Positions 1 to 64,000 of a stretch of DNA of 64,000 nucleotides are shown in pieces. Made by a program: the position numbers and the translations under genes. Origin of the DNA: Candidatus Cloacimonadales bacterium (GTDB lineage Bacteria > Cloacimonadota > Cloacimonadia > Cloacimonadales > JAFGVF01). Below the pieces are notes generated by a model, which worked only from the letters and a program-made list of their open reading frames with translations, was not told the origin of the DNA and searched no databases. The number at the start of each line of letters is the position of its first letter. The stretch's first letter is position 1. The stretch covers positions 576,001 through 640,000 of the forward strand of contig OY762964.1 in NCBI GenBank assembly GCA_963667035.1. Reading direction: 5' to 3'.

Positions 1-296
1 CCTTCCTGACTTTCCGGAAATGTTAGAAACAGTTCTTGAGAAACAAAGAGCCCAAGAATTGAGTCCCCTAAGAACTCCATTCTCTCAAAAGGTGATATAG
101 AACAGGCATAGGGAGCTTTCTTCCTAAAATAGGAGTTATGTGTAAAAGCACTTTTCAAAAGATTTATATCATTAAATTTATAATTAATTCTTTTCTGAAA
201 CTCAAGGAGTCTATCTTCCCATTCACTATCTTCAATTACTATTGTTTCTCTACGTGAATTGAAAATCCCTGACAGACGTTTGATAATTGTATTCAA
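1..296 (-). CDS. rnc: Ribonuclease III, N-terminal part (runs off the window start)
   Basis: Not in the ORF track. Manual translation from TTG at 296: MNTIIKRLSG...LLKSAFTHNSY...FERMEFLGDSILGLFVS. Has the RNase III ERLEFLGD-type signature, a GAGGT RBS at 301-305, and the usual position after fabF. Confidence 0.93.
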   Translation of the reverse strand, partial: MNTIIKRLSGIFNSRRETIVIEDSEWEDRLLEFQKRINYKFNDINLLKSAFTHNSYFRKKAPYACSISPFERMEFLGDSILGLFVSQELFLTFPESQE

Positions 297-337
297 TACT
301 ACCTCTGAGATGAGGGGGCGTGATGCCCCCCATAAAA

Positions 338-1573
338 TCAGTATTTACCGATAACTATTGCAGAGTTTTGTCCACCAAATCCTAGAGAATTACTTATAGC
401 ATAAGTTATTTTATGGTCTATAGATTTACCTTGTACATAATCAAGGTCACATTCCGGATCCGGATTGATAAGGTTTGCGGTTAAGTGAACTTTTTGATCA
501 TTAATTGACTTAACACAAACGATTGCTTCCATAGCTGCGGCAGCACCTAACATATGTCCAACCATTGATTTTGTTGAACTAATTTTTACTGTATAAGCAT
601 GGTCACCAAAAACACTCTTTATTGCTCTTGTTTCTGTAACATCATTTAAAGGTGTTGAGGTCCCATGTGCGTTAATATAATCAATATCTTCAGGTTTCAG
701 TCCTGCATCAGAAATAGCCATTTGCATAGCTCTGGTACTACCTTCTCCAGATTCAGTTGGAGCGGTAATATGATATGCATCTGCAGTAGCACCATATCCC
801 AAAAGTTCTGCATATATCTTTGCTCCACGAGCTTTGGCATGTTCAAGCTCTTCAAGAACAAGAACAGCTGCACCTTCAGAGATAACAAATCCGTCTCTAT
901 CTTTATCAAATGGTCTACTTGAAGTAGCAGGATCATCATTTCTGGTAGAGAGTGCTTTCATGGATGAGAAACCACCTACAGCCATTGGAGAGACAGAAGC
1001 CTCACAGCCTGTAGTTAAAACCAGGTCAGCGTCACCGTACTGAATAGAACGGAAAGCTGTTCCAATCGCATGATTAGAACTTGCACAAGCAGACACAACG
1101 TTAAAGTTGATACCTTTAAGATTGTGCTCAATTGATATGTGAGCAGATGCTATATTAGATATCATTTTTGGGATAAAAAACGGACTGATACGTCTAGGTC
1201 CTTTCAGAACCTTCTTTTCGACTTCTTCTTCAAATGTATGAATTCCACCAATTCCTGCACCGGTAATGCATCCAAATCTGTCAGGATTGTAGTCACAGTT
1301 CTTTAATCCTGAATCTTTCATTGCCTGACGAGCAGCAACTACCGCGTACTGGGCATATAAGTCTATTTTTTTTACTTCTTTAGCATCAAAATGGTCTATT
1401 GGATCATAACCGTTTATCTGGGCAGCGAATTTGACTCCAAATTTTTCGGTATCAAATCTTTCGATATTTCTTATACCTACTTTCCCGGACAAGAGGTTTG
1501 CCCATGTTTCATCAACACTATTTCCTACAGGGTTTATGGTTCCTAATCCTGTAATAACAACTCTTCTTTTCAT
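338..1573 (-). CDS. fabF: 3-oxoacyl-ACP synthase II
   Basis: RRVVITGLG start, SACASS catalytic Cys, NAHGTST, GHMLGAA, NSLGFGG. Confidence 0.97.
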   Translation of the reverse strand: MKRRVVITGLGTINPVGNSVDETWANLLSGKVGIRNIERFDTEKFGVKFAAQINGYDPIDHFDAKEVKKIDLYAQYAVVAARQAMKDSGLKNCDYNPDRFGCITGAGIGGIHTFEEEVEKKVLKGPRRISPFFIPKMISNIASAHISIEHNLKGINFNVVSACASSNHAIGTAFRSIQYGDADLVLTTGCEASVSPMAVGGFSSMKALSTRNDDPATSSRPFDKDRDGFVISEGAAVLVLEELEHAKARGAKIYAELLGYGATADAYHITAPTESGEGSTRAMQMAISDAGLKPEDIDYINAHGTSTPLNDVTETRAIKSVFGDHAYTVKISSTKSMVGHMLGAAAAMEAIVCVKSINDQKVHLTANLINPDPECDLDYVQGKSIDHKITYAISNSLGFGGQNSAIVIGKY

Positions 1574-1652
1574 AAAAACCTCTGTTCATTAATGTGTAGA
1601 AAATAAAAGGTTGCTCAAATGTTGCCATCCGAACAACCTCAAATATCTAAGA

Positions 1653-1889
1653 TTAACCGTTAAGTTTTGATGTAAGATAACTGACAGCTTGACCAACAGT
1701 GCGAAGTTTGTCCTGATCTTCTTCAGGGATTTCGATATCGAATTTGTCTTCAAACTTCATTACAAGCTCAACTGTATCTAATGAATCTGCACCTAAATCA
1801 TCGATGAAATTAGCTTCATCAGTGATTTGACTTTCATCTACGTTAAGTTCTTCCATTATGATTTTTTTTACTTCTTGTGCGATATCCAT
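1653..1889 (-). CDS. acpP: Acyl carrier protein
   Basis: [12 protein letters not shown] phosphopantetheine site, 78 aa. Confidence 0.98.
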
Positions 1890-1913
1890 TATATCCTCCT
1901 AAGTTTTATACTT

Positions 1914-2660
1914 CTAGATTATAAGGCCACCGTCAACATTGATGACTTGACCTGTTATATATTCTGCTTCATCAGAAGCAAGGAATAAACATAAATCCGC
2001 AACATTCTTCACTGAGCCCATTCTACTTAATGGTATGGCTTTTGCATATTCAGCGATAACGTTCTCACCGAGATTCTCCGTCATCTCGGTTTCAATAAAT
2101 CCCGGAGCTACTGCATTTACTCTTATACCTCTTGAGGCAAATTCTTTAGCAGTAGATTTGGTTAAAGCAATAACTCCACCTTTTGAGGCAGCGTAATTAG
2201 CCTGACCTGCATTTCCCATAACACCAATAACCGAGGCGATATTAACAATAACGCCTGATTTTTGTTTTAAAAGATAACGACTAAGCTTCTGAGTACAAAT
2301 AAAAGTTCCTTTCAGATTTACGGCAATGACTGTATCCCAATCGGATTCTTTCATTCTCATTATAAGGTTATCTTTAGTGATACCGGCGTTATTTACTAAA
2401 ATATCTATGTGACCATGTTTAGCACTTACTTCTTTGAAGATGTCTGCTATAGTATCTCCATCAGTCACATTGGCAGCATATCCTTCAGCTTTGTAACCTA
2501 AATCGGTTAACTTCTTAACTGCTTCATCAATAGATTCTTGCATCAAATCAAGAATAACTATTAAAGCACCTTCTTCAGCAAAGCGTTGTGCTATTCCAAA
2601 GCCTATGCCACGAGCACTTCCGGTTATTACTGCTACTTTATCTTTTAATCTATTCTGCAT
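1914..2660 (-). CDS. fabG: 3-oxoacyl-ACP reductase
   Basis: TGSARGIG, NNAGITKD, YAASK SDR motifs; fab operon context. Confidence 0.96.
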   Translation of the reverse strand: MQNRLKDKVAVITGSARGIGFGIAQRFAEEGALIVILDLMQESIDEAVKKLTDLGYKAEGYAANVTDGDTIADIFKEVSAKHGHIDILVNNAGITKDNLIMRMKESDWDTVIAVNLKGTFICTQKLSRYLLKQKSGVIVNIASVIGVMGNAGQANYAASKGGVIALTKSTAKEFASRGIRVNAVAPGFIETEMTENLGENVIAEYAKAIPLSRMGSVKNVADLCLFLASDEAEYITGQVINVDGGLII

Positions 2661-3606
2661 TGTTTAATCCTTCTAAAACTGTGTCTATATCTGAAAGTTT
2701 ATCAACGTTATAAACAATTGCATTCCTGTCTATTTTTTTTATCATACCACTAAGAACTTTGTTAGGTCCAAACTCAATAAATACTTTAACACCTTCGTTA
2801 ACCATGCGAGTTACACAATCTACCCACAGTACAGAAGATGTTACTTGTTTTGTTAAGTTATCAACAATTTTCATTGGGTCGGTTGCCGGTAAGGCATCCA
2901 CATTTGATACTACCGGAATATCGGTTGTATTGAATTGCATCTTAGTCATTTCTTCATTTAACCAGATACCGGCTTTCTCAATTAGCGGAGAGTGGAAAGG
3001 ACCACCGACAACTAACGGAACAGCTCTTTTAGCTCCATTAGCTTTACATATCTCTGCAGCTTTTTTTACACCTGCTTCACTACCTGATATAACGGTTTGT
3101 ACCGGAGTATTAAAGTTAGCAGCTATTACTATCCCTTCACTTTGGGCTTCTTCACAGGCATTTTTTACACCTTCGGAGTCCATACCGATAATTGCATACA
3201 TTGCATAGGGCTGATCTCCGTTAGCATCAATCATGAATTGTCCTCTTTTATGAACAAGGTGTAATGCATCTTCAACCGATAAAACACCATTTGCAACTAA
3301 TGCTGAGAACTCACCTAATGAATGACCTGCAACGAAACCGGGTGTTATACCGCTTTTCTCTATGAAACTTTTCCAAGCACAGTAGCTATGAAATAAAATA
3401 GCAGGTTGTGTATATTTTGTTTCTTTTAATTCGCTTTCAGGACCTTCAGCCATTATAGTAGCTAGTGTTGTTTCATGATTTGCATCAAAACTAGTTAAAA
3501 TTTCTTGCAGTTCGGGATTTGCTTCTATAAAATCTGAAGCCATTCCAATATATTGAGCACCTTGTCCAGGAAAGACAAAAGCTATTTCTTCATTTGAAAG
3601 GTTCAT
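2650..3606 (-). CDS. fabD: Malonyl-CoA:ACP transacylase
   Basis: FPGQGAQ, GHSLGE, GPFHS. Confidence 0.97.
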   Translation of the reverse strand: MNLSNEEIAFVFPGQGAQYIGMASDFIEANPELQEILTSFDANHETTLATIMAEGPESELKETKYTQPAILFHSYCAWKSFIEKSGITPGFVAGHSLGEFSALVANGVLSVEDALHLVHKRGQFMIDANGDQPYAMYAIIGMDSEGVKNACEEAQSEGIVIAANFNTPVQTVISGSEAGVKKAAEICKANGAKRAVPLVVGGPFHSPLIEKAGIWLNEEMTKMQFNTTDIPVVSNVDALPATDPMKIVDNLTKQVTSSVLWVDCVTRMVNEGVKVFIEFGPNKVLSGMIKKIDRNAIVYNVDKLSDIDTVLEGLNNAE

Positions 3607-3615
3607 TTTTACTCC

Positions 3616-4611
3616 TTAATATCTAAAGAGAACACTACCCCAAGTTAATCCGGCTCCGAAGGAAACAATGTGAATTACATCTCCACGTCTTATCTTTCCC
3701 TCTTCAATTGCTTCGGAAATTGCAATAGGAATAGTAGCGGATGAAGTATTTGCATATTTTTCAATATTAACAATTACTTTATCCTTATTTATCTTCATTT
3801 TATTACCTAGACTTTCAATAATTCTCATGTTTGCCTGATGAGGAACTAACCAATCAAGATCATTGAAGTCCATGTTATTGCGTTTTATTATATTCTCACT
3901 CGTTGAATACATTGATTTAACAGCCAATTTGAAAACTCGATTACCTTGCATTGAAACGGTATGCTTGTTTTCTCTTACAGTTTCTTCAGTTGCAGGTAAT
4001 CTTGAACCACCGGCTTCCTGAACCAATAACTCATGATAGTTACCATCAGCAAGAATCTCAGAATCGATAATCTTGGAAGTTTCATTACTCTGAGCTCTGG
4101 AGATAATGGCTGCACCGGCTCCGTCACCGAAAAGAACACAAGTGTTTCTATCTTTCCAGTTTAGGATTTTTGAGAGTATTTCTACTCCAATAACTAGTAC
4201 ATTCTGCTTTGTTCCGTTCTCCACGAATTGTCTGGCAATATCGGATGCATAGATGAATCCGGGGCATCCTGCCGAGATATCAAAAGCCGGTATCCCTTTC
4301 AACCCGAGATTGTTCTGTACAAAACAAGCTGTTGATGGGAAGGCATGATCGGGAGATATTGTTCCACAGATTATTAAATCTATGTCCTTATACTTAATAT
4401 TTGAGTTTTCGATACAGTTTTGGGCTGCTTTTGTTGCCAAGTCACTTGCTGCCTGCTCAGGAGCTGCAATTCTCCTTTCAAACATTCCTGTTCTAGTTCT
4501 GATCCATTCGTCACTTGTATCAACTATTTTCTCAAGATCGTAGTTGTTTAAGATTTTCTCAGGAACATAACGTCCGAACGCAGTATACTTTGCTTTGTAT
4601 TTCATATTCAC
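3616..4611 (-). CDS. fabH: 3-oxoacyl-ACP synthase III
   Basis: DTSDEWIRTRTG, AGCPGF, PHQAN, ANTSSA. Confidence 0.96.
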   Translation of the reverse strand: MNMKYKAKYTAFGRYVPEKILNNYDLEKIVDTSDEWIRTRTGMFERRIAAPEQAASDLATKAAQNCIENSNIKYKDIDLIICGTISPDHAFPSTACFVQNNLGLKGIPAFDISAGCPGFIYASDIARQFVENGTKQNVLVIGVEILSKILNWKDRNTCVLFGDGAGAAIISRAQSNETSKIIDSEILADGNYHELLVQEAGGSRLPATEETVRENKHTVSMQGNRVFKLAVKSMYSTSENIIKRNNMDFNDLDWLVPHQANMRIIESLGNKMKINKDKVIVNIEKYANTSSATIPIAISEAIEEGKIRRGDVIHIVSFGAGLTWGSVLFRY

Positions 4612-5603
4612 TGCCTTTCAAAATAATCGATAGAATGCTTAACGAAACCTGAATTTACTATTCTGGTTGCATATTTTATCGCATTCTTAATTGACAAGGC
4701 GTTTGAACTGCCATGTCCGATTATCGTTATACCTCTTACTCCAACAAGGAGTGAACCACCGTATTCCGTGTGGTCTAATCGTTTTTTTAGATATGCATAA
4801 GCGGGGAAAGAAAGCAATGCACCTATCTTTGCTATCCAGTCTTTAGCAATCTGTTCTTTTATTATTTTGAGTACAGATAACACTGAACCTTCAAATGTCT
4901 TTAGCATTACATTTCCAACAAATCCATCACATACAATTACATCCGTTCCACCCTGAAGCAGATATTTACCTTCTATGTTTCCATGAAAGTTTATCCTTTC
5001 CTCATTGGATAGTAGCTCGTATGTCCGCTTAACAAGATCATTTCCTTTCTCAGCTTCTTCTCCTATATTGAGTAATGATACTCGAGGAGATTTAGTGTGA
5101 AAGAAATACTGACTATATAAGGTTCCTAAAAGGGCAAATTGCTGAAGATGCTCAGGGGCACAATCAACGTTAGCTCCCACATCCAGTAAAATGACAGGGT
5201 TTTCAGTAGTTGGAAATACAACTGCTAAAGCAGGGCGCATAATGTTTTTTATACGCTTATATGCGAATAGAGATGCACTCATAACCGCACCGGTATTGCC
5301 GGCACTTACAGCTGCATCTGCAATCCCTTCTTTATGTAATTCTACTGTACGAACCAGAGAAGAGTCTTTTTTCTTTCTGACAGAGCTTGCCGCTTTGTCA
5401 CTCATCTCGATTCGCTCTGATGCCGGAATTATCTCAATTCTGGACTTATCATAAAAATACTTTTCCAACTCTTTGGCTAATACTTCTTCCTTACCAACTA
5501 GGAATATCTTATCACAAATATTCTCCCTAATAGCAAGAACCGCACCCTCCACTTCAGGATAAGGTGCGTGATCACTGCCAAATGCGTCTAAAGCTATTTG
5601 CAT
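4608..5603 (-). CDS. plsX: Phosphate acyltransferase PlsX
   Basis: IALDAFGSDHAP, SAGNTGA, LDVGAN, DGFVGN, GHGSS. Confidence 0.96.
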   Translation of the reverse strand: MQIALDAFGSDHAPYPEVEGAVLAIRENICDKIFLVGKEEVLAKELEKYFYDKSRIEIIPASERIEMSDKAASSVRKKKDSSLVRTVELHKEGIADAAVSAGNTGAVMSASLFAYKRIKNIMRPALAVVFPTTENPVILLDVGANVDCAPEHLQQFALLGTLYSQYFFHTKSPRVSLLNIGEEAEKGNDLVKRTYELLSNEERINFHGNIEGKYLLQGGTDVIVCDGFVGNVMLKTFEGSVLSVLKIIKEQIAKDWIAKIGALLSFPAYAYLKKRLDHTEYGGSLLVGVRGITIIGHGSSNALSIKNAIKYATRIVNSGFVKHSIDYFERQ

Positions 5604-5605
5604 CC

Positions 5606-5791
5606 TTATTTTTCACTCTTTATCTCAATTACCTGCTTTCCTTTATAAAATCCGCATGCTTTACAAACATTATGTGGTTTGAATGCTTCTCCACAATTTG
5701 GACATATACTGAAGGCAGGAGCTGAAATCTTATAGTGAGTACGCCTTTTATCTCTACGTGTCTTAGATGTTTTCCGTTTAGGTACTGGCAT
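5606..5791 (-). CDS. rpmF: 50S ribosomal protein L32 (Zn-ribbon type)
   Basis: [23 protein letters not shown]...CKAC. Confidence 0.97.
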
Positions 5792-6144
5792 GATGTCTCC
5801 TTATTTATATCTTACTTATCTATCTTACTCATTAAAGACAATTTCAGCACAAATTATTTTGACCGTCCCATGTGTCAAGAACTTTAAATAAGTACTTCTC
5901 TCGAATACTATTAGAACTTTTCTGTCACTAATAGGACAATCCTATGACATTTAAGACAAAATATTATGTAGGATATATATTCACTACTATGTTTCAACTA
6001 TTTCTCTGTTAAATGAAACAAATTCATTATTGACGTCAAGAGTTTTTCCATTCAATTTCCATAGCTTTATCACTGAGCTCTATCATTCATAGTTTTTTAC
6101 TATGCCTTTATTCTGCAATAAACAATAGATTTCTCTTATTACTA

Positions 6145-7050
6145 CTAGAGTTTTTTAAATCCTGTACCTAATGTCTCGTGAACATCACTTATCGTTACAA
6201 AGGCTTTAGTATCTATATTTTTAAGGATGCTTTTAACTTTAGGAATTTCTCTTCTATTGATTACAGTATATACAATTTCTTTTTTGCTCTCACTAAATGA
6301 GCCCTTTCCATAGAATATAGTGCAACCTCGATGAAGTTCTGTCATTATTGATTTTCTTACGGGTGTAGATTTATCAGTAACAATCATTACTCCTTTAGAA
6401 TAAGAAAAGCCTTCTAATACTAGATCACATATTTTTGAGCTAACAACTAATGAAAGCAAACCCCAAAAAAATAAATTTGGATTCTTAAAAATTGTCCCTA
6501 TTACAAATATAATGAAAGTATCTATGATTAAATATGAGTTTCCTATAGTAAATCCAAAATACTTTCTCATCAGTAATGCAGGAATATCTGTTCCCCCAGT
6601 TGATCCGTTGAATTTTATAACCAAACCAAACCCAGCGCCGACTATAACAGAACCGGCCATTATAGCCAGAAAAGGTTCATTAGAAAGAGACCATGCTCTA
6701 TCATTGATTTTAAAAAGATAATCCCTTAGAAAAAATACCTTTATCATGTTTCTTGAGGAGAAAAAATCCGTAAAAAAAGTCAACGAAAACATTCCTACTA
6801 TTGTTTTAATTCCAAATTGTTTACCAAAAGCAATCAACCCAACAATAAACAGGGGAATATTTATCATTAACATACTTATCCCTGCTGGAAACTGAAATAA
6901 ATAATAAAAGATTTGAGCTATACCACCAACTCCACCTGGTGATGATTTATAAGGTATAAGAAACAGAGAAAAGCCGATTCCGCAAAGAATAGTTCCAATT
7001 ATAATGCCAATTGCATCTTTAATAAAACCAAAGTTAATTTTCACAAGCAC
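6145..7050 (-). CDS. YitT family membrane protein (DUF161/DUF2179)
   Basis: GGVGG, NIPLF, GSTGGTD motifs; C-terminal IDTKAFVTI; multiple hydrophobic helices. Confidence 0.88.
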   Translation of the reverse strand: MLVKINFGFIKDAIGIIIGTILCGIGFSLFLIPYKSSPGGVGGIAQIFYYLFQFPAGISMLMINIPLFIVGLIAFGKQFGIKTIVGMFSLTFFTDFFSSRNMIKVFFLRDYLFKINDRAWSLSNEPFLAIMAGSVIVGAGFGLVIKFNGSTGGTDIPALLMRKYFGFTIGNSYLIIDTFIIFVIGTIFKNPNLFFWGLLSLVVSSKICDLVLEGFSYSKGVMIVTDKSTPVRKSIMTELHRGCTIFYGKGSFSESKKEIVYTVINRREIPKVKSILKNIDTKAFVTISDVHETLGTGFKKL

Positions 7051-7137
7051 CTCTTGCTTTTTAAAAGTAAAATGTTTAATAGTAATAATAAACTAAGAAT
7101 GTTGAAATATCTATTTGCTAACACTTGATTCAAAAAA

Positions 7138-7323
7138 TCAAAGTTTATCAATCAACATCTGTTTTTGAGCTTTAGCTTTTTTCTCAGAATCAAACTTATA
7201 GGATAATATTTTGTTATCTTTCGTTACTACATCAAAAACATAAAGCCATCCTGTGTGATAAAAGACTTCATATATCTCTGAGACATTGACAATTTTTCCT
7301 ATATCTATGTTTTCAATCTTCAT
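7138..7323 (-). CDS. Small hypothetical protein, translationally coupled to the EamA gene
   Basis: 61 aa; ATG 7323-7321 overlaps the upstream TGA (ATGA). Confidence 0.65.
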   Translation of the reverse strand: MKIENIDIGKIVNVSEIYEVFYHTGWLYVFDVVTKDNKILSYKFDSEKKAKAQKQMLIDKL

Positions 7324-8234
7324 TGTTTATTCCTCACTGAAAGTCTTTTTTTTATCATAACTGTTTTTTTTACAATAGTCTCTATATTTATACCCATTAT
7401 GACTAATGCGATTCCCAAGAATTGACCAATATATATAGTCTCATGAAACATAATAAAAGCCAGTATTGAAACTATTACAGGTTTTAGAAAAAAGAGTATA
7501 GCTCCGGTAGTAGTTGGAACACTCTTCAATCCTTCAAAATATGAAAGATAAGCTAAACCAGAGACAAAAATCCCTAAGTAAACTATTGTAATTACATTAA
7601 ACCATGTAATCTCAAATGTAACATCTACTTTCGAGATTAATGCTATCATACCTAAAACTATGCTACCTATTATAAATGAGATAGTATTGGTAACGACATT
7701 ACCGTGTTTTTTTACATTCTTTTTTGAGAGTATAGTATATAGTCCAAATGAGAAAGAAGCTACACAACCGAATATAATCCCTAATAAAGGATTAAGAGCT
7801 TTACTTTCCTGGAAAGACTCATATCCAATAATTGTAATTACACCAATAATTCCAACTATGATTCCAATTATTTTAACAAATGATAAACTCTCTTTCAATA
7901 TGTATTTAGCTAGTATTGCTACAAACACAGGATTTGCACTTATAAGAATTGCACTTAATGATGCCTCTCCATAGTAAACAGCTAATTGTAAAGATAGCAT
8001 TGATATGACAATATTGATTATGCCAAGAAGAGATAAGGAGAACATATCTTTAAAACTGAGCGTTGCTTCCTTGTTTATTATTTTTTTTAAACAAAGAGGT
8101 AGCATTATGATACCTCCAAGCATAAATCTATAAATAGTAATTCCAATTGGAGAAATGCTATCTCCCAAAAGTTTGCTTGTTAACTCCAATGTAGAGAATA
8201 GGAACACAGCAACTAGAATAAATAAGTAACTCAT
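7320..8234 (-). CDS. EamA/DMT family transporter
   Basis: About 10 TM helices in two repeats, with YRFMLGG, ANPVFV, LKESL and FHETI motifs. Start moved to ATG 8234, which overlaps the upstream TAA (TAATG). Confidence 0.9.
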   Translation of the reverse strand: MSYLFILVAVFLFSTLELTSKLLGDSISPIGITIYRFMLGGIIMLPLCLKKIINKEATLSFKDMFSLSLLGIINIVISMLSLQLAVYYGEASLSAILISANPVFVAILAKYILKESLSFVKIIGIIVGIIGVITIIGYESFQESKALNPLLGIIFGCVASFSFGLYTILSKKNVKKHGNVVTNTISFIIGSIVLGMIALISKVDVTFEITWFNVITIVYLGIFVSGLAYLSYFEGLKSVPTTTGAILFFLKPVIVSILAFIMFHETIYIGQFLGIALVIMGINIETIVKKTVMIKKRLSVRNKQ

Positions 8235-10252
8235 TAACAATTCTCCAACTGATTTATAATCTTGTATATATCTGAAGGTAACTCAGCTATCATGCACCCT
8301 GCATTCTTGAGTATTTCTTTTTTATACTGTACTGTCGATTTCTCACTATTAATGATTGCACCTGCATGTCCCATTTTGGAACCTTTAGGAGCAGAATCTC
8401 CTGCAAAAAAAGCAATTAAAGGTTTTGTTTTGTTAATTGATTTTATCAGATTTGCTAATTTTTCTTCCTCCTCTCCACCACCTATCTCTCCTATATAGAC
8501 TATATAATCACTCTCTTTAGAATTTAATAGGAATGTAACTGTATCAATCACAGAGGTTCCTGATATTGGATCACCACCTAATCCGATAGCAGTTGAAACT
8601 CCTTTAGTATTATTACTGATCTCATTTGCAATTTCATAGAGTAGTGTTCCGCTTTTTGACATTATTGCAACATTTCCCTTTTTAAGAATCTTACCAGGAA
8701 TGATACCTAGATTCGCTTCATTTACTCGTATTATCCCAGGACAATTAGGTCCTATAATCCTAGCACCTTTTTCATACGCATAATGAACCATTTCCATAGT
8801 ATCATGAATAGGCACATGTTCTGTAATTATAACTATCAAATTTACTCCAGCGTCAATTGCTTCAATAGTTGCGGATTTTACATGAGGAGCGGGAACAAAC
8901 AATACAGTTGCATCAACATGAGTGTTTGCAGTAACTTCTTTTACTGAGTTATAAATTGTAACACCATGTATTGTTTCCCCTCCACGACCAGGAGTAACAC
9001 CAGCTACTATCTTAGTACCATATTCTAGCATTTTTTTTGCATGATATGAGCCATATTTCCCTGAAATGCCTTGCACAATTACTTTAGAATCTCTGGATAC
9101 AAAGAATTGAGAATCATGCTTTTGCGATATTTCTACTGCCTTGCGGGCTGCTCTTTCCATACTATTATAAGCAAAGATACCATTTTCTTTAAGCATTGAA
9201 ATTGCTATATCAGAATTGTTTCCCATCATTCTTATAATCATCGGTAGTGAGTTTATATTCGTAGAGCGATACTCTATAATTGCTTCAGCAATCTTGTCAC
9301 AAAATGTTATTCCTCCAAAAATATTTACGAAGATACAATTGATTTTACTATTAGAGTTTAACAGTTTAAGAGCGTTTAAAGTAATTTCTTTAGTTGCTCC
9401 ACCACCTAAATCCAAGAAATTAGCAGGTGTACCGTTAAATTTTTTTATCATATCCATTGAAGCCATTACTATACCTGCTCCACATCCCATTATCCCAATA
9501 CTTCCGTCTAGTTCAAGATAATGTGAACCGAAATGATTCGAACCATCAAAATACAATTGATTCATTGAAAGATTCTCTAGTTCGGCAAAAAGTTCTTCAT
9601 GTCTAAACTTTGCTGATTCATCTATATCTATAACACAATCAAGGCAAATTGGTGTATCTTCTTTATCAAATACAAATGGATTGATTTCTAAAAGAGTGGC
9701 ATCGATAGATAAGAATACTTGCTTTATCAATACTGCAAACTCAATAAATTTGTTTAACTTTTTTTTATTGGGGAAGAAACAAAATGTGTTATCCATTAAT
9801 TGTCTTTTAAACACTTCATTTTTTATACTTACTTGTAAAGTAATTATGCTTTCAGGATTATCTGATGCTACTTTTTCAATATCAACACCACCAAAAGGAG
9901 AGAAAATTGCAGTTAAGCTCTTCGAAGCTCTGTCAATTAACATACAAAAATAATACTCTTGCTCTATATTAATAGACTCTTCAACTAATATGCCTACAGA
10001 TCTTTCACCTTTAAACTCTTGGTTTATAATCCAATTACACATTTCTTCAAACTTTGATGTATCATCTAGTAATTGAACTAGATTTGCTTTACCTCTTCCT
10101 CCTGCTAGAACTTGACTCTTGAGTACTACTGGGAAACTAAAAGGGATTTTTGAATAATCAAACAGCTCCCCTTCTTTAAAGAAGTGATTTCGAGGAATAG
10201 TTAAATTGTGCTCTTCTAGAATTTTTTTTGATTGGAATTCATGAATCTTCAT
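8234..10252 (-). CDS. Fused succinyl-CoA synthetase-like protein (beta/SucC N-terminal + alpha/SucD C-terminal)
   Basis: SucC motifs (MKIHEFQSK, KSQVLAGGRGKA, EINP, PANFLDLGGG, NIFGG) followed in frame by SucD motifs (VIVQGISG, GVTPGRGG, ITEHVP, IIGPNCPG, SKSGTL, GEIGG, MGHAGA phospho-His). Confidence 0.92.
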   Translation of the reverse strand: MKIHEFQSKKILEEHNLTIPRNHFFKEGELFDYSKIPFSFPVVLKSQVLAGGRGKANLVQLLDDTSKFEEMCNWIINQEFKGERSVGILVEESINIEQEYYFCMLIDRASKSLTAIFSPFGGVDIEKVASDNPESIITLQVSIKNEVFKRQLMDNTFCFFPNKKKLNKFIEFAVLIKQVFLSIDATLLEINPFVFDKEDTPICLDCVIDIDESAKFRHEELFAELENLSMNQLYFDGSNHFGSHYLELDGSIGIMGCGAGIVMASMDMIKKFNGTPANFLDLGGGATKEITLNALKLLNSNSKINCIFVNIFGGITFCDKIAEAIIEYRSTNINSLPMIIRMMGNNSDIAISMLKENGIFAYNSMERAARKAVEISQKHDSQFFVSRDSKVIVQGISGKYGSYHAKKMLEYGTKIVAGVTPGRGGETIHGVTIYNSVKEVTANTHVDATVLFVPAPHVKSATIEAIDAGVNLIVIITEHVPIHDTMEMVHYAYEKGARIIGPNCPGIIRVNEANLGIIPGKILKKGNVAIMSKSGTLLYEIANEISNNTKGVSTAIGLGGDPISGTSVIDTVTFLLNSKESDYIVYIGEIGGGEEEEKLANLIKSINKTKPLIAFFAGDSAPKGSKMGHAGAIINSEKSTVQYKKEILKNAGCMIAELPSDIYKIINQLENC

Positions 10253-10258
10253 TATTAT

Positions 10259-10281
10259 CTCCTTAATTTCATATTAAGGAG
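10259..10281 (-). promoter_or_regulatory. SD-sequestering hairpin (riboswitch expression platform)
   Basis: Minus strand CTCCTTAAT-atgaa-ATTAAGGAG-ataata-ATG: a perfect 9-bp stem whose 3' arm contains the AAGGAG RBS of the SucCD fusion. Confidence 0.75.
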
Positions 10282-10387
10282 GGTTAGAGTAACCTATGTG
10301 AATAGTAATAGAGAAGTATTACCCCTTATCCACAAGCGTCATACACTTTCCCTCCGAAAGTAATTCCGTACAGATTTAAATCTGTAT

Positions 10388-10544
10388 GATACGGCATGTC
10401 TCCTGACTTGAAGTTTACCTCCGAGCTCCCTTCCCATCAGTTTAATGACAGTGGTATGAACTCTTTGTTCCTTCTTACAGTAGCGGGGGCTGTTCTCGAT
10501 TTTCACGAGATTCCATCTTAGCTCTTCATTAGAGAACCAGTATC
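10388..10544 (-). ncRNA. Cobalamin (B12) riboswitch
   Basis: Minus strand: GAUAC-UGGUUC...AAGAUGGAA-UCUCG-UGAAAAU-CGAGA-ACAGCCCCCGCUACUGUAA...CCACUG...GGGAAGG...AAGUCAGGAGACAUGCC-GUAUC. All canonical blocks are present, including the B12 box, with P1 GAUAC/GUAUC. Confidence 0.93.
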
Positions 10545-10656
10545 TTGTTTAATGATTATTTGCTTCAAAATGAGTCAAGAAAATCTTACTGCTTTCTTCA
10601 ATGTTTGCTCCATTAGTACAGGTAAGTTCCCATATTTCATTAATATACATTTCTTT

Positions 10657-10943
10657 GTAATATGTGCTCACATATTACCAGATACGCAAGGATCCTGCTC
10701 GCTATAAGACATGCCGGTAAAATGCTAGCGTACCCCGGTTTGTAGTGCAAGTGCCCTCACTTGCACATAGCTCGAAGAGCTATATTTTTTGCATACTTTG
10801 TCAGCACAGCAATTCAGGGGAGTCGCAGTACATCATACGAGTTTGCGAGTACAACGCAAAGCGATTACACCATGTTCCGATTGGAGTCGAACTCCCACCG
10901 GTCGTTTGGACTTGAGCTATAGACTATTACCTGTAGAACATCC
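10657..10943 (-). ncRNA. Candidate structured non-coding RNA, family not recognised
   Basis: About 47% GC by hand count over 10681-10940, within AT-rich intergenic DNA. Several perfect hairpins; G-U wobbles favour the minus strand. No credible ORF. Confidence 0.5.
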
Positions 10944-11128
10944 TTTTATATATATTAGCTCACAAAATCCTCATTTTAGTCACAACATCCCCTTTTTTTT
11001 ACATTTTGCATCTTTCATTTAGCATTTTCTCTTAATTTCTAATTCATATTCCTCTCTCTGCTCTAAGCAGTAACAATTGCTTTTAAATCAATTCTAACTT
11101 ATTAATAAATTAGTAATTTCTTGATAAT

Positions 11129-11227
11129 TAACCCAAGGATTACCCAAGGATTACCCAAGTGTTTCACAAGTATTTCACAGGAATTACTGCAGGGAGATGA
11201 AGGAGAAGTAAAGAAGAAGTAAGCAGG
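11129..11227. repeat. 11-bp-period degenerate tandem repeat
   Basis: Units: taacccaagga/ttacccaagga/ttacccaagtg/tttcacaagta/tttcacaggaa/ttactgcaggg/agatgaaggag/aagtaaagaag/aagtaagcagg. Confidence 0.75.
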
Positions 11228-11297
11228 TCGTGCATATTTCTTGACATACATGTTTCAGGGGTATACTAGTCGGTAAGAAATAATACAGGATGTGAGT

Positions 11298-13595
11298 ATG
11301 AAGTATTCTATAGCCATTGTTTTTGTGATGTTAATGAGTTTTCTATTAGCCGGTGTTGGAGTGAGAATTATACCGGATAGATACGAAGAGTTAACTGAGG
11401 AATTGGAGAGAGGAGATGTTGATTCTCTCCGATTTGAAGAAATTAAAGAGATTATGAGGAAGGATTTCCCGAATACAAAGACTTCATTTGAACTTGTTAG
11501 TAATGAATTCTACTCTCTAATTAATCCTATCTGGACAAATGACTCTCTGAATGTATCAGTTCTATCAGGTATGCTTGAAAAGTATCCTCGGAATAACCGG
11601 AGAAGGACAATTTACCAATATTACCTCTATTCATTAGCAAATCTACATAGGAATGAAGCTATTATGGATGCTCTTAAAAACTTTCGAAGAGCATTTAAGG
11701 ACGATTATATTAGTTGGTATTTGAGTGCCAGATATTACAGCTCTTTGGAAATAGACTCTCTGAAAGCATTAAGCTATGCAGAGAAAGCATATTTAAAAAG
11801 CAGAAACTATCCAAAGCTTAAGTTCTATCCAAAAATGGAATGGGAGTTAGAGAAACGTTCAGCTCCTGTTAAATCAGCAACGTTATATGCGAATCTGCTC
11901 TTGAAGAACGGTAATGATAAAGCAGCTAAAAGAGTGCTTAATGAAATAATAAAGAATAACGAGCTCGGTATTGAAGATGAAGAAACACTAGCCTCCTGTT
12001 ACTATATATATGCAAAGTACTATGATAAGATTGGTAAGCCTAAGAAGTCGGCAGAACAATCAGTGAAGGCTCTTGTTGCAGGAGATTTACGAAACAGTTA
12101 TGCTCCTTTGGCAGATTCACTTTTGAGAAAAACAGAAGGTATGACTAACAGCACGAATGAAGAGGTACTCGTTAAAGCTAGGGAGTTGGCAAAATATAAA
12201 GGTGTAACATTCAAAGATGCTACTTCGGAATTGGGTTTGAGTGATGTCTCGGCTGGAAGGGTCGCTTTAGCCGATTACAATCTGGACGGCTATGTAGATA
12301 TATTGCTAGACAACGGTCATCTGTACAAAAACAATAAGGGAATAGGTATTGAAGATGTAACTTCGGAAGCATTCAATGGTAGCTTCTCTTCTGGTGGTTC
12401 TGTTTGGGCGGATATGGATAATGACGGTGATTATGATATTGTTACAAAAGATCCAGAAGCTGTTTGGCTGAATAACAATGGAGTGTTCTCAAAACCGGAA
12501 AAGGATAACGGACTAAGTGATAACGGTATTTCGACTGAGGGGCTTGGTGTCGGTGATGTGAATGGAGATGGCTTGCCTGATATATATTATGCAAATTATG
12601 AAATTTGGACCGGAAGTAACTCCGAACCGTTCGCTGATCAGTATTATCAAAATATTGGGAATGGTAGATTCAAAGAAATGACTGCCGAAGCCGGTCTTTT
12701 GCCAGAAGATGGAAAACCCAGAGCCGGTAGGGGAGTGAACTTCGGTGATTTCGATAACGATGGAGATTTGGATATCTATGTTTCAAATTATAGACTTCAA
12801 GATAATTTCCTATGGCAGAACGATGGAACAGGCCACTTTACGGAAGTTTCGGAACTAAAGGGAGTGAAAGGAGATAAGGTCGACAATTGGTATGGTCATA
12901 CTATCGGTTCACAATGGGGAGATATTGATAATGACGGTGATTTGGATTTGATATGTGCTAATTTAGCTCATCCTCGTTATATAGATTTCTCTAACAAAAC
13001 AAGGGTATACATTAATAGCGGAGCTCCCGATTACACTTTCACGGATAGAAGAAAAGAGAAAGGTATTGTATACGAAGAAACTCACTCGGAACCTTTACTA
13101 GCTGATTTTGATAACAATGGCTATCTTGACCTGTATTTAACTTCTGTTTATGATGGAAGACGTTCATTCCTATACATGCAACAAGAAAACGGTACATATA
13201 TTGATAATGCTTATTTAGCCGGAGTGAGACATTTCAACGGATGGGGAAGTGCTTCAGCCGATTTTAACAATGACGGGAAAATGGATTTTATTGTTTGCGG
13301 AGGAAAGATTCAACTCTTTATCAATACTACCGAGATAAAGAATAATTGGTTAGAGATTGATGTTAAGCCAGGAGCTGAGAGAAATGTTATAGGAACCCGA
13401 ATATTATTTAAAGGCAAGCATGGTACTTATACAAGAGAAATTGAAGGTGGAAAAGGGACAACAAATCAGAGTAGTCTGGTCCAACATATCGGTTTAGGAA
13501 AAGAGAAGAAGGGAGAGTTGGTAATAACCTATCCCGACGGGCAGGTTGTGAAGAGGCAGATTGAAAAAGTTAATAGAAGAGTTGAGATAGAATAA
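11298..13595 (+). CDS. Secreted TPR-like + FG-GAP/VCBS repeat + ASPIC/UnbV (CRTAC1-like) protein
   Basis: Signal peptide, helical N-terminal half, repeated DxDNDGDxD motifs, C-terminal NNWLEI...QHIGLG...ITYPDG. Confidence 0.85.
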   Translation: MKYSIAIVFVMLMSFLLAGVGVRIIPDRYEELTEELERGDVDSLRFEEIKEIMRKDFPNTKTSFELVSNEFYSLINPIWTNDSLNVSVLSGMLEKYPRNNRRRTIYQYYLYSLANLHRNEAIMDALKNFRRAFKDDYISWYLSARYYSSLEIDSLKALSYAEKAYLKSRNYPKLKFYPKMEWELEKRSAPVKSATLYANLLLKNGNDKAAKRVLNEIIKNNELGIEDEETLASCYYIYAKYYDKIGKPKKSAEQSVKALVAGDLRNSYAPLADSLLRKTEGMTNSTNEEVLVKARELAKYKGVTFKDATSELGLSDVSAGRVALADYNLDGYVDILLDNGHLYKNNKGIGIEDVTSEAFNGSFSSGGSVWADMDNDGDYDIVTKDPEAVWLNNNGVFSKPEKDNGLSDNGISTEGLGVGDVNGDGLPDIYYANYEIWTGSNSEPFADQYYQNIGNGRFKEMTAEAGLLPEDGKPRAGRGVNFGDFDNDGDLDIYVSNYRLQDNFLWQNDGTGHFTEVSELKGVKGDKVDNWYGHTIGSQWGDIDNDGDLDLICANLAHPRYIDFSNKTRVYINSGAPDYTFTDRRKEKGIVYEETHSEPLLADFDNNGYLDLYLTSVYDGRRSFLYMQQENGTYIDNAYLAGVRHFNGWGSASADFNNDGKMDFIVCGGKIQLFINTTEIKNNWLEIDVKPGAERNVIGTRILFKGKHGTYTREIEGGKGTTNQSSLVQHIGLGKEKKGELVITYPDGQVVKRQIEKVNRRVEIE

Positions 13596-13612
13596 AACAT
13601 TTAGATATATAG

Positions 13613-13643
13613 AAAGGTAGCGGACTAATCGTCGGCTACCTTT
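13613..13643. terminator. Hairpin between convergent genes (probable bidirectional terminator)
   Basis: aaaggtagcggac-taatc-gtcggctaccttt. Confidence 0.7.
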
Positions 13644-13665
13644 ACTTCTATATTATATTTTTAAA

Positions 13666-14271
13666 TTACAGTTTCCAATGTTTCACAATAGAATCAATAG
13701 AATGTTGTGCATTTTGAATTGATTCATCTAACAGTGTTGGATTAGCTGTTGCAGCGTGAACGAAGTTGCGTTCTTTGATACCAATATAGTCCAACAGTAT
13801 CTTGTATAGAGTTACCACATTGTTCAGATACTCATAATCAGAGCCTTTTGGATAGTTACCGCCACTTGTATAGATGATTATAGCTTTCTTATCACCCAAA
13901 AGTCCGTGAGTTGGATTTCCATAAGTAAAAGTTTCACCATTAAGAATGATAGAGTCCATGAACTGTTTAACCAATCCCGGAAGCGAGAAGTTATGCATTG
14001 GATGAACAAACACAATCAAGTCAGCAGCTTTCATTTTAGCAGCAAGAGCTTTGAAAGGAACCATAAGCAATTCTGATTTTGAATCACCCATACCCATATT
14101 AATTCTATTATTGGCATTTATAGTCTCAGGATTGAAAATAGGAAGCTTGGTCTCAAGCAAATCCAATTCTTCAATTTCATGCTTTCCTATCTTATTGAGA
14201 AAGTGTTTATATAGTTTCAGAGTGTTCGAGTTTTCCCCGGAAGGTAGATATTTTACAACTAATAACTTCAT
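13666..14271 (-). CDS. azoR: FMN-dependent NADH-azoreductase (flavodoxin-2 fold)
   Basis: PMHNFSLP, KQFMDSI, GETFTY, GLL, TSGGNY. Confidence 0.8.
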   Translation of the reverse strand: MKLLVVKYLPSGENSNTLKLYKHFLNKIGKHEIEELDLLETKLPIFNPETINANNRINMGMGDSKSELLMVPFKALAAKMKAADLIVFVHPMHNFSLPGLVKQFMDSIILNGETFTYGNPTHGLLGDKKAIIIYTSGGNYPKGSDYEYLNNVVTLYKILLDYIGIKERNFVHAATANPTLLDESIQNAQHSIDSIVKHWKL

Positions 14272-14447
14272 TTTTATAATCTCCTGTCATTTTTGTATGA
14301 CAATATAAACTGTTTTTGGGAATACACAAAAAACTCTCTTGCTTTATTAGGCTTTAATTTATTCTTTACTAAGTAATACTTAATTATTATCATTGAAGAA
14401 TTGACAGACATGTGACAGGAATAATAATTAGTCATGGAGCTGATGAA

Positions 14448-14927
14448 ATGAGATGGTCGAATAAAACGATGTTATTACTAGTATTAATAGTTACGATAGT
14501 GAATAGGCTAGCATCTGAAACTTACTATTTTTATAAAGAACCTACTATAAGTAGTAACTCTGTAAAACAAGGTGAAAGAAACTTTGACTTAAAAGCTATC
14601 ACCGATAGTTTTAAAGGTAATGCTTATTCCCAATATTTGGGATTAGATACACTCTTTGCTGAAGACTCTATGTTTTGGGGATATTATCAAGACAGTTATG
14701 ATTTGTTTAAAAAGTATTACTTGGATGATATATATAAAACTACTTTACCGATGAATATAACGATAAGAGTAAATTTAAGCGGTTATGTACAAGATAACCA
14801 TTTTATGTATTTTAGTATGCCACTGGATTTGGAGACTAATCCGGTTATAAGCAATGGTATTAAGTATTTTAGGGATATCTTTCTACCTAATTACAGAAGT
14901 AGTAGCAGTAAATTAAGAGGAAATTGA
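14448..14927 (+). CDS. Hypothetical exported protein
   Basis: ATG 14448 after GGAG; N-terminal hydrophobic signal; stop overlaps the uvrB ATG. Confidence 0.6.
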   Translation: MRWSNKTMLLLVLIVTIVNRLASETYYFYKEPTISSNSVKQGERNFDLKAITDSFKGNAYSQYLGLDTLFAEDSMFWGYYQDSYDLFKKYYLDDIYKTTLPMNITIRVNLSGYVQDNHFMYFSMPLDLETNPVISNGIKYFRDIFLPNYRSSSSKLRGN

Positions 14928-16939
14928 TGGATAGATTTAAACTAACCTCTGAATACAAGCCCATGGGAGATCAACCGGAAGCTATAAATGAGCTTTCTGT
15001 TGGGATATTGGAAGGACGTAAACATCAGGTACTTCTTGGAGCGACAGGCTCGGGTAAGACCTTCACAATTGCTAATGTGATTCAAAAAGTTAACAAACCT
15101 ACTCTTGTGTTATCTCACAACAAGACGCTTGCTGCTCAGCTCTATGGAGAGTTAAAGCAACTATTCCCCGAGAATGCCGTAGAATTCTTTATAAGTTACT
15201 ACGATTACTATCAGCCGGAAGCTTATATACCGGGGAAGGACATATACATAGAAAAGGATGCTGATATTAATGACCAGATAGAGATGTTGAGATTGAGAAC
15301 AACTATGTCTTTAATGGAAAGACAAGATGTGATTGTTGTTGCCAGTGTCTCATGTATATATGGTTTGGGAGTTCCTGAAGAATATAGGGAAGCATTTGTT
15401 GAAATAAAAGTCGGTGATGAGATTGATAGAGATAAGCTATTGGAGAAACTTGTTAATGCTCATTACGGAAGAAACGATGTTGCTTTCCAAAGAGGTGCTT
15501 TCAGAGTAAAAGGTGATATAGTCGACATATATCCGGCTTACTTGGAGCAAAGCGTGAGAGTAGAATTTTTTGGGGATGAGATTGTGAATTTGAAGAAGAT
15601 TAATCCCATTAATAATAAAGTGCTGGAGAATGTGGACTCATACCCTATTTATCCTGCTAACCACTATGTGATGGGGAGTGACAGATCAAAGCAGGCAATA
15701 CGATCGATAGAATCTGAACTTGAGCAGAGAGTTAAATTCTTCCATGATAGGGATATGTTCGTTGAAGGACAAAGAATTCATCAAAGAACTAAATATGACC
15801 TCGAGATGTTAAAAGAGATTGGGTATTGCTCGGGGATTGAGAATTATGCCAGACATATTAGCGGAACAGAACCCGGAGCAACTCCATACTGTCTTTTAGA
15901 CTACTTTCCTAAAGATTTTCTCATGGTTATTGATGAATCGCATGTTACAGTTTCTCAAGTTAGAGCAATGTATGCTGGGGATTATTCAAGAAAAAAGAAT
16001 CTGGTGGACTACGGATTTAGATTACCATCTGCCTTCGATAACAGACCACTTAAATTTGATGAGTTTGAAGAACATATACATCAGGTAGTCTTTATGTCTG
16101 CAACTCCCGGGGATTATGAATTGGATAAAACAAAAGGCGTGATTGTTGAACAGGTAATCAGACCTACAGGTCTGGTAGACCCCGAAGTAGATATCAGACC
16201 GGTTGATACTCAGGTTGACGATATACTCGGAGAGATCAATCTGATGGTTAAGAGAGGACATAAATCACTTATAACCACTCTTACAAAGAGAATGTCGGAA
16301 GATCTCACTACCTATTTACAGAACGCAGGGATTAAAGTTGCTTATCTTCATAGTGAAATCGATACATTCGGAAGAGCCAAAGTAATCAGAGACCTTAGAC
16401 TTGGTAACATTGACGTTATTGTAGGTGTTAACCTGTTAAGAGAAGGTTTGGATATGCCGGAAGTAGCATTGGTCGCTATACTGGATGCAGATAAAACCGG
16501 ATTCTTAAGGTCAACAAGGTCAATTATCCAAACATCAGGTAGAGCTGCCAGAAATGTAGACGGTAAAGTAATTTTGTATGCAGACACCATGACAGATGCC
16601 ATTAAAGCTGCTGTCGGTGAAATGAATCGTCGTCGGGATAAACAATTGGCATACAATGAAAGAATGGGGATTAAACCTGAGACGGTTTATAAAACTGTGG
16701 AGCAGATTATGCAATCTACTGAGGTTGCCGAGGGTTATAGCAAATACGATAAATCGGATAAAGATAAAAAAGAGAACAAGGCCGATGAACTTAACATGAT
16801 TAATAATTCCGAGTCATTGTTGGAAATGTTAAAAAGTGAGATGAAGAAAGCAGCCTCTAATCTCGACTTTGAACTTGCAGCATCTTTAAGAGATAGAATC
16901 TGGGAACTTGAAAGTTTGCAAGAGCAAAAAGAAAAATAA
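14927..16939 (+). CDS. uvrB: Excinuclease ABC subunit B
   Basis: GATGSGKT, SYYDYYQPEAY, IDESH, LREGLD, C-terminal UVR domain FELAASLRD. Confidence 0.98.
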   Translation: MDRFKLTSEYKPMGDQPEAINELSVGILEGRKHQVLLGATGSGKTFTIANVIQKVNKPTLVLSHNKTLAAQLYGELKQLFPENAVEFFISYYDYYQPEAYIPGKDIYIEKDADINDQIEMLRLRTTMSLMERQDVIVVASVSCIYGLGVPEEYREAFVEIKVGDEIDRDKLLEKLVNAHYGRNDVAFQRGAFRVKGDIVDIYPAYLEQSVRVEFFGDEIVNLKKINPINNKVLENVDSYPIYPANHYVMGSDRSKQAIRSIESELEQRVKFFHDRDMFVEGQRIHQRTKYDLEMLKEIGYCSGIENYARHISGTEPGATPYCLLDYFPKDFLMVIDESHVTVSQVRAMYAGDYSRKKNLVDYGFRLPSAFDNRPLKFDEFEEHIHQVVFMSATPGDYELDKTKGVIVEQVIRPTGLVDPEVDIRPVDTQVDDILGEINLMVKRGHKSLITTLTKRMSEDLTTYLQNAGIKVAYLHSEIDTFGRAKVIRDLRLGNIDVIVGVNLLREGLDMPEVALVAILDADKTGFLRSTRSIIQTSGRAARNVDGKVILYADTMTDAIKAAVGEMNRRRDKQLAYNERMGIKPETVYKTVEQIMQSTEVAEGYSKYDKSDKDKKENKADELNMINNSESLLEMLKSEMKKAASNLDFELAASLRDRIWELESLQEQKEK

Positions 16940-17163
16940 CGACAAATAAAACTAAAAGTTAATGGGTGTTCAATTGCAAGAGAATGTTAAGATCTCCCTT
17001 GGCTATCGCTAGCCTGTTTGTTAAAAAATGAGAGTTTAAACTAAAGCAAATTGACTAAATAATTACATAACCATCATATTCTCTATTGCTTAAATAAATT
17101 AATACCTTTGACAGTTCGTGCCTATGCAAAAACATGACACCAAATAAATTACTAAGGAAAAAG

Positions 17164-18768
17164 ATGACAAAATTTACTGACATGGCCTTGCCCGAACAGT
17201 TAATTCATGCTGTTACTGATTTAAACTTTATTACTCCGACCGAGATTCAACAAAAGGCAATTCCATGGCTTTTAGAGAATAAGACCGATTTGATTGCTCT
17301 ATCACAGACAGGAACAGGTAAGACTGCTGCTTTCGGATTACCTCTTTTGGCTCGAGTTGAACCAAGAAACAAAAGTGTCCAAGCATTAATCCTCTGTCCT
17401 ACAAGAGAGCTTTGTATGCAGATTACCAAAGACCTGGAAAACTATGGAAAATATACTAAAGATATAAAAATATGTGCTGTTTACGGAGGAGCTTCTATAA
17501 TACGCCAGAAAGAACAACTTAAAAAAGGTGTGCATATTGTGGTAGGAACTCCCGGACGTGTTTTTGATATGCTAAGACAAAAGGCTTTAAAGCTGGGTGG
17601 ACTTGAGACATTAATACTTGATGAAGCTGATGAAATGCTTAACATGGGTTTCAAAGAAGAGTTATTCAGCATTATGGAGTTTACTCCGGAGGAAAAGCAA
17701 TCTGTGCTTTTCTCTGCAACAATGCCTAATGAAGTTGTGAGACTTGCAAGAGAATTCATGCAAGACGCACATAGAATAGAAGCAAGTCCTCAGATTAAAG
17801 GTGCTGAGAATATAAAGCATTATTACTATAAAGTTCATGCGAAAGATAAATATAAAGCACTTAAGAGAATTGCTGATATAAATCCGGACATTTATGGTAT
17901 TGTTTTTTGTAAAACTCGTAAAGAGACTCAAGAAATTGCTGATAAGCTTCAACATGACGGTTACAATGCCGATGCTATCCATGGTGATTTATCTCAAGCT
18001 CAGAGAGAATATGTCATGAATAGATTCCATAGCAGACACATTCAATTACTTGTAGCAACTGATGTAGCTGCAAGAGGTATTGATGTGGATGATTTAACTC
18101 ATATAATCAACTATCATCCTCCGATGGAAGCCGATATTTATATACATCGTTCAGGTAGAACTGGAAGAGCCGGTAAAAGTGGTGTGTCTGTTACAATTAT
18201 TCATAGTCGTGAAATGGGACAGATGAAAGCTATTCAACGTAGACTTGGTCGAGAAATTGAATGGTTGCATGTTCCAACCGGAAAAGAGGTTTGTGAGAAG
18301 CAATTGTTTAATCTGGTAGATAAAATTCAACAATTTGAGGTTGATGAAGAACAGATTGAGCCGTTTGTCGATGTAGTTTATAAAAAACTCGGATGGTTGA
18401 GTAGAGAAGACTTGATTAAGAAATTTATTTCTGTTGAATTTGATAGATTCCTTCAATATTATAAAGATGCGGAGGATATTGACTATGAAGTTACTCCTAG
18501 ATTTGAGCGAAATAGATCAGGAGTTGAATTCAAGAAATTCCAACTAAATATCGGGTCTATCGATGGACTCACAAAGAAGAATTTCTTAGGTTTCATTAAT
18601 CGTATGAAGATAACAAATTCTATTGAAGTTGGACAAATTGATATTTTTAATAAGAAGACGATTGTAGAATTGGATGCCAATTTCGAGGGAAAAATCTTGA
18701 AAGTGCTCAATACAAGACAGTTCAATCGTCGTCCTATAGTTGCAAAGGTATTTAAAGGGAGAAAATGA
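17164..18768 (+). CDS. DEAD-box RNA helicase (DeaD/CshA-like with C-terminal DbpA-type RNA-binding domain)
   Basis: Q motif, TGTGKT, PTREL, DEAD, SAT, HRSGRTGR. Confidence 0.95.
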   Translation: MTKFTDMALPEQLIHAVTDLNFITPTEIQQKAIPWLLENKTDLIALSQTGTGKTAAFGLPLLARVEPRNKSVQALILCPTRELCMQITKDLENYGKYTKDIKICAVYGGASIIRQKEQLKKGVHIVVGTPGRVFDMLRQKALKLGGLETLILDEADEMLNMGFKEELFSIMEFTPEEKQSVLFSATMPNEVVRLAREFMQDAHRIEASPQIKGAENIKHYYYKVHAKDKYKALKRIADINPDIYGIVFCKTRKETQEIADKLQHDGYNADAIHGDLSQAQREYVMNRFHSRHIQLLVATDVAARGIDVDDLTHIINYHPPMEADIYIHRSGRTGRAGKSGVSVTIIHSREMGQMKAIQRRLGREIEWLHVPTGKEVCEKQLFNLVDKIQQFEVDEEQIEPFVDVVYKKLGWLSREDLIKKFISVEFDRFLQYYKDAEDIDYEVTPRFERNRSGVEFKKFQLNIGSIDGLTKKNFLGFINRMKITNSIEVGQIDIFNKKTIVELDANFEGKILKVLNTRQFNRRPIVAKVFKGRK

Positions 18769-20156
18769 ACCCCAAACATAGACCCGGCGGAATAGCAGAA
18801 ATGCTGGCTATTGCTCTTCCCATGGTTATTTCCATGGCATGCGACGGAGTAATGGTTTTTACCGATAGACTCTTTTTAGCGAGTCTAAGTCCGGTACATA
18901 TGAATGCAGCAATGGGTGGTGGTGTTATGATTTCCACTTTTACATTGTTCTTCGTAGGCTTAACCGGATATTCTACCGCATTAGTCGCTCAATATCTTGG
19001 AGCGGGATTGAAGAAAAAATCAGCGAATGTGACTTTTCAAGCCATTATCATCTCTTTGCTTTCTTTCCCCGTTTTTGTTCTGGTAAGACCCTTGGCAGGA
19101 TTGCTCTTCAGTTTGATGAAGATTCCTCCTGAACAGCTTGTTTTACAGAATCAATATTTTAATATCCTGATTCTGGGGTCAGTATTTGCAATCCTTAGAA
19201 ACAGCTTCAGCTGTTTCTTTTCAGGGATTGGTAAAACCAAATACGTTATGATTTCGGCAATTGGAGCCATGGTCGTTAATGTAATAGCAAATTATTGCCT
19301 GATATTTGGCAAATTTGGAGCACCTGCCTTAGGTATTAGAGGTGCAGCTATCGGTACAATCATAGGTAGTATTTTTGGTATGATCCTATTGATGTTTGCA
19401 TATTTCTCAAAGAATAATAGAGAAGAATACAATGTTATGGCATCCTCTAAGTTTAATATGGATATGATGAAGAAACTTCTTTATTACGGATCTCCTCAAG
19501 GTTTTGAAAGCTTATTGAATATGCTTGCCTTCTCAATTATGGTTTACATATTTTATGCTCAAGGTAATGTCGTTGCAACTGCAACAACCGTGATGTTTAA
19601 CTGGGACTACGTCTCATTTATTCCGCTTATTGGAGTTGAAATTGGTGTAACAAGTCTGGTAGGGAGATACATGGGAGCTGGCGATCCTGATACAGCACAT
19701 AAAGCTACAATGTCTGGGATAAAAACAGGTTTCCTGTATTCTGCGTTGTGTTTCCTTCTATTCTTCCTGATTCCTGAACCACTCGTGAGAATGTTTAAAC
19801 CGAATGAAACTGTTGAGATTTTTGAACAAGCAGTACCAATAGCTGTTATGATGCTCAGAATTGCTACTCTATATATTTTAGCTGAATCAGTTATGATAAG
19901 CTTTGTAGGGGCTTTAAGAGGAGCAGGAGATACTTACTGGGCGATGCGTTCATCAGTGATTTTACACTGGTTGTTTGTACCGATTATTTGGGTGTCTTTC
20001 AATGTTTTCCATTTCTCAGCAATCACTGGTTGGATTATCCTGGTATCATTTATACTTATATTCTGCCTTGTCTTCGCCTGGAGATACTATAAGGGAAAAT
20101 GGCGAACCTTAAAAGTTATCGAAACTCCGGGAGTTGATTTTCCCGAATATTTATAA
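18765..20156 (+). CDS. MATE family efflux transporter
   Basis: About 12 TM helices; AQYLGAG, GIRGAAIGT, GALRGAGDT. Confidence 0.92.
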   Translation: MNPKHRPGGIAEMLAIALPMVISMACDGVMVFTDRLFLASLSPVHMNAAMGGGVMISTFTLFFVGLTGYSTALVAQYLGAGLKKKSANVTFQAIIISLLSFPVFVLVRPLAGLLFSLMKIPPEQLVLQNQYFNILILGSVFAILRNSFSCFFSGIGKTKYVMISAIGAMVVNVIANYCLIFGKFGAPALGIRGAAIGTIIGSIFGMILLMFAYFSKNNREEYNVMASSKFNMDMMKKLLYYGSPQGFESLLNMLAFSIMVYIFYAQGNVVATATTVMFNWDYVSFIPLIGVEIGVTSLVGRYMGAGDPDTAHKATMSGIKTGFLYSALCFLLFFLIPEPLVRMFKPNETVEIFEQAVPIAVMMLRIATLYILAESVMISFVGALRGAGDTYWAMRSSVILHWLFVPIIWVSFNVFHFSAITGWIILVSFILIFCLVFAWRYYKGKWRTLKVIETPGVDFPEYL

Positions 20157-20161
20157 AGATT

Positions 20162-20192
20162 AAAAGTGACTCGGAATTGAGTCACTTTTTTT
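20162..20192 (+). terminator. Rho-independent terminator
   Basis: aaaagtgactc-ggaatt-gagtcactttt followed by a T run. Confidence 0.85.
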
Positions 20193-20366
20193 ATGAATGG
20201 GCTATTGATGCATAAATAGAACTCTTCTCACAATAGAAACATATTCAAATCATTATTCATGCAAGTAAGATAACAAAGAATAATAGTTAAAAGTAAAAAC
20301 TTTAATTGACTTAATTAGTAATCTTTCATATCTTTGATATTAATCAATGGAGGATAACTATTTATT

Positions 20367-21617
20367 ATGTATTTACTACAAAAGATTACTGGAAACAAGT
20401 TTAACCGAATTAATTCAATTATTGATTCATATAATTATACTCAGAATAATTTCATCAATCTTATTGCCTGTGTATGTTATATTTTTCCAGAAGTTATAGA
20501 AGCGATGAAATTCCCATTATCCACTTTGCCAACAGAAGGATTAATGAATAATAGATATTTCCCAACATATGATTATATGGAAAGAATTGAAGTATTATCA
20601 CAAGAGCAAGCCTTGAAATTGTTTAAAATTAGTTCTGGTTATAAAGTAAACATACAACCACATTCAGGAACTCAAGCTAACCATATTATTTACAATGCAA
20701 TATTAAAGGATGGAGATAGGGTTATTAGCATGTCTCCTTTTGATGGCGGACATATTTCACACACTAAATTAGCTGGAAGAAAATTAGAGTTACTTCATTT
20801 CTATTTGAATGACGACTACAAACTGGATTACAATCTGATTGAGAATATGATTATGGAGTTTAAACCAACTCTGTTAATTGCAGGAGTTAGTTCTTATCCA
20901 AGAGAAATTGACTTCCAACTTCTATCACAGATATCACACAAGCATAATTGCTATATTCTTGCTGATATAAGTCATACTGCTATATTTGTTGCAGGAGAAG
21001 TACATAAAAACGTTTTCCCATATGTAGATTTTGCTACTTTCACTATGGAAAAAAACTTGAGAGGTCCTCATGGAGGAGTTATCATTTATAAAGAGAAATT
21101 TCACAAGGCAATATCATATTCAACATTCCCTATATCCCAAGGAGGTCCTATACAAAATATGCTTTTTGGTAAACTTGTTGCATTTGAATTACTAAATCAA
21201 ACAAATGTTAAAGAATATGCTAATAGATTGGTTTCAAATGCCAGGAGTGTATCTAAAACATTATTAGAGAGAGGTTGCGATGTTGTAACTTCAGGGACAG
21301 ATAGTCACATAATCTTAGTTAATACTAAATCTCATGGACTTCTAGGTAATAAAGCTGAGAATATCCTAGAAAAGAACAGAATTTTGGTAAATCGAAATCT
21401 GATTCCAAAAGATAAAGAGAAACCTTTAATTACTTCTGGGATTAGAATAGGGAGTACTACAATTACTAATCTTAATTATGAGTTTGTAGACGTCATAAAT
21501 TTATCCAATACTTTAGCTGATGTATTATTGAATAGAAAAACTGATGAACATAATGTAAGATATCTATTGAACAAATACCATAGTAGTATCAATATCTCCA
21601 GTGAGGAGACAAAATAA
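20367..21617 (+). CDS. Divergent serine hydroxymethyltransferase-like PLP enzyme
   Basis: VNIQPHSGTQAN, GGHISH, DISH, TMEKNLRGPHGG, SQGGP, GTDSH, TSGIRIG. Several canonical GlyA residues are substituted, so glyA is not assigned. Confidence 0.88.
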   Translation: MYLLQKITGNKFNRINSIIDSYNYTQNNFINLIACVCYIFPEVIEAMKFPLSTLPTEGLMNNRYFPTYDYMERIEVLSQEQALKLFKISSGYKVNIQPHSGTQANHIIYNAILKDGDRVISMSPFDGGHISHTKLAGRKLELLHFYLNDDYKLDYNLIENMIMEFKPTLLIAGVSSYPREIDFQLLSQISHKHNCYILADISHTAIFVAGEVHKNVFPYVDFATFTMEKNLRGPHGGVIIYKEKFHKAISYSTFPISQGGPIQNMLFGKLVAFELLNQTNVKEYANRLVSNARSVSKTLLERGCDVVTSGTDSHIILVNTKSHGLLGNKAENILEKNRILVNRNLIPKDKEKPLITSGIRIGSTTITNLNYEFVDVINLSNTLADVLLNRKTDEHNVRYLLNKYHSSINISSEETK

Positions 21618-23940
21618 ATAGAAATTGTATTAATCCATCATTTATAGGTAATTTAATAACTAGCTCATTACCTGTTTCTTTTCTTGCATTAAGTCTTGTT
21701 AGGAAATAGCTAGAGATTTGAATTGTTTTGTTAGTTACTAAACAACTTTCAATTGATACTAGATTGTAACCTATACAAAACTGCATCCATGGATCTTGAA
21801 TTTTAGTAACACATTCATACATTTTTTCTATTTCACTCTTAGCCATTAGAATATCCAATTCTTTTAAGGCAATATTAATAATAATCTGATTATTCGACAG
21901 CATTAATTGATCTAATATTAGTGACTTAGGATAAGAATCAATCGCTCTTTCGATGTATTCTTTTGCGATATCATATTTTCTATTTATCGTATATAAAGCA
22001 GCCATATTACACAATGGTTCAAAAATTTCATTAGAGTTTATTTGATTAAACAACTCTATGGAATTTGATAAATTTCTCTCAGCTTCAGGATAACTGTGGT
22101 TCCATAAATAAACTAATCCTAAATTGTTTAGCGCAGTAGCTCTACCAAACAGAAAATTGTTTTGTCTGAAATAATTGTAAACACTTTTCAGATTTATAAT
22201 AGCTTTCTCATAACTAAAATAATGTGCTGAGTTTCTTAAAATTACGAAATATGACTCATCATTGGTTGGTGGAAGATTATAGATTATTTCTTTTGCTTCT
22301 TTATCGTAGCAAAGGTGTTGGTAAATGTTTAACCTATACAAGATTGTTTCCAATTTGTTGTTATCTAATTGAGTGCATACTTTTAACGCTTCTTTAAAGT
22401 GATAGGATTGAGTTAGGTACTTAACCTTATATAGCAAATAATCTGAAGTTTTTGCATAAGTTGTATCTTCAATAATTCTAATTGCTTCAATTCCTAAATA
22501 AATCTCAGAAGTTTTTTGAAATGAGTCAAGTAACTGAGTGACCGAGATATCTGGCAAAATGGTTATTATTTCTTTATACGCTTTATAAATAAGGATGATG
22601 TATTGATACATATTATTATTATATTGAATGTCGATTAGTCGTATAACGTAATCAAGTTTGGTCTTATATTGATTTATTGAAAAAATACCAACAAAGCAGT
22701 GGAGTATATAAGAATAATCATTAGGAGCTATGTTAGTATTAAACAGCTCCTCCATTGCAATCAAGATATCATCTCTAATCTGGAGAAACTCTTCATCAGT
22801 TAAACCTTTCTTTGTAGAAGTAATAATCTTCTCGTGAGCTGGTTTAAGAAGTTGTCCATTAGAACTATTTAGTACTATGTATCCAATCTTTACCAAATCT
22901 CTAATGCTATCCTCAATAACATCATTTTCGTTTCCATTCAGAATAGACTTAAGTAACTCTATAATGTATTTCTTTTTCATTCCTGCAGGAAACATTGATG
23001 AGATTGTTACCAAATATTTTTTTATATAAGGAAAATAGCATATTGTTTCTGTGATATCATAAATACTTTTTCTTGTAGTTGGCTCTTTATAAGCATTTAA
23101 GAACAATTCCATTTCTTTTAAGTTACCTAATGTTTTTTCATAACACCTATTAGCAACGAACATAGCTTCTTCATGATTGCAGTGTATAACTTTTTTTACT
23201 AATTCTATGATCTCATCAATGTTAAATTGAGAAAGGGATATGAGTAAACTACTTTTAGTAAAAGTAGAAGCAAGATTAAAATTATCAATATCTAAAATTG
23301 TTCTGTTAATAAATATAAAATTTATCTCTTTTTTTAATCGCGAAATATGAGACTCAAAAAGAGTTTTAGTATATTTAGGTAGAAATTGATAGTTATCTAT
23401 GGCAATATAGGTTTTAGTTTTATTTGCTATATAATCTAAGTATTTATATAAGGTAATCATTATATCTGGTGTAGGATCATGAGAATTCTTTTTAAATAAA
23501 TTTCTCGGGAAAAGCTCTTTTAAAGGTTTTCCAAATGAAGGTATTAATTCTAAAGTTGATGAGATAGTTTTAACCAGTTTATTTATAGCAGACTTCTTTA
23601 ATCCTGAGGATTTTAAAAAGGCAGGGAATGTACATCCTTTTAAAACATTTAGTGGATAGTTAAATTCAAACGAATGCTCATTCCAAGCACAATAGATTAA
23701 ATATTCAGCAAAAAGAGTAATAGTAAAATCATCATTACTCAAATCTATGTAAATCATAGTAACATCTTTTTGAATTGTATATATTGAATGCATTAACTCC
23801 TTTACTAGAAAAGTTTTTCCTGTACCAGAATTACCTTCTACGATAAGGAGTTTAGGTTGTTTCTTTTCTATATTCTTGAAAAAAGACATAGCAGAATCAA
23901 TTAAGCATTGTCTCACAACGAATGGAAATCTAGAACCCAT
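21589..23940 (-). CDS. P-loop ATPase (AAA/STAND-like) with C-terminal TPR repeats
   Basis: Walker A GNSGTGKT, Walker B YIAIDNYQ, T-x-GN motif, TPR-like ATALNNLGLVY...NMAALY...YDIAKEYIERAI. Confidence 0.8.
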   Translation of the reverse strand: MGSRFPFVVRQCLIDSAMSFFKNIEKKQPKLLIVEGNSGTGKTFLVKELMHSIYTIQKDVTMIYIDLSNDDFTITLFAEYLIYCAWNEHSFEFNYPLNVLKGCTFPAFLKSSGLKKSAINKLVKTISSTLELIPSFGKPLKELFPRNLFKKNSHDPTPDIMITLYKYLDYIANKTKTYIAIDNYQFLPKYTKTLFESHISRLKKEINFIFINRTILDIDNFNLASTFTKSSLLISLSQFNIDEIIELVKKVIHCNHEEAMFVANRCYEKTLGNLKEMELFLNAYKEPTTRKSIYDITETICYFPYIKKYLVTISSMFPAGMKKKYIIELLKSILNGNENDVIEDSIRDLVKIGYIVLNSSNGQLLKPAHEKIITSTKKGLTDEEFLQIRDDILIAMEELFNTNIAPNDYSYILHCFVGIFSINQYKTKLDYVIRLIDIQYNNNMYQYIILIYKAYKEIITILPDISVTQLLDSFQKTSEIYLGIEAIRIIEDTTYAKTSDYLLYKVKYLTQSYHFKEALKVCTQLDNNKLETILYRLNIYQHLCYDKEAKEIIYNLPPTNDESYFVILRNSAHYFSYEKAIINLKSVYNYFRQNNFLFGRATALNNLGLVYLWNHSYPEAERNLSNSIELFNQINSNEIFEPLCNMAALYTINRKYDIAKEYIERAIDSYPKSLILDQLMLSNNQIIINIALKELDILMAKSEIEKMYECVTKIQDPWMQFCIGYNLVSIESCLVTNKTIQISSYFLTRLNARKETGNELVIKLPINDGLIQFLFILSPHWRY

Positions 23941-23956
23941 AATAAATAGTTATCAT

Positions 23957-24919
23957 TTATTCATTCAACACCTCCTTACTCATTGAAAATTTCCGTCTTG
24001 GATGTTTTGAGTTTAGGATTTTCTTTTGGCTCTTTCTATTTACATGAGTATATATTTGGGTTGTATTGATTGAGCTATGTCCCAGAAAGTGTTGAATATA
24101 CTTTATATCTACACCCTCTTCCAATAGAAGAGTAGCGAAGGTATGTCGGAAGGTATGAGGAGTGATTTTTTTATCTATTTTCGCTAATTTAACATATCTG
24201 TTTATCATAAATCGTACTGATTGAGCTGAAATGTTATTGTCTAATCTGTTAAGAAAAAAGTAGGTTCTATTAGGGTGATTTTTAGCAATTGCTATATCAA
24301 AGTTCCTAAGAGATTGAATAATTTCTTTACTACAGATATGTATGATTCTTTCTTTTGCTCCTTTCCCATAAACAATAATATGATTACTTTTTAGATCAAT
24401 TTGATTGTGCTTGAGTGAACAAAGCTCCGAAATTCTTATTCCTGTTCCAAACAATAACTCTAGAATCGCAATATCCCTACAACATGAAGTGTAAGTATAG
24501 TGACTGGAGTTTATCATAGAGTTCTTAAAATTGTATGCAGAAGTAAGTATTCTTTTTACTTCGCTTAATGTTAGCACATTAGGTAGAGTTTTAGGAACCT
24601 TAAGTTTGATGCGTAGTTTCCTAAAAGGGTTTACAGCTATAATATCTTCAAATTCAAGATAGTTTAAGAATGATTTTAAAGACGCTATTTTCCTTTTAGC
24701 TGTTTTAACTTTGTATGAAGACACTAAAAATTCCACATACTGTCTGATTAATGCCTTGTCTAAATTAGATATATCCGATTGAGAATCACCTGTCTTTTCA
24801 TTAATAAAGTTCATGAATTGAGTAAAATCCGATTTATATGCCGATAAGGTTTTCTTACTTAGGTTCTTCTCATAAGTGCAATGAAAAGTAAACTGCTCCA
24901 AACATTCTTTAACTGTCAT
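23957..24919 (-). CDS. Tyrosine recombinase/integrase (XerC/D-like)
   Basis: N-terminal SAM-like domain (LSKKTLSAY); catalytic set GIRISEL, GKGAKER, HTFRH, LGHSS, TQIYTH. Confidence 0.95.
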   Translation of the reverse strand: MTVKECLEQFTFHCTYEKNLSKKTLSAYKSDFTQFMNFINEKTGDSQSDISNLDKALIRQYVEFLVSSYKVKTAKRKIASLKSFLNYLEFEDIIAVNPFRKLRIKLKVPKTLPNVLTLSEVKRILTSAYNFKNSMINSSHYTYTSCCRDIAILELLFGTGIRISELCSLKHNQIDLKSNHIIVYGKGAKERIIHICSKEIIQSLRNFDIAIAKNHPNRTYFFLNRLDNNISAQSVRFMINRYVKLAKIDKKITPHTFRHTFATLLLEEGVDIKYIQHFLGHSSINTTQIYTHVNRKSQKKILNSKHPRRKFSMSKEVLNE

Positions 24920-25124
24920 TTAAACTCCCCAATTTAAATGTAGAACAACTTAGGAATATAGAATATCATGTCTATAGTGAATTTGGAAAAGAGTAATCAA
25001 TAGTTCCATGACTAACTATCAACTTTCATAATCTAATCAGTATGGTATCAGTTATGTTTCTCAATAATCTGATTGACTAAACACGAAGGTCAGAAATATT
25101 CTCTGAGAATAAGGAGAGTATATT

Positions 25125-28016
25125 ATGAGACTAAAGATAGTTTTTTCGATATTGTTACTGGTATTGCTGTCCATATTGATAGCCAGACCTCATTTTGAGG
25201 AACCTACACCTACATATGAAACGGAACAATACTTTAAAAGTTATATTAGAGCTGATTCATTGCATGGTTTTGATGTTGAGAAATATGAGATTTATCTATC
25301 CATTGATGATCAGGCACAATATATAAATGGAAATGTAATTGCAACGGTAACAGCAGAAGAGAATCTTCAGTCGATAGAATGGGATCTTTGTGGGCTAACT
25401 GCAACAGCAGTTGAAGTTAATGGAATAATGCAGAATAATTTTTCACAAAATGATACTCATGTAATAATTCCATTAGCAGGAATATCCAATGGTGATCAGT
25501 TCTCAACAACAGTTTACTATTCAGGTAATCCATCTTTGAGCCCTTCTCCTTATGGATGCGGGATGTTCTTCAGAACCGGCTCTGTCTTCACTATTTCCGA
25601 CCCGGATGCGTCACGATATTGGTGGCCATGCTATGATCATCCATGGGATAAAGCTTTAGTTGATTTGCATGTAACCGTTAGAGACGATTGGGTCGCAGCA
25701 TGTAACGGATTAAGAGATTCTATAGAGGATAATGGGGACGGTACGAGAACCCATCACTGGTTAGGCTCAAACCCTATGACTACATATCTTGCTTGTATAA
25801 CAGCCGGTAATTATCAGGAACTTCCTTTGCAATACTACAACGATATACCAATTCAAGATTTTGTTTTACCTAATCAGGTAGCAAATGCAACTGAAGATTT
25901 ATCTAGATTGCCTGATATGATGAGTGCTTTCTCCCAGATGTTTGGAGAGTATCCCTTTGAAAAATACGGACAGACAACTGTAAGTATGGGAGTATATGGT
26001 GCTATGGAACATCAAACTATGACTACTCTCAATAGTTACATGATAACAGGAACACATCTTTATGATACTACTTATGCTCATGAACTTGCTCATCAATGGT
26101 TTGGTAATTGCCTAAGCGTGCTTACTTTTAAAGATATATGGTTATCAGAGGGATTTGCTACATACTCAGAAGCTCTTTGGACTGAATATGATCAGGGATA
26201 CGAAGCAATGTGCGAGTACTTTCAAGATAACATATCGGGTTATTATCTATCCTATGCAAATAGTCATGGACCTCAGACAACCTACGATCCAGCCTTCAAT
26301 GCTATATTTACTCCGGTATCTTACGAGAAACCCGGCTCTGTTCTTCATATGCTAAGAGCAAGAGTGGGGAATGAGATGTTTTTCGATATTCTCCAATCCT
26401 GGTTTCAGGAGCACCATAATGGTAATGTGATTACTTCTGAGTTTCAAGCAAAATGCGAAGAGTTAACGGGAGAGGACTTTAGTCAGTTCTTTGACCAATG
26501 GATATATGGTTCCGGAATCCCGGAATTAGAATATAGTGTCTTTTACAACTATAATCTAGCCATACCTAGATATAAAGTATATGCTAAATCCATATCAAAT
26601 ACTGATACGGAATTTGTTCTTGATATTCCTTTCCATTACAATAGTCCTACTTTAGCAGATAGTTCGTTAGTACAAGCCGGACCGGAAGTAACAGAATCCA
26701 TAGTACTTCTTAACTATATTCCTACCGGCTACAGCATAGACCCTAATAATTGGATGCTCTTGAGAGGAATGACAGAGAAAAGGGTAGAAATTGTTGATGC
26801 TTACGCCGGAGTCAGCAGTGCAAGGGTTTCTTGGTCTCCTTACTGGACAGATGTTCAACCTGTTGGTTACTATATCTATAGAGCTACATTTGACGGTCCG
26901 TTTATACTCCAAACAATAGAACCTATCACAGGAACCGAATGGGTAGACAGTGATTTATCTCCCGAGACAGAGTATTCTTACTATGTGGTTGCCGTTGATA
27001 ATCAAGGTTTTGAATCAATGCCGTCTGAGACACGTATTGTTAGGACAATAGATATGCCAATGGATCAGGGAATGCTTGTAGTTGATGAAACTAGAGATTT
27101 AGGCGGTACAATACTTTCTCCTAATGATCTGCAGGTAGACGATTTTTATAGAACAATATTCGAAGATATGATTTATACAGAATATGATTATGCTTCTCAA
27201 GGTACTATTACTTCTCAGATACTTGGACAGTATTCTACAGTTTTTTGGCATAATGATGATTTTACCGAGTTGCTTATTAATGATAATCTAAATGCTTTAG
27301 GTAGCTACATTCTTGAAGGAGGAAATCTAATTCTCTCAGGGTTTAAGATTGCCGGACAAATTGACCAGGATTTTCTTACTCAATACTTCCCTAACTTAAC
27401 ACCCATTTATGCAAATAATTCAGTGTTTGAATATGCATATAGTAATGAATATCCCAGCTTGATAATAGATCAATCAAAGCTCCCTGCAAATTGGAATCAG
27501 AACCTCAGAATGACATATAGCTTCCCTAATTATTCCGAAAATGCTATCTATAATGCCGATTATTCCGATACAGAGCCAACAGATGGTAATGGAGTTATTA
27601 TAGCTACTGACACCGGAGGTTCTCTAACGATTAGCGGTATACCTCTATATATGTTTGAGATCGACGGTGTGAGGAGTTTTCTTAATCAGTATATTGCTTC
27701 TATTGACGAATCAGTGAGTAATAATGAACAACAGCAGGAATTAGGGGTTATTGCTATTAATGCGTATCCGAATCCATTTAATCCCGAACTGAATATAAAA
27801 ATAGAAGGTTTGAGTGATGAAAGGGTTGAAGTTTCTATATACAATGTCAAGGGACAGAAAGTAATGGCTTTATTCAATGATGTTGTTAAAGGAAGCAAGG
27901 AGCTTGTTTGGTCAGGTAGAGATAGCAATAATCATAAAATGGGGTCAGGCATATATTTTGTGAAAGTCAAAACAGATAGTGTAGCAACTACTAGAAAGAT
28001 AATATTGCTTAAATAG
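25125..28016 (+). CDS. Secreted M1-family Zn aminopeptidase with FN3 and C-terminal FlgD-Ig/T9SS-A-like domain
   Basis: Signal peptide; GAMEH; HELAH...WLSEGFATY; FN3 (YSYYVVAVD); C-terminal AYPNPFNP...GSGIYF...RKIILLK. Confidence 0.9.
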   Translation: MRLKIVFSILLLVLLSILIARPHFEEPTPTYETEQYFKSYIRADSLHGFDVEKYEIYLSIDDQAQYINGNVIATVTAEENLQSIEWDLCGLTATAVEVNGIMQNNFSQNDTHVIIPLAGISNGDQFSTTVYYSGNPSLSPSPYGCGMFFRTGSVFTISDPDASRYWWPCYDHPWDKALVDLHVTVRDDWVAACNGLRDSIEDNGDGTRTHHWLGSNPMTTYLACITAGNYQELPLQYYNDIPIQDFVLPNQVANATEDLSRLPDMMSAFSQMFGEYPFEKYGQTTVSMGVYGAMEHQTMTTLNSYMITGTHLYDTTYAHELAHQWFGNCLSVLTFKDIWLSEGFATYSEALWTEYDQGYEAMCEYFQDNISGYYLSYANSHGPQTTYDPAFNAIFTPVSYEKPGSVLHMLRARVGNEMFFDILQSWFQEHHNGNVITSEFQAKCEELTGEDFSQFFDQWIYGSGIPELEYSVFYNYNLAIPRYKVYAKSISNTDTEFVLDIPFHYNSPTLADSSLVQAGPEVTESIVLLNYIPTGYSIDPNNWMLLRGMTEKRVEIVDAYAGVSSARVSWSPYWTDVQPVGYYIYRATFDGPFILQTIEPITGTEWVDSDLSPETEYSYYVVAVDNQGFESMPSETRIVRTIDMPMDQGMLVVDETRDLGGTILSPNDLQVDDFYRTIFEDMIYTEYDYASQGTITSQILGQYSTVFWHNDDFTELLINDNLNALGSYILEGGNLILSGFKIAGQIDQDFLTQYFPNLTPIYANNSVFEYAYSNEYPSLIIDQSKLPANWNQNLRMTYSFPNYSENAIYNADYSDTEPTDGNGVIIATDTGGSLTISGIPLYMFEIDGVRSFLNQYIASIDESVSNNEQQQELGVIAINAYPNPFNPELNIKIEGLSDERVEVSIYNVKGQKVMALFNDVVKGSKELVWSGRDSNNHKMGSGIYFVKVKTDSVATTRKIILLK

Positions 28017-28035
28017 CATAAACTATTCCTAATAG

Positions 28036-28062
28036 AAGGTCATGGATTTCCATGACCTTTTT
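28036..28062 (+). terminator. Rho-independent terminator
   Basis: aaggtcatgga-tt-tccatgacctt followed by ttt. Confidence 0.8.
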
Positions 28063-28200
28063 GGTGCAGCGAAAACCAACGGCTGATCTGGTGGTCATGA
28101 TTATAGTTGGAATGTGCATTGAATGCAAAACGAGGAATAAATAGTTTGACAGGCATGTCTGTTTATGATATCAAAAATCATACTATATTTAGGAGGAAAT

Positions 28201-29127
28201 ATGAAAGCTTTATTTGCTTTGATAATGATAATAGTTTCATTGATAGTCTTAGGGATTGCCAAGTCAGTTCCTGATCGAACCAAACAGATTAGAAGAATAG
28301 GTTTAATCATGATTCTAGTTTTTGGTGTTATGTTTGTATTGCAGAGTGTTCAGATAATTAATGCCGGTGAAGTTGGTGTGCAGATAGTGTTTGGAAAAGT
28401 ACAGAAACATGTTCTGATGGAAGGTATTAATTTCAAGAATCCCTTTGCAGATGTATCTAATTTTACAATTCGTTTGAAAGAATACACAATGTCAAGCACC
28501 AGAGGAGAAGGAAGCATAAACGGTGATGATTCTATAACAGCCTTAACTCGAGATAATCTTGAGATAAAGATTGATGTGTCTATTTGGTATGCTCTTGATC
28601 CTACAAAAGCAGCAGATATTTATAGGTCAATTGCAAAGGATGACTTAACTTTTATGAATTCTATTGTAAGACCAGCTATCAGAACAGCTATTCGTGATAT
28701 TACCGCTGAGTTAACTTTTACCGAGATAATCGAAGCTCGAGAGAAGTTCACAAAAGATATTTATGCATCTTTCCAGGAGATTACTGATAATAAGGGTGTA
28801 ATCGGAGATAAAGTGCTAATTAGGAATGTAACTCCTCCACCAACGGTTAAAGGTGCAATTGAAAAGAAGCTCATGCAACAGCAAGAGCTTGCTGCTAAAG
28901 AATATGAACTTGATAAGATGAGAAAGGATGCAGAGATTAGAAGAGTAGAAGCTCAAGGTATTGCAGATGCTCAGGCAATTATTCAAAAGAAACTGACTCC
29001 TCTTTATGTTCAATATCTAGCAATTGAATCATATAAAGAACTGGCTAATTCAGAGAATACTACTTTTGTAATTTTACCAACAAATCCTGAAGCAGCAGGA
29101 ATGCCACTGATTCTCAACGCTAAATAA
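28201..29127 (+). CDS. SPFH/prohibitin (band 7) family membrane protein
   Basis: ATG after AGGAGG; two N-terminal TM helices; INAGEVGV, EGINFKNPF, AIEKK, EAQGIA. Confidence 0.92.
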   Translation: MKALFALIMIIVSLIVLGIAKSVPDRTKQIRRIGLIMILVFGVMFVLQSVQIINAGEVGVQIVFGKVQKHVLMEGINFKNPFADVSNFTIRLKEYTMSSTRGEGSINGDDSITALTRDNLEIKIDVSIWYALDPTKAADIYRSIAKDDLTFMNSIVRPAIRTAIRDITAELTFTEIIEAREKFTKDIYASFQEITDNKGVIGDKVLIRNVTPPPTVKGAIEKKLMQQQELAAKEYELDKMRKDAEIRRVEAQGIADAQAIIQKKLTPLYVQYLAIESYKELANSENTTFVILPTNPEAAGMPLILNAK

Positions 29128-29145
29128 ATTGATTACTTTGTTACG

Positions 29146-29181
29146 AAGGACCATAGATTACTTACTTATGGTCCTTTTTTT
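29146..29181 (+). terminator. Rho-independent terminator
   Basis: aaggaccata...tatggtcctt followed by a T run. Confidence 0.75.
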
Positions 29182-29282
29182 GTTTTAGTGATTATCATTC
29201 ATGATAGGAATATTTTCCTTGACAGTCTGTATTTATAACAGAGAATCTAAGCAAGAGGTATTTATTTCAGCAAAGGTGAAAC

Positions 29283-30830
29283 ATGAAAAAGATAGTATTA
29301 TTACTTCTTATCTTGGCTATTGGGGTCATACTGTTTTCTGAAACCGATAATGACCATAAAGCCCTATTAGATAAGTTTCTTAAGCAAGCGAAAACTCAGG
29401 TTAATGAAGATCCTAGCATCAGTGTTCAATATGCTGAGACAGGAGTAAGTTATTCAAAAGAGAATAATTTACCGGAGTATGAAGCAGAGTTCTATCTGAT
29501 TTTGGGAGTTGCGTATGAGAATCTCAAAATTGAGGATAAGCTTCTCAAAGCATATAAAAATGCCTTAATTATTTATTCCAAACTTAAAGATGACTATGGT
29601 AAGATTACAGTTATAAACAAAATTGCTGAATATAATTACAATATTTTCAGGTTAACTGAAGCTGCTGATTTCTACGAGCGTTCTTTAAAATTGTATCAAA
29701 AGCATAATGATATGACCGGAGAGATGCACATTAACTATGCTCTTGCAGTATTATACTATGATGCGGATGATTACGAACGAGCTTATGCATATCTTGAAAT
29801 TGCTGATAGAGTTAAAGAAGCCCTTGGCAAGATTATGGGTGAAGATGCACCTGATATTAAAGATATACTAAATCAACAACAACGTAAGCGTTTAAGTGAA
29901 TTAGTAGAGAAGAAGAAGCTTGATGAAATTAAAGAAAAAAGCAGAGTTAGTAGAAAAGATAAATCTCAAGTAAAAGATATTAGAGATGATAGTAAAGAGA
30001 AAGAATTAGAACAAAAACTGAAGAGAACCGAAGTAGAAGTAAAAGCTAAAGAAATAGAAGTAAATGAACTCATTTCGACTCTTACCAAACAAGAAAACCA
30101 ACTTATTGAGCATTATGTTACTCAAAAAGTTAATGAAGGAAGAATTAAATCATTACGCTCGAGAAACTTTCTTCTGATTCTTTTTCTAATCATTGTTGTT
30201 ATAAACATGATTCTTATTATAAGAAGCTATCTTGGGAAAGTGAGATCTAATAATGAGCTTTTAAAAGCACATGAGTTAATTAAAAAGCAAAATAACCAGC
30301 TAACAAAAGCTTATGATCAAATAGAGCGAATTTCTCGTATAGATCCACTTACTAAGGTTTTTAATCGTAGAGATATGGAAGAAAAAATGCTAGATGCAGT
30401 TAATCTCTTTGAGCGTGAGATGAACCCATTTTCGTTCTTACTTCTTGATATTGATTTATTCAAGAATATTAATGACACTTATGGTCACGATGCAGGTGAT
30501 TATGTTCTTAAGACTCTTGCCGCTTTACTCAAGACATCTTTACGTAAGATTGATAACATCTCAAGATGGGGTGGCGAGGAGTTTCTTATCTTGTTGAATA
30601 AAACAGGAGAAGAAGGAGCTAGAGTAGCTGCCGAAAAGATACGTAAAGCAGTTGAGGACTTTATGTTCGAATACAATGACAATACTTTTAATATAACTGT
30701 TTCAGTTGGTTACAGCACATATAATGAATTAAGAGAAGTTCACGAAGTAATCAAAGAAGCAGATGTTGCTTTATATAGAGCAAAACAGAACGGCCGCAAT
30801 CAATGTGCTAAATACGAGGAAAACAATTAG
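29283..30830 (+). CDS. TPR-containing membrane diguanylate cyclase
   Basis: Signal peptide, TPRs, coiled coil, TM helix; [18 protein letters not shown], RxxD I-site (RKID), GGEEF. Confidence 0.93.
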
Positions 30831-31630
30831 TGAGTAATGTTTCTTATGCTTTAGGTTTAACTCTCTTTGCAGGATTAAGCACGGGTATAGGCAGTCTTTT
30901 CGCTTTTATTTCAAAAAAGACAGACGCTAAATTTTTATCAGTTTCTTTAGGATTCTCAGCGGGAGTAATGATTTATGTGTCATTTGTTGAGATTTTTCTC
31001 AAAGCTAAGAATGCTTTAATCCCGGTTTATGGAGTTAAAACAGGTACATGGTATACTGTTTTAGGTTTTTTCGCAGGAATGTTTCTTATTGCTATTATTG
31101 ATAAACTGGTCCCGTCTTATGAGAATCCTCATGAGATTACTAAACTTGACGAAGACTTAACGAAGAATAAAGATAAGAAGAATCTCATGAGAATGGGAAT
31201 TCTTTCCGCTTTGGCAATTACAATACATAATTTCCCCGAAGGCTTAGCAACTTTTGCTTCAGCTATGAAAGATCCTACCCTTGGAGTCAGCATTGCAATA
31301 GCTATAGCAATACATAACATTCCTGAGGGTATAGCTGTTTCAGTTCCTATCTTTTATGCTACAGGTTCAAAGAAAAAGGCTTTTGTCTATTCATTCTTAT
31401 CTGGATTATCAGAGCCAGTAGGTGCAGTGTTAGGATATTTTCTACTAAAAACGATATTCAATGATACAACTTTTGGTATTATCTTCGCCTCGGTTGCCGG
31501 TATCATGGTTTATATTTCTCTTGATCAGTTGCTTCCTACAGCAGAGGAGTATGGAGAACACCACCTTAGTATTTGGGGTATGGTTGCCGGCATGATGCTA
31601 ATGGCGTTAAGTTTACTATTATTCCTTTAA
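30830..31630 (+). CDS. zupT: ZIP family zinc transporter
   Basis: HNFPEG and HNIPEG motifs, SGLSEP. Confidence 0.92.
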
Positions 31631-32047
31631 TCAGTCTATTTGATTACCATAAATATACCATCTTCCACCTTCTTTATGAAGGTAAGATAGATTTCCAAAA
31701 GTCAAGGGCTCTTGGTATATCTCTTCAGATTCGCCTGTAAATGTTACTATAAAGCTTACTTCTGCGAAGTTATCTCCAACACTGTTTATTTCCAAGTTAT
31801 CGAAAGTGAGTTGAGAATAGTTTTCTCTTTTATCTCTCCACCAGTCTTCTTCAGTCCAGATTGTTCTGCCGTTATGCATAAAATCATCTGAGTATTTATC
31901 ATAGATATCGTCCAACTCATACAGTAAGAAATCATAACTAATCTGGTTATAGAATTCTTTGATATTATAGTTGTCTGCTTCTTTTGGCTTTGATACATCG
32001 CATCCTGCGATTGATAATATGACTAATAATATGAGGATGTATTTCAT
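31631..32047 (-). CDS. Hypothetical lipoprotein (possibly NTF2-like)
   Basis: Start at 32047 (ATGA overlap with rlmD); MKYILILLVILSIAGC lipobox; ends KEGGRWYI. Confidence 0.7.
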   Translation of the reverse strand: MKYILILLVILSIAGCDVSKPKEADNYNIKEFYNQISYDFLLYELDDIYDKYSDDFMHNGRTIWTEEDWWRDKRENYSQLTFDNLEINSVGDNFAEVSFIVTFTGESEEIYQEPLTFGNLSYLHKEGGRWYIYGNQID

Positions 32048-33369
32048 TTTCTTTCCAATACTATTATGTTTTCTATATGCCAAGTATATGGGAACATATC
32101 AAATGGTTGAATATCTTTTATTATGTATCCTTCTTCAAGAAATTGCTTTAAATCTCTTACTTGAGTTGATGGATTACAACTGATGTATATAATGTTTTTA
32201 ACTCCCAGACCTGATGTAGCTGATATTATGGACTTAGTCATTCCTTTTCTGGGTGGGTCGAAAATAATTGTATCCGGGGTGGTTTTTTTGAATATCTCAG
32301 GGAGGACAGATTCTACATCTCCACAGTAATAATGGCAATTGGACATGTTATTTCTTTCTGCATTCTCTTTTGCATCTTTTACTGCTTCTTCAACTGATTC
32401 AATACCAATAATCTCTTTGCATAGATCACTTAATGCAATACCAATGCTTCCGGTACCGCAATATGCATCAATTACTACAGAATCTTTGGTAAGATATTCA
32501 GAGACATACCTAAGCATTGCTTCTGCTTGAGGAGTGTTTACTTGGAAAAATGATTGATAGTTAATTCTGAATGTTTTACCGCAGAGTATATCGTACAAGT
32601 ATGGCACACCGTATAGAATTTTCTCTTGCTCCCCCAGAATCCTGTTACCGTTTGTAGGATTAATATTCTGTATTATCCCCTTTACTTGAGGGAATTCATC
32701 TGTTAGACGCTTTACCAGTTGCTTTGTGAAAGGTAGTTTAGAGGATTTAGTAACTAGTATGATAAGCAATTCTTCGGTAACTTCTGAATATCGGATTCCA
32801 ACATGCCTTAACAGACCACTCTGCTTCTTTTCATCATAAATCTTTACTTTTGCAGAGATAATGTAATCTTTAATCACATCCATTATTCGTTTATATAGGG
32901 GAGGGTGAAGTAAACAATCTTCGTGCTCAATGACATCATGACTTTGATTGGCAAACATCCCTATCAATGGAGAGTCTGTTGTTCCTCCAACAGGCATGAA
33001 GCTCTTGTTGCGATAATATCTTTCCTGAGGAGAAGGTGAAACCGATTTCACATGAAAGTCTATATCTCTGAATAATTCTCTGATAATGGTTGTTTTATAT
33101 TCTATCTGTTTAGCGTATTCAAGGTGAGACCAATTACAACCGCCGCATTTAGAAAATGCTGTGCATTCAGGTTCAATATAATCCGGAGAATGTGATACAT
33201 ACTTGTTAATCTCAGCAAAAAGAGATCTCTTCTTTGTGTACTTTACCTTGACATCAACTATGTCTCCGGGAAGTGCAGAAGGGACAAAAACGCTTTGTCC
33301 CTCCCAAAATCCGAGACCATAGCCACCGAATACCGGCTTTTCTATCTTTAAACTTTTAATGTTTTTCAT
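32044..33369 (-). CDS. rlmD: 23S rRNA (uracil-C5)-methyltransferase
   Basis: TRAM domain, C...CGGC Fe-S motif, SFFQVN, DAYCGTG, DPPRKG, YISCNP, DMFPYTWHIE. Confidence 0.93.
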   Translation of the reverse strand: MKNIKSLKIEKPVFGGYGLGFWEGQSVFVPSALPGDIVDVKVKYTKKRSLFAEINKYVSHSPDYIEPECTAFSKCGGCNWSHLEYAKQIEYKTTIIRELFRDIDFHVKSVSPSPQERYYRNKSFMPVGGTTDSPLIGMFANQSHDVIEHEDCLLHPPLYKRIMDVIKDYIISAKVKIYDEKKQSGLLRHVGIRYSEVTEELLIILVTKSSKLPFTKQLVKRLTDEFPQVKGIIQNINPTNGNRILGEQEKILYGVPYLYDILCGKTFRINYQSFFQVNTPQAEAMLRYVSEYLTKDSVVIDAYCGTGSIGIALSDLCKEIIGIESVEEAVKDAKENAERNNMSNCHYYCGDVESVLPEIFKKTTPDTIIFDPPRKGMTKSIISATSGLGVKNIIYISCNPSTQVRDLKQFLEEGYIIKDIQPFDMFPYTWHIENIIVLERK

Positions 33370-34077
33370 TTATCCTTTGATTGGCATAAACCTTATTTTC
33401 CAAACATTCCAGATTGCTTCGTAGACAATTTCGGAAGACATCTTAGATTGACCGTCTCTTCTTTCTGTGAATACTATTGGCATTTCTTTTATTCTGAACT
33501 TCTTCTGCCAGGCTCTATATTTCATTTCAATTTGGAATGAGTATCCATCAGATATTATTGAATCAAAATCTATGCTTTCAAGTACTTCTCTTCTATAGCA
33601 CTTAAAACCCGCTGTAGGGTCTTTGAAAGGCATTCCGGTTATTGCCCTAACATACCAAGAAGCAAAATAACTCAGTAACAATCTTTTAAAAGGCCAGTTC
33701 ACAACATTAATACCATCGCAATAACGAGAACCGATAATCAAGTCTTTATGCTCAATCTCTTTAAGCATTCTTAGAATATCATCCGGATTATGCGAGAAGT
33801 CAGCGTCCATCTCAACAATGAAATCGTATCCATGTTCAAGTGCATACTTAAAACCGGCAATGTAAGCAGTTCCCAGTCCTTGTTTACCCTTTCTCTTCAT
33901 CAGGTGTAAACGTTGATGGTCGGAAAGTAGTTGCTCAACAAGTTTTCCTGTTCCGTCAGGGGAGTTGTCATCGACTATCAATATCTCTAATTCATCATTT
34001 AGATTTAGAACATAGTCAATGATTTTGGGAGCATTCTCTATCTCATTATATGTTGGTATTATTATTAAAGTACTCAT
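33370..34077 (-). CDS. Polyprenol-phosphate mannose synthase-like GT2 glycosyltransferase
   Basis: IIPTYNE, VDDNSPDGTG, GLGTAY, MDADFSH, GYSFQIE. Confidence 0.92.
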   Translation of the reverse strand: MSTLIIIPTYNEIENAPKIIDYVLNLNDELEILIVDDNSPDGTGKLVEQLLSDHQRLHLMKRKGKQGLGTAYIAGFKYALEHGYDFIVEMDADFSHNPDDILRMLKEIEHKDLIIGSRYCDGINVVNWPFKRLLLSYFASWYVRAITGMPFKDPTAGFKCYRREVLESIDFDSIISDGYSFQIEMKYRAWQKKFRIKEMPIVFTERRDGQSKMSSEIVYEAIWNVWKIRFMPIKG

Positions 34078-34097
34078 TATATCTTCCTTACGAGAGC

Positions 34098-34856
34098 TTA
34101 TTTGTCCAGATTGTTCTCCAGACGTTGTCCCTCTAAAACATCTCTTATCTCTCTAGACGGATGGCCAAGATAAAGCTTTCCGGGTGCCGTGTCCTTGCTT
34201 ACAAGAGTTCCTGCAGCAATCTGACTATCCTCACCAATTACTTTTCCGGGAAGTATAGTTGCATTAACTCCAATTCTTCCACCACGTTTTATTGTTACGC
34301 CCTTGAAATGTTCGTAACGCTCTTTATCTCTTGCCATATAGTTATCGTTACTTGTTGCTACGCATGGAGCAACAAAACAATAATCCTCTACTTCAGAGTA
34401 TGCTGTAATGTAAGCATTTGTTTCGAATTTATTTCTGTCACCAATCTTAACAAAATTCTCTATAGTTACATTACGTCCTACTATGTTTAGATTTCCTATT
34501 GTCACATTTTCTCTTACGGTTGCTAAATCTGCTACCAAGTTGTTGTCACCAATGGTTGCTTGACAATATATCACAACATTAGCTCCAATCTGACAGAGTT
34601 TTCCAATTCTAGCCGGTTCCATGTTATCGGCAACTTTGAATATACTTCTTGGTGAACTTAAAGGTCTTTTCCCAATTATGGTATTAGCATCAACTCTAAC
34701 ACCTTCACCAATAACACTATTACTATATATTACAACGTTATGTCCAATAAGACAATTATCGCCTATTTCAACGTTATCTTCTATTACTACGTTAAAACCT
34801 AATTTAACATTTTCTCCTATTTTTGCTTTTTGAGAAATATATCCGGTTGTTTGCAT
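34098..34856 (-). CDS. Hexapeptide-repeat (left-handed beta-helix) acyltransferase
   Basis: Many [IV]GxxxxI repeats; IGVNATILPG; ATG 34856 after GGAGG. Confidence 0.88.
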   Translation of the reverse strand: MQTTGYISQKAKIGENVKLGFNVVIEDNVEIGDNCLIGHNVVIYSNSVIGEGVRVDANTIIGKRPLSSPRSIFKVADNMEPARIGKLCQIGANVVIYCQATIGDNNLVADLATVRENVTIGNLNIVGRNVTIENFVKIGDRNKFETNAYITAYSEVEDYCFVAPCVATSNDNYMARDKERYEHFKGVTIKRGGRIGVNATILPGKVIGEDSQIAAGTLVSKDTAPGKLYLGHPSREIRDVLEGQRLENNLDK

Positions 34857-35059
34857 TAAAGCCTCCAATATGATAATACTTGAACAGAAATTGCGTTACA
34901 CTTTTAGTCAAGAAAATATCTCCTTCAATGACTTGAATAATAAACAATGTGACTCTCTATTCTCTTCAGAAATCAATTAATATGCCTTGTTTGTACAATT
35001 TGATTGACAAACAAATAATTACTATTAACAATCAATACAAACACATATAAGGAGTAACT

Positions 35060-37177
35060 ATGAAAAAGATTGTTTTGTTCTTAATCAGTATCTATCTTAT
35101 TATACCTGTATTTTCTATCTATCATAAGATTGGAGAATATGAGCACCCAAGCAATTTCTCCTATCTAGCTGTTTCCAATGATAGAGGGTATCTGTCATGC
35201 GGTAATGATAGTCTTGTAGTATTAGATGTATCCATTCCTGAGAATCCTCAATTTCGATCAGTATATGATACCGGAATAATCATACATGAATTATGCTTGA
35301 TTGATACTTTATTGTTCATTGGATCGCATGGTTCCGGAGTTCAGATTCTTAATGTGTCTGATTCCCAGAACCCTGTATTACTCAGTGAATATGTAACATC
35401 CGCATATATACGATCAATTAATGTTGTCGGAAATATCGCTTATTTATGTACAATTATGAATGGTATTGAGATAGTCGATGTTTCAGATGTTTACAATCCA
35501 CAGCTAATTAGTAATTATAATAATCTTATTGATGCATATTCGATAAAAATAGTAGGGGATATTGCTTATGTTGCTAACGGTATTCATGGATTAACAGTAC
35601 TGGATATTTCAGAACCACAAGTTCCGCAACTTGTTAGAACTTATCAGACAGATCAATCCTTACACTATGTAGATGTTGAAGGTGATTTGATGTTTCTCGG
35701 TATGCTTTCTATCGGACTGGAAGTATTGAATATTACAGATATAAACAATATTCAACAATTGGATAGATATCAGATATCACAGATAATCTTTCTTGATGTT
35801 CAGGGAGGGTTATGTCATATTGGAGACAGGGAAAAGGGGTTGTTGGTAATTGATTATTCAACACCGGATAATCTAGAGTTAGGTGGTATTTATAACAGTG
35901 CAAGAGATAAGAAATCAATTTGTATCTATGATTATTGCGCATACTTGGTAGATGATAGATCTGACTTAGATATTATAGATATATCAGAACCGGATATTAA
36001 TATTCAGAGAAGCAGTTTCTCCGAGTCTGTATCGGTTAATATAGTTAAATCAATAAATAACGCCACATTCGTTGGAGATGATATCGGAATAAAAGTTTAT
36101 GATCTCGCTGATATCAATAATCCTATACTACTAAACTCAGTTGAAGTGCCTGAAGGTGTAAGAGACTTTTTTATTGATGGTAACATTATTTATTTGGCAT
36201 CACCTCGGAGTGTCTATACATTGAATATTTCTAATTTACAGAATTTGCAGTTAGGCGGTTTTTATCATAATGGTGGTTACGGTGAGATAATATCAATAAT
36301 CTATTCGGATAGTTTGATTTATTATTCTACGACTCATAACGGAATTCGAGTTCTTGATGCAACTAATCCACTATCATTGCAATCAATCTGCTCTCATTTC
36401 AACAATACCCTTATAAATGATATGCAGATTTCAGGAGATATAGTGAAAGCTGCATGCGGTTGGACAGGGTTAGTTACTTTCGATGTATCTAATCCACCTA
36501 TACCTAATCAGGTTTGTCAGTTAGATATTACCGATTATGCTAAGAAGATTGTTCAAAATTCTCAAGTAGTTTACATCGCAACAGGCAAGAACGGTTTAAA
36601 AGTCATTGATACTTCAAACATGTCAGATTGTTATTGTTGTGAAACTATATTGCCAAGAGAAACAAGTAGTATTGATGATTGTTTTATCTATAACAACTGC
36701 CTGATTATTTGTGATAGTAACTGGAATGAAATCAGTATATATGATATCAGTAATCCACTACAACCACGATTAGTTGATTCTTTTCAATGGAATTTACATG
36801 TAAATAATATAGATGTCGAGGATGATATACTGTTCTTAGCCAATGGTTCGAATGGTGTTAGTACTCTTGAATCGGTTTTTCTAACAAACAATCACGAGGA
36901 GATTCAAGAGATACAGAAGTTAATATCATTAAGTAATTTTCCCAATCCCTTCAATCCTGAAACAACAATATCATTTCAGTTAACCAAAAGTTCTTATGTA
37001 ACTCTAAAAGTATACAATATCAAAGGTGAGTTAATAGAAACACTGATTTCAGGAAATGTCCTCGCCGGTAGCCATAGCTATGAATGGAAACCTGAGAATG
37101 TAGCAAGTGGAGTATACTTCTGTAGATTATCTGATGGTAAGAAGACAGTCACTCAAAAGCTAATATTGTTAAAATAG
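35060..37177 (+). CDS. Secreted LVIVD-repeat beta-propeller protein with C-terminal FlgD-Ig/T9SS-A-like domain
   Basis: Repeats of the form G-L-x-I/V-D-V/I-S-x-P-x-N-P; C-terminal NFPNPFNP...ASGVYF...QKLILLK. Confidence 0.88.
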   Translation: MKKIVLFLISIYLIIPVFSIYHKIGEYEHPSNFSYLAVSNDRGYLSCGNDSLVVLDVSIPENPQFRSVYDTGIIIHELCLIDTLLFIGSHGSGVQILNVSDSQNPVLLSEYVTSAYIRSINVVGNIAYLCTIMNGIEIVDVSDVYNPQLISNYNNLIDAYSIKIVGDIAYVANGIHGLTVLDISEPQVPQLVRTYQTDQSLHYVDVEGDLMFLGMLSIGLEVLNITDINNIQQLDRYQISQIIFLDVQGGLCHIGDREKGLLVIDYSTPDNLELGGIYNSARDKKSICIYDYCAYLVDDRSDLDIIDISEPDINIQRSSFSESVSVNIVKSINNATFVGDDIGIKVYDLADINNPILLNSVEVPEGVRDFFIDGNIIYLASPRSVYTLNISNLQNLQLGGFYHNGGYGEIISIIYSDSLIYYSTTHNGIRVLDATNPLSLQSICSHFNNTLINDMQISGDIVKAACGWTGLVTFDVSNPPIPNQVCQLDITDYAKKIVQNSQVVYIATGKNGLKVIDTSNMSDCYCCETILPRETSSIDDCFIYNNCLIICDSNWNEISIYDISNPLQPRLVDSFQWNLHVNNIDVEDDILFLANGSNGVSTLESVFLTNNHEEIQEIQKLISLSNFPNPFNPETTISFQLTKSSYVTLKVYNIKGELIETLISGNVLAGSHSYEWKPENVASGVYFCRLSDGKKTVTQKLILLK

Positions 37178-37217
37178 TGCTAACGGGTTTAACATGATTG
37201 TCATCATTTTAGATCCT

Positions 37218-37340
37218 AACTGTTTTCTCACATTCCATACTCAACCAACGCACTGCGTTTGCACTGTGCAGCCACTATTGAGGCACTGTGCACGCACTGA
37301 AACACCGGGTTGGCAGTGCCTTCACAGTGGGATCACAGTG
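37218..37340 (+). repeat. Dispersed intergenic element, copy 1 (11-bp-phased CACTG x5 / CAGTG x3)
   Basis: CACT(G) at 37251, 37262, 37273, 37284 and 37295; CAGTG at 37314, 37325 and 37336. Homologous to the reverse complement of 47257-47379. Confidence 0.9.
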
Positions 37341-37577
37341 CGAAAAGTGTGCTTTAGTAATTCGTTTAAACAATGTGAAGTAATAATTAATAGTACGATT
37401 CATCTTTATAAACGAATCAATTACTTGCTTCAAAAGGATAGAATGATGATAATTCAGCTTTGTTTATTTTTATTGATAATTATGATAGCACTATGAATAC
37501 CGCATTTAATCGCTAATCAGAACTGTATAATTCAGATATTTAGAAAGGAAAAACAAAAGAGATATTGACAAGAATCA

Positions 37578-37603
37578 GTATACAAACATTCATGTTTGTA
37601 TAC
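37578..37603. promoter_or_regulatory. TetR/AcrR-type operator overlapping the tetR promoter
   Basis: Perfect palindrome GTATACAAACAT-tc-ATGTTTGTATAC just downstream of TTGACA (37565). Confidence 0.88.
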
Positions 37604-37615
37604 AAAGAGGAAGAT

Positions 37616-38257
37616 ATGAGAAGAACTAAAAGTGACGCAGAACAAACAAAGCATGACCTGGTTATGGCAGCACTTAAGCTATTCAGCGAAAATGGTTATT
37701 CAGCTACTAATTTAGCTGATATTGCCAAGCGTGCCGGAACAACCAGAGGTGCAATCTATTGGCACTTTGAAAACAAGGATCATTTATTCTCATATCTTAT
37801 TGAACAAGGCATGAACTATCTATGCAATTATATTGAATATTCATATCAACAGGAAGGCACCTTCCTAGACAGAACCAAAAGATTATTCGTAAGTTTTAGA
37901 GATTTGGATTCCTATGAACTTGCTTTGTTTAATTTCATTAAAGATAATTTCATTCAAGTAAGGAAAATACCATCCGTTCAGAGTATTTTTGAAACTTTTT
38001 ACCAAAGAGCGATTAAAGCATTGAACATCGTTGAAAAGGAAGTTTTAATAGCACAGAAGCATGGTGAGCTTGATGAGAATATTGATTCGGGAGCTTTGAG
38101 TGTTTATATTTTGAACTTTCTTGCATTGATAGGAATCAAGAGCAGTCCTGAGATTGATTTGCGCAATTTAGTGTTGGGAAGAGAAGTTAAGGATTTTTCA
38201 GAGGATTTAATAGATTTTGCATTTAAAGGACTAAATAGTATAAAGAAGAAATCGTAA
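37616..38257 (+). CDS. TetR/AcrR family transcriptional regulator
   Basis: MRRTK...TNLADIAKRAGTTRGAIYWHFENK (AcrR/TtgR-like HTH); ATG 37616 after GAGG. Confidence 0.95.
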   Translation: MRRTKSDAEQTKHDLVMAALKLFSENGYSATNLADIAKRAGTTRGAIYWHFENKDHLFSYLIEQGMNYLCNYIEYSYQQEGTFLDRTKRLFVSFRDLDSYELALFNFIKDNFIQVRKIPSVQSIFETFYQRAIKALNIVEKEVLIAQKHGELDENIDSGALSVYILNFLALIGIKSSPEIDLRNLVLGREVKDFSEDLIDFAFKGLNSIKKKS

Positions 38258-38292
38258 AAGAAATCAGACTTTTGCGACTATTTTTTTATCCC

Positions 38293-38316
38293 TATACAAA
38301 CATTCGTGTATGTATA
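38293..38316. promoter_or_regulatory. Second TetR operator upstream of the RND operon
   Basis: TATACAAACAT-tc-GTGTATGTATA, a near copy of the 37578 palindrome, overlapping TATAAT. Confidence 0.85.
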
Positions 38317-38346
38317 TAATGAGAATATTTGATAAATGGAGGAAAG

Positions 38347-41300
38347 ATGTTTCTATCGAAAATTGCGATAGATAGACCTGTGACGACCTGGGTATTTGTT
38401 ATTGTGCTTGTACTCATGGGATTACTAGCTTATCAATCAATTCCGCTAAGCTTAGCACCGGAAACTAATCTACCCGTGGTTTCTGTACAGATTGTTTATC
38501 CTGGTGCAGGTGCGGAAGAGATTCAAAACAATATTACGAAGAAAGTTGAAGATGAAGTTGCAACAATCAGTGATTTGGATTACTTCAATTCCTATGTTAT
38601 GGAAGGAGCTTCCGTAACTACTTTGATTTTTAAGACTTCTAAAGACGAGAATGTAGCTGTTAGAGAAGTTAAGGATAAAATTGAGCTAATTGCAAACGAT
38701 TTACCTGACGATGCTTATGAACCTGAGATTTCCAAGTTCGATATAGCATCTGAACCAATTATGACTTATTCTATGATAACTTCTTTATCTCCTGCTGATG
38801 CAAATGATTTTGCTGAGAACAATCTTGAACCAAGACTCTCAAGAATTACAGGTGTAGCGGAAATAGATCTCACCGGTGCTAATGAGAGAGAAATACAGGT
38901 AGTTCTAAATAGGAAACAGCTTAGTAAATACGGATTATCTCCATTGCAGCTAGTAAGCTTTCTGCAAATGAATAATATGAACCTTCCAGGCGGTAGTATC
39001 AGAAAAAACGGACATGAATACAGTGTAAAATATGAAGGTGAGTTTAAATCACTGAACGATATAGCTGATATTCAAGTTCCTACACCTAAAGGAAACAGAC
39101 ATTTAAGTGAACTTGCCGAAATCAGAGAGACAAGTAAGAAACCTCAGGACTTAAGTAGATTTCACGATTCACAGAGTTCATTGGAAGGTGAAAACCTTAC
39201 AGTTATCAATATGGGTGTCATCAAGCTTAACTCAGCTAATGTTGTGAAAGTGGCCGAACAGGTGAGAGCTGATATGGAACAGCTTAAAAAAGAGTTACCT
39301 GATAACATTGATATTATTCTGGCAGAGGATAGTTCAACTTTCGTTAAGAACTCCGTTAGAGATACACTCTCATCAATATACATGGGTATTATATTCACAG
39401 CCCTTGTGCTATTATTATTCTTACACGATTTGAGAAGTACATTCGTTGTTGCTATCTCAATGCCGGTAGTGTTAATAGCAACATTCATGCTCGTGAATGG
39501 AGCAGGATTCACTCTCAATATCATGTCATTAATGGCTATGAGTGTATCGGTGGGAACGCTAGTTACGAACTCGGTTGTGATTCTGGAGAATATTGACAGA
39601 TACATTAAGATGGGAATGAATAAAATTGAAGCTTCAAATAAAGGGACATCAGAGATTGCAGTTGCCGTTATAGCTTCAACAGTTACTAACATCGTTGTGT
39701 TTGTGCCAATTGCTACAATGCAATCAATGGTTGGATCTATCTTTAAAGAATTCGGGCTTACAGTTGTGTTTATAATGGTACTTTCAATCATAATCAGTTT
39801 TACTCTTACACCAATGCTTGCATCTCAAATCATTAAAGTGAAGGGTAAGAAATCTAAGAACAGTTTTGGAAAGAGATTTGAAGATGGATTTGAAAAACTT
39901 GCTGTGTCATACAAGAACTCGGTTAAATGGGTTGTTTCTTCACCTGCTAAGAGATTCTCGGTTATTATCTTCTCTATATTGATTCTTGTTCTTGTTGCAG
40001 TAACACTAGGAAAAGGGATAGGAACCGAATTCGTACCTTATGTTGATGATGGTGTTATTCAAGTTACTGCTGAATTCCCTGCTTATTATGATTTGGATAA
40101 AACATCCGATAAGTTCATGGAAATGGAAAAAATAATAACTTCTCATGATGAAGTAGATAAAGTTATCGTTAATATTGGTTCTCTTGACATGACTGAAGGT
40201 GTATATGTCGGAAAGATTCGTATCTTCTTGAAGAAGGATAGAGAACAAACCACAACAAGTATAGCTAGAATAATGACTCAAGAACTCTCTGCTATTCCTG
40301 ACGGATTGATTAAAGTTGCGGAAGTATCTCAATTTGAGACGCCTAGTAAACCTATTCAATTTGATATAATGGGAACTGATCTTGAAGAAGTTAGGAAGCT
40401 TACTCAGCAAGTATTTGAAATTGCAGGAAATGTAGAAGGAGCACTTAACGTGGATACTGATATTCGTGCAGGTAAGCCGGAATACAAGTTTGTTCCCGAT
40501 AGAAAGAAACTTGCTGATGCAGGTGTAAATGTTTATGACATTGCAATGACTCTTAGGACCACAATTGAGGGTGTTGAATCTTCAACTTACCGCATTAATG
40601 GTGAAGAGTATGATATCAGAGTATTGCTTGATAATCAGAATATAAATGATGAAGATAAGCTAAGAGATATTCCTATCCTTACATCCCTCGGAGAGAAACA
40701 TCTTTCTGATTTGGGAAAAGTGGAACTCACCGAAGCTCCTACAATGATTTATAGAAAGAATAAGCTTATCATGCATTCAGTAACCGCTAGTATTGGTAGT
40801 AGAACACTTGGTGATATCGTGGGAGATATACAAAAAGGTATAGATGAAAAGATTACTATACCAAGCGAGTTCAAGATTGAGCAAGGTGGCGACGCTAAGC
40901 TTCAAAACGAAGCTATGGTTGATTTATCTCGTGCTTTCTTGATTGCTCTTGTACTTACTTTCCTTCTTATTGTGGCAATCTTGGAATCATGGAGTCAAGG
41001 TGTTATTATCATGACAACTATCCCTCTTTCGTTGATAGGTGTTATAACAGGACTCTCCATGTTTGGCGTTGCCTTAAACATCTTTGCGATGATGGCGGTG
41101 GTTATGCTAATCGGTATTGTTGTGAATAACGCTATTATCATTCTGGACTACACTAACCATCTTCACAGAAGCGGACTTGATAAAGTATCTGCTATCCTTG
41201 AAGCATCACATACAAAGCTGAGAGCTATTGTTATGGCTACATTAGCATCAGTACTTGGTATGTTACCTCTTGCTCTGGGATTGGGTGCCGGTGCAGAGTT

Positions 41301-41424
41301 GCGTCAAGGTGTTGGTGTTGTATCAATGGGAGGTTTGTTAACTTCAGCGATACTCACATTGTATGTGATACCTGTAATATATGTTCAATTCACTAAAAAG
41401 AAAATAGTTAATACGGAGGTCTGA
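38347..41424 (+). CDS. RND efflux permease (AcrB/HAE family)
   Basis: IDRPV, YPGAGAEE, SVVILENI, LTPML, GIVVNNAII, LRAIVMAT. Confidence 0.95.
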   Translation: MFLSKIAIDRPVTTWVFVIVLVLMGLLAYQSIPLSLAPETNLPVVSVQIVYPGAGAEEIQNNITKKVEDEVATISDLDYFNSYVMEGASVTTLIFKTSKDENVAVREVKDKIELIANDLPDDAYEPEISKFDIASEPIMTYSMITSLSPADANDFAENNLEPRLSRITGVAEIDLTGANEREIQVVLNRKQLSKYGLSPLQLVSFLQMNNMNLPGGSIRKNGHEYSVKYEGEFKSLNDIADIQVPTPKGNRHLSELAEIRETSKKPQDLSRFHDSQSSLEGENLTVINMGVIKLNSANVVKVAEQVRADMEQLKKELPDNIDIILAEDSSTFVKNSVRDTLSSIYMGIIFTALVLLLFLHDLRSTFVVAISMPVVLIATFMLVNGAGFTLNIMSLMAMSVSVGTLVTNSVVILENIDRYIKMGMNKIEASNKGTSEIAVAVIASTVTNIVVFVPIATMQSMVGSIFKEFGLTVVFIMVLSIIISFTLTPMLASQIIKVKGKKSKNSFGKRFEDGFEKLAVSYKNSVKWVVSSPAKRFSVIIFSILILVLVAVTLGKGIGTEFVPYVDDGVIQVTAEFPAYYDLDKTSDKFMEMEKIITSHDEVDKVIVNIGSLDMTEGVYVGKIRIFLKKDREQTTTSIARIMTQELSAIPDGLIKVAEVSQFETPSKPIQFDIMGTDLEEVRKLTQQVFEIAGNVEGALNVDTDIRAGKPEYKFVPDRKKLADAGVNVYDIAMTLRTTIEGVESSTYRINGEEYDIRVLLDNQNINDEDKLRDIPILTSLGEKHLSDLGKVELTEAPTMIYRKNKLIMHSVTASIGSRTLGDIVGDIQKGIDEKITIPSEFKIEQGGDAKLQNEAMVDLSRAFLIALVLTFLLIVAILESWSQGVIIMTTIPLSLIGVITGLSMFGVALNIFAMMAVVMLIGIVVNNAIIILDYTNHLHRSGLDKVSAILEASHTKLRAIVMATLASVLGMLPLALGLGAGAELRQGVGVVSMGGLLTSAILTLYVIPVIYVQFTKKKIVNTEV

Positions 41425-41801
41425 TGTATACCCTACAAGAAACTCTAAATTTTCATGCTTCCCATCAGATTAAGATTAATGATGAACACGAAAGCATTAT
41501 GCATACACATCAGTGGTATGTTAGAATTACGGTTGGATTTACTGAACTTGATAAATACGGTATAAGTATGGAGTTTAACTACTTTCAGAATCAAGTTAGA
41601 GATATAATAAATCATTTCGATAACAGTCTCTTGAATGACCTTAAAGATTTTGAACATGAACAGCCTACTGTTGAGAACGTAGCTAGAATCATGTTTGAGA
41701 AGTTTGCTCATGATATAAACACAGATAACAAGAAGATTCATAAAGTGGAACTGTGGGTTAATCCAAGCAGAGTCATTTCATATAATGGTCAGGGGGCATA
41801 A
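41424..41801 (+). CDS. QueD/6-pyruvoyl-tetrahydropterin synthase-like T-fold protein with non-canonical active site
   Basis: F-x-A-S-H, H-T-H, GISMEF, LLND, PTVENVA; start and stop overlap both neighbours. Confidence 0.85.
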   Translation: MYTLQETLNFHASHQIKINDEHESIMHTHQWYVRITVGFTELDKYGISMEFNYFQNQVRDIINHFDNSLLNDLKDFEHEQPTVENVARIMFEKFAHDINTDNKKIHKVELWVNPSRVISYNGQGA

Positions 41802-43084
41802 TGTTTAGTAGAATTAAATTAATCGCTGTCATTATCTTAGTGTCCGTTAGTATGGGATTGTTTAGTGAAACTATCACCTTAGATGATGCAATCAATATTG
41901 CTTTAAAGCAAAGTGATGATATTCTAACGGCAAAAGAGGACTTAAAAAACTCAAAGTATCGATTCCGTGAAGCATTAGCAAATGCTTTCCCTAAGATTGA
42001 TGCAAGCTTAACAGCAGTTCATAAAGCTTATACATCCAATGATCTTTATGATCAACAGGAAGATAAAGCACTTGATGGTGAGATAAGCATTGTGCAGCCT
42101 CTTTGGGTTGGTGGAAAAGTCGGTACAGGCATTAAAATTGCCAAAGTTTATAGTAAGCTTTCAAAAGAATCTCTAGAAATGCAGAAAGCAAAAACTTGTG
42201 TGGCAATAACCCAAAGTTTCAATGATGTTCTATTAGCTAAAGAAGCTTATGAAGTTATCAAAGCAACAAAAACAGACGCTCTTGAAAATCTGAGAGTGGC
42301 TGAAACAATGTATGCTCAAGAATTGATTTCCGAGTATGAAGTGATTAAAGCACGAGTCGGAGTTAAATCTATTGAACCGATGCTCGTAGAATACAATAAT
42401 AATTACAGACTTGCTTTGAATAAGTTCAAGACAGACTTAGGTATGGAATTGGATGCAGATTTAGTTCTTGATGGTAAACTGGAGTATAATCCTGTTCTTC
42501 CTGATACAACTAATTATCTTCAAAGAGTACTTGATAACAGAAGAGAACTATCAATCCTAAAGAAATCAAACAAGATGTATAGACAGAGCAAGAGAATCGC
42601 CTACGGTGATTTGTTACCTACTATAGCCGCTGTGGGCTCCTTCACTTCTCAGGCAAGTCAGGATGAATTCTCTGATATGTTCAAAGATGACTTCAATATA
42701 CGCAAGTTCAATGTTGGTATCAATATTAGCATTCCTTTATTCCATGGAGACACTTATGCTAAGATTCAACAAGCTAAAAGTAGTATTAGAAAGTCTGATA
42801 TTGAGTTAAGAAAGGCAAAGAGATTACTTCAACTTGAAGCCGAGTCAACATACCGTAACCTGTTACAAGCATCAGAGCAAATCAGCTTACAGGAAGATGT
42901 TGTAAATGAGAGTCAAAAAGCTTTGGATATTGCAAATGTCAGATTTAGTAATGGCATAGGCTCACAAATAGAAGTTATTGATGCTCAAACGAATTTGCGT
43001 AACAGCCGTCTACAATTGCTTTCAGCAATTCATAATTTCACTAATTCAGTCATAGAATTCAAGTATGCAAGCGGATTATTATAA
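41801..43084 (+). CDS. TolC family outer-membrane factor
   Basis: Signal peptide; ITLDDAINIAL, FPKIDAS, QPLWVGG, ISIPLF, EVIDAQ. Confidence 0.92.
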   Translation: MFSRIKLIAVIILVSVSMGLFSETITLDDAINIALKQSDDILTAKEDLKNSKYRFREALANAFPKIDASLTAVHKAYTSNDLYDQQEDKALDGEISIVQPLWVGGKVGTGIKIAKVYSKLSKESLEMQKAKTCVAITQSFNDVLLAKEAYEVIKATKTDALENLRVAETMYAQELISEYEVIKARVGVKSIEPMLVEYNNNYRLALNKFKTDLGMELDADLVLDGKLEYNPVLPDTTNYLQRVLDNRRELSILKKSNKMYRQSKRIAYGDLLPTIAAVGSFTSQASQDEFSDMFKDDFNIRKFNVGINISIPLFHGDTYAKIQQAKSSIRKSDIELRKAKRLLQLEAESTYRNLLQASEQISLQEDVVNESQKALDIANVRFSNGIGSQIEVIDAQTNLRNSRLQLLSAIHNFTNSVIEFKYASGLL

Positions 43085-43094
43085 GGAGAACATC

Positions 43095-44144
43095 ATGAAA
43101 AGAATATATATTATAGCGATAGCATTAATGCTCGTATTATTAGTTGGCTGTTCATCTGAAGAGGTACAGCAACCTAAATCAATTGCAGATATTCAGGAAG
43201 CAGAAGGTATTCCTGTTAAGATAGATAAAGTTAAAACAAGTAAACTGGAAAGATGGGAAGAGTTCCAGTCAACACTTGAAGGAGCCAAAGAGTCTGAAGT
43301 GTTTGGACTTCTTAGTGATAATCTATTCCGTATTAACGTTAGTCTTGGAGACTATGTTGAAGCAGGTGAAGTAATTGCCGAGTACTCAACTGAATCTCCA
43401 ACAGCAAAGTATACACAAGCTTTTTTAGCTAAAGATATAGCAGAGAAAACTTACAATAGAATGCTTACAGTATACAATGCCGGTGGTATATCAAGACAAG
43501 ATCTTGATAATGTTAAGACACAATACGATGTCGCTATTCAGGATTTTAGAGCAGTATCTAAGATGGTAAAAGTACAAGCTCCTATTTCGGGTATAGTTTC
43601 TGAAATAAATTATGATGAAGGTGATTTTTGTTCTCCTTCATCTCCATTAGCTAAAATAGTTGATTCATCAGTACTCAAAGCAACTATAACAGTAGATGAA
43701 ACAAAGATAAACAACTTCAAAAAGAATCTACCTGCTGTTATCAGTTGGGATGCCATTGGTGGCAAAACTTTTAAAGGTAAAGTAACAGCTATCTCATTAT
43801 CAGCTAATCCTCAAAAGCGTGGCTTTGCAGTGGATGTAATGATTAATAATCATAATAACGAGCTAAAAGCAGGTGCTTTTGTAACAGTTAAAGTAAACAC
43901 AAAGACAAATGCGGAAGCTATAATTATTAACAGACTCTCAGTAGTTACCGAAAACAATAAGGATTACGTTTACGTAGTAAAAAATGACAAAGCTGTAAAA
44001 CAAAAAGTAGTTACCGGGGACGTTGTTTCTGATAAAATAGAGATAATCTCAGGACTAACACTTAACGACTCATACGTTGTTGAAGGTCAGAGCAGAGTCA
44101 AAGACGGAATTAAAGTAAATATTGTGAAAACAAATCAATCATAA
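43095..44144 (+). CDS. RND periplasmic adaptor (MFP) lipoprotein
   Basis: LLVGC lipobox; VQAPISGIV; IISGL...VVEGQ; ATG after AAGGAG. Confidence 0.92.
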   Translation: MKRIYIIAIALMLVLLVGCSSEEVQQPKSIADIQEAEGIPVKIDKVKTSKLERWEEFQSTLEGAKESEVFGLLSDNLFRINVSLGDYVEAGEVIAEYSTESPTAKYTQAFLAKDIAEKTYNRMLTVYNAGGISRQDLDNVKTQYDVAIQDFRAVSKMVKVQAPISGIVSEINYDEGDFCSPSSPLAKIVDSSVLKATITVDETKINNFKKNLPAVISWDAIGGKTFKGKVTAISLSANPQKRGFAVDVMINNHNNELKAGAFVTVKVNTKTNAEAIIINRLSVVTENNKDYVYVVKNDKAVKQKVVTGDVVSDKIEIISGLTLNDSYVVEGQSRVKDGIKVNIVKTNQS

Positions 44145-44204
44145 TCACTCCAAGGGTTAGCATGTAGTATAATCCCCAATGGCTAACCCCCTCTCAAGTA
44201 GCCT

Positions 44205-44238
44205 AGAGAGTGCGTAGCCCTTACGCACTCTCTTTTTT
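44205..44238 (+). terminator. Rho-independent terminator of the efflux operon
   Basis: agagagtgcgta-gccct-tacgcactctct followed by ttttt. Confidence 0.88.
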
Positions 44239-44332
44239 ATGGATTAATTTAACACTTATATGAATTCTTCCAAGATTTTTGTTGCTAAAGTATTTGCTTA
44301 TGCTAAACAATGAGTAACTATTAGGAGGTGTA

Positions 44333-45268
44333 ATGAGTAAGAAAGAAATTGAGTGGTCTGATAGTAAGTATAAGAAGATGTTGATTGAGCAGCGAAGAGA
44401 TTTATGGAATAAAGATACAATTGAAATGCTCTCAAAGTGGTTTGGTTTACATTCAGGTATGAAAGTAGCGGATATTGGTTGTGGATTAGGTTATTTAGGT
44501 TTAACATTCTGGGAGTATTTCGGTGATGCAGGTTCATATACCGGGGTTGATAAATCACAAAACCTTGTAACCGAGGCTAAGGATATGGCAAAAGAGTGGA
44601 GTCAGAATGGTAATGTAAACTTTATTCATGGTGATGTGTATAACTTACCATTAGATAATGACTCATACGATGTTGTGATGTGTCAGACTCTTCTCATGCA
44701 TCTTGAGTTTCCTGATAAGGCTTTACAGGAGATGAAAAGAATTCTCAAGTCGGGAGGATTGATTGTTTGTATAGAACCTGATAATCTATGCAATTCAACA
44801 AGACCGGTAGTCTCATCTCTTGTTGATGAATCTCTGGAAGATTTACTGCTACGTACTAAGATTTATTATTATAGATTTAAGGGGTATAAAAAGCTTGGTT
44901 ATGGAGATTTTACAATTGGTTCAAAGTTACCTAAACTTCTCTCAGAGGCCGGATTTAGTAATATAGACGCAAGAGCCGGTGACAAAATAAGGTTTACAAT
45001 ACCACCTTATGGTGAGGATATGCATACAAAAGCTAAAGAAGCTGATAACAAAAGTGTAGATAAATCAAGTGAAAAAGATTGGAAGCAATCAACCAGAAGA
45101 GATGTACTAGCAGGGGGAGGTACAGAATACCTACTCCGAAAGTACTTCAAGATGAATGAGAAGTATAGGGAGATGAGTAAAGCGAGAGTTCTTAAGCAAA
45201 TAGAAGAAGATGAATATTATAGTTTTAGTTTTCATAATCTCTATGTTGCTATAGGAAGAAAAGAATAG
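44333..45268 (+). CDS. Class I SAM-dependent methyltransferase
   Basis: VADIGCGLG, GVD, YDVVMC, LKSGG, EPD. Confidence 0.9.
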   Translation: MSKKEIEWSDSKYKKMLIEQRRDLWNKDTIEMLSKWFGLHSGMKVADIGCGLGYLGLTFWEYFGDAGSYTGVDKSQNLVTEAKDMAKEWSQNGNVNFIHGDVYNLPLDNDSYDVVMCQTLLMHLEFPDKALQEMKRILKSGGLIVCIEPDNLCNSTRPVVSSLVDESLEDLLLRTKIYYYRFKGYKKLGYGDFTIGSKLPKLLSEAGFSNIDARAGDKIRFTIPPYGEDMHTKAKEADNKSVDKSSEKDWKQSTRRDVLAGGGTEYLLRKYFKMNEKYREMSKARVLKQIEEDEYYSFSFHNLYVAIGRKE

Positions 45269-45288
45269 GAATTATATACAAATAAACT

Positions 45289-45311
45289 AGCCCGAAGTAG
45301 TGCTTCGGGCT
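45289..45311. terminator. Hairpin between convergent genes
   Basis: agcccgaagta-g-tgcttcgggct. Confidence 0.7.
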
Positions 45312-45327
45312 TATTCATAATAAAACT

Positions 45328-45807
45328 TTATAGTAGTTCCGTCATCTGACCGGTTTCTACATTAACTTTGATTAACTCAACTCCTGCTTCTTTCATCATT
45401 TCTTCAGCAAGCTGATCATTATAAGGCTCAGCAATATAAACCTTCTTTATTTCCGAGTTTATAATAATTTTAGCACAGATACTACAGGGTTGATTTGTAC
45501 AGTAAAGCTCAGCACCTTTGATTGAATGGCCATTTACTGCCGCTTGAATAATGGCGTTTTGCTCAGCATGAACTCCACGACACATTTCATGTCTTTGACC
45601 GGAAGGTATGTTCATTTGTTGTCGGAGACAACCTGTTTGGGAACAGTGTCTAACACCTTTGGGAGATCCATTGTATCCCGTTGATAGTATTTGGTTGTTT
45701 CTAACTATTACAGCTCCGACTTTACGTCTGAGGCAAGTTGACCGTTCGGAAGCTAAGTAAGCCATCTTCATAAAATACTGTTGCCAATATGGACGATTAT
45801 CTGACAT
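45328..45807 (-). CDS. dCMP deaminase (ComEB family)
   Basis: [27 protein letters not shown]. Confidence 0.93.
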
Positions 45808-45888
45808 CTTAATCCCCTTTTTTATGTTGCGATAAGCATAACCTTATTTATAACTTGTCAAGTGGCATTTGTCGTAAAATCTGGAAAC

Positions 45889-47133
45889 ATGAATATGAAT
45901 ATAAAACCAATAACCAAACTACATGGAACTTTAAAGCTTTCAGGCTCTAAGTCAATTTTACAAAGAATACTGTTAATATCTCTATTCTTGAAAGATGAAA
46001 TGAGTGTTACTAACTGGAGTGATTCAGAAGATGTAAGAGAAATGGCAAAGGCGATAGGTGTTGAAGCGATAGAAAATCAGGTAACTTTAAATGACACTTG
46101 TCTCCGTAGCCGTTTCCATATAGAGGAATCAGCAACAGCACTCCGTTTTCTGATGGTTTATGCTTCTCTTCAAGCCGGGAAAGAGACGATAATAAGTATA
46201 GGGGAGAGGTTATCAGAAAGACCGCATGATGAACTCATAAAAACTATGATAACTTTAGGAGCAACTATTGCAAAAAACAATCGAGATATTGTTGTTTTAG
46301 GAGCCAATCCTAAAGTAGAAAGCTTGGTTATAGATGCCGGTATTAGTAGCCAATATATCTCAGCTCTACTGTTATGTGCTCCATGCTTTGAAAAGGGTCT
46401 AACAATACAAATTAATTCTCCTATTGTTTCTAAGAATTATATTGATCTCACCATAGCATTAATGGATGAGTTCGGTATTCAGATAGAGGAGAAAGAGAGC
46501 ACATACATCATTCCTGCCCAAAGCAGATATAATGCTAAATCAGAGTTTACTTGTGAAGCCGATTTATCTTCAGCAGTTTATCCATTGAGCTTAGGTTTGT
46601 TCTCGGAAGAGGGGATAGGAGTAACCCCGATTTCGAATCACACTAAACAACCCGATTTTGTGTTCTGGAAGTTGCTTTCTGATGCTGGGGCTGATATAAA
46701 ATTGCATTATACGGAGAAAACAGAAGAGACCGTTCTTATTGCTAAGAAATCAGATTATAAAGGGTTTAACTTTAATGCGAGAAGAGCTCCGGACCTTGTA
46801 CCTGTATTATCGATATTAGCCTTGTTTGCTACTACCGAGACTGTTATTTATAATGTAGGGTATTTGAAACATAAAGAATCGGACAGAGTGACCGGAATCA
46901 TTGAGAATCTGAAACTAATAGGAGCGGAGATTAACTTGGATGAAGATATGTTAAAGATTAATCCGCTTACTGTCGAACCAAATGAGATTGAGTTGGATTC
47001 CTACAACGACCATAGACTTGCTATGTCTTTCTATATTTTAAATCAGTTATTTCCGCAAGTCAGTGTTAATAGCATGAGCTCTGTTAAAAAATCCTACTCG
47101 AATTTTGTAAGTGACATTAACAGTTTAAGATAG
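45889..47133 (+). CDS. aroA: EPSP synthase
   Basis: GSKS, ERP, SSQYIS, KESDR, NDHRLAM, KSY. Confidence 0.9.
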   Translation: MNMNIKPITKLHGTLKLSGSKSILQRILLISLFLKDEMSVTNWSDSEDVREMAKAIGVEAIENQVTLNDTCLRSRFHIEESATALRFLMVYASLQAGKETIISIGERLSERPHDELIKTMITLGATIAKNNRDIVVLGANPKVESLVIDAGISSQYISALLLCAPCFEKGLTIQINSPIVSKNYIDLTIALMDEFGIQIEEKESTYIIPAQSRYNAKSEFTCEADLSSAVYPLSLGLFSEEGIGVTPISNHTKQPDFVFWKLLSDAGADIKLHYTEKTEETVLIAKKSDYKGFNFNARRAPDLVPVLSILALFATTETVIYNVGYLKHKESDRVTGIIENLKLIGAEINLDEDMLKINPLTVEPNEIELDSYNDHRLAMSFYILNQLFPQVSVNSMSSVKKSYSNFVSDINSLR

Positions 47134-47153
47134 GAATATAGAAGGTTTTAGAG

Positions 47154-47181
47154 TACAAGGCACTAGTTTAAGTGCCTTGTA
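47154..47181 (+). terminator. Hairpin after aroA
   Basis: tacaaggcact-agttta-agtgccttgta. Confidence 0.65.
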
Positions 47182-47256
47182 GATTAAATTCAATTTTTAT
47201 TTAAAGATCATATTCTGCTCTTCTTCATTGCATCCATCAATAATGCCGTAGTTTCC

Positions 47257-47379
47257 CACTGTTTTTCCACTGTGCGGGTACTGTCAACCCGGTGTTTCAG
47301 TGGGTGGATAGTGCATTAGCAGTGCCTGCACAGTGCAAAAACAGTGCGTTGGTAGGACCTGCAATGTGAGAAAACAGTT
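47257..47379 (-). repeat. Dispersed intergenic element, copy 2 (inverted relative to copy 1)
   Basis: (C/T)ACTG at 47257, 47268 and 47279; (C/T)AGTG at 47298, 47309, 47320, 47331 and 47342. The reverse complement shares AACTGTTTTCTCACATT and CACTGAAACACCGGGTTG with copy 1. Confidence 0.9.
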
Positions 47380-47531
47380 GATGATAAGTATTTGATGTAA
47401 GTTACTGAAAATGCACTGAGTAAGTAGATTGTTTGAAATGGAAATAACTCTCTGCAAGTCAAAACTCATTTTTCTGATATATACAGTATAATTTGTAAAT
47501 AAGGTGAATGTCAAAGTAGTTTTATGAATGA

Positions 47532-47562
47532 ATAAAAGGCAACTCGAATAAGTTGCCTTTTA
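47532..47562 (-). terminator. Rho-independent terminator after arcC
   Basis: ataaaaggcaact-cgaata-agttgccttttat. Confidence 0.75.
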
Positions 47563-47581
47563 TAGAAACTGTATGGTTAAA

Positions 47582-48526
47582 CTACATAGTGATAATTGTT
47601 CCTGTTTTACCCTCTAGAGCTTCAGTTAAGAATTCATGAGAAGTGATGATAACTCTCTTACCACCTTTCTCAAGATAATCAATAGCAGCTAAAATTTTTG
47701 GTCCCATACTACCTTTAGGGAAATGACCTTCGTCATAGTATTGTTTAGCTTTTGCTGTACTAAGGGTAGAAAGCTCTTCCATATCAGGTTTACCCCAGTT
47801 AATGGCTACTTTCTCTACACCGGTTAGAATTATAAGAGTATCAGCATCAATTTGGTTTGCAAGTAAAGCAGATGCAAAGTCCTTATCAATTACAGCATCA
47901 ACACCCTCTAAAGTATTGTTATTCTCTACATAAACAGGGATTCCGCCACCACCACACGAGATAACAATAGTGCCTTGTTCCATTAATTGCTTAATTGATT
48001 TAGCAGGAATAATATCTTTTGGTTTTGGTGAAGGAACCACCTGACGCCATCCGCGTCCTGCATCTTCTGTCATAGCCCAGCCGTATGCTTCTTGAAGAGC
48101 TTTAGCTTGTTCTTCAGTATAGAATGGGCCAACAGGTTTGGTTGGATTACTCATGCTCGGGTCATTCTTATCAACAACAATCTGAGTGAGTATTACCGCT
48201 ACTTCAGGTTCAAGTCCGGCTTTCTTAAGGATGTTTTGAAGACTTTGGTCAATCATGTATCCCATTGTACCTTCTGTGGCAGCATTAAGAACTCCAAGTG
48301 GAAGTGGTGCAACACCACGTTCGATACCTGCATTTTGCTGGATAAGCATGTTCCCGACTTGAGGACCATTTCCATGAGAAATAGCAATTTGATAACCATC
48401 TTTAATTAACTGTGCAATCCCGTTAAGACTTTCTCGGGTATTGGCAAACTGTTCTGTGATAGTTCCTTTTTGTCCGGCTTGGATAATAGCATTACCACCA
48501 AGAGCCAAAACGATTTTCTTATTCAT
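47582..48526 (-). CDS. arcC: Carbamate kinase
   Basis: ALGGNA, HGNGPQVG, PTKPVG, CGGGGIPV, AVIDKD, GSMGPK. Confidence 0.96.
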   Translation of the reverse strand: MNKKIVLALGGNAIIQAGQKGTITEQFANTRESLNGIAQLIKDGYQIAISHGNGPQVGNMLIQQNAGIERGVAPLPLGVLNAATEGTMGYMIDQSLQNILKKAGLEPEVAVILTQIVVDKNDPSMSNPTKPVGPFYTEEQAKALQEAYGWAMTEDAGRGWRQVVPSPKPKDIIPAKSIKQLMEQGTIVISCGGGGIPVYVENNNTLEGVDAVIDKDFASALLANQIDADTLIILTGVEKVAINWGKPDMEELSTLSTAKAKQYYDEGHFPKGSMGPKILAAIDYLEKGGKRVIITSHEFLTEALEGKTGTIITM

Positions 48527-48556
48527 ATAATTCTCCCGATTCTTTTTCTGAAAAAC

Positions 48557-48588
48557 AAAGTAGGAGACGGTTAAATCTCCTACTTTGT
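48557..48588 (-). terminator. Terminator-like hairpin between arcE and arcC
   Basis: Minus strand caaagtaggaga-tttaaccg-tctcctactttg followed by ttttt. Confidence 0.7.
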
Positions 48589-48615
48589 ATAATTTATATA
48601 TCTACTAATGTCAGA

Positions 48616-49935
48616 TTAAAAGCCTCTTTCTGAAAGAAGGTCAGCAAGAGTTGGTTTACCAATCTCCTGAAGGTCATAACTAACACGAGTAGACGGCTGA
48701 CTAATTTTAACTATTCTTCTCAGATCTATTGGAGTACCAATAACAACAGCATCGCATTCTGTTCTTTTGATAGTCTCTTCAAGATCTTTAATCTGTTGGT
48801 CACCATAACCCATGGCAGGAAGAAGAACACCAATTTCGGGATATTTCTCGAAAGTTTCCTTTATCTCACCAACAGCCCATGGTCGTGGATCAACCAGGTC
48901 GGCAGCACCGCATTTCTCAGCAGCAACAACACCCGCACCGTAAGTCATTTCACCATGAGTGAGAGTAGGACCATCTTCTACAACCAGCACATTCTTGCCA
49001 AGTAATAAATCAGGATCCTCAACAGTTAATGGAGATGCAGCTTCAACAATCTTAGCTGTAGGATTGATTGCACGACAATTCTCTCTTACTTCTTGAATGT
49101 CATCAAGGTCCGCTGAGTCTATCTTATTAATAACAATAATGTCTGCTAAGCGAACATTTGTTTCTCCAGGATAATAACTAATCTCATGACCTGGTCTATG
49201 AGGATCTACAACAACGATGTTAACCTCTTGGTCAGAAGTATAGAAAGGTGTATCATTGTTCCCACCATCCCAAAGAATAACATCAGCTTCTTTCTCTGCT
49301 TCACGTACTATAGCTTCATAATCAACACCGGCATAAATAATGCTTCCCATGGCAATATGCGGTTCATATTCTTCCATCTCTTCAATGGTGCATTTATGTT
49401 TTGCTAAGTCATCAATAGTCTCATATCTCTGAACTTTCTGAGCAACAAGATCACCATAAGGCATAGGGTGGCGTATGGAAACAACCTTTTTACCGATGCT
49501 CTTGAGATAACGAACAACGGCTCTGGTTGTTTGGCTTTTACCACAACCTGTTCTTACTGCACAAATTGTAATGAGAGGTTTAGTTGTTTTAACACGACCA
49601 TGTTTTTCGCCCATGAGCATGAAATCAGCTCCGGCAGCATTAACCATAGCAGCATTATGCATAACTCTTTCGTATGGGAGATCGCTATAAGCGAGAACAA
49701 CTATATCTATATCATGTTCCTTTATGAGTTCGGGAACCTTAGCTTCAGGCAGAATAGGAATACCATTGGGGTAGAGCTTACCCGCTAATTCAGCAGGATA
49801 TTTTTTGTCATCAATGCCCGGAATCTGAGTCGCAGTAAATGCAATAACATCATACTCCTCATTATCTCTAAAATAGTTGTTGAAATTGTGGAAATCTCTT
49901 CCAGCAGCACCCATAATGATAACTTTCTTTTTCAT
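48616..49935 (-). CDS. arcE: Arginine synthetase-like protein (family often annotated cyclic-2,3-diphosphoglycerate synthetase/GTPase)
   Basis: MGAAGRDFHNFN N-terminus, AVRTGCGKSQ P-loop, RHPMPYG, EEYEPH, WDGGNND, EDGPTLTHG; adjacent to carbamate kinase. Confidence 0.8.
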   Translation of the reverse strand: MKKKVIIMGAAGRDFHNFNNYFRDNEEYDVIAFTATQIPGIDDKKYPAELAGKLYPNGIPILPEAKVPELIKEHDIDIVVLAYSDLPYERVMHNAAMVNAAGADFMLMGEKHGRVKTTKPLITICAVRTGCGKSQTTRAVVRYLKSIGKKVVSIRHPMPYGDLVAQKVQRYETIDDLAKHKCTIEEMEEYEPHIAMGSIIYAGVDYEAIVREAEKEADVILWDGGNNDTPFYTSDQEVNIVVVDPHRPGHEISYYPGETNVRLADIIVINKIDSADLDDIQEVRENCRAINPTAKIVEAASPLTVEDPDLLLGKNVLVVEDGPTLTHGEMTYGAGVVAAEKCGAADLVDPRPWAVGEIKETFEKYPEIGVLLPAMGYGDQQIKDLEETIKRTECDAVVIGTPIDLRRIVKISQPSTRVSYDLQEIGKPTLADLLSERGF

Positions 49936-50507
49936 GGAAACTCCTTTCTAATTGGATTTCCACCAAAACTGGGGCTAGAAGATAATCAGTCAAGAAAAAT
50001 TTGGGCTAATAATTGGCAATACTTTTTTTGATTATTCTTAGTTGGCAATAAGTAGCCTTCTTTGCCAAAAATGCACTTGATGGTTAATGCATTAGATGCT
50101 AAAGATATAAACTACCACTTTTGCTTTAGGATATAACTTGTTAATAGAGGATATTTTTCTTAACCTATGAATTAACTGAATCTTATTCGGATTTATAAAT
50201 ATATCGAATATGCAAATGATTTCGATGATAGAGGTAGTTTAATATTGCTTTTTTTGAATTCAATAAAACATCTGCTAACATTGGAATAAATGGAATTTTG
50301 TTGGGTAATCTATGGCAATAATGACAAGGTTATATGAAATTATATGCGTAATACTTAGTTTTATGATTATATTGTAAAAAGTTAATTGTGAATGATAGAG
50401 TTAAGATTTCACTTGACAGCATAACTCTTGAAGCAATACCATTAAGTTGAGGTAAATTCATTTCGAGTGAATGGCGGTATGAATGTTTCCTATTCATGGA
50501 GGAGCGG

Positions 50508-51452
50508 ATGAAAGAAAAAGTCATTCTTATGGTTATTAAGGAAAGAAAACGAGAGCAGTTAATAGAAGCTTTAAAAGATAATTATTCAGTGAAAGTCAGT
50601 GATATATTTTCTGAACTTCCTCTTGATGGAAACTATGTGTTGATGGATGGAGAAATAAGAGATGATCAGATAAATCTAACTAATCATTTGATAAAATCCA
50701 ATAATGAGTTAAAGAAAACTAATTTGCATTTGGAACAGAGACTTAGGCTTAAAATTGCTGAGTTGATGGAGATGCAGAAGGAGTTGGAAACTCTTAGTAA
50801 ATCAATATCCTATGACCTTAGAACACCATTAAGAGCAATATCAGGTTTTGGACAGTTGCTATTAGAAGAGTATAGCCAAAATTTTGACGAAGAAGGTAAA
50901 AGGCTAAGCGAGATTGTTAATAGTAATGTAGAAAAAATGAACGAGCTCATAGATGCTCTTCTTAGCTATTCTCATTTTAACCGATATGAGATACAGTCTG
51001 TTGATATTGATATGAACAAAATCGTGCAATCGGTTTACAAAGAGTTAACTACAGTGGTTGCAAGAGAGAGTATAGATTTCATAGTGGAGGAGTTGCCTAA
51101 TGCTTATGGTGATCCTCTTCTGATTAGAAAAGTATGGTATATTCTTATATCTAATGCTTTAAAATTCACAAAATACAACCAGATAAGGAAAATAACAATA
51201 TCAGCTAAAGAATTGAGTAAAGAGTTTGTCTATAAGATAAAAGATAATGGTGTTGGGTTCGATATGGAGTATTCTGATAAGCTATTTAACACTTTTCAGA
51301 AGCTACATAGCGATTCTAAGTTTGAAGGAGTAGGAATGGGCTTAGCTTTAGCGAGAAGAGCTATAAAACTACATAATGGATTGATTTGGGGTGAAGGTGC
51401 TATCAATAAAGGTGCTTCCTTCCAGTTTACATTGCCCAAATATTCTACGTAA
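50508..51452 (+). CDS. Cytoplasmic histidine kinase-like protein (H-box His replaced by Tyr)
   Basis: SISYDLRTPLRAI, SNALKF, DNGVGF, FQKLH, GVGMGLA; ATG after GGAGGA. Confidence 0.88.
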   Translation: MKEKVILMVIKERKREQLIEALKDNYSVKVSDIFSELPLDGNYVLMDGEIRDDQINLTNHLIKSNNELKKTNLHLEQRLRLKIAELMEMQKELETLSKSISYDLRTPLRAISGFGQLLLEEYSQNFDEEGKRLSEIVNSNVEKMNELIDALLSYSHFNRYEIQSVDIDMNKIVQSVYKELTTVVARESIDFIVEELPNAYGDPLLIRKVWYILISNALKFTKYNQIRKITISAKELSKEFVYKIKDNGVGFDMEYSDKLFNTFQKLHSDSKFEGVGMGLALARRAIKLHNGLIWGEGAINKGASFQFTLPKYST

Positions 51453-51526
51453 CAAAGGTAGTATGAGTATAATTATTAAAAGTAGGAAGTTCGCAAGTAT
51501 GACTCATAGCATTCTGGAGGTGGCAT

Positions 51527-51967
51527 TTGGATAATAATTCATTTGATATATTGTTGGTTGAAGATAATCCCAATGATGCAGAACTAATAATAAGAGCCCT
51601 TGCTAGGGCTGAGATAACCAATAAGTTGATTCATCTTGAGGATGGAGCCGAAGCTTTGGACTTTATCTTTGCAGAGGGTAAGTATGATTCACGTAACAAG
51701 ACAGTTCTCCCTAAACTATTAATGTTAGACCTTAAACTGCCTAGAGTAACAGGATTGGAAGTGCTTGAAGCTTTGAGAAAAAAAGAAGAGACAAAACTTT
51801 TGCCTGTTGTTATAGTTACCTCGTCAATGGAAGATAGAGATGTTCAGAAAGCTTATTCTCTGGGAGTGAACAGTTTTATAGTGAAACCGGTTGATTTTTC
51901 TAAATTCATTCAGACAATTAAAATGGTTGGTAATTATTGGCTGAATGTTAACCACCAACTTCAGTAA
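51527..51967 (+). CDS. Single-domain response regulator (Rcp1-like)
   Basis: ILLVEDNPND, LDLKLP, TSS, NSFIVKP, YWL. Confidence 0.92.
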   Translation: MDNNSFDILLVEDNPNDAELIIRALARAEITNKLIHLEDGAEALDFIFAEGKYDSRNKTVLPKLLMLDLKLPRVTGLEVLEALRKKEETKLLPVVIVTSSMEDRDVQKAYSLGVNSFIVKPVDFSKFIQTIKMVGNYWLNVNHQLQ

Positions 51968-51982
51968 GGAATATGAATAAAT

Positions 51983-54286
51983 ATGTTAACATCTACTAGA
52001 ATACTGATAGTAGAAGATTTACCCTCAGATGCCGAATTAGCACAAAGACAATTGAAAAAGCATCTTGGTGAATGTCTGGTTAAAGTTGTTGATACGAAAG
52101 AAGACTTTCTTAGAGAACTTAATGAGTTTGAACCACAACTAATTGTATCTGATTATAATCTACCTAGTTTTGATGGTTTAACGGCTTTAAAGTTAACCTT
52201 ACAAAAAGATTCCAGCATACCTTTTATTATTCTAACCGGTTCAATGAATGAAGATACCGCTGTTGAATGTATGAAGGCAGGAGCTTGGGATTATGTAATT
52301 AAAGAGCATAATAAAAGACTTGGAGCTTCTGCAGTTAGTGCGTTGGAGAAGAAAAGCGTTATTGATGAGAAAACTAAGGTATCTCAAGCTAATAAAGAGA
52401 AGCAGATTTTTATACAGCAAATAACTAAAACTATCCCCTTATATTTGTTCATATTTGATTTAAAAACAGGTAAGTCTACATATACTAATAAAGATATATG
52501 GGCTAGTCTCGGTTATCATGATTTGAAAAGTAATCAGGTAGAAGGAGATATCTTAAACAGCTTAATCCATAAAGATGATTTAGAGAGACATAAGAATATA
52601 TTTAAGAAGTTGCAGACTCTCAAAGAAGGAGAGGTAGAAAACAACGAATACAGAGTAAAGAATTCTTCTGGAGAGTGGATATGGTTCCGTTCAATGTATG
52701 TTGTATTTAGTTTCGATGAAGATGGTAATCCTGCAACAATACTTGAATCGACTCAAGATGTTTCAAGTCTGAAGAGAACTCAGAGAGATTTAAGAGAAGC
52801 ACATAGATTTTATAAGCAGATTTTAGACAGCTCTAAAGATGGTATTCTGGTTACTAATATGGATGATAAAATTGTTTTCTGGAATCCTCCTATGACAGAG
52901 ATGTTCAATATACCTTTCATGGATGTGTTGGGTAGAGAGATTAGCAGTGTCTTTAAATCAATGAGTAGAGAAGAAGAGTTAAAGTTTTATGAGCAGTCTA
53001 AAAATGGAAAGATAATTACGACCAATGACTATCAGTTCACATATAAATCAAGTAATGAGAAGGGTTGGGCAAATGGTAGATATTTTCCTCTATTAGATAC
53101 AGGTAATAATATAGCCGGCGTAATATATATGGTTCACGATATTACTGAAAGAAAGCTTCAAGAGGAAGAGCTCAGAGAAAGCGAACATAAATATAAAACC
53201 ATCTTTGAGAATATACAGGATGTTTACTTTGAGACAGACCTGTCCGGAATAGTGATAGAAGTAAGTCCATCAATTAATACTATTTCTAAGTATACTCGTG
53301 AAGAAATGATTGGAAGTAACATAGGTGATGTATATGCGGACAAGAAAGAGAGAGAGCTGATTATTGAGAAATTATCAAGAGGAGAAAAACTTAAGGATTA
53401 TGAGTTAGTTCTACTTGATAAAGATGGAACTGTTAGAGATTGTGCAGTTACTGCTCAAGTTCTTCATGAAAAGAGGACAGATAAACCCAGACTTTATGGT
53501 ATTATGAGAGATATCTCAGAAAGAAAGAGAATAACAAGAGAACTGATTGAGGCTAAGGATAAGGCGGAAGAGATGAGTAAATTAAAATCTGCTTTTCTGG
53601 CTAATATGAGTCATGAGTTACGAACTCCTCTTGTCGGAATACTGGGATTTGCTGAGCTATTGAATGATATGGTGCCTGATTCGGAAGTGAAAGAGATGGT
53701 TAAGACAATCTTGGAATCCGGAGAAAGGCTACATACTACTCTTAACTTGATACTTGATTTATCAAGAGTGGAAGCAAACAGGCAAGAAATTAAGTGGAAT
53801 AAAGTTGACTTTGTTTATAGAATCGAAGAAAACATAAAGATATTTAAAGGATTAGCTCAAAAGAAGAATTTAAAAATAGAGTTTGAGCACAAAATGGATG
53901 AGCTTCTATGTGTAAATGATTCATATTTACTTGATCATATATTTAGCAATGTTATAAACAATGCTATCAAATATACTGAAGAAGGATTTATAAAAGTAGT
54001 GTTGAAAGCAGAGAGAGAAGATAACATTGATTATGCTATGATTGAGATTACAGACTCTGGTATTGGTATAGAACCAAGTAGACAAGAGTTAATTTTTGAT
54101 GCATTCAGACAAGCTAGTGAAGGCTATCATAGGATGTATGAAGGTACAGGTTTAGGATTAACAATTACCAAAAAATATGTTGAGTTATTAAATGGAAAGA
54201 TAAACTTAAGAAGTGTATTGAATCAAGGAAGCACATTTACTATCAAGTTTCCTTGCATTCACCAGGTAAGGAGTAATAATGCATAA
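51983..54286 (+). CDS. Hybrid sensor kinase REC-PAS-PAS-PAS-HisKA-HATPase
   Basis: N-terminal REC (SDYNLP), PAS/PAC ends (QDVS, HDITERK, RDISERK), MSHELRTPL, NAIKYT, DSGIGI, GTGLGL. Confidence 0.93.
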   Translation: MLTSTRILIVEDLPSDAELAQRQLKKHLGECLVKVVDTKEDFLRELNEFEPQLIVSDYNLPSFDGLTALKLTLQKDSSIPFIILTGSMNEDTAVECMKAGAWDYVIKEHNKRLGASAVSALEKKSVIDEKTKVSQANKEKQIFIQQITKTIPLYLFIFDLKTGKSTYTNKDIWASLGYHDLKSNQVEGDILNSLIHKDDLERHKNIFKKLQTLKEGEVENNEYRVKNSSGEWIWFRSMYVVFSFDEDGNPATILESTQDVSSLKRTQRDLREAHRFYKQILDSSKDGILVTNMDDKIVFWNPPMTEMFNIPFMDVLGREISSVFKSMSREEELKFYEQSKNGKIITTNDYQFTYKSSNEKGWANGRYFPLLDTGNNIAGVIYMVHDITERKLQEEELRESEHKYKTIFENIQDVYFETDLSGIVIEVSPSINTISKYTREEMIGSNIGDVYADKKERELIIEKLSRGEKLKDYELVLLDKDGTVRDCAVTAQVLHEKRTDKPRLYGIMRDISERKRITRELIEAKDKAEEMSKLKSAFLANMSHELRTPLVGILGFAELLNDMVPDSEVKEMVKTILESGERLHTTLNLILDLSRVEANRQEIKWNKVDFVYRIEENIKIFKGLAQKKNLKIEFEHKMDELLCVNDSYLLDHIFSNVINNAIKYTEEGFIKVVLKAEREDNIDYAMIEITDSGIGIEPSRQELIFDAFRQASEGYHRMYEGTGLGLTITKKYVELLNGKINLRSVLNQGSTFTIKFPCIHQVRSNNA

Positions 54287-54671
54287 TGAGGAGAAGAAAC
54301 TCAGACTCTTAGTTATTGATGATGACTATCTTGTCTATGAGATTATCAAGAGAATGTTACATGCAAGTGCAAAAGTGGACTATGCCCGTTCTGGAGATGA
54401 GGCAATTGAACATCTGGCACATACAGGATATAACTTAATATTCCTTGATATTAATCTTAAGAGTAAAGAGAACGGGTTAGACATTTTGAAAAGGATTAGA
54501 GACATTGAAAGTTTCTCAAAAACACTCGTATGTGCAACAACTGCATACGCAATGCTCGGGGATAAGGAAAGATTCCTTGAAGCTGGTTGCAATTACTATC
54601 TGTCAAAACCCTTTACTAAAGATAATCTAAAGCTACTGATTGAAGAAGCTCTAGATATTATAATTGGATGA
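54279..54671 (+). CDS. Single-domain response regulator
   Basis: LVIDDD, LDINL, TAYAM, SKP. Confidence 0.9.
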   Translation: MHNEEKKLRLLVIDDDYLVYEIIKRMLHASAKVDYARSGDEAIEHLAHTGYNLIFLDINLKSKENGLDILKRIRDIESFSKTLVCATTAYAMLGDKERFLEAGCNYYLSKPFTKDNLKLLIEEALDIIIG

Positions 54672-54673
54672 TT

Positions 54674-54698
54674 AAAGGGGCTTTGAAGCCCCTTTTTT
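54674..54698. terminator. Bidirectional terminator
   Basis: aaaggggctt-tg-aagccccttt followed by ttt, between convergent genes. Confidence 0.78.
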
Positions 54699-55071
54699 AT
54701 GTCTCAAGTCGTTTAAGAATTTTGTTAATTAACTTATCCGGATCTACCGGTTTGAACATTACATCTTGCAATCCAAGCTTCTTACTGTTTACAATAGAGT
54801 GTGATGGGTCATATCCGAATCCTGTCATCATTATGACAGGTAACTGATTATTATAATCCATTAAAGAAGTATACAATTCAAAACCATTCATGTCTGGCAT
54901 TGCAATATCTGTTAGAACAAGGTCTATATTACCCTGCATAACACGCATCTTTGCTTCTTGAGCCAGATTATATGTCAATATTTCCCAATCAGGTATAAGT
55001 CTATTAAGATCATAAAGCAGGTTGTCGAGTAACTCCTGCTCGTCGTCTACGATTACTATTTTGTACCCCAT
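54697..55071 (-). CDS. Single-domain response regulator
   Basis: IVIVDDE, TDIAMPDMNG, MTG, KP. Confidence 0.9.
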   Translation of the reverse strand: MGYKIVIVDDEQELLDNLLYDLNRLIPDWEILTYNLAQEAKMRVMQGNIDLVLTDIAMPDMNGFELYTSLMDYNNQLPVIMMTGFGYDPSHSIVNSKKLGLQDVMFKPVDPDKLINKILKRLET

Positions 55072-55952
55072 TCTTTAGCTTCATCTCCTGCAATAGATTT
55101 ATAGGCTGTGCAATATTTATCATAAGTTTTTGCTATTATATCTTCAGGTAATTCCGGTGCCGGAGGATTCTTGTCCCAACCGGTTGCAGAGATATAATCT
55201 CTGATATATTGTTTGTCGTAACTCTTTGGTGTCTTCCCAACTTCATACTCTTCAATATCCCAAAAGCGAGAGGAATCAGGTGTTAGCATTTCATCAATAA
55301 GGTATATCTGACCTTCTATTGTACCGAATTCAAATTTAGTATCTGCTAGAATAATTCCTTTCTGCTTTAAAAAGTCAGCACCAAATTTATACAGCTCTAT
55401 TGACTTTTCTCTTAACTCCTCGGCAATATTCTTATCAACTCTGGTAAGCATTTCTGCAAAGCTGATATTAATATCATGGCCTTCTTCAGCTTTTGTGGAT
55501 GGAGTAAAGAGAGGTTTCGGGAATCTTTGAGATTCTAACATGTCTTCGGCAATCAGAGTATTGTTGACTGTACCCATACTTTGATATTCTTTCCAAGCTG
55601 AGCCTGTAATATACCCTCTAACTATGCATTCAAAAGGAATAACACGAGTCTTCTTTACAAGCATACTTCGATCTTCAAGTTCATTTTTGAAAGTATGGAA
55701 TTCTTCCGGATACTCTTCTACAATATCAGTAATAAAATGATTAGGCATAATATCTTTAGTTGCTTTAAAAAAATGTACTGATATCTGGTTTAAGATTTTA
55801 CCTTTATTTTTTATCTCATTAGGGAATACAACGTCAAATGCTGAGATTCTGTCTGATGTAACTACAAGGAGTTTATCACCTAAATCATAAATATCTCTCA
55901 CTTTACCACGATAATGCTTTTTTACTATATCAAGTTCATCAATCTTCATCAC
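55056..55952 (-). CDS. purC: SAICAR synthetase
   Basis: GKVRDIY, SDRISAFD, ECIVRGY, TPSTKA, ADTKFEFG, TPDSSRFW. Confidence 0.97.
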   Translation of the reverse strand: MMKIDELDIVKKHYRGKVRDIYDLGDKLLVVTSDRISAFDVVFPNEIKNKGKILNQISVHFFKATKDIMPNHFITDIVEEYPEEFHTFKNELEDRSMLVKKTRVIPFECIVRGYITGSAWKEYQSMGTVNNTLIAEDMLESQRFPKPLFTPSTKAEEGHDINISFAEMLTRVDKNIAEELREKSIELYKFGADFLKQKGIILADTKFEFGTIEGQIYLIDEMLTPDSSRFWDIEEYEVGKTPKSYDKQYIRDYISATGWDKNPPAPELPEDIIAKTYDKYCTAYKSIAGDEAKEWGTK

Positions 55953-56886
55953 TATTCTCCTCAGCTTTATAGTTTAAATTAGTTAACACTTTCTTTATAT
56001 TACTCTGATATGTACCCATAACCAAATCTTTATTAGTGTTCACCAGCTCAAAGAATACAATCCATAACTCGTCAAGAGTATCTTTATTCACAGCTAAGAA
56101 CTCATTATCTCTATATTCAATATCAGTATAAACAGGGAATTCATCAGTGCCCTTTGAGTTCTCAACACTTTTTACCATACCTTTCATAATCTCTATTTTG
56201 GTACTTTTCCCTTCGATAACTGTATTGATGTATCTTGCTGTATAATAGAATATCATATATTGATAAAATCTTGCTAGCAAATCAATTTGCTTTCGCATAA
56301 TCTCGGAATCTTCGAACTTGATTTCATTGAACAAATCGGTTCGTTTTTTCTCTAGAATTGATAAGAAAGTGCTTCCTGAACGTAAGTATGTTTCAATTAG
56401 AAGGTTTCTTGAATAGCTCTTTCCATCTTTCATTTGGAAGAGTTGTTTAAAAGTTTCAATTAAATCAGCTAGAAAGAATCTATCTCTAAATGGTCCAATA
56501 TAGAATAAGTCACCTTGAGTATCCTCTTTGATTTGTACTTGAACTTCTCCTTCAAAATCCAAAGCAAGGTAACAATATTCATCGTATGGTTTGATTTGAG
56601 ATTGAAGTTGGGGTGAGAGTTTCTTTATCAACTTCTTTTGCCAAATTAGAGCATTAAATGCGTCAGGTAGCTCTTCCCAGTATATGTTGGTAGCAGTATC
56701 TTTTAAAGCTATAAATCTAGGGTCATCTTGCATTTTATCAAGATAAAATCTTACTCTTCCTTGAAGATTTCCGGCTAACGACACATACAATGCATTAATT
56801 GCATTGGAGAAGTAGAATACTCCGGGTTTTTTAGGCAATTTATTAATTTCTTCCTGCATATCAGGCTTTATAATTATCTGATTCAT
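55939..56886 (-). CDS. Degenerate UvrC N-terminus (GIY-YIG)-like protein
   Basis: LPKKPGVF...LYVSLAGNLQGRVRFY, YIGPF, UVR-like FEDSEIMRKQI; no C-terminal RNase H/HhH region. Confidence 0.6.
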   Translation of the reverse strand: MNQIIIKPDMQEEINKLPKKPGVFYFSNAINALYVSLAGNLQGRVRFYLDKMQDDPRFIALKDTATNIYWEELPDAFNALIWQKKLIKKLSPQLQSQIKPYDEYCYLALDFEGEVQVQIKEDTQGDLFYIGPFRDRFFLADLIETFKQLFQMKDGKSYSRNLLIETYLRSGSTFLSILEKKRTDLFNEIKFEDSEIMRKQIDLLARFYQYMIFYYTARYINTVIEGKSTKIEIMKGMVKSVENSKGTDEFPVYTDIEYRDNEFLAVNKDTLDELWIVFFELVNTNKDLVMGTYQSNIKKVLTNLNYKAEENSDED

Positions 56887-56895
56887 CTCTATTCC

Positions 56896-57867
56896 TTATC
56901 TATATTTATTCATTACTTCGGGATTAATAATTGCTTTTGGCATTTTCCCGTAAATGGCATCCCTAGCATTATCTACTGCCATGAATCCCATATTGTTCCT
57001 TGTCTCTGTAGTTGCCGAACCAATATGAGGTAAGAGGACAACATTATCTAAAGCGATCAATCCGGAACAAATTTCTGGTTCATGCTCATATACGTCAAGT
57101 CCTGCTCCTGCTATTTCTCCGTTCTTTAAAGCATCAAGTAAACTCTCTTCATCTATACATGCACCTCTAGCTGTGTTTATCACTATTGCACTATTCTTCA
57201 TTATCTTAAACTCATTTTTACTAATTAGATGATGTGTCTCCTTAGTATAAGGAAGATTAAGGCTAATAAAATCAGATTGCTCTAATAGATCATAAAATTC
57301 TACTTGTTTTGCAATGATTCCATCAATTGTGGTCTTTGATCTGTTACTATAGATTACTTTCATATTGAATCCGGAAGCTCTACGAGCGACAGCTTTACCA
57401 ATTCTGCCGGCTCCTATAACTCCAAGCGTTTTACCTGAAATCTCTTGTCCGCAAAACAGAGTTGGCTTCCAACCCTTAAATTTACCTTCTCTAGTATAGG
57501 TATCACTCAGAACAATCTTTCTTGCAACAGCAAGTAGTAAACACCATGCAATATCTGCCGTTGCTTCCGTAAGTACATCAGGAGTATTACAGACAGCTAT
57601 ACCTAACTCAGTAGCTTCTTTAACATCTATATTGTTATATCCAACAGCGTAATTACTTACGCATTTTAGATTGGGATTGCAAGTGAGAATTTCTCTATCT
57701 ATTTTATCTGCCAAAGTGCATAAAACAGCATCAGCCCACTTAGTACCTTCAATAATCTCATCTTTGATAAGAAGTCTATCTTCCATATTGATTTTCACTT
57801 CAAAATACTTATTCATATAATCAATAACTTCTTCCGGAAGCTCTCTTGTAACAAACAATTTCTTCAT
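56896..57867 (-). CDS. D-2-hydroxyacid dehydrogenase (glyoxylate/D-glycerate reductase family)
   Basis: AVGYNNID, NTPDVLT, GAGRIG, INTARG, LDVYEHEP, PHIGSAT. Confidence 0.93.
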   Translation of the reverse strand: MKKLFVTRELPEEVIDYMNKYFEVKINMEDRLLIKDEIIEGTKWADAVLCTLADKIDREILTCNPNLKCVSNYAVGYNNIDVKEATELGIAVCNTPDVLTEATADIAWCLLLAVARKIVLSDTYTREGKFKGWKPTLFCGQEISGKTLGVIGAGRIGKAVARRASGFNMKVIYSNRSKTTIDGIIAKQVEFYDLLEQSDFISLNLPYTKETHHLISKNEFKIMKNSAIVINTARGACIDEESLLDALKNGEIAGAGLDVYEHEPEICSGLIALDNVVLLPHIGSATTETRNNMGFMAVDNARDAIYGKMPKAIINPEVMNKYR

Positions 57868-58982
57868 ATATTATCTACCTGATACTTAAATGATTTGATA
57901 CTATGGAAAATAGCATTAACTATTTTATCCTGATAATCCTTATCAGTCAGTTTCTTCTCTTCTTCTTTATTGGATATAAATCCTGTTTCAATTAGTACAG
58001 CAGGCATATAAGCTCCTTTAAGCACATAGAAACCGGCTTGTTTAACACCCCTATCGTCAGATTTTGTGGCTGTGACTAAATTGGTTTGCAGTTTGTTCGC
58101 AAGGTCTGAACTCTCAGCAAGTTGCTCTGTCATTGAAATGTCAGCAAGAAGAAAATCAAGAGAGTCGTATTCATTAACAGCATCTTCTCCGCCTTCATAT
58201 TTATAAACAACAGAATTCTCCATTTGTTCAACTGCTCTTGCTTCATCAGTTTTTGCTGTAGATAGGTAATATACTTCAATTCCAGTTGCAGCTTTATTCT
58301 TTGCAGAATTTAGATGAATAGAAATGAACATATCTGCATGTTCTTCATTGGCAAATTTAGTACGTTTTCGTAAACTTACATATTCATCTTTATCCCTAGT
58401 AAGAAGTACTTTCACATTCAGGTTCTTCTCGAGGAGTGTCTTAAGTTTTTTTGCTAAAGCAACTGTAACATCCTTCTCATTACTCTTTTTAGAAAATCCT
58501 ACTGCTCCCGGATCTTTACCACCATGTCCCGGATCTATTACTATTGTTCTAATAGCATCATCATCAGGTATTTGTGCTAAGAGTAATCTTCTTTTCAAAT
58601 CAAAACGGATTTCGTTTTTAAAGATATGAGGAGCGACTTCCGCAAAGAAGGAAACAGGTAAGTAATATATACCATCCTTAAGCTTCATATCGTAGATGAA
58701 ACTAAAGTAATCGGTTCTATAATTAACAAAGGAGCTTTGAGTCATAAAGTATAAGTGTTTTTTATATATTGAGACTCTAAGTTTGTCATCTTTTAGCTCT
58801 TCTCTGTATGAACCACCTAATATATCTACAAAATCCTTTACTTTAAAATAACTGATTTCACCGATCTTTATCTCATGGAGTATCCGCTTTTCTTGTGAAC
58901 CTTTAAACCTGACAGTGATATCAGCTTTTAAAACAGTACATAAAACAAGAATGGCTAAAACTATATATAATCTCTTCATCAT
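57864..58982 (-). CDS. N-acetylmuramoyl-L-alanine amidase (Amidase_3)
   Basis: Signal peptide; IDPGHGGKDPGA, NEKD, SIHLN, PAVLIETGFISN. Confidence 0.94.
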   Translation of the reverse strand: MMKRLYIVLAILVLCTVLKADITVRFKGSQEKRILHEIKIGEISYFKVKDFVDILGGSYREELKDDKLRVSIYKKHLYFMTQSSFVNYRTDYFSFIYDMKLKDGIYYLPVSFFAEVAPHIFKNEIRFDLKRRLLLAQIPDDDAIRTIVIDPGHGGKDPGAVGFSKKSNEKDVTVALAKKLKTLLEKNLNVKVLLTRDKDEYVSLRKRTKFANEEHADMFISIHLNSAKNKAATGIEVYYLSTAKTDEARAVEQMENSVVYKYEGGEDAVNEYDSLDFLLADISMTEQLAESSDLANKLQTNLVTATKSDDRGVKQAGFYVLKGAYMPAVLIETGFISNKEEEKKLTDKDYQDKIVNAIFHSIKSFKYQVDNI

Positions 58983-59878
58983 AACTCTTCATTAAATCTT
59001 GGAGTCCAGGCTTCAGAACTTCCACAATCTTGAATATATGCATTTTTCAATCCAAGACTTGAAGCAAGTTCAATTAATTGAGCATATAAATTCGTATCAA
59101 CAGGCTTGTTTAGAACAGATGATTCTGTAGCTTTATAAGCCGGATAATATTGTCCCATTAAGCTTATGTAAATATCGTCTCCGAATTCTTCTTGTAGCAT
59201 ATACAATGATTTCCCTGTGCCTGATACATTGTCAGGTAAAACAAGTAATCTAACAAGCAAACCTTTAGCTGCGATTCCATTCTCACAGATAATATTACCA
59301 ACTTGCTTATACATTTCCCTTAGTGCATTTAATGCAACTGCAGGGTAGTCAGGAGCAAACGAATATTTCTTAGCATATTTGGAGTTGTAGTATTTATAGT
59401 CCGGTAAATATATATCCACTAAACCATCGAGTGTTTTAAGAGTCTCAACACATTCATAGCCATTGGAATTCCAGATAACAGGTAAAACTAACCCTTCTTT
59501 TTTTGCTAGTATCAAGGCTTCTCTAATTTGAGGAGTAAAATGCGTGGGGGATACTAGGTTGATATTATGCACTCCATACTCTTGTAACTCAAGCATTATA
59601 TCTACAAGGTTATTAACAGAGATATCCTTACCATGTCCTTCTTGGCTGATTAACCAGTTCTGACAGAATACGCAATGCAAGTTGCAATTAGAGAAGAAGA
59701 TAGTTCCGCTTCCCCTTTGCCCTGTAAAAATGGGCTCTTCACCAAAATGTTTTTGGTGTAAATTGTATTTCATTGTTGCAGAGTTATTGCATACACCGGT
59801 CGTAGTGTATCTATCAATTCCACATTTATGCGGACAGATTTTACAAGCTTTTAGTTTCGGGAAAAGCTTGTCATTCAT
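58979..59878 (-). CDS. Radical SAM protein, PflX family
   Basis: CKICPHKC, HFGEEP, GTIFFSNCNLHCVFCQN, DIYLPDYKY. Confidence 0.88.
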   Translation of the reverse strand: MNDKLFPKLKACKICPHKCGIDRYTTTGVCNNSATMKYNLHQKHFGEEPIFTGQRGSGTIFFSNCNLHCVFCQNWLISQEGHGKDISVNNLVDIMLELQEYGVHNINLVSPTHFTPQIREALILAKKEGLVLPVIWNSNGYECVETLKTLDGLVDIYLPDYKYYNSKYAKKYSFAPDYPAVALNALREMYKQVGNIICENGIAAKGLLVRLLVLPDNVSGTGKSLYMLQEEFGDDIYISLMGQYYPAYKATESSVLNKPVDTNLYAQLIELASSLGLKNAYIQDCGSSEAWTPRFNEEL

Positions 59879-60254
59879 TTAGGCTAAAACTCTCCGGAAG
59901 TAGTTTTTTTATTGTAGTTATATTGCTTTGTGATTTGGAACCGTATATAATTTCAACTTCCTTACCAAACTCACTTATTACTTGTCTGCAAGCCCCACAT
60001 GGAGGAAAAGGAATATCTGCATCAGCATAAACAGCAAGCTTCTTTATTACTTTTTCTCCTTCAGAAACCATTTTAAAGATAGCAGTTCTTTCTGCACAGT
60101 TAGTAAGTGAATAAGAGCTGTTTTCTACATTACAACCAATAAAAATAGTACCTTTATCCGTAATAAGTGCAGCACCAACTTTATATCCAGAGTAAGGGGC
60201 ATAAGCTTCTTTTGAGGCTTCTTTTGCTATTTCAAGTAATTCTGTAAGTTCCAT
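59871..60254 (-). CDS. cdd: Cytidine deaminase (homotetrameric)
   Basis: AYAPYS, GCNVEN, CAER, PCGACRQ, LLPESF. Confidence 0.95.
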   Translation of the reverse strand: MELTELLEIAKEASKEAYAPYSGYKVGAALITDKGTIFIGCNVENSSYSLTNCAERTAIFKMVSEGEKVIKKLAVYADADIPFPPCGACRQVISEFGKEVEIIYGSKSQSNITTIKKLLPESFSLNE

Positions 60255-60264
60255 ATATTAACCT

Positions 60265-61374
60265 CTAACTCAATAGAGCTAAGATGATTCCTCCGGCAAC
60301 AACAGATCCTATCTGTCCTGCAACATTAGCACTAACAGCCGGCATTAGCAGGAAGTTAAACGGATCTTCTTTTAACCCCATTTTATGGATTACTCTTGCT
60401 GACATTGGGAAAGCGGATATACCGCAAGCACCAATCATAGGATTTATTTTCTTTTTAACAAACAGATTTAACAATTTTGCAAACAACACTCCACCTGCTG
60501 TATCGAAAATGAAGGCTACAAGTCCTAGACCCATTATGAACAAGGTTTGAGTCTGAAGGAACTTCTCACCGGTCATAGTAGTTGCAATTGCAATACCAAG
60601 TAATATGGTAACAAGATTTCCAAGCTCTTTTTGAGCTGTTAACGAAAGAGAATCCAGCACTTTACATTCTCGAATGAGATTACCGAACATTAAGAATCCG
60701 ATGAGTGCTGCAGATTCAGGAGCAATTAATCCGGCAAGCAGTGTTATCATTATTGGAAAGATTACCTTTACTGATTTTGGAATATCACCTGTGTTATATT
60801 CCATTCTTATCTTTCTCTCTTTACTTGTTGTAAGTAGCTTAACGATAGGTGGTTGAATAATAGGAACAAGTGCCATATATGAATATGCTGCAACAGATAT
60901 AGGTCCTAACAATTCTTTAGCAAATTTAGAAGCAACATAGATTGAAGTTGGACCATCAGCAGCACCAATAATGCCTATTGAAGCAGCTTCTCTAATTGGG
61001 AATCCTATTAAAGCCGCCATGGAGATTGTGAAGAATATACCGAATTGAGCAGCAGCTCCAAATAGGAGCATTAAAGGATTCGTTAATAGTGGAGTGAAGT
61101 CAATCATAGCACCAATGGCGATAAAGATTAAAAGAGGGAATAGCTCGGTAGCTATTCCAAAATCGAATAAAACTTTCATAGCTCCATGTGGACTAATAGT
61201 TCCTACAACCTCAGCAAGGGGTAGGTTAGCTAAAATAGTCCCGAAACCTATTGGTAAAAGTAAAGCCGGTTCGTATTCTTTTTTGATTGCCAGATATATC
61301 AATACTAAACCTAACACTATCATAATAGTGCTTTTTAGTTCAATAGCCATGATTCCACGAAACAATTCCTGCAT
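60265..61374 (-). CDS. Na+-translocating carboxylase/decarboxylase beta subunit (OadB/MmdB/GcdB family)
   Basis: YEPALLLPIGFG, GAAAQFGIF, IGIIGAADGPT, AAYSYMALVP, GISAFPMSAR. Confidence 0.94.
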   Translation of the reverse strand: MQELFRGIMAIELKSTIMIVLGLVLIYLAIKKEYEPALLLPIGFGTILANLPLAEVVGTISPHGAMKVLFDFGIATELFPLLIFIAIGAMIDFTPLLTNPLMLLFGAAAQFGIFFTISMAALIGFPIREAASIGIIGAADGPTSIYVASKFAKELLGPISVAAYSYMALVPIIQPPIVKLLTTSKERKIRMEYNTGDIPKSVKVIFPIMITLLAGLIAPESAALIGFLMFGNLIRECKVLDSLSLTAQKELGNLVTILLGIAIATTMTGEKFLQTQTLFIMGLGLVAFIFDTAGGVLFAKLLNLFVKKKINPMIGACGISAFPMSARVIHKMGLKEDPFNFLLMPAVSANVAGQIGSVVAGGIILALLS

Positions 61375-61423
61375 ATATTCTCCAATTAAATCAGTATGTA
61401 TTCAATTTTCATATAACTGTAAA

Positions 61424-61822
61424 TTAATCAATGTATTTTTTGTATTCCTCAAAAATCTCTTTAGGTAATCGGGTAGGACTCCCGTTTTTGACAAATGCAC
61501 CATACACATTGAGGACACTACACAGTTCCTTACTCTGGTTATATATTTCTTGGTACCAACGACCCTTTACTCTATTTAACTCTTTGATATGAGTCTCAAC
61601 TCTCACATTATCTCCGTATGTTACACCTTTTTTATAATCAAGCTCAACTCTTATCACAAAGATACCCATATTAAGCTCGCTTAGTTTATGAATGGAGAAC
61701 TCCGTTTCATCAAGGGCATCACTTCTTGCTTCTTCATAAAGCTTTAAATAATTGGAATTATTCATGTGACCATATATGTCACATTCGAAACCGTAAATCT
61801 TACGACTATAAATGAAAGCCAT
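61424..61822 (-). CDS. Acyl-CoA thioesterase (YbgC/4HBT hot-dog fold)
   Basis: ECDIYGHMNNSNYLKLYEEAR. Confidence 0.88.
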   Translation of the reverse strand: MAFIYSRKIYGFECDIYGHMNNSNYLKLYEEARSDALDETEFSIHKLSELNMGIFVIRVELDYKKGVTYGDNVRVETHIKELNRVKGRWYQEIYNQSKELCSVLNVYGAFVKNGSPTRLPKEIFEEYKKYID

Positions 61823-62098
61823 AATTCCTCCAGATAATCATCTTTGCGTGTTTCATATATGTAATAATAGAATCTGTCAAGCTTTGTTCCTCTTCACAAA
61901 GTATAAACTAATGTTAGTTTCAAACAATGTCTCTATCATCCTTTAAATGTGGTGAGAAATAGAAGCATAAAACTAATCAAATGGTATCTCAAAAGATGAA
62001 TATGTATGGGAGAAATAATTTGAGTAAAAAATAAAACTTGCTTGAAAGTAAAGAATGATGTGAATTGGTAAACATATAATCAACTAATGGAGAAAACT

Positions 62099-64000
62099 AT
62101 GAAAAGGGTAACTGTAATATTAATTCTATCACTATTTTTATTTATGCTTAAGGCTAATGTACTGTTTTATGATAACTTTGACAGGGCAGACGGGGATGTC
62201 GGTAATGGTTGGCAATTTAGTATTCCACCAGAAATGCTTAATTCGACAATAGTAAATGGAATTTATCAAATGGACATACCTGCTACTGGTACTACATATC
62301 ACTATTTTAATGAACAAACTCATGGTGTAGTATATGTTGAGTACGAGTGGAAAGTATTATTAAACAATTGGCATAGTTGCGTATTTCCTGTAGATAATTC
62401 TGTGTTTATAAGATGTGACTGGAATGGTAATCTGATTTATAGCATGACAAGTGATTTTACATCTATTGTATACATAACCCAAATCAACTTCGAACAATGG
62501 TATAATGTGAAATTTGCTTTTGATATTGATAATAATACTTTCTCATTTTGGCTTGATGGACTTTTATTGATTAATGGTGTATCATCAAATGTAATCTCAT
62601 CTATAAATTCATTCAATTTTTTAAACAGAAATTCATTAGAAAGTATCCAACAAATAGATGAGTTCATAGTATATAACGATTCACCTCCCCCTATGCCGAC
62701 TAATTTATATGTCGTTGAATCAGTTAATAGTATAGTATTAAATTGGGATGCTGTTCCTGAACCTTTATTTGTAACCTATAAAATATATAGGGATATAGCA
62801 TCCAATCCAACCATAGAAATAGCTGAAGTCGGACCGGATGTAACAACTTATAGTGATATGGTTAGATCTGCTGTGAATACTGATTATTACTATAGAATTA
62901 AAGCTGTTGGTAGAGGTGGGGAAGAAAGTGATTACTCAGAACAAGTAGAGTTAGTTCACTTACAACCGGAATTAAGAATCACAGGAGATCCTGTGAACAT
63001 AGATGTTGGTTATGGTTATGAAGGGACTGGGTCTTTTACTATCCATAATGATGGGAATTATGATTTGCATTATTCTATAGACTCTTCAACAAGTTCAAAT
63101 ACTACTTTAAATGATGATCTTGTAGCTTATTATCCATTGGATGGCAACGCTAATGATGTGAGCGGAAATGCTTATCATGGTGCTAATTATGGTGCTCTCC
63201 CATCAACCGATAGGTTTGGATTAAGCAATATGGCTTCAGCTTATAATGGAGATGGAAGTGACACGATTCTAGGAGATATTTTAGATAGCACTTTTGTCTC
63301 AGGGTCTTTCTCAATATCTTGTTGGATTTACTTAAACAGTTACACAGGTATTGATGGAAATCCAGGTTTTATTATAAGTAAATGGAACTCTTACGGATTC
63401 GGTAATAATAGTTTCATACTATATGCAGATGGGAGATTCTCGTCAAATACAAGAACTAGTAGGGCTATATATCCAACTTTAAATGAATGGCATAGCATAA
63501 TTGTTATAGTAGATAATTTTACTGCTAAAATATTTTTAGATGGTGAATTAGTTGATACTACACTAAATAATGATTTTGATGATTCATCAATGAATCTTAT
63601 TATTGGAGGTTTTAATACAGATAGTTACTCTTTAAATGGTAATGTTGATGAAGTTTTGTTTTACGATAGATCTATTTCTCAAAATGAAACAGAACTACTG
63701 TTTAACAAATATGAACCATATACTTTTGTCAAAACTGGTACAGTACAGTGTGGCACTAATGAAACTGTAAACATTAATTTTGGAACAGCCAATATTAATT
63801 ATGGATTATATACTGAATCTTTAATCATCATTACTAATGACTCAAATCATAGAATAACTCCCATGACGTTAAATGCTAATGTAATACCCCCGCAAATAGA
63901 TACTATTCCTTCAGAAATATCACTAAATTTCAATGTTGAAAACAATATGCGTACTCATAATTTTGAAGTAGTCAATAATGGACTAGGCAGACTTGAGTAT
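62099..64000 (+). CDS. Large secreted protein with concanavalin/LamG-like, FN3 and Ig-like domains (runs off the window end)
   Basis: Not in the ORF track. Manual translation from ATG 62099 (GGAG RBS): MKRVTVILILSLFLFMLKA..., FN3 (PTNL...LNWD...YKIYR...YYYRIKAV), LamG (LVAYYPLDGNANDVSGN...DRFG...GNVDEVLFYDR); no stop seen before the window end. Confidence 0.85.
   Translation, partial: MKRVTVILILSLFLFMLKANVLFYDNFDRADGDVGNGWQFSIPPEMLNSTIVNGIYQMDIPATGTTYHYFNEQTHGVVYVEYEWKVLLNNWHSCVFPVDNSVFIRCDWNGNLIYSMTSDFTSIVYITQINFEQWYNVKFAFDIDNNTFSFWLDGLLLINGVSSNVISSINSFNFLNRNSLESIQQIDEFIVYNDSPPPMPTNLYVVESVNSIVLNWDAVPEPLFVTYKIYRDIASNPTIEIAEVGPDVTTYSDMVRSAVNTDYYYRIKAVGRGGEESDYSEQVELVHLQPELRITGDPVNIDVGYGYEGTGSFTIHNDGNYDLHYSIDSSTSSNTTLNDDLVAYYPLDGNANDVSGNAYHGANYGALPSTDRFGLSNMASAYNGDGSDTILGDILDSTFVSGSFSISCWIYLNSYTGIDGNPGFIISKWNSYGFGNNSFILYADGRFSSNTRTSRAIYPTLNEWHSIIVIVDNFTAKIFLDGELVDTTLNNDFDDSSMNLIIGGFNTDSYSLNGNVDEVLFYDRSISQNETELLFNKYEPYTFVKTGTVQCGTNETVNINFGTANINYGLYTESLIIITNDSNHRITPMTLNANVIPPQIDTIPSEISLNFNVENNMRTHNFEVVNNGLGRLEY

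Follow-up and report, generated by a model that had tools for sequence, protein, structure and literature searches.

Why would an anaerobic bacterium place a succinyl-CoA synthetase under the control of vitamin B12? The question is raised by a locus in the window analysed here, a 64,000-nucleotide stretch of the 98%-complete, single-contig genome of a Cloacimonadales bacterium (G000). Within the cobalamin regulon, B12 control of this enzyme has received little discussion; in the two papers that deal with it, it is tabulated and measured once, and is given no functional category (PMC3766115; PMC3509894). The present organism offers a clean case, having a B12-dependent methylmalonyl-CoA mutase in a genome without cobamide synthesis, succinate dehydrogenase or another succinyl-CoA synthetase, and also because its fused enzyme travels with two carriers. 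The locus is best explained as a four-gene accessory cassette, encoding a fused SucCD, an EamA protein, a 61-aa protein and a YitT/DUF2179 protein under an OFF-type cobalamin riboswitch.

The riboswitch and its operon

The aptamer (Table 1) matched all 189 positions of the Rfam model RF00174 (1-189/189) with a score of 107.6 bits (E 5.4e-26), well beyond the gathering score of 31.5 bits. A cobalamin riboswitch had been predicted at 10388-10544, and the Rfam scan of the window bears this out with a slightly longer element (10376-10557). It lies directly 5′ of the fused sucCD on the same strand, the aptamer ending at 10376 and the start codon lying at 10252. The same placement before the first succinyl-CoA synthetase codon was seen at two homologous cassette loci, L044 and L045, whose riboswitches align with this one, and the C-rich L5 (GCCCCCGC) is invariant in all three cassette aptamers.

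The first gene is a single 672-aa open reading frame with no internal stop, rather than two separate subunit genes. Its N-terminal half comprises ATP-grasp_2 and Ligase_CoA domains and its C-terminal half CoA_binding and Ligase_CoA domains (PF08442, residues 2-194; PF02629, 387-479; PF00549 in two stretches). Some other genomes of the phylum have the two halves split by an intervening stop. The EamA reading frame spans 7320-8240(-), or 306 aa, with the ATG at 8234 within the TAATG overlap as its likely start, and PF00892 matched in two stretches (158.4 bits), corresponding to two EamA repeats. Its score against TIGR00950 (118) was below the cut-off of 230, and therefore no equivalog assignment was made. 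The 61-aa reading frame had no family match. The last gene encodes a membrane protein of the YitT family (COG1284) with PF02588 (178.3 bits, residues 14-236) followed by PF10035 (74.6 bits, 241-295). No function is assigned to the YitT/DUF2179 family, and paralogues of both the EamA and YitT proteins occur elsewhere in the genome in uninformative contexts.

Direct reading of the sequence agreed with the proposal that three genes are joined by TAATG and ATGA overlaps. At the first junction (...GTTAATGAG...) the SucCD stop TAA overlaps the in-frame ATG at 8234, and at the second (...ACAATGAAG...) the EamA stop TGA lies within the ATG of the small reading frame. The operon does not end at 7138, as had been supposed: the YitT/DUF2179 gene also belongs to it, lying 87 nt past the small reading frame with no terminator-like site found between the two. 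At the two homologous loci the YitT gene adjoins or overlaps the preceding gene.

Table 1. Features of the riboswitch-controlled operon (positions are those of the window)
Feature	Position	Strand	Basis
Cobalamin riboswitch aptamer RF00174, full length	10376-10557	-	Rfam covariance-model match
Hairpin CTTTC-GGAGG-GAAAG, candidate P13/L13	10346-10360	-	Read from the sequence; in minimum-free-energy fold
Anti-Shine-Dalgarno segment CCCTCCTTAAT	10273-10283	-	Pairs with Shine-Dalgarno in minimum-free-energy and centroid folds
Shine-Dalgarno ATTAAGGAG	10259-10267	-	6 nt 5′ of ATG at 10252
Fused SucC-SucD, ADP-forming succinate-CoA ligase, 672 aa	8234-10252	-	Domain order, NCBIfam scores, solved-structure matches
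EamA (DMT superfamily) membrane transporter	7320-8234	-	Two EamA domains, E 1.6e-46
61-aa orphan protein	7138-7323	-	ATGA-coupled to EamA
YitT_membrane + DUF2179 membrane protein, last cassette gene	6145-7050	-	PF02588, PF10035

Distribution of the cassette

Close homologues of the fused enzyme were found in only two others of 232 genomes of the phylum, G141 (68% identity) and G102 (55%). The original prediction had suggested looking in relatives for synteny of riboswitch, SucCD fusion and EamA; both close homologues are immediately preceded by RF00174 (115.1 and 120.9 bits) and followed by EamA and YitT genes. The carriers thus stay with the ligase in 3/3 cassettes, the only independent cassette loci examined. 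EamA homologues occupy the same position at L044 (58% identity) and L045 (47%), and both related cassettes end with a YitT homologue (70% and 57%). The 61-aa protein is homologous to a 65-aa reading frame in the same position at L044 (33% over 43 aa, pairwise E 3e-9) and has no counterpart at L045; when 1.84 billion representatives were searched with a profile, only these two proteins and one 90-aa relative (E 3.3e-4) were recovered.

The flanking genes are unlike in all three loci, none of the 11 other genomes in the family has the cassette, and synteny with a genome of the same genus (G113) resumes only below about 5923. A riboswitch-profile match was found at three of 30 phylum loci, these being the three cassettes. 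An Rfam scan of 73 further loci detected no RF00174 at the 15 distant fused loci or the 58 other metagenomic sucCD loci, and no EamA or YitT homologue was found at any of 80 metagenome loci.

Metabolic context and direction of flux

The genome encodes no SucD homologue and no succinyl-CoA synthetase besides the fused enzyme. This enzyme had been thought of as a dedicated ligase; there is no second, ordinary sucCD, and therefore it is not an extra one. Methylmalonyl-CoA mutase, which the original prediction had named as the enzyme to look for, is present as a two-subunit, B12-dependent form in all three cassette-bearing genomes (two MM_CoA_mutase genes each), and one of the two genes in G000 carries the B12-binding domain. 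In G000, korDABC (2-oxoglutarate:ferredoxin oxidoreductase) is followed by methylmalonyl-CoA epimerase. Kor can supply succinyl-CoA without B12; apart from Kor and the fusion, the one succinyl-CoA-interconverting enzyme found is the mutase, which needs B12. Cassette-free members of the family likewise encode the mutase, Kor and DapD.

Neither succinate dehydrogenase nor fumarate reductase was found in G000. The sole Succ_DH_flav_C match was rejected as NadB (NF006567, 631.6 against a cut-off of 629). Among five genomes, none had citrate synthase and none had a member of the acetyl-CoA hydrolase/transferase family above cut-off. A preprint on Cloacimonadota from anaerobic digesters reports no succinyl-CoA synthetase, succinate dehydrogenase or malate dehydrogenase, ties succinyl-CoA to 2-oxoglutarate through Kor, and lists acetate CoA-transferase KOs in the phylum (10.1101/2025.11.11.687785).

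The cassette is probably a B12-repressed way round the mutase. This general reading, already part of the original prediction, fits because the Rfam match is strong, the homologues carry the riboswitch and all three cassette genomes encode the mutase; it is not new, as discussed below. More tentatively, we suggest that the enzyme runs from succinyl-CoA to succinate and ATP and that the succinate is then exported. The relevant route would be linear, linking glutamate and 2-oxoglutarate reversibly to succinyl-CoA (Kor), then to methylmalonyl-CoA (B12-dependent mutase) and propionyl-CoA. Without B12 the mutase would be idle, leaving succinyl-CoA made from 2-oxoglutarate without an exit. The fused enzyme could then turn it into succinate, CoA and ATP. 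As no other enzyme for succinate was found in the genome, this would leave the cell through the EamA and/or YitT carriers translated along with the ligase, so that at low B12 fermentation would end in succinate rather than propionate. Most characterised carriers of the EamA/DME family are exporters, and some DMT carriers are importers; both the cargo of the two proteins and the direction of flux are what we infer from this context. Several points count against export. The ligase reaction is reversible, the need of DapD for succinyl-CoA would agree just as well with the reverse flux, 11 relatives in the family get by without the cassette, and the SucC half falls below its equivalog cut-off.

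The opposite direction, which is the rival closest to the wording of the original prediction, is possible but rather unlikely. Under it, EamA and/or YitT would import succinate at low B12 and the ligase would spend ATP on forming the succinyl-CoA needed by DapD, which serves diaminopimelate and lysine for the cell wall, and needed for reductive carboxylation by Kor to 2-oxoglutarate and glutamate. The DapD of G000 scores 299.6 with the N-succinyltransferase equivalog model, whose cut-off is 204, and each of the five genomes has a DapD-like gene. In the absence of citrate synthase, amino acids and succinyl-CoA are the sources left for 2-oxoglutarate; in the absence of fumarate reductase, any succinate used would need to enter from outside, and the carriers in the cassette would thereby be accounted for. 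Import would also agree with the treatment of the mutase as an alternative source of succinyl-CoA by Swithers et al. 2012 (PMC3509894) and with the propionate oxidation via mutase and Kor proposed for the phylum in the preprint (10.1101/2025.11.11.687785). However, Kor can already form succinyl-CoA from 2-oxoglutarate without B12, amino-acid fermentation with glutamate uptake has been described for these organisms, the reaction would cost ATP, and the 11 cassette-free family members share DapD and the need that goes with it.

Substrate of the fused enzyme

Sequence comparison suggests that the fusion acts on succinate, as substrate or product. Its alpha half passed the SucD equivalog model NF004230 (343.2 against 336), and the best solved-structure matches, 2yv1_A (2.1e-89) and 3ufx_B (4.3e-64), are to succinyl-CoA synthetase subunits for both halves. 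The motif MGHAGA (M627-G-H629-A-G-A) is invariant in 7/7 clade members and aligns with MGHAGAI of 2yv1_A; we take H629 of this loop to be the phosphorylated active-site residue. The stretches ANFLDxGGGA and NIFGGI, presumably involved in succinate binding, are invariant across the clade as well.

It is improbable that the enzyme instead uses malate, itaconate, glutarate or a similar acid, with the CoA ester feeding or draining another B12-linked route and the carriers moving that acid. Such a substrate would accord with the beta half missing both SucC cut-offs (NF001913, 329.9 against 370; TIGR01016, 319.8 against 375.55), with the alpha half narrowly missing TIGR01019 (346.6 against 353.2), and with the low identity (~35-49%) of the clade to every other SucC or SucD found; the genome also encodes a B12-dependent lysine 5,6-aminomutase. 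Against it stand the NF004230 score, the structure matches and the invariant stretches, together with a score of just 229 against 604 for the malate-CoA ligase model and the like annotation of the published riboswitch-sucCD cases (PMC3509894; PMC3766115).

Cargo of the carriers

The suggestion that the EamA protein might move a cobamide precursor fared poorly. Transporters are the commonest class in the cobalamin regulons tabulated in PMC3766115, and the two further riboswitches of G000 both head uptake-type genes, so EamA and/or YitT could in principle be inner-membrane carriers of cobamides or their precursors that merely share the bypass operon. This is very doubtful: neither CobS nor CbiC was found in G000, which would therefore be unable to use precursors; a BtuB-like receptor and BtuD-like ATPase under another riboswitch, and a BtuC-like permease and BtuF-like binding protein elsewhere, are already present; and the carriers remain with the ligase in every cassette, here coupled by overlapping codons.

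Expression platform

When the platform was folded alone, the Shine-Dalgarno sequence was paired with its anti-Shine-Dalgarno segment in both the minimum-free-energy and centroid folds (z = -3.08). The segment is kept in the two relatives as CCCTTCTTAAT and CCCTCCTTGAT. Upstream, a 16-nt block (CTTTCGGAGGGAAAGT) is unchanged in 3/3 leaders, and the predicted hairpin that holds the Shine-Dalgarno sequence and the invariant upstream hairpin are retained together in all three. The GGAGGG of the upstream hairpin, which may act as L13, is complementary to the anti-Shine-Dalgarno CCCTCC.

Likeness to the btuB/env8 type of cobalamin riboswitch extends to a full, class-I-like aptamer with a P6 extension, to the predicted translational control through Shine-Dalgarno pairing, and to a conserved hairpin between aptamer and Shine-Dalgarno with a G-rich loop that might contact the C-rich L5, as in the L5-L13 kissing loop described for that type (PMC9600662). 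In contrast to that type, the Shine-Dalgarno sequence here lies outside the candidate P13 stem, ~80 nt further on, in a hairpin of its own. A relay would therefore be needed, which we model as GGAGGG competing with the Shine-Dalgarno sequence for the anti-Shine-Dalgarno CCCUCC. When cobamide is scarce, the sequestering hairpin would open, probably by pairing of GGAGGG with its complement, and the operon would be translated.

These features point to OFF polarity. That the switch is instead activating, so that the ligase is made along with an active mutase and completes the methylmalonyl-CoA route to succinate and ATP, seems most improbable: activating corrinoid riboswitches exist (PMC10653944) and the textbook pathway places the ligase after the mutase, but the platform alone sequesters the Shine-Dalgarno sequence by default, the GGAGGG able to free it sits in a hairpin expected to be captured on ligand binding, as is usual for OFF switches, B12 lowers the expression of riboswitch-controlled sucCD in Thermosipho (PMC3509894), and the classical route could not go on without succinate dehydrogenase.

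Implications

Cloacimonadota are abundant in anaerobic digesters and linked there to propionate turnover (10.1101/2025.11.11.687785). For these uncultured organisms the locus yields a testable prediction, that cobamide availability decides whether carbon flows through the mutase or to succinate, and it suggests a specific candidate substrate for a YitT/DUF2179 protein. A bolder and unlikely proposition is that the cassette is a self-contained, horizontally moving module for succinate overflow under B12 starvation, with an ATP-yielding fused synthetase and its own succinate exporters. If true, it would let a lineage without other succinate metabolism use succinate as the end product of amino-acid fermentation once cobamides are exhausted, succinate would be the first transport substrate for a member of the YitT/DUF2179 family, which is large and uncharacterised, and for this EamA branch, and cobamide supply would be predicted to set the succinate/propionate balance of Cloacimonadota in digesters.

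Comparison with known systems

The canonical heterodimeric SucCD (PDB 2scu, 3ufx, 2yv1) shares with the fusion the domain order of each half and the MGHAGA motif. In contrast to it, the beta and alpha subunits are here joined in one chain, placed under cofactor control and set outside any TCA cycle, with no citrate synthase or succinate dehydrogenase found. Cobalamin riboswitches before MetE or NrdAB/NrdDG follow similar logic, in that B12, when present, switches off a gene whose product renders a B12-dependent step dispensable. Supplementary file 5 of PMC3766115 has a category for 'isozymes of B12-dependent enzymes', in which Sun et al. do not place sucCD; unlike MetE and NrdAB/NrdDG, SucCD is no isozyme of the mutase and provides another way for the shared metabolite pool to be filled or drained.

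The closest parallels are the sucCD operons of Thermotogales and Clostridium sp. OhILAs. The original prediction did not regard the enzyme as a standard member of the B12 regulon, yet it is on record as one: Table S1 of Sun 2013 lists sucCD under a cobalamin riboswitch in four genomes, from Thermotogae and a Clostridium (PMC3766115), and Swithers et al. 2012, who credit the B12-riboswitch sucCD to Rodionov et al. 2003, found the sucC and sucD transcripts of Thermosipho africanus H1760334 to be 4.1- and 9.8-fold lower with cobalamin, the only organism in which that paper has repression measured (PMC3509894). As in the present genome, the riboswitch directly precedes the succinyl-CoA synthetase genes, a patchy distribution suggests horizontal acquisition, and a B12-dependent methylmalonyl-CoA mutase is encoded in the same genomes. 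Those operons also share extra uncharacterised genes (sucCD-Tmel_1872, sucCD-TM0177, THA_169-sucCD-Clos_0625). No Thermotogae or Alkaliphilus protein was, by name, among the best 120 matches of the fusion. The published cases have separate sucC and sucD genes in other phyla, whereas here a single fused chain is coupled to EamA and YitT carriers and a 61-aa orphan. B12 control of sucCD is itself already known; the novelty lies in the phylum, in the fusion of the two genes and in the transporters that accompany them.

Architecture and operon extent

The sole Rfam match within the 64-kb window is a cobalamin riboswitch that stands ahead of a fused SucC-SucD gene, an EamA gene and a small ORF. This confirms the original prediction of such a riboswitch upstream of a three-gene unit, with an aptamer about 25 nt longer than first drawn; a tRNA-like T-arm string 5' of it was not called as a tRNA. 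The TAATG and ATGA gene junctions described at the outset can be read in the sequence. The grouping of the three genes stands, but the proposed end of the operon at the small ORF does not, as the YitT/DUF2179 gene belongs to it too. The 87-nt gap between these last two genes holds no terminator-like site.

Features of the cassette, its flank and related loci (window positions; entries marked C1 lie elsewhere in the same genome)
Feature	Position	Strand	Description
Cobalamin riboswitch aptamer	10376-10557	-	Rfam full-length match, 107.6 bits (gathering score 31.5), E 5.4e-26
Fused SucC-SucD, 672 aa	8234-10252	-	N half ATP-grasp_2 + Ligase_CoA; C half CoA_binding + Ligase_CoA
Alpha half of the fusion	8234-9103		Best solved-structure matches 2yv1_A (303.8 bits) and 2yv2_A (298.3 bits)
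EamA protein, 306 aa	7320-8240	-	Two EamA repeats; domain matches
Small ORF, 61 aa	7138-7323	-	ORF call
YitT_membrane + DUF2179 protein, 301 aa	6145-7050	-	Domain matches
Two dispersed repeat families	10735-10842, 11035-11228		Between riboswitch and FG-GAP gene
FG-GAP/ASPIC-UnbV repeat protein, 767 aa	11292-13595	+	Upstream of cassette, divergent
Second riboswitch (L001/L004)	C1:26980-27157		110.3 bits; heads 728-aa protein
Third riboswitch (L003/L005)	C1:2289430-2293900		Heads BtuD-like ABC ATPase + TonB-dependent receptor (BtuB kind)
Second EamA copy	C1:1738115-1738921		42% identity; beside HflX-like GTPase
Second YitT/DUF2179 copy	C1:3037544-3038359		53% identity; beside IS200-like transposase and ChaN-like gene

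The fusion clade does not look like a recent joining of sucC and sucD from within the phylum, since the split SucD proteins found there share only 43-49% identity with its alpha half. The 61-aa ORF is a real but lineage-restricted gene, because it has a 65-aa homologue in a second genome (pairwise E 3e-9, with 33% identity across 43 aa) and a profile of the two, run against 1.84 billion representative proteins, retrieved nothing besides the pair except one relative of 90 aa (E 3.3e-4). A word-based search with the 61-aa ORF returned nothing beyond the ORF itself, and its AlphaFold model (mean pLDDT 58.5) was too poor for a structure search. The neighbourhoods of the EamA and YitT paralogues were uninformative, and a literature search on YitT yielded unrelated papers only.

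Distribution and insertion site

Close, uninterrupted homologues of the fusion occur in two of the 232 phylum genomes searched, at 68% (G141) and 55% (G102) identity. Both have a cobalamin riboswitch directly upstream (115.1 and 120.9 bits) and an EamA gene followed by a YitT/DUF2179 gene downstream; the latter two genes overlap in G102, while in G141 the 65-aa ORF lies between them. The flanks differ among all three genomes. The cassette is a real and conserved unit that is predicted to be riboswitch-controlled.

In a collection of 5.8 billion clusters, seven clusters at 90% identity make up the clade, whose named members are all Cloacimonadota, going by their source names. A genome-contig search for further clade loci returned only the contig of G141. 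The cassette comparison covers three loci, leaving out the clade clusters P0003, P0004, P0006 and P0007; a YitT (P0156) whose contig equals that of P0003 in length (30914) hints at a possible fourth cassette. A metagenome search gave 80 loci, all at 47% identity or less, none of which carried the cassette or, at E <= 1e-5, an EamA or YitT homologue. After exclusion of the seven of these loci with less than 350 nt upstream, Rfam found no cobalamin riboswitch at 15 loci with distant fused homologues (approximately 35-38% identity) or at the other 58 metagenomic sucCD loci. With a riboswitch profile derived from five aptamers of Cloacimonadota, only the three cassette loci matched out of 30 phylum loci. 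Among the loci scanned, the riboswitch is specific to the cassette clade. Other RNA elements were seen among the metagenomic control loci, namely a group II intron domain just 5' of sucC in L081 (81-153) and Acido-Lenti-1 RNA motifs in L077 and L083.

The cassette is an accessory insertion. The family's 11 other genomes, three of the same genus included, gave no SucCD match at E <= 1e-30, and a DNA counterpart of the cassette was absent from five relatives compared. At the DNA level, synteny with G113, a genome of the same genus (86% identity), runs through fabH-plsX-rpmF and ends near window position 5923; in G113, rpmF is adjoined by the gene for a secreted protein that bears a type-IX sorting tail. 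Between the riboswitch and the FG-GAP gene, 734 nt of non-coding DNA consist of two dispersed repeat families, present in 27 and 9 copies in the window's own genome, which mark the upstream edge of the insertion. The two are often neighbours, in the manner of a small composite element of mobile or REP-like type, and have about 100 matches in G113, some in arrays approximately 190-220 nt apart. The 767-aa FG-GAP protein is 68% identical to a protein of another genome (G112) and was not found beside rpmF in G113.

Metabolic setting

The genome, a single 3.1-Mb contig that is 98% complete, contains three cobalamin riboswitches, the cassette's included. The secreted 728-aa protein behind the second matches only C-terminal type-IX secretion sorting domains, is followed by a DDE transposase, and could be a surface cobamide-capture protein. 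At the third, the TonB-dependent receptor matches TonB-B12 weakly, and another protein with a type-IX tail is present; the matching genes for a BtuC-like permease and a BtuF-like binding protein are 370 kb away beside rnf genes, without a riboswitch. Since neither CobS nor CbiC was found, the predicted gene complement indicates that the organism must import cobamides in complete form. The proteins predicted to bind B12 comprise a methylmalonyl-CoA mutase of two subunits, lysine 5,6-aminomutase and three B12-radical-SAM proteins, with no MetH-type domain among them.

The fused ligase is the sole SucD homologue in this genome. The only flavoprotein resembling that of succinate dehydrogenase is NadB, no acetyl-CoA-hydrolase-type CoA-transferase scored above cut-off, and citrate synthase was found in none of five genomes tested. 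A methylmalonyl-CoA epimerase gene is directly 3' of the korDABC operon for 2-oxoglutarate:ferredoxin oxidoreductase (Kor). This inventory agrees with a 2025 preprint on digester Cloacimonadota, which describes them as lacking succinyl-CoA synthetase, succinate dehydrogenase and malate dehydrogenase, with Kor, encoded beside the epimerase, joining succinyl-CoA to 2-oxoglutarate (10.1101/2025.11.11.687785). The words B12 and cobalamin are absent from the main text of that preprint and from that of PMC12590816.

Predicted expression platform and proposed role

All three leaders share a block of 16 nt without any variation, CTTTCGGAGGGAAAGT, predicted to form a hairpin whose loop is GGAGG, together with a Shine-Dalgarno (SD) sequence, ATTAAGGAG, a few bases 5' of the ATG and an anti-SD, CCCTCCTTAAT, in which the relatives differ by single transitions. 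In a fold of the platform by itself, the SD is paired to the anti-SD (z = -3.08). The CCCTCC of the anti-SD is complementary to the GGAGGG (10351-10356) of the conserved hairpin, which is itself partly complementary to the C-rich loop of the aptamer, GCCCCCGC; an L5-L13 kissing loop is described for this riboswitch class (PMC9600662). From this pairing and these complementarities we infer that the switch is of the OFF type. When ligand is bound, the aptamer would hold the hairpin loop and the SD would remain sequestered; in its absence, GGAGGG could pair with the anti-SD and so release the SD.

Succinyl-CoA lies between Kor and the B12-dependent mutase. In the absence of cobamide the mutase side would be shut, and the cassette would connect succinyl-CoA and succinate through a side door that needs no B12. 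As the gene inventory holds no further enzyme acting on succinate, this acid would have to cross the membrane, which would account for carriers that travel with the ligase. We tentatively favour the outward direction, in which amino-acid-derived succinyl-CoA would yield succinate and ATP and the succinate would be exported, because Kor already supplies succinyl-CoA without B12, the reaction would generate ATP and release CoA, and most carriers of the EamA type are exporters.

Somewhat less likely is the inward direction, in which imported succinate would be converted to succinyl-CoA for DapD (above the N-succinyltransferase equivalog model cut-off) and, via Kor, for 2-oxoglutarate. It is improbable that the substrate of the fused ligase is an acid other than succinate. 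We give very little credence to cobamide as the cargo of the EamA and YitT carriers, and just as little, in view of the SD/anti-SD pairing, to an activating switch.

Comparison with known systems

Cobalamin-riboswitch control of sucCD is already known. The original reading of the operon as a B12-starvation bypass was sound in its logic but is a rediscovery, as sucCD under a B12 riboswitch has been published. Swithers et al. (2012; PMC3509894) credit the link to Rodionov (2003), describe the Thermotogales sucCD cluster as patchy and apparently transferred, and name the B12-dependent mutase as an alternative succinyl-CoA source; in Thermosipho africanus H1760334 they report transcripts lower with cobalamin (sucC 4.1-fold, sucD 9.8-fold). 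Table S1 of Sun et al. (2013; PMC3766115) lists, under a cobalamin riboswitch in four genomes, 'sucCD', 'sucCD-Tmel_1872' (Thermosipho melanesiensis), 'sucCD-TM0177' (Fervidobacterium nodosum) and 'THA_169-sucCD-Clos_0625' (Clostridium sp. OhILAs), and the published loci include one of Thermotoga lettingae. Supplementary file 5 of the same paper assigns sucCD to none of its four functional classes, and the gene pair goes unmentioned in the main text.

The cassette is chiefly of value because it makes B12-dependent carbon flow in Cloacimonadota, and what a YitT-family protein does, open to experiment. Relative to the published operons, what is new is the phylum, the fusion of the two SucCD subunits and, probably, the link of the enzyme with EamA, YitT/DUF2179 and a small orphan protein. 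The genomic setting is new as well, and very clean, in that a cobamide auxotroph has the mutase but lacks any further succinate enzyme.

Follow-up and report, generated by a model that had tools for sequence, protein, structure and literature searches.

Within the window, the 64,000-nt stretch of Candidatus Cloacimonadales DNA that was analysed, a 3,602-bp segment carrying two convergent genes undergoes inversion and constitutes an active site-specific inversion switch (inverton). The two genes encode a P-loop ATPase with tetratricopeptide repeats (TPRs), predicted to be of STAND type, and a diverged paralogue of serine hydroxymethyltransferase (SHMT). The reading favored here, to which we assign a probability of roughly 0.6, is that of an active inverton whose obligate STAND and SHMT-like cargo is transcribed from promoters outside the segment and likely serves as a conflict or anti-phage module. 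The SHMT-like gene (20367-21617, plus strand, 416 aa) encodes a predicted PLP enzyme and overlaps tail-to-tail by 29 bp (21589-21617) with the ATPase-TPR gene (21589-23940, minus strand, 783 aa). A 16-bp gap (23941-23956) separates the ATPase gene from a Xer-like tyrosine recombinase gene (23957-24919, minus strand, 320 aa), which lies outside the flipping segment and reads into it. The first-pass annotation had described three open reading frames with this gap, overlap and low G+C, with which coordinates and composition agree, and Pfam searches bear out its assignment of an intact tyrosine recombinase, an SHMT-like protein and an ATPase-TPR protein.

The segment is bounded by 28-nt inverted repeats (left, 20342-20369; right, 23938-23965) that are 86% complementary and contain an identical 17-nt core of the form GATAA-N7-TTAT(C/G). 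The ATG of the SHMT-like gene forms the end of the left core (GATAACTATTTATTATG, 20353-20369) and that of the ATPase gene the end of the right core (23938-23954), and the stop codon of the recombinase gene (23957-23959) falls within the outer part of the right repeat. The inverted sites surround the cargo alone, not the whole block, with the recombinase gene just outside. These repeats had been missed in the first-pass annotation, and they change the reading of the recombinase. Evidence for flipping was drawn from three public sequencing runs, all of one sample (the window's own), and from contigs, not raw reads. In two of the runs (X2 and X3), contigs break at the cores and re-join there, and the loose ends link the left flank with codons 2-5 of the ATPase gene, and the flank on the recombinase side with the start of the SHMT-like gene. 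Among the 43-nt junction contigs of X3, those of the reference orientation had depths of 7 and 10, and those of the flipped orientation 4 and 3. Because both orientations are present in one sample, the switch is active. Two Streptococcus loci (L018 and L017) likewise differ by a flip of the segment between conserved flanks, at 99.97% identity, and the nearest relative (L013) was assembled in the opposite orientation. Several contigs of 3.5-4.5 kb consist of the segment alone with repeats at the ends (L036, L033). The repeat pair was found in 25 of 30 loci by a repeat scan, and that of L034 by a pattern search. The recombinase gene adjoins a repeat in 21 of the 30; eight loci are cut by contig ends, and one (L015) has no recombinase gene within 6.7 kb.

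We infer that the adjacent recombinase catalyzes the flip. The protein matches Phage_integrase (PF00589) at 147.3 bits, has an N-terminal SAM-like domain, and shows the catalytic motifs GIRISE, HTFRHTFA, LGHSS and IYTHV in its translation. XerC/XerD dimer resolution was considered and rejected, as the protein scores 247.3 against the XerC cut-off of 335.15 and 244.3 against the XerD cut-off of 329.6. The core sites of the genome form two inverted pairs around cargo, which counts against a role at dif, and two other Xer-like genes, at 31% identity, are present elsewhere in the genome, one of them read through a TAG stop. An integron was also rejected: integrase models gave 131.3 (cut-off 265) and 79.3 (cut-off 435), and the sites are inverted core pairs, not an attC array.

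As the core sites touch the start codons, there is no room for promoters inside the segment, and transcription must enter from outside. One input would be the recombinase operon, whose promoter presumably lies in the non-coding stretch upstream of the recombinase gene (24920-25124), which is divergent from an M1 peptidase gene. A consensus scan of this stretch found no recombinase promoter, the only minus-strand match (25149-25122) lying above it. The other input would be the far flank, where a promoter-like site (TTGACT-17-TATCTT, 20306-20334, plus strand; candidate P_far) sits 18 nt before the left core and reads into the segment; the scan gave one such site against 2.3 expected by chance, a result that is not significant alone. 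Among five far flanks, a TTGAC-like motif is found at the aligned position in the window, L048, L062 and L077 and is degenerate in L075, and the far flank of the window also holds GGAGG. In streptococci, extended -10-like motifs are present on both flanks, and the element takes ~65 bp of far flank along when it moves into different contexts. With an input on each side, inversion would swap promoters, exchanging which gene receives which input and producing a heritable, reversible change in the ratio of the two products.

Were only one flank to hold an effective promoter, the segment would act as an either/or toggle in which each cell makes only one of the two proteins, and the products would act independently, for example as alternative costly states for bet-hedging. 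We consider this unlikely, even though a promoter-less segment with two inward coding units and a recombinase just outside matches the logic of the Mu G segment, the overlapping gene ends, which lack a terminator, would allow antisense read-through of one gene by the stronger transcript of the other, and the promoter on the far side is a weak match. A joint function more readily accounts for the strict inheritance of these two unrelated genes together, seen in 71 of 71 informative loci from different phyla, and both the streptococcal motifs on either flank and the far flank that moves with the element argue against a single promoter. In the window's phylum and in Bacteroidota-type loci, moreover, the recombinase gene points into the segment, so whichever gene lies next to it should be transcribed at least at the level of the recombinase.

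In the reading with two outside inputs, the STAND protein would be a nucleotide-dependent sensor or switch and the SHMT-like PLP enzyme its metabolic arm. Pfam places TPR_12 in the ATPase at 35.9 bits, with AAA_16/nSTAND matches that are weak and below cut-offs. An AF2 model (pLDDT 84.6) and Foldseek comparisons agree with the earlier proposal of a STAND-type ATPase-TPR protein: the predicted fold comprises NTPase, helical and winged-helix parts plus a TPR sensor, the best match is the STAND-TPR protein 6mfv (E 1.5e-14), MalT is second, and further matches include Apaf-1, CED-4, SAMD9, Avs3 and plant NLRs. The protein thus resembles antiviral STANDs (Avs/AVAST, NLR-like) in its modeled architecture and in that some relatives have swapped, effector-like N-termini. 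Unlike Avs, it has no effector domain, as the first-pass annotation had also observed: Pfam detects none at the N-terminus, where the Walker A motif (GNSGTGKT) already occupies residues 36-43, and the TPR part is strongly conserved across phyla. The C-terminal SPHWRY proposed as a family hallmark is present as LSPHWRY, and LSPxWRY is nearly invariant in the family. About 25 residues of the ATPase are invariant across phyla, many of them polar and many in the TPR half, a pattern more in keeping with a conserved ligand than with phage proteins that evolve fast. An N-terminal PRTase-CE domain is present in two relatives (P0006 and P0008), and that of P0006 scores 162 bits against retron III-A PRTase models, and the N-terminus of a third (P0024) weakly matches the PADLOC 'chat' model (47.9 bits). 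PADLOC v2 returned no match for the SHMT-like protein or the recombinase and, for the ATPase, only the P-loop of mad8 (22.9 bits), with no Avs model matched. PADLOC also holds no model for the ATPase/SHMT-like pair, an observation that weighs against a defense reading.

The SHMT-like protein matches the Pfam SHMT family over a full-length fold (287.6 bits) and solved SHMTs with an E-value of 3.7e-78. Like GlyA and the SHMT-like aldolases and transaldolases, it keeps most site residues: across 14 family members K229, D200, H203, H129, E57, R360 and N344 do not vary, and among these are the PLP lysine, the stacking His, the carboxylate Arg and the folate Asn. Unlike GlyA, it falls below the NCBIfam SHMT cut-off (323.7 versus 335), it is a second copy, with the housekeeping glyA located elsewhere in the genome (548.7 bits), and five PLP-site positions are replaced, all five being among those listed in PMC7916883. 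Throughout the family, Ser35 is Cys or Ser in a changed SEN motif, Tyr55 is Pro, Tyr65 is Phe or His, His228 is Glu, Asp or Gln, and Arg235 is His, Gln, Asn or Cys. The best explanation is a neofunctionalized SHMT paralogue that would act on a serine- or glycine-like amino acid and, probably, on folate.

The neighborhood analysis supports an obligate ATPase-TPR and SHMT-like pair that is conserved over several phyla, and the co-occurrence of these two genes anticipated in the first-pass annotation was found throughout. The SHMT-like gene is convergent with and abuts the ATPase gene in 29 of 29 genome loci. It is also convergent in all 42 informative metagenome loci and abutting in 41; at L125, ~150 nt separate the convergent genes. 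Among 18 distinct relatives compared, the cargo genes overlap by 4 to 41 bp. Across 75 flanking ORFs from 16 loci, defense-type genes (Thoeris, Gabija-like OLD-TOPRIM plus UvrD, zeta/epsilon and HEPN-MNT) and mobile-type genes (transposase and Rep/FtsK) were found. The cargo is most likely a conflict or anti-phage module. The switch could alternatively be a phase-variable metabolic or surface-modification module, with the STAND protein as a MalT/AfsR-like regulator or scaffold and partner enzymes that synthesize or alter a small molecule or a component of the envelope, so that the flip varies a trait without direct immunity. MalT as the second-best structural match, a weak TPR match to AfsR (NCBIfam), the biosynthetic look of the enzymes found in related cassettes, and invariant TPR residues that fit a small conserved ligand would suit such a role. 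It is nonetheless improbable, since no DNA-binding domain was detected in the ATPase by Pfam, relatives bear PRTase or CHAT-like N-terminal domains that match defense-effector models, and the neighborhoods are rich in defense and mobile genes, not envelope or biosynthetic clusters.

The block is accessory, AT-rich and in a mobile context. Its G+C is 0.27-0.31 over 20-25 kb of the window, compared to 0.36-0.39 on either side, and homology to a same-genus genome (G001) ends at 20157, close to a terminator-like hairpin (20162-20189) that lies 3' of a MatE gene and bounds the accessory block on its left. A full-length match to the ATPase was found in none of 40 relatives (11 have TPR-only matches of at most 26.5 bits), and the locus is thus not core in these relatives. 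In streptococci and on a plasmid the module occurs in differing genomic contexts, and the Streptococcus salivarius plasmid copy is flanked by PezAT and IS elements. The earlier view of an integrase-linked islet holds as far as the accessory, AT-rich character of the block; it is not supported for the recombinase, which does not look like the integrase of a static islet and lies outside inverted sites that bracket the cargo of a segment present in both orientations. A static islet, integrated by the recombinase as a fixed sensor/effector defense pair, would account for this character, for the varied contexts and for an intact recombinase, but is highly improbable given that the sites are inverted and lie around the cargo only, that the demonstrable rearrangement is an inversion, that no tRNA gene was found in the window, and that no empty site was found (in G001 the flanking genes fall on separate contigs).

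Invertible coding segments are familiar from phages Mu, P1 and e14, whose G, C and P segments are flipped by serine invertases (Gin, Cin and Pin) and carry homologous tail-fiber gene ends that join a constant 5' part. As in those segments, the recombinase of the locus described here lies just outside and the inward coding units depend on outside transcription. A segment of the Gin/Cin/Pin type was rejected, as the recombinase here is a tyrosine recombinase and the segment holds two complete genes of unrelated families, with no constant coding part beyond its ends. PinQ is treated in PMC12529663. Inversions by tyrosine recombinases include fimS with FimB/FimE, the invertible promoters of Bacteroides, and the hsdS 'epigenetic invertons' of type I R-M systems (PMC7672463 and PMC9881135). 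The locus shares with these switches a dedicated tyrosine recombinase next to short inverted repeats, both orientations in one population, and bet-hedging as the presumed role. Those switches act on a promoter, which they invert, or on homologous gene halves, which they shuffle, whereas here the flipped unit is a whole promoter-less cassette of two unrelated, complete, convergent genes with sites that abut both start codons. A term search of PMC9881135 returned no hydroxymethyltransferase, SHMT or glyA, and 'tetratricopeptide' and 'ATPase' once each, in gene-family tables. A literature search found no paper on a STAND/SHMT flip design and no published obligate, separately encoded SHMT-like partner of a STAND protein, in keeping with the first-pass statement that no named system has this pairing.

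The same recombinase family and core site also bracket other convergent cargos (L048, L061, L062, L075, L076 and L077), and L078 has the same layout with just one core site matched. These cargos are mostly large P-loop/STAND-type NTPases facing enzymes, and a second copy is present in the window's own genome. In the recombinase tree, the recombinases of the window and of L013 each pair with that of another cargo, not with each other. Partner enzymes in this wider class include glycosyltransferases, ATP-grasp proteins, a GNAT and a methyltransferase; these are atypical as abortive-infection effectors, an observation that also speaks against a defense reading. As a lead only, some STANDs of the class may have a nuclease-like N-terminus of their own, in which case the enzyme need not be the effector. 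A broader proposal, which we hold tentatively and regard as possible rather than probable, is a widespread recombinase-driven class of 'flip cassettes', of which the literature search found no account, in which an NLR-like STAND immune sensor faces a partner enzyme, and in which a platform of Xer-like recombinase and GATAA-N7-TTATC site both toggles its cargo and, over evolutionary time, exchanges it. The SHMT-like protein would then be a new kind of immune arm that, once activated by the STAND protein, disturbs the folate/one-carbon pool or a serine/glycine-derived metabolite and starves phage nucleotide synthesis, and the flip would set the sensor-to-enzyme ratio, yielding armed and disarmed cells in one clone.

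If the favored reading is correct, heritable phase variation would affect immune-type gene pairs as whole units and not just promoters or specificity subunits, a point that matters for how bacteria keep the cost and autoimmunity of their STAND/NLR-like sensors in check. In at least four phyla, an enzyme of housekeeping one-carbon metabolism would have become the obligate partner of an NLR-like protein, and a metabolic arm of immunity would be open to direct testing. The recombinase and core site that unrelated cargos have in common would, moreover, amount to a natural cassette platform, which would explain why these loci are assembled as orphan contigs of 3.5-4.5 kb and could point the way to further systems.

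The SHMT-like gene (20367-21617, plus strand, 416 aa), the P-loop ATPase-TPR gene (21589-23940, minus strand, 783 aa) and the tyrosine recombinase gene (23957-24919, minus strand, 320 aa) lie exactly where the first-pass annotation placed them, and the 16-bp gap and 29-bp tail-to-tail overlap it described follow from these coordinates. The first-pass annotation missed the inverted repeats that bracket both cargo genes (20342-20369 and 23938-23965, 28 nt, 86% complementary). Both repeats contain an identical 17-nt core, GATAACTATTTATTATG, which ends with the three bases of the start codon for each cargo gene. The recombinase is located outside the repeats, with its stop codon in the outer part of the right one. 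The block has a G+C content of 0.27-0.31 versus 0.36-0.39 on either side. Pfam assigns the enzyme to SHMT (287.6 bits) and the recombinase to Phage_integrase (147.3 bits, with an N-terminal SAM-like domain), and the ATPase matches TPR_12 (35.9 bits) along with weak AAA_16 and nSTAND hits below the cut-offs. The enzyme falls just below the NCBIfam SHMT cut-off (323.7 versus 335), and the genome, a single 3.1-Mb contig, carries a separate housekeeping glyA (548.7 bits). PADLOC returned no model match for the enzyme or recombinase and only a mad8 P-loop match (22.9 bits) for the ATPase. A Xer/dif reading of the recombinase was ruled out, as the protein misses the NCBIfam cut-offs for both XerC and XerD and its sites are inverted pairs around cargo. 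A search for riboswitches and other RNA families across 19800-25400 yielded a single chance snoRNA match (E 0.21). Elsewhere in the window, the GC skew changes sign at ∼11 kb (10253-11291), together with a gene-strand switch and a ∼1-kb stretch lacking any ORF of at least 100 aa. This may mark a replication origin or terminus, or merely a strand-bias boundary; dnaA was not seen among the four ORFs scanned around it.

The segment between the core sites (20353-20369 and 23938-23954) flips. Locus contigs, as opposed to raw reads, were compared in three public sequencing runs (X1-X3), all from one sample that is probably the source of the assembly. Contigs placed on the window break exactly at both cores, and the 3,602-bp segment appears as a separate contig. 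At the recombinant junctions the left flank runs into ATPase codons 2-5 and the recombinase-side flank precedes the SHMT-like start; both mirror-image joints are present too. The 43-nt junction contigs of X3 have depths of 7 and 10 in the reference orientation and 4 and 3 in the flipped one, and X1 contains the reference form only. Next to none of the locus words were found in X4, a run with the same species label from a different sample, and none of its contigs could be placed on the window. None of the runs listed for the locus is of RNA. Related loci point the same way: inverting the segment of L017 within its conserved flanks yields L018 at 99.97% identity, L025 shows the same, and in the nearest relative (L013, from a Prolixibacteraceae MAG) the recombinase reads into the SHMT-like gene, as opposed to the ATPase in the window. 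One contig (L036, 3,576 bp) consists of the segment alone with repeats at both ends and another (L033) ends in a repeat on one side, as flipping would leave in short-read assemblies.

The proposed pairing of ATPase and SHMT-like gene was borne out by its neighborhoods. A word-indexed search of 5.8 billion proteins recovered 17 ATPase clusters, and a profile search of 1.84 billion proteins recovered 121 representatives at E 1e-30 or better. A convergent SHMT-like gene overlaps the ATPase end in all 29 species-genome loci, which span Bacteroidota, Acidobacteriota, Mycoplasmatota and Bacillota, including many mitis-group streptococci. The metagenome set comprises 49 loci, of which 42 were usable (ATPase C-terminus present and at least 600 nt downstream), and the SHMT-like gene is convergent in all 42, abutting in 41 and separated by a ∼150-nt gap in L125. 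The pair is rare and obligate. With the window counted, a scan detected the repeat pair in 25 of 30 genome loci, and a pattern search found that of L034, which lies further out; two or more core-pattern sites are present in 29/49 metagenome loci. The lineages of L014 and L030 have repeats unrelated in sequence to the core. A recombinase gene lies next to a repeat in 21 of these 30 loci; of the others, eight are truncated by contig ends and L015 shows no such gene within 6.7 kb. The ATPase is disrupted in some streptococcal copies (an ORF of 541 aa in L021, no intact ORF in L040), and their SHMT-like and recombinase genes are intact. Clostridia-type copies (L034, L032, L035, L039 and 11 metagenome loci) have a segment of ∼4.4 kb in which a further conserved ORF (∼95 aa; 1919-2206 in L034) lies upstream of the ATPase; this ORF has no Pfam match and could be a third component in this lineage. 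In L034, both genes contain a 24-nt inverted repeat (92%; 3169-3192 and 5990-6013, the copy in the SHMT-like gene spanning a stretch translated QNNYINLE), as do those of L035, and L032 has a weaker pair of 19 nt. The true core pair of L034 lies further out; the internal repeat may have arisen by chance in AT-rich sequence, or it may be a secondary crossover site that would yield chimeric genes.

The context of the pair is accessory and mobile. A search of 40 relatives of the window's genome turned up no full-length homologue of the ATPase, and homology to a genome of the same genus (G001) ends at the MatE stop codon and restarts inside the M1 peptidase gene; together these observations mark the block as accessory. 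An empty site was not seen in G001, where the two flanking genes are on separate contigs. Phage carriage was rejected (no tblastn match to the ATPase in 50,697 phage records), and one of 72,556 plasmids carries the ATPase. On this Streptococcus salivarius plasmid the module sits beside PezAT and IS elements and is annotated just as a recombinase, a TPR protein and a PLP enzyme. A survey of 75 flanking ORFs from 16 loci found, among others, Thoeris ThsA/ThsB, zeta/epsilon pairs, HEPN-MNT, AAA_13 proteins, DUF4365 proteins, transposases and Rep/FtsK genes, and at three loci OLD-TOPRIM with UvrD (Gabija-like).

An AlphaFold2 model of the ATPase, built from 25 sequences (mean pLDDT 84.6), has a predicted STAND fold. 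Foldseek ranks the archaeal STAND-TPR protein 6mfv first (E 1.5e-14), followed by MalT, Orc1/Cdc6, SAMD9, Apaf-1, CED-4, Avs3 and plant NLRs. Because the Walker A motif already begins at residue 36, the protein lacks an N-terminal effector domain. Two relatives (P0006 and P0008) have an N-terminal PRTase-CE domain, that of P0006 matching type III-A retron PRTase models (162 bits); PRTase-CE is tabulated with type III retrons in PMC13712802. The N-terminus of a third (P0024) matches the PADLOC 'chat' model (47.9 bits), and Pfam finds no domain there. Approximately 25 residues are invariant across phyla, many of them polar and in the TPR half, including the tail LSPxWRY. Conservation of this tail merely through the antisense overlap or a hairpin was ruled out; it persists at a 4-nt overlap (L031, L033) and in GC-rich loci, indicating selection at the protein level, and the '...INISN' end of the enzyme is a by-product of the overlap. 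A complex prediction limited to the SHMT-like protein and ATPase residues 400-783 gave a score of 0.00 and no verdict.

The SHMT-like protein aligns over its full length with solved SHMTs (E 3.7e-78). Measured against the site list in PMC7916883, the family keeps the PLP lysine, Asp200, His203, the stacking His, Ser175, the GGP loop, Glu57, Tyr64, the carboxylate Arg and the folate Asn, and with them the catalytic set. Replaced on the same list are Ser35 (Cys/Ser, in an altered SEN motif), Tyr55 (invariantly Pro), Tyr65 (Phe/His), His228 (Glu/Asp/Gln) and Arg235 (His/Gln/Asn/Cys). These comparisons suggest a PLP enzyme that remains competent for catalysis, is probably still folate-linked and has a changed substrate pocket.

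The same recombinase family and core site (GATAA-N7-TTAT(C/G)) also carry other cargo. The window's genome has exactly two inverted core pairs and one intact recombinase of the family. The second pair, ∼300 kb from the window (L048 4955-7177, ∼902953-905177 of contig G000:C1, core GGATAACTATTAATTATG), brackets a 335-aa gene of no assigned family convergent with a FAD-oxidoreductase-like gene. Beside it are a decayed recombinase copy with stop codons and, nearby, a KAP-family NTPase, and the window's intact recombinase may serve this cassette in trans. Recombinase relatives occur in 3/232 genomes of the window's phylum (its own included) and in 6/401 genomes of a Bacteroidota order (including G232, the holder of L013); where flanks are available, they lie next to convergent cargo that is bracketed by an inverted pair of this core. 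In one cassette a methyltransferase and a distant SHMT-like gene converge on an 896-aa ATPase; in others a 1,031-aa ATPase is opposed to two GT2 genes, a GT2 gene to a 1,116-aa STAND-TPR, and a 1,054-aa STAND-TPR to GT1/GT4 genes (L078, with one core site matched only). A further cassette sets YbaK-like, Ddl-like ATP-grasp, unassigned and GNAT genes against an 803-aa STAND, and in another, adjoining Lamassu LmuB, a pentapeptide-repeat protein is opposed to an ATP-grasp and an unassigned gene. Homology of the window's ATPase to these large NTPases holds over the whole length for L076 only (E 1.6e-17); those of L061, L062, L077 and L078 match just over short stretches, best at the P-loop. The L078 STAND N-terminus resembles the Mrr_cat family (score 0.86), which serves as a lead only. 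The recombinase tree pairs the window's protein, as sister, with one that has different cargo (support 100/98), and likewise pairs that of L013, whose cargo matches the window's, with one from a GT2 cassette (100/99). Cargo and platform therefore do not co-diverge, a pattern consistent with cassette exchange. At L075 (1301-4432), 16 nt separate the end of the Lamassu LmuB gene (PADLOC 745 bits) from the core site of the G546 cassette, into which the gene reads, and this defense operon may supply outside transcription there. Adjoining the G040 cassette (L061 13157-13609) are four copies of a ∼60-nt palindromic unit ∼128 nt apart, detected as inverted-repeat arms of 55-70 nt with 77-82% complementarity.

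The window's recombinase would perform the flip and, because the cores abut the start codons, transcription would enter from outside the segment. One input would be the recombinase operon and the other the opposite flank, which has a promoter-like TTGACT-17-TATCTT and a GGAGG; the promoter match by itself is not above chance. With transcription from outside, flipping would swap the inputs and so alter the ratio of sensor to enzyme, in a proposed conflict module where the STAND protein would act as switch and the enzyme would form a metabolic arm. Its chief competitor is a toggle of the Mu G type, strictly either/or. Less likely readings are a phase-variable metabolic or envelope role and the static islet of the first-pass annotation. 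A search of the openly accessible literature, preprint supplements excepted, found no paper on this gene pair or on invertons of the cassette type that carry STAND proteins, and a term search of a systematic survey of programmed inversions (PMC9881135) returned no SHMT. The locus is a variation on two known kinds of system, tyrosine-recombinase invertons and STAND immunity.

Follow-up and report, generated by a model that had tools for sequence, protein, structure and literature searches.

The portions of two earlier reports that deal with QueD (PTPS-I) characterize it by a CxxxHGH motif with a catalytic cysteine (PMC5041015, PMC9894224), and those of the first describe COG0720/PTPS as textbook misannotated paralogs in which small active-site changes alter the reaction; in another paper, COG0720 serves merely as an annotation example (PMC7809023). 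PTPS-II is recognized by the motif CxxxxxHGH, and PTPS-III, which replaces FolB, by ExxHGH. The classes PTPS-IV to PTPS-VI were reportedly defined by Phillips in 2012. On the side of efflux, CusF is a small soluble metal-binding protein encoded amid the genes of an RND tripartite pump (cusCFBA); it is periplasmic, has a leader peptide and another fold, and serves a heavy-metal RND pump. A full-text literature search found no description of an RND operon that contains a PTPS-like gene.

The window analyzed here, a 64-kb stretch of a Cloacimonadales genome (genome positions 576001-640000), contains an operon in which the gene for a PTPS/QueD-fold protein, hereafter X, lies among the genes of an RND pump, in the order TetR-RND-X-OMF-MFP and with every open reading frame on the + strand. 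Its features are the following.

37565..38257, + strand: TetR-family regulator, AcrR/MtrR-like (PF00440, 66.7 bits)
37578..37603, no strand assigned: operator-like palindrome with TATACAAACATTC, 5' of tetR, an inverted repeat of 11 pairs
38252..38277, + strand: terminator-like hairpin 3' of tetR (consensus match only)
38293..38320, + strand: promoter-like site TATACA-16-TATAAT (10/12), overlapping a second copy of the operator-like 13-mer
38329..41424, + strand: RND permease of the AcrB/MdtB superfamily (PF00873, 779 bits)
41424..41801, + strand: X, a PTPS/QueD-fold protein of 125 aa without the known catalytic residues (PF01242, residue columns, AF2 model)
41801..43084, + strand: TolC-like OMF (PF02321, 192.7 bits), its start overlapping the stop of X
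43065..44144, + strand: periplasmic adaptor (MFP) with a lipoprotein-like N-terminus (TIGR01730, 169.3 bits against a cut-off of 94.9, and PF16576)
44205..44233, + strand: terminator-like hairpin closing the operon, 13 pairs followed by a T-run

The first-pass annotation had described X as a QueD/PTPS-like reading frame coupled on both sides, and the sequence reads as it said: the RND stop overlaps the X start in TGATG (41422-41426), and the X stop overlaps the OMF start in TAATG (41799-41803). Translation probably starts at the ATG at 37617 for tetR and, judging from the preceding GGAGGA, at the ATG at 38347 for the RND gene. A 13-mer of the palindrome has exact matches at 37579 and 38293 only within the 64-kb window, and we infer that the palindrome is the TetR operator. 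The regulator has MtrR and AcrR as its top NCBIfam matches, both under the cut-off. An Rfam scan placed no riboswitch near the operon, its sole match being a cobalamin riboswitch at 10376-10557. The operon (GC 0.34-0.37) and its flanks do not differ in GC content, which gives no sign of recent transfer. A 100-aa open reading frame at 37194-37496 matches no family and seems spurious, and an antisense frame of 98 aa (41445-41741) was set aside because the + frame has a Pfam match.

Permease, OMF and adaptor are encoded together, as in tripartite RND efflux systems. The closest solved relative of the permease is MdtB (E 6.6e-113), and it scores higher against multidrug-type models than against CusA/CzcA (677.7 versus 374.3 bits). 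It does not have the TM4 Asp-Asp and TM10 Lys proton relay of AcrB-type (HAE-1) pumps, which we take to be D407, D408 and K940 of AcrB: its TM4 carries T-N at the D407-D408 columns (LVTNS aligned to LVDDA of solved pumps), its TM10 site reads VVNNA, and none of the 37 related loci with a readable TM4-like motif (of 41 loci) has the TM4 Asp-Asp. The RND-first gene order, which had been called atypical, is indeed a minority arrangement, found in nine of 41 related loci in addition to the window.

X matches Pfam PF01242 over profile positions 4-120 of 121 (88.1 bits, E 5.5e-25; gathering cut-off 22.4) and stays under the cut-offs of NCBIfam QueD TIGR03367 (59.6 bits, equivalog cut-off 89.25), TIGR03112, the 6-pyruvoyl tetrahydropterin synthase-related domain (60.7, cut-off 69.35), and TIGR00039 (44.6, cut-off 125.5). 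Its AF2 model (pLDDT 96.5) superposes on E. coli QueD and PH0634 with TM scores of 0.82-0.89, and on this predicted structure the resemblance to the family is more than chance. Since residues 2-14 make the first strand of the modeled fold, X would have no leader peptide and would therefore be cytoplasmic. The residue alignment retains the zinc-ligand histidines H14, H27 and H29 and the motif P81-T82-x-E84, as the first-pass annotation had it, and the columns of H14, H27, H29 and E84 are conserved in 142-143 of 143 relatives. X thereby carries the marks of the PTPS superfamily, namely a predicted T-fold, a three-histidine zinc site whose occupancy is putative, and the ring-anchor Glu.

The catalytic positions are changed. 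E23 stands at the column of the QueD cysteine (ESIMHTH, with Thr for the Gly of HGH), F65-D66-N67 replaces LDH, and V112-N113 replaces E-S/T. The triad His column (E. coli His71), N67 in X, is His in 109 of the 143 relatives; Glu occupies column 112 in 133; and column 113 is Ser in 54 and Thr in 50. These three replacements had been named correctly, whereas the ET given as the reference of the third does not hold for the QueD of the host, which has ES in this place. X and its three counterparts in other RND operons (the RND-linked proteins) all lack C23, E24, H67 and E112; the joint absence of C23, H67 and E112 occurs in five of the 143 relatives, four of them the RND-linked proteins, and the fifth retains Glu24. 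By sequence, X lies outside the three motif classes compared, CxxxHGH (PTPS-I), CxxxxxHGH (PTPS-II) and ExxHGH (PTPS-III): Glu23 is at the Cys column of the first motif, no Cys lies upstream of H27 for the second, and Ser24 is at the Glu column of the third. The first-pass annotation had already separated X from the first and third of these.

Our preferred, though tentative, reading is that one RND-OMF-MFP clade has in X an optional accessory, located in the cytoplasm, that binds a heterocycle related to the cargo or inducer of the pump and does not turn over H2NTP. X would have derived from the QueD (PTPS-I) lineage and given up the family chemistry while keeping the fold, the zinc site of three histidines and the Thr/Glu anchor for a ring of the pterin or purine type; it would be a cytoplasmic protein produced from the same TetR-controlled transcript as the pump, and might, for example, sequester or present its ligand. 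Zinc occupancy, the class of ligand, binding rather than catalysis and the functional tie to efflux are what we infer here, and the one feature that would link X to pterins, 7-deazapurines or antifolates is the retained Thr/Glu anchor. Several points speak against an accessory. RND pumps are thought to collect what they export in the periplasm or at the outer leaflet, which leaves no evident role for a partner in the cytoplasm; in addition, the pump occurs without X, only four genomes have the arrangement, Glu23 is not conserved, and one relative (L070) lies beside a sulfatase gene.

It is also conceivable, if somewhat unlikely, that X is a working enzyme of novel chemistry, modifying or detoxifying a compound that is then pumped out (a 'modify and export' resistance module); it would use a zinc held by the three histidines, and Glu23, or His112 in the CSSED10-310 protein, would be the general base. 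Glu23 aligns precisely with the catalytic Cys of QueD in three of the four RND-linked proteins, and the titles of PDB entries 3lze and 3m0n give Glu as the catalytic residue of Plasmodium vivax PTPS. Furthermore, 29 of the 143 relatives show a PTPS-III-like pattern, without Cys and His67 and with Glu24 and Glu112 kept, so that a protein need not be inactive merely for want of the Cys and His; the dN/dS of X, 0.05, would fit an enzyme as well. However, the otherwise widespread Glu112 is lost in all four proteins, Glu23 is Gly in the CSSED10-310 protein (P0008), the alignment contains no acid/base residue common to the four, and no candidate substrate is known. Because Glu23 is not conserved, the four proteins may also differ in mechanism. 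The term 'catalytically degenerate', applied to X earlier, is right with respect to the known PTPS chemistries alone; a novel one could be supported by Glu23, which would lie next to the zinc.

The possibility, raised in the first-pass annotation, that the linkage to RND genes is unique to this genome is contradicted by its conservation in four genomes of two phyla, two of the four sharing one genus. The order TetR-RND-X-OMF-MFP is repeated in two other Cloacimonadales genomes (G012 and G024), with the TAATG overlap of X and OMF found again in G012, and RND-X-MFP occurs on a CSSED10-310 contig whose RND and MFP are 54% and 38% identical to those of the window; the remaining Cloacimonadota RNDs are at most 43% identical to the window's. 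X is rare, being found in 3 of 232 Cloacimonadota genomes, in 1 of 14 genomes of the CSSED10-310 phylum, and, in a set of 1.84 billion representative proteins, in two strong clusters. A word-indexed homolog search returned only the query itself, a single-protein scan of genome contigs no locus, a first metagenome scan nothing, and the ESM Atlas generic PTPS clusters only. The sole locus from the metagenome scans, L070, encodes a related Cys-less protein beside the sulfatase gene and not beside a pump. The nearest relative outside the four RND-linked proteins, P0005, is present in 5 Logan contigs, the longest of 17,780 nt; P0012 and P0021 come from contigs of 609 and 697 nt.

In G001, a genome of the same genus, the operon occupies the corresponding position and has no X; its RND is 78% identical, the methyltransferase gene downstream is syntenic, and 13 nt separate the RND stop from the OMF start. 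X is likewise absent from five more distant RND-OMF-MFP operons (45-47% RND identity; Delongbacteria or Bacteroidia loci), and it is therefore dispensable for the pump. Such absences, the very narrow spread and the unlinked clade relative L070 would suit a passenger unrelated to efflux, perhaps a stress-induced spare T-fold, that was inserted once and later inherited or transferred with the pump. We consider this unlikely, because X has kept the slot directly after RND although the pump proteins have diverged to 38-57% and X to 27-41% identity, because its start and stop overlap or almost abut the neighboring genes at all loci, and because purifying selection acts on X as strongly as on the pump genes (dN/dS between G012 and G024 of 0.052 for X, 0.066 for RND, 0.105 for OMF and 0.058 for MFP). 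The fixed slot in an efflux operon across two phyla, together with this selection, suggests that the function of X is connected with transport or with the control of transport.

In phylogenetic trees, X nests among CxxxHGH sequences and adjoins Delongbacteria-type QueDs (SH-aLRT 95), not the host's own QueD. Grouping X with host-type QueDs gives an lnL 12.09 lower than that of the ML tree and is not rejected (AU p 0.22); the ML tree itself favors a Delongbacteria-type origin. The data also allow the four RND-linked proteins to have arisen once (AU p 0.563).

X might instead act by protein contact, as an anti-repressor of TetR or as a modulator at the cytoplasmic face of the RND trimer. Anti-repressors of efflux regulators exist, such as ArmR, which acts on MexR, and X appears to be co-expressed from a TetR-controlled promoter. 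However, G001 retains a TetR 61% identical without having X, and the kept zinc ligands and ring anchor argue that a small-molecule site still matters, which makes this explanation improbable.

The queuosine and folate genes lie outside the window, as had been noted for queC, queE, folE and folK: queC is at genome position 286961, a queE-like gene at 1250793, folE2 at 1169998, folB at 2470869 and folK at 2471228, and no queF is within the window either. Type-I FolE was not found in the genome. The canonical QueD whose presence elsewhere had been put forward for checking does exist in the host, and G012 and G024 each have one too. Because the genome has a standard QueD, QueC, FolE2, FolB and FolK, X fills no gap in either pathway, which supports its status as a supernumerary T-fold paralog. 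Membership of PF01242 and the frequency of COG0720 paralogs with differing pathway roles, as the relevant portion of one report has it (PMC5041015), notwithstanding, it is highly improbable that X is an ordinary second QueD or a FolB-replacing PTPS-III, given that it has none of the three class motifs, lacks Glu112, falls under the QueD model cut-off and has no que or fol gene nearby in a genome with its own QueD, FolB and FolK.

The earlier reading of X as a T-fold pump accessory is thus partly supported, and X could represent a pump-associated component of a new type. No RND pump is known to us to have a soluble accessory in the cytoplasm. The optional accessory that we prefer has a further-reaching form, which we regard as quite unlikely: X would be the first soluble cytoplasmic RND subunit, a QueD-derived pseudoenzyme that captures or chemically primes a pterin- or 7-deazapurine-like metabolite and links its cytoplasmic pool to export or induction. 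If true, efflux accessories would gain a new class, and pterins or deazapurines a possible route of export. Should X bind or convert a compound of the pterin or purine kind, it would help to identify the cargo of this unstudied pump clade in anaerobic digesters and sediments. Annotation would label the X subfamily QueD, a name already given to its CSSED10-310 member. The rarity of X, with four genomes, limits its significance.

Among known systems, QueD (E. coli QueD, PDB 4ntk/4ntm) shares with X the T-fold (TM 0.85/0.89), the three zinc histidines and the Thr/Glu anchor. It differs in that the Cys of its CxxxHGH motif is Glu or Gly in the four RND-linked proteins, its HGH is HTH in three of them, its triad His is Asn, Lys or Arg, and its near-universal Glu112 is Val or His; moreover, the X gene sits in an efflux operon, unlike queD beside queC or queE. 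The FolB-replacing PTPS-III proteins (PH0634, 2dj6, and the Plasmodium enzymes) are like X in having no Cys and often no triad His, and PH0634 is its top match in both sequence and fold among solved structures. They have the motif Glu, however, where X has Ser, and X is also without Glu112; replacement of FolB by X is unneeded because the genome has FolB (113.8 bits) next to FolK. SCO6650 of Streptomyces coelicolor (PDB 3d7j), a PTPS-fold protein to which its depositors assigned no function in the entry title and on which a full-text literature search returned no paper, is a distant match, compared by fold and profile alone (TM 0.78/0.73, profile E 3.9e-4). With CusF, X shares the position of a small soluble protein gene between the genes of an RND tripartite pump, but it differs from CusF in having no predicted leader peptide and in belonging to a pump that is closer to multidrug-type models than to CusA/CzcA.

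The PTPS/QueD-fold ORF X lies within a run of five plus-strand genes spanning 37.5-44.3 kb of the window, laid out with two terminator-like hairpins as follows (scores are for Pfam matches):

37565-38257, + strand: TetR-family regulator (TetR_N, 66.7 bits)
38252-38277: terminator-like hairpin after tetR
38329-41424, + strand: RND permease (ACR_tran, 779 bits)
41424-41801, + strand: X, 125 aa (PTPS, 88.1 bits, E 5.5e-25)
41801-43084, + strand: TolC-like outer-membrane factor, OMF (OEP, 192.7 bits)
43065-44144, + strand: periplasmic adaptor, MFP (HlyD_D23, 74 bits)
44205-44233: terminator-like hairpin after the adaptor gene

The placement of X is co-transcriptional, and the coupling described in the first-pass annotation is seen on both sides, as TGATG at 41422-41426 between RND and X and as TAATG at 41799-41803 between X and OMF. 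The 13-mer TATACAAACATTC has two exact matches in the whole 64-kb window, one at 37579 within a palindrome directly upstream of tetR and the other at 38293 within a promoter-like site directly upstream of the RND gene. We infer that RND-X-OMF-MFP probably forms a single TetR-controlled transcript. The GC content of the operon matches its flanks. An Rfam scan of the window gave no family match near the operon, the sole match in the window being a cobalamin riboswitch at 10376-10557 (- strand, 107.6 bits). The tetR region is immediately preceded by a gene (35060-37177, + strand) for a 705-aa protein, an LVIVD-repeat beta-propeller with a C-terminal sorting domain for type IX secretion.

X has the fold of its family: an AlphaFold2 model, with 143 relatives as input alignment, reaches a mean pLDDT of 96.5 and a pTM of 0.88, and in Foldseek it matches PH0634, E. 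coli QueD and human PTPS at TM 0.82-0.89. Because residues 2-14 form the first strand of this model, X has no leader peptide. X scores below the cut-offs of the NCBIfam models for QueD (59.6 versus 89.25), TIGR03112 (60.7 versus 69.35) and the PTPS/QueD subfamily (44.6 versus 125.5). In the portions of the family accounts used here, the motifs are given as CxxxHGH for PTPS-I/QueD, CxxxxxHGH for PTPS-II, ExxHGH for PTPS-III and FGPAQ for PTPS-IV, and what PTPS-V does as unknown (PMC5041015, PMC5445326); for E. coli QueD, the corresponding portion names as zinc ligands both motif His and one more N-terminal His, and catalytic triads that include Cys27 and His71 (PMC9894224). On the alignment, the predicted residues of the zinc site and ring anchor persist in X, as the annotation had read them: H14 (present in 142 of the 143 relatives), H27 and H29 (each in all 143), T82 (Thr in 98, Ser in the other 45) and E84 (143 of 143). 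Its claim that the catalytic residues are absent holds equally, since X differs at five columns (numbered by X):

Column 23 (QueD Cys): Glu in X; Cys in 100 of 143 relatives
Column 24 (PTPS-III Glu): Ser in X; Glu in 77 of 143
Column 28: Thr in X; Gly in 124 of 143
Column 67 (triad His): Asn in X; His in 109 of 143
Column 112: Val in X; Glu in 133 of 143

X is therefore without the residue set of any described PTPS chemistry. Losing Cys and His alone proves no inactivity, because 29 of the 143 relatives lack both yet keep Glu24 and Glu112, a PTPS-III-like pattern. Joint absence of Cys23, His67 and Glu112 is found in only five of the 143, namely four pump-linked proteins and one sequence that still has Glu24.

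The window genome is a single contig of 3.10 Mb, 98% complete, and its standard genes of these pathways all lie outside the window, in agreement with the earlier statement that queC, queE, folE and folK are missing there:

286,961: QueC
1,169,998: FolE2
1,250,793: QueE-like gene
2,470,869 and 2,471,228: FolB and FolK, adjacent
2,840,265: standard QueD (CKNMHGH, LDH, EIWES; 136.4 bits; 31% identical to X)

A type-I FolE was looked for in the window genome and not found. X is supernumerary: the queuosine and folate steps leave no gap for it.

The proposed linkage to RND genes is conserved but rare. Among 41 related genomes, G012 and G024, which share the taxonomic order of the window genome but belong to a different family, each carry a second PTPS match 40-42% identical to X. 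In both, the genes are again arranged as TetR-RND-X-OMF-MFP, confirmed by Pfam, and X overlaps OMF through TAATG as it does in the window; each also encodes a standard QueD. A profile of these three X proteins scores 235-247 bits in exactly three of the 232 genomes of the phylum (next best 99 bits), and CxxxHGH and Asp-His are found in all 44 other PTPS rows examined, some places being listed under two locus ids. A search of 1.84 billion representative proteins returned only two clusters at E 1e-30, the next match scoring 102.6 bits. Scanning with four nearby Cys-less representatives identified the remaining pump-linked case, a CSSED10-310 contig (L069) whose RND gene is truncated at the contig edge; 10 nt after this gene comes P0008, a 131-aa PTPS-like gene that overlaps the start of the adaptor gene. 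P0008 is 27% identical to X and has Gly at column 23, Ser at 24, Asn-Arg at 66-67 and His at 112. The permease and adaptor of this contig are 54% and 38% identical to those of the window; other Cloacimonadota permeases reach at most 43%. A full-text literature search returned no description of a PTPS-like gene within an RND operon. Phosphodiesterase-family and sulfatase-family genes convergent to the pump occupy 4596-7105 of L069, and on another contig a Cys-less PTPS gene follows, 22 nt downstream and on the same strand, a sulfatase-family gene (L070, 1-618; assignments on both contigs by Pfam); alkaline-phosphatase-superfamily genes near members of the Cys-less clade amount to these two cases only and may be chance.

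Permeases at least 57% identical to that of the window occur in four of the 232 genomes of the phylum, namely the window genome, G012, G024 and G001, a genome of the same genus. The G001 operon (TetR 61%, RND 78%, OMF 67% and MFP 62% identical; downstream methyltransferase syntenic, 62%) has no X, just 13 nt containing AGGAGG lying between RND stop and OMF start, and X is dispensable. A scan with an alignment of four such permeases, with gene content assessed by local tblastn, yielded 41 loci, and the gene order, described earlier as atypical, proved so: RND comes first in nine of them, namely G001, G012, G024, the CSSED10-310 contig and five loci at 45-47% RND identity (four from Delongbacteria, one from Bacteroidia). 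In the remaining 32 the adaptor gene precedes RND, as is usual, or the locus is a fragment, and tblastn gave no PTPS-like match. The permease type is found in one of the 14 genomes of the CSSED10-310 phylum. Three of the nine RND-first loci contain X, or four of ten operons counting the window, and RND identity is 54% or higher in every X-bearing one. G001 has no X; X therefore marks a sub-clade of this uncommon RND-first pump family in which at least one member lacks it.

The window permease has Thr-Asn in TM4 (LVTNS, 39560-39580) versus the Asp-Asp proton-relay pair (LVDDA) of solved AcrB-type pumps, and Asn at the Lys site of TM10 (VVNNA, about 41110-41125). In the 37 of the 41 related loci (L072-L112) that gave a TM4-like motif, the TM4 pair is TN, NN, AN, SN or DN and never DD; judged by this motif, the ion coupling of this whole RND family must, it appears, differ. 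A paralogous RND match (38-39% identity) in both same-genus genomes, at 2146004-2149039 (-) of the window genome and 50007-53042 (-) of G001, has one in-frame TAG in each.

Between G012 and G024, X differs by 33 nucleotides and seven amino acids, and dN/dS is 0.052 for X, 0.066 for RND, 0.105 for OMF and 0.058 for MFP. These substitution patterns indicate that X is a maintained protein under purifying selection and no decaying remnant. X, its two orthologues, P0008, the PTPS-like relatives P0005, P0012 and P0021, and the L070 protein form one clade in FastTree (145 rows, SH-like 96) and in IQ-TREE (52 rows, SH-aLRT 94), where they stand beside standard QueDs of Delongbacteria and Bacteroidia (SH-aLRT 95), from the genomes in which RND-first operons lack X, and separate from 13 Cloacimonadota QueDs (SH-aLRT 95). 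P0005, 48-56% identical to Delongbacteria-type QueDs, is an intermediate form, with Glu at the Cys column, Gly at column 112, and HGH and Asp-His kept. AU tests rejected neither a tree holding the four pump-linked proteins together (lnL 1.57 better, p 0.563) nor one placing the three Cloacimonadales X proteins with host-type QueDs (lnL 12.09 worse, p 0.22). From these trees we favour, without regarding it as proven, a history in which a Delongbacteria-type queD would have been recruited once into the pump operon, the module spread laterally, and X been lost in G001.

As to function, we tentatively suggest that X may have kept the ability to bind zinc as well as a ring of pterin or purine type, and that it would serve as an optional cytoplasmic accessory tied to the cargo or the inducer of the pump. 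Somewhat unlikely is a new chemistry in which zinc and Glu23 modify a compound for export; X carries that Glu, but Gly at column 23 of P0008 weakens the idea. It is doubtful that X is a passenger with a function unrelated to the pump, and more doubtful still that it regulates TetR or RND by protein contact. Ordinary QueD or PTPS-III activity is highly improbable.

On the sequences compared, the conservation of X beside orthologous pumps is real and unexplained, but rests on four genomes. X is a member of PF01242 and fails all tested defining features of PTPS-I, PTPS-II, PTPS-III and TIGR03112, PTPS-V and PTPS-VI lying outside this comparison. What we take to be its nearest functional analogy is CusF in cusCFBA, a periplasmic protein whose fold differs from that of X.
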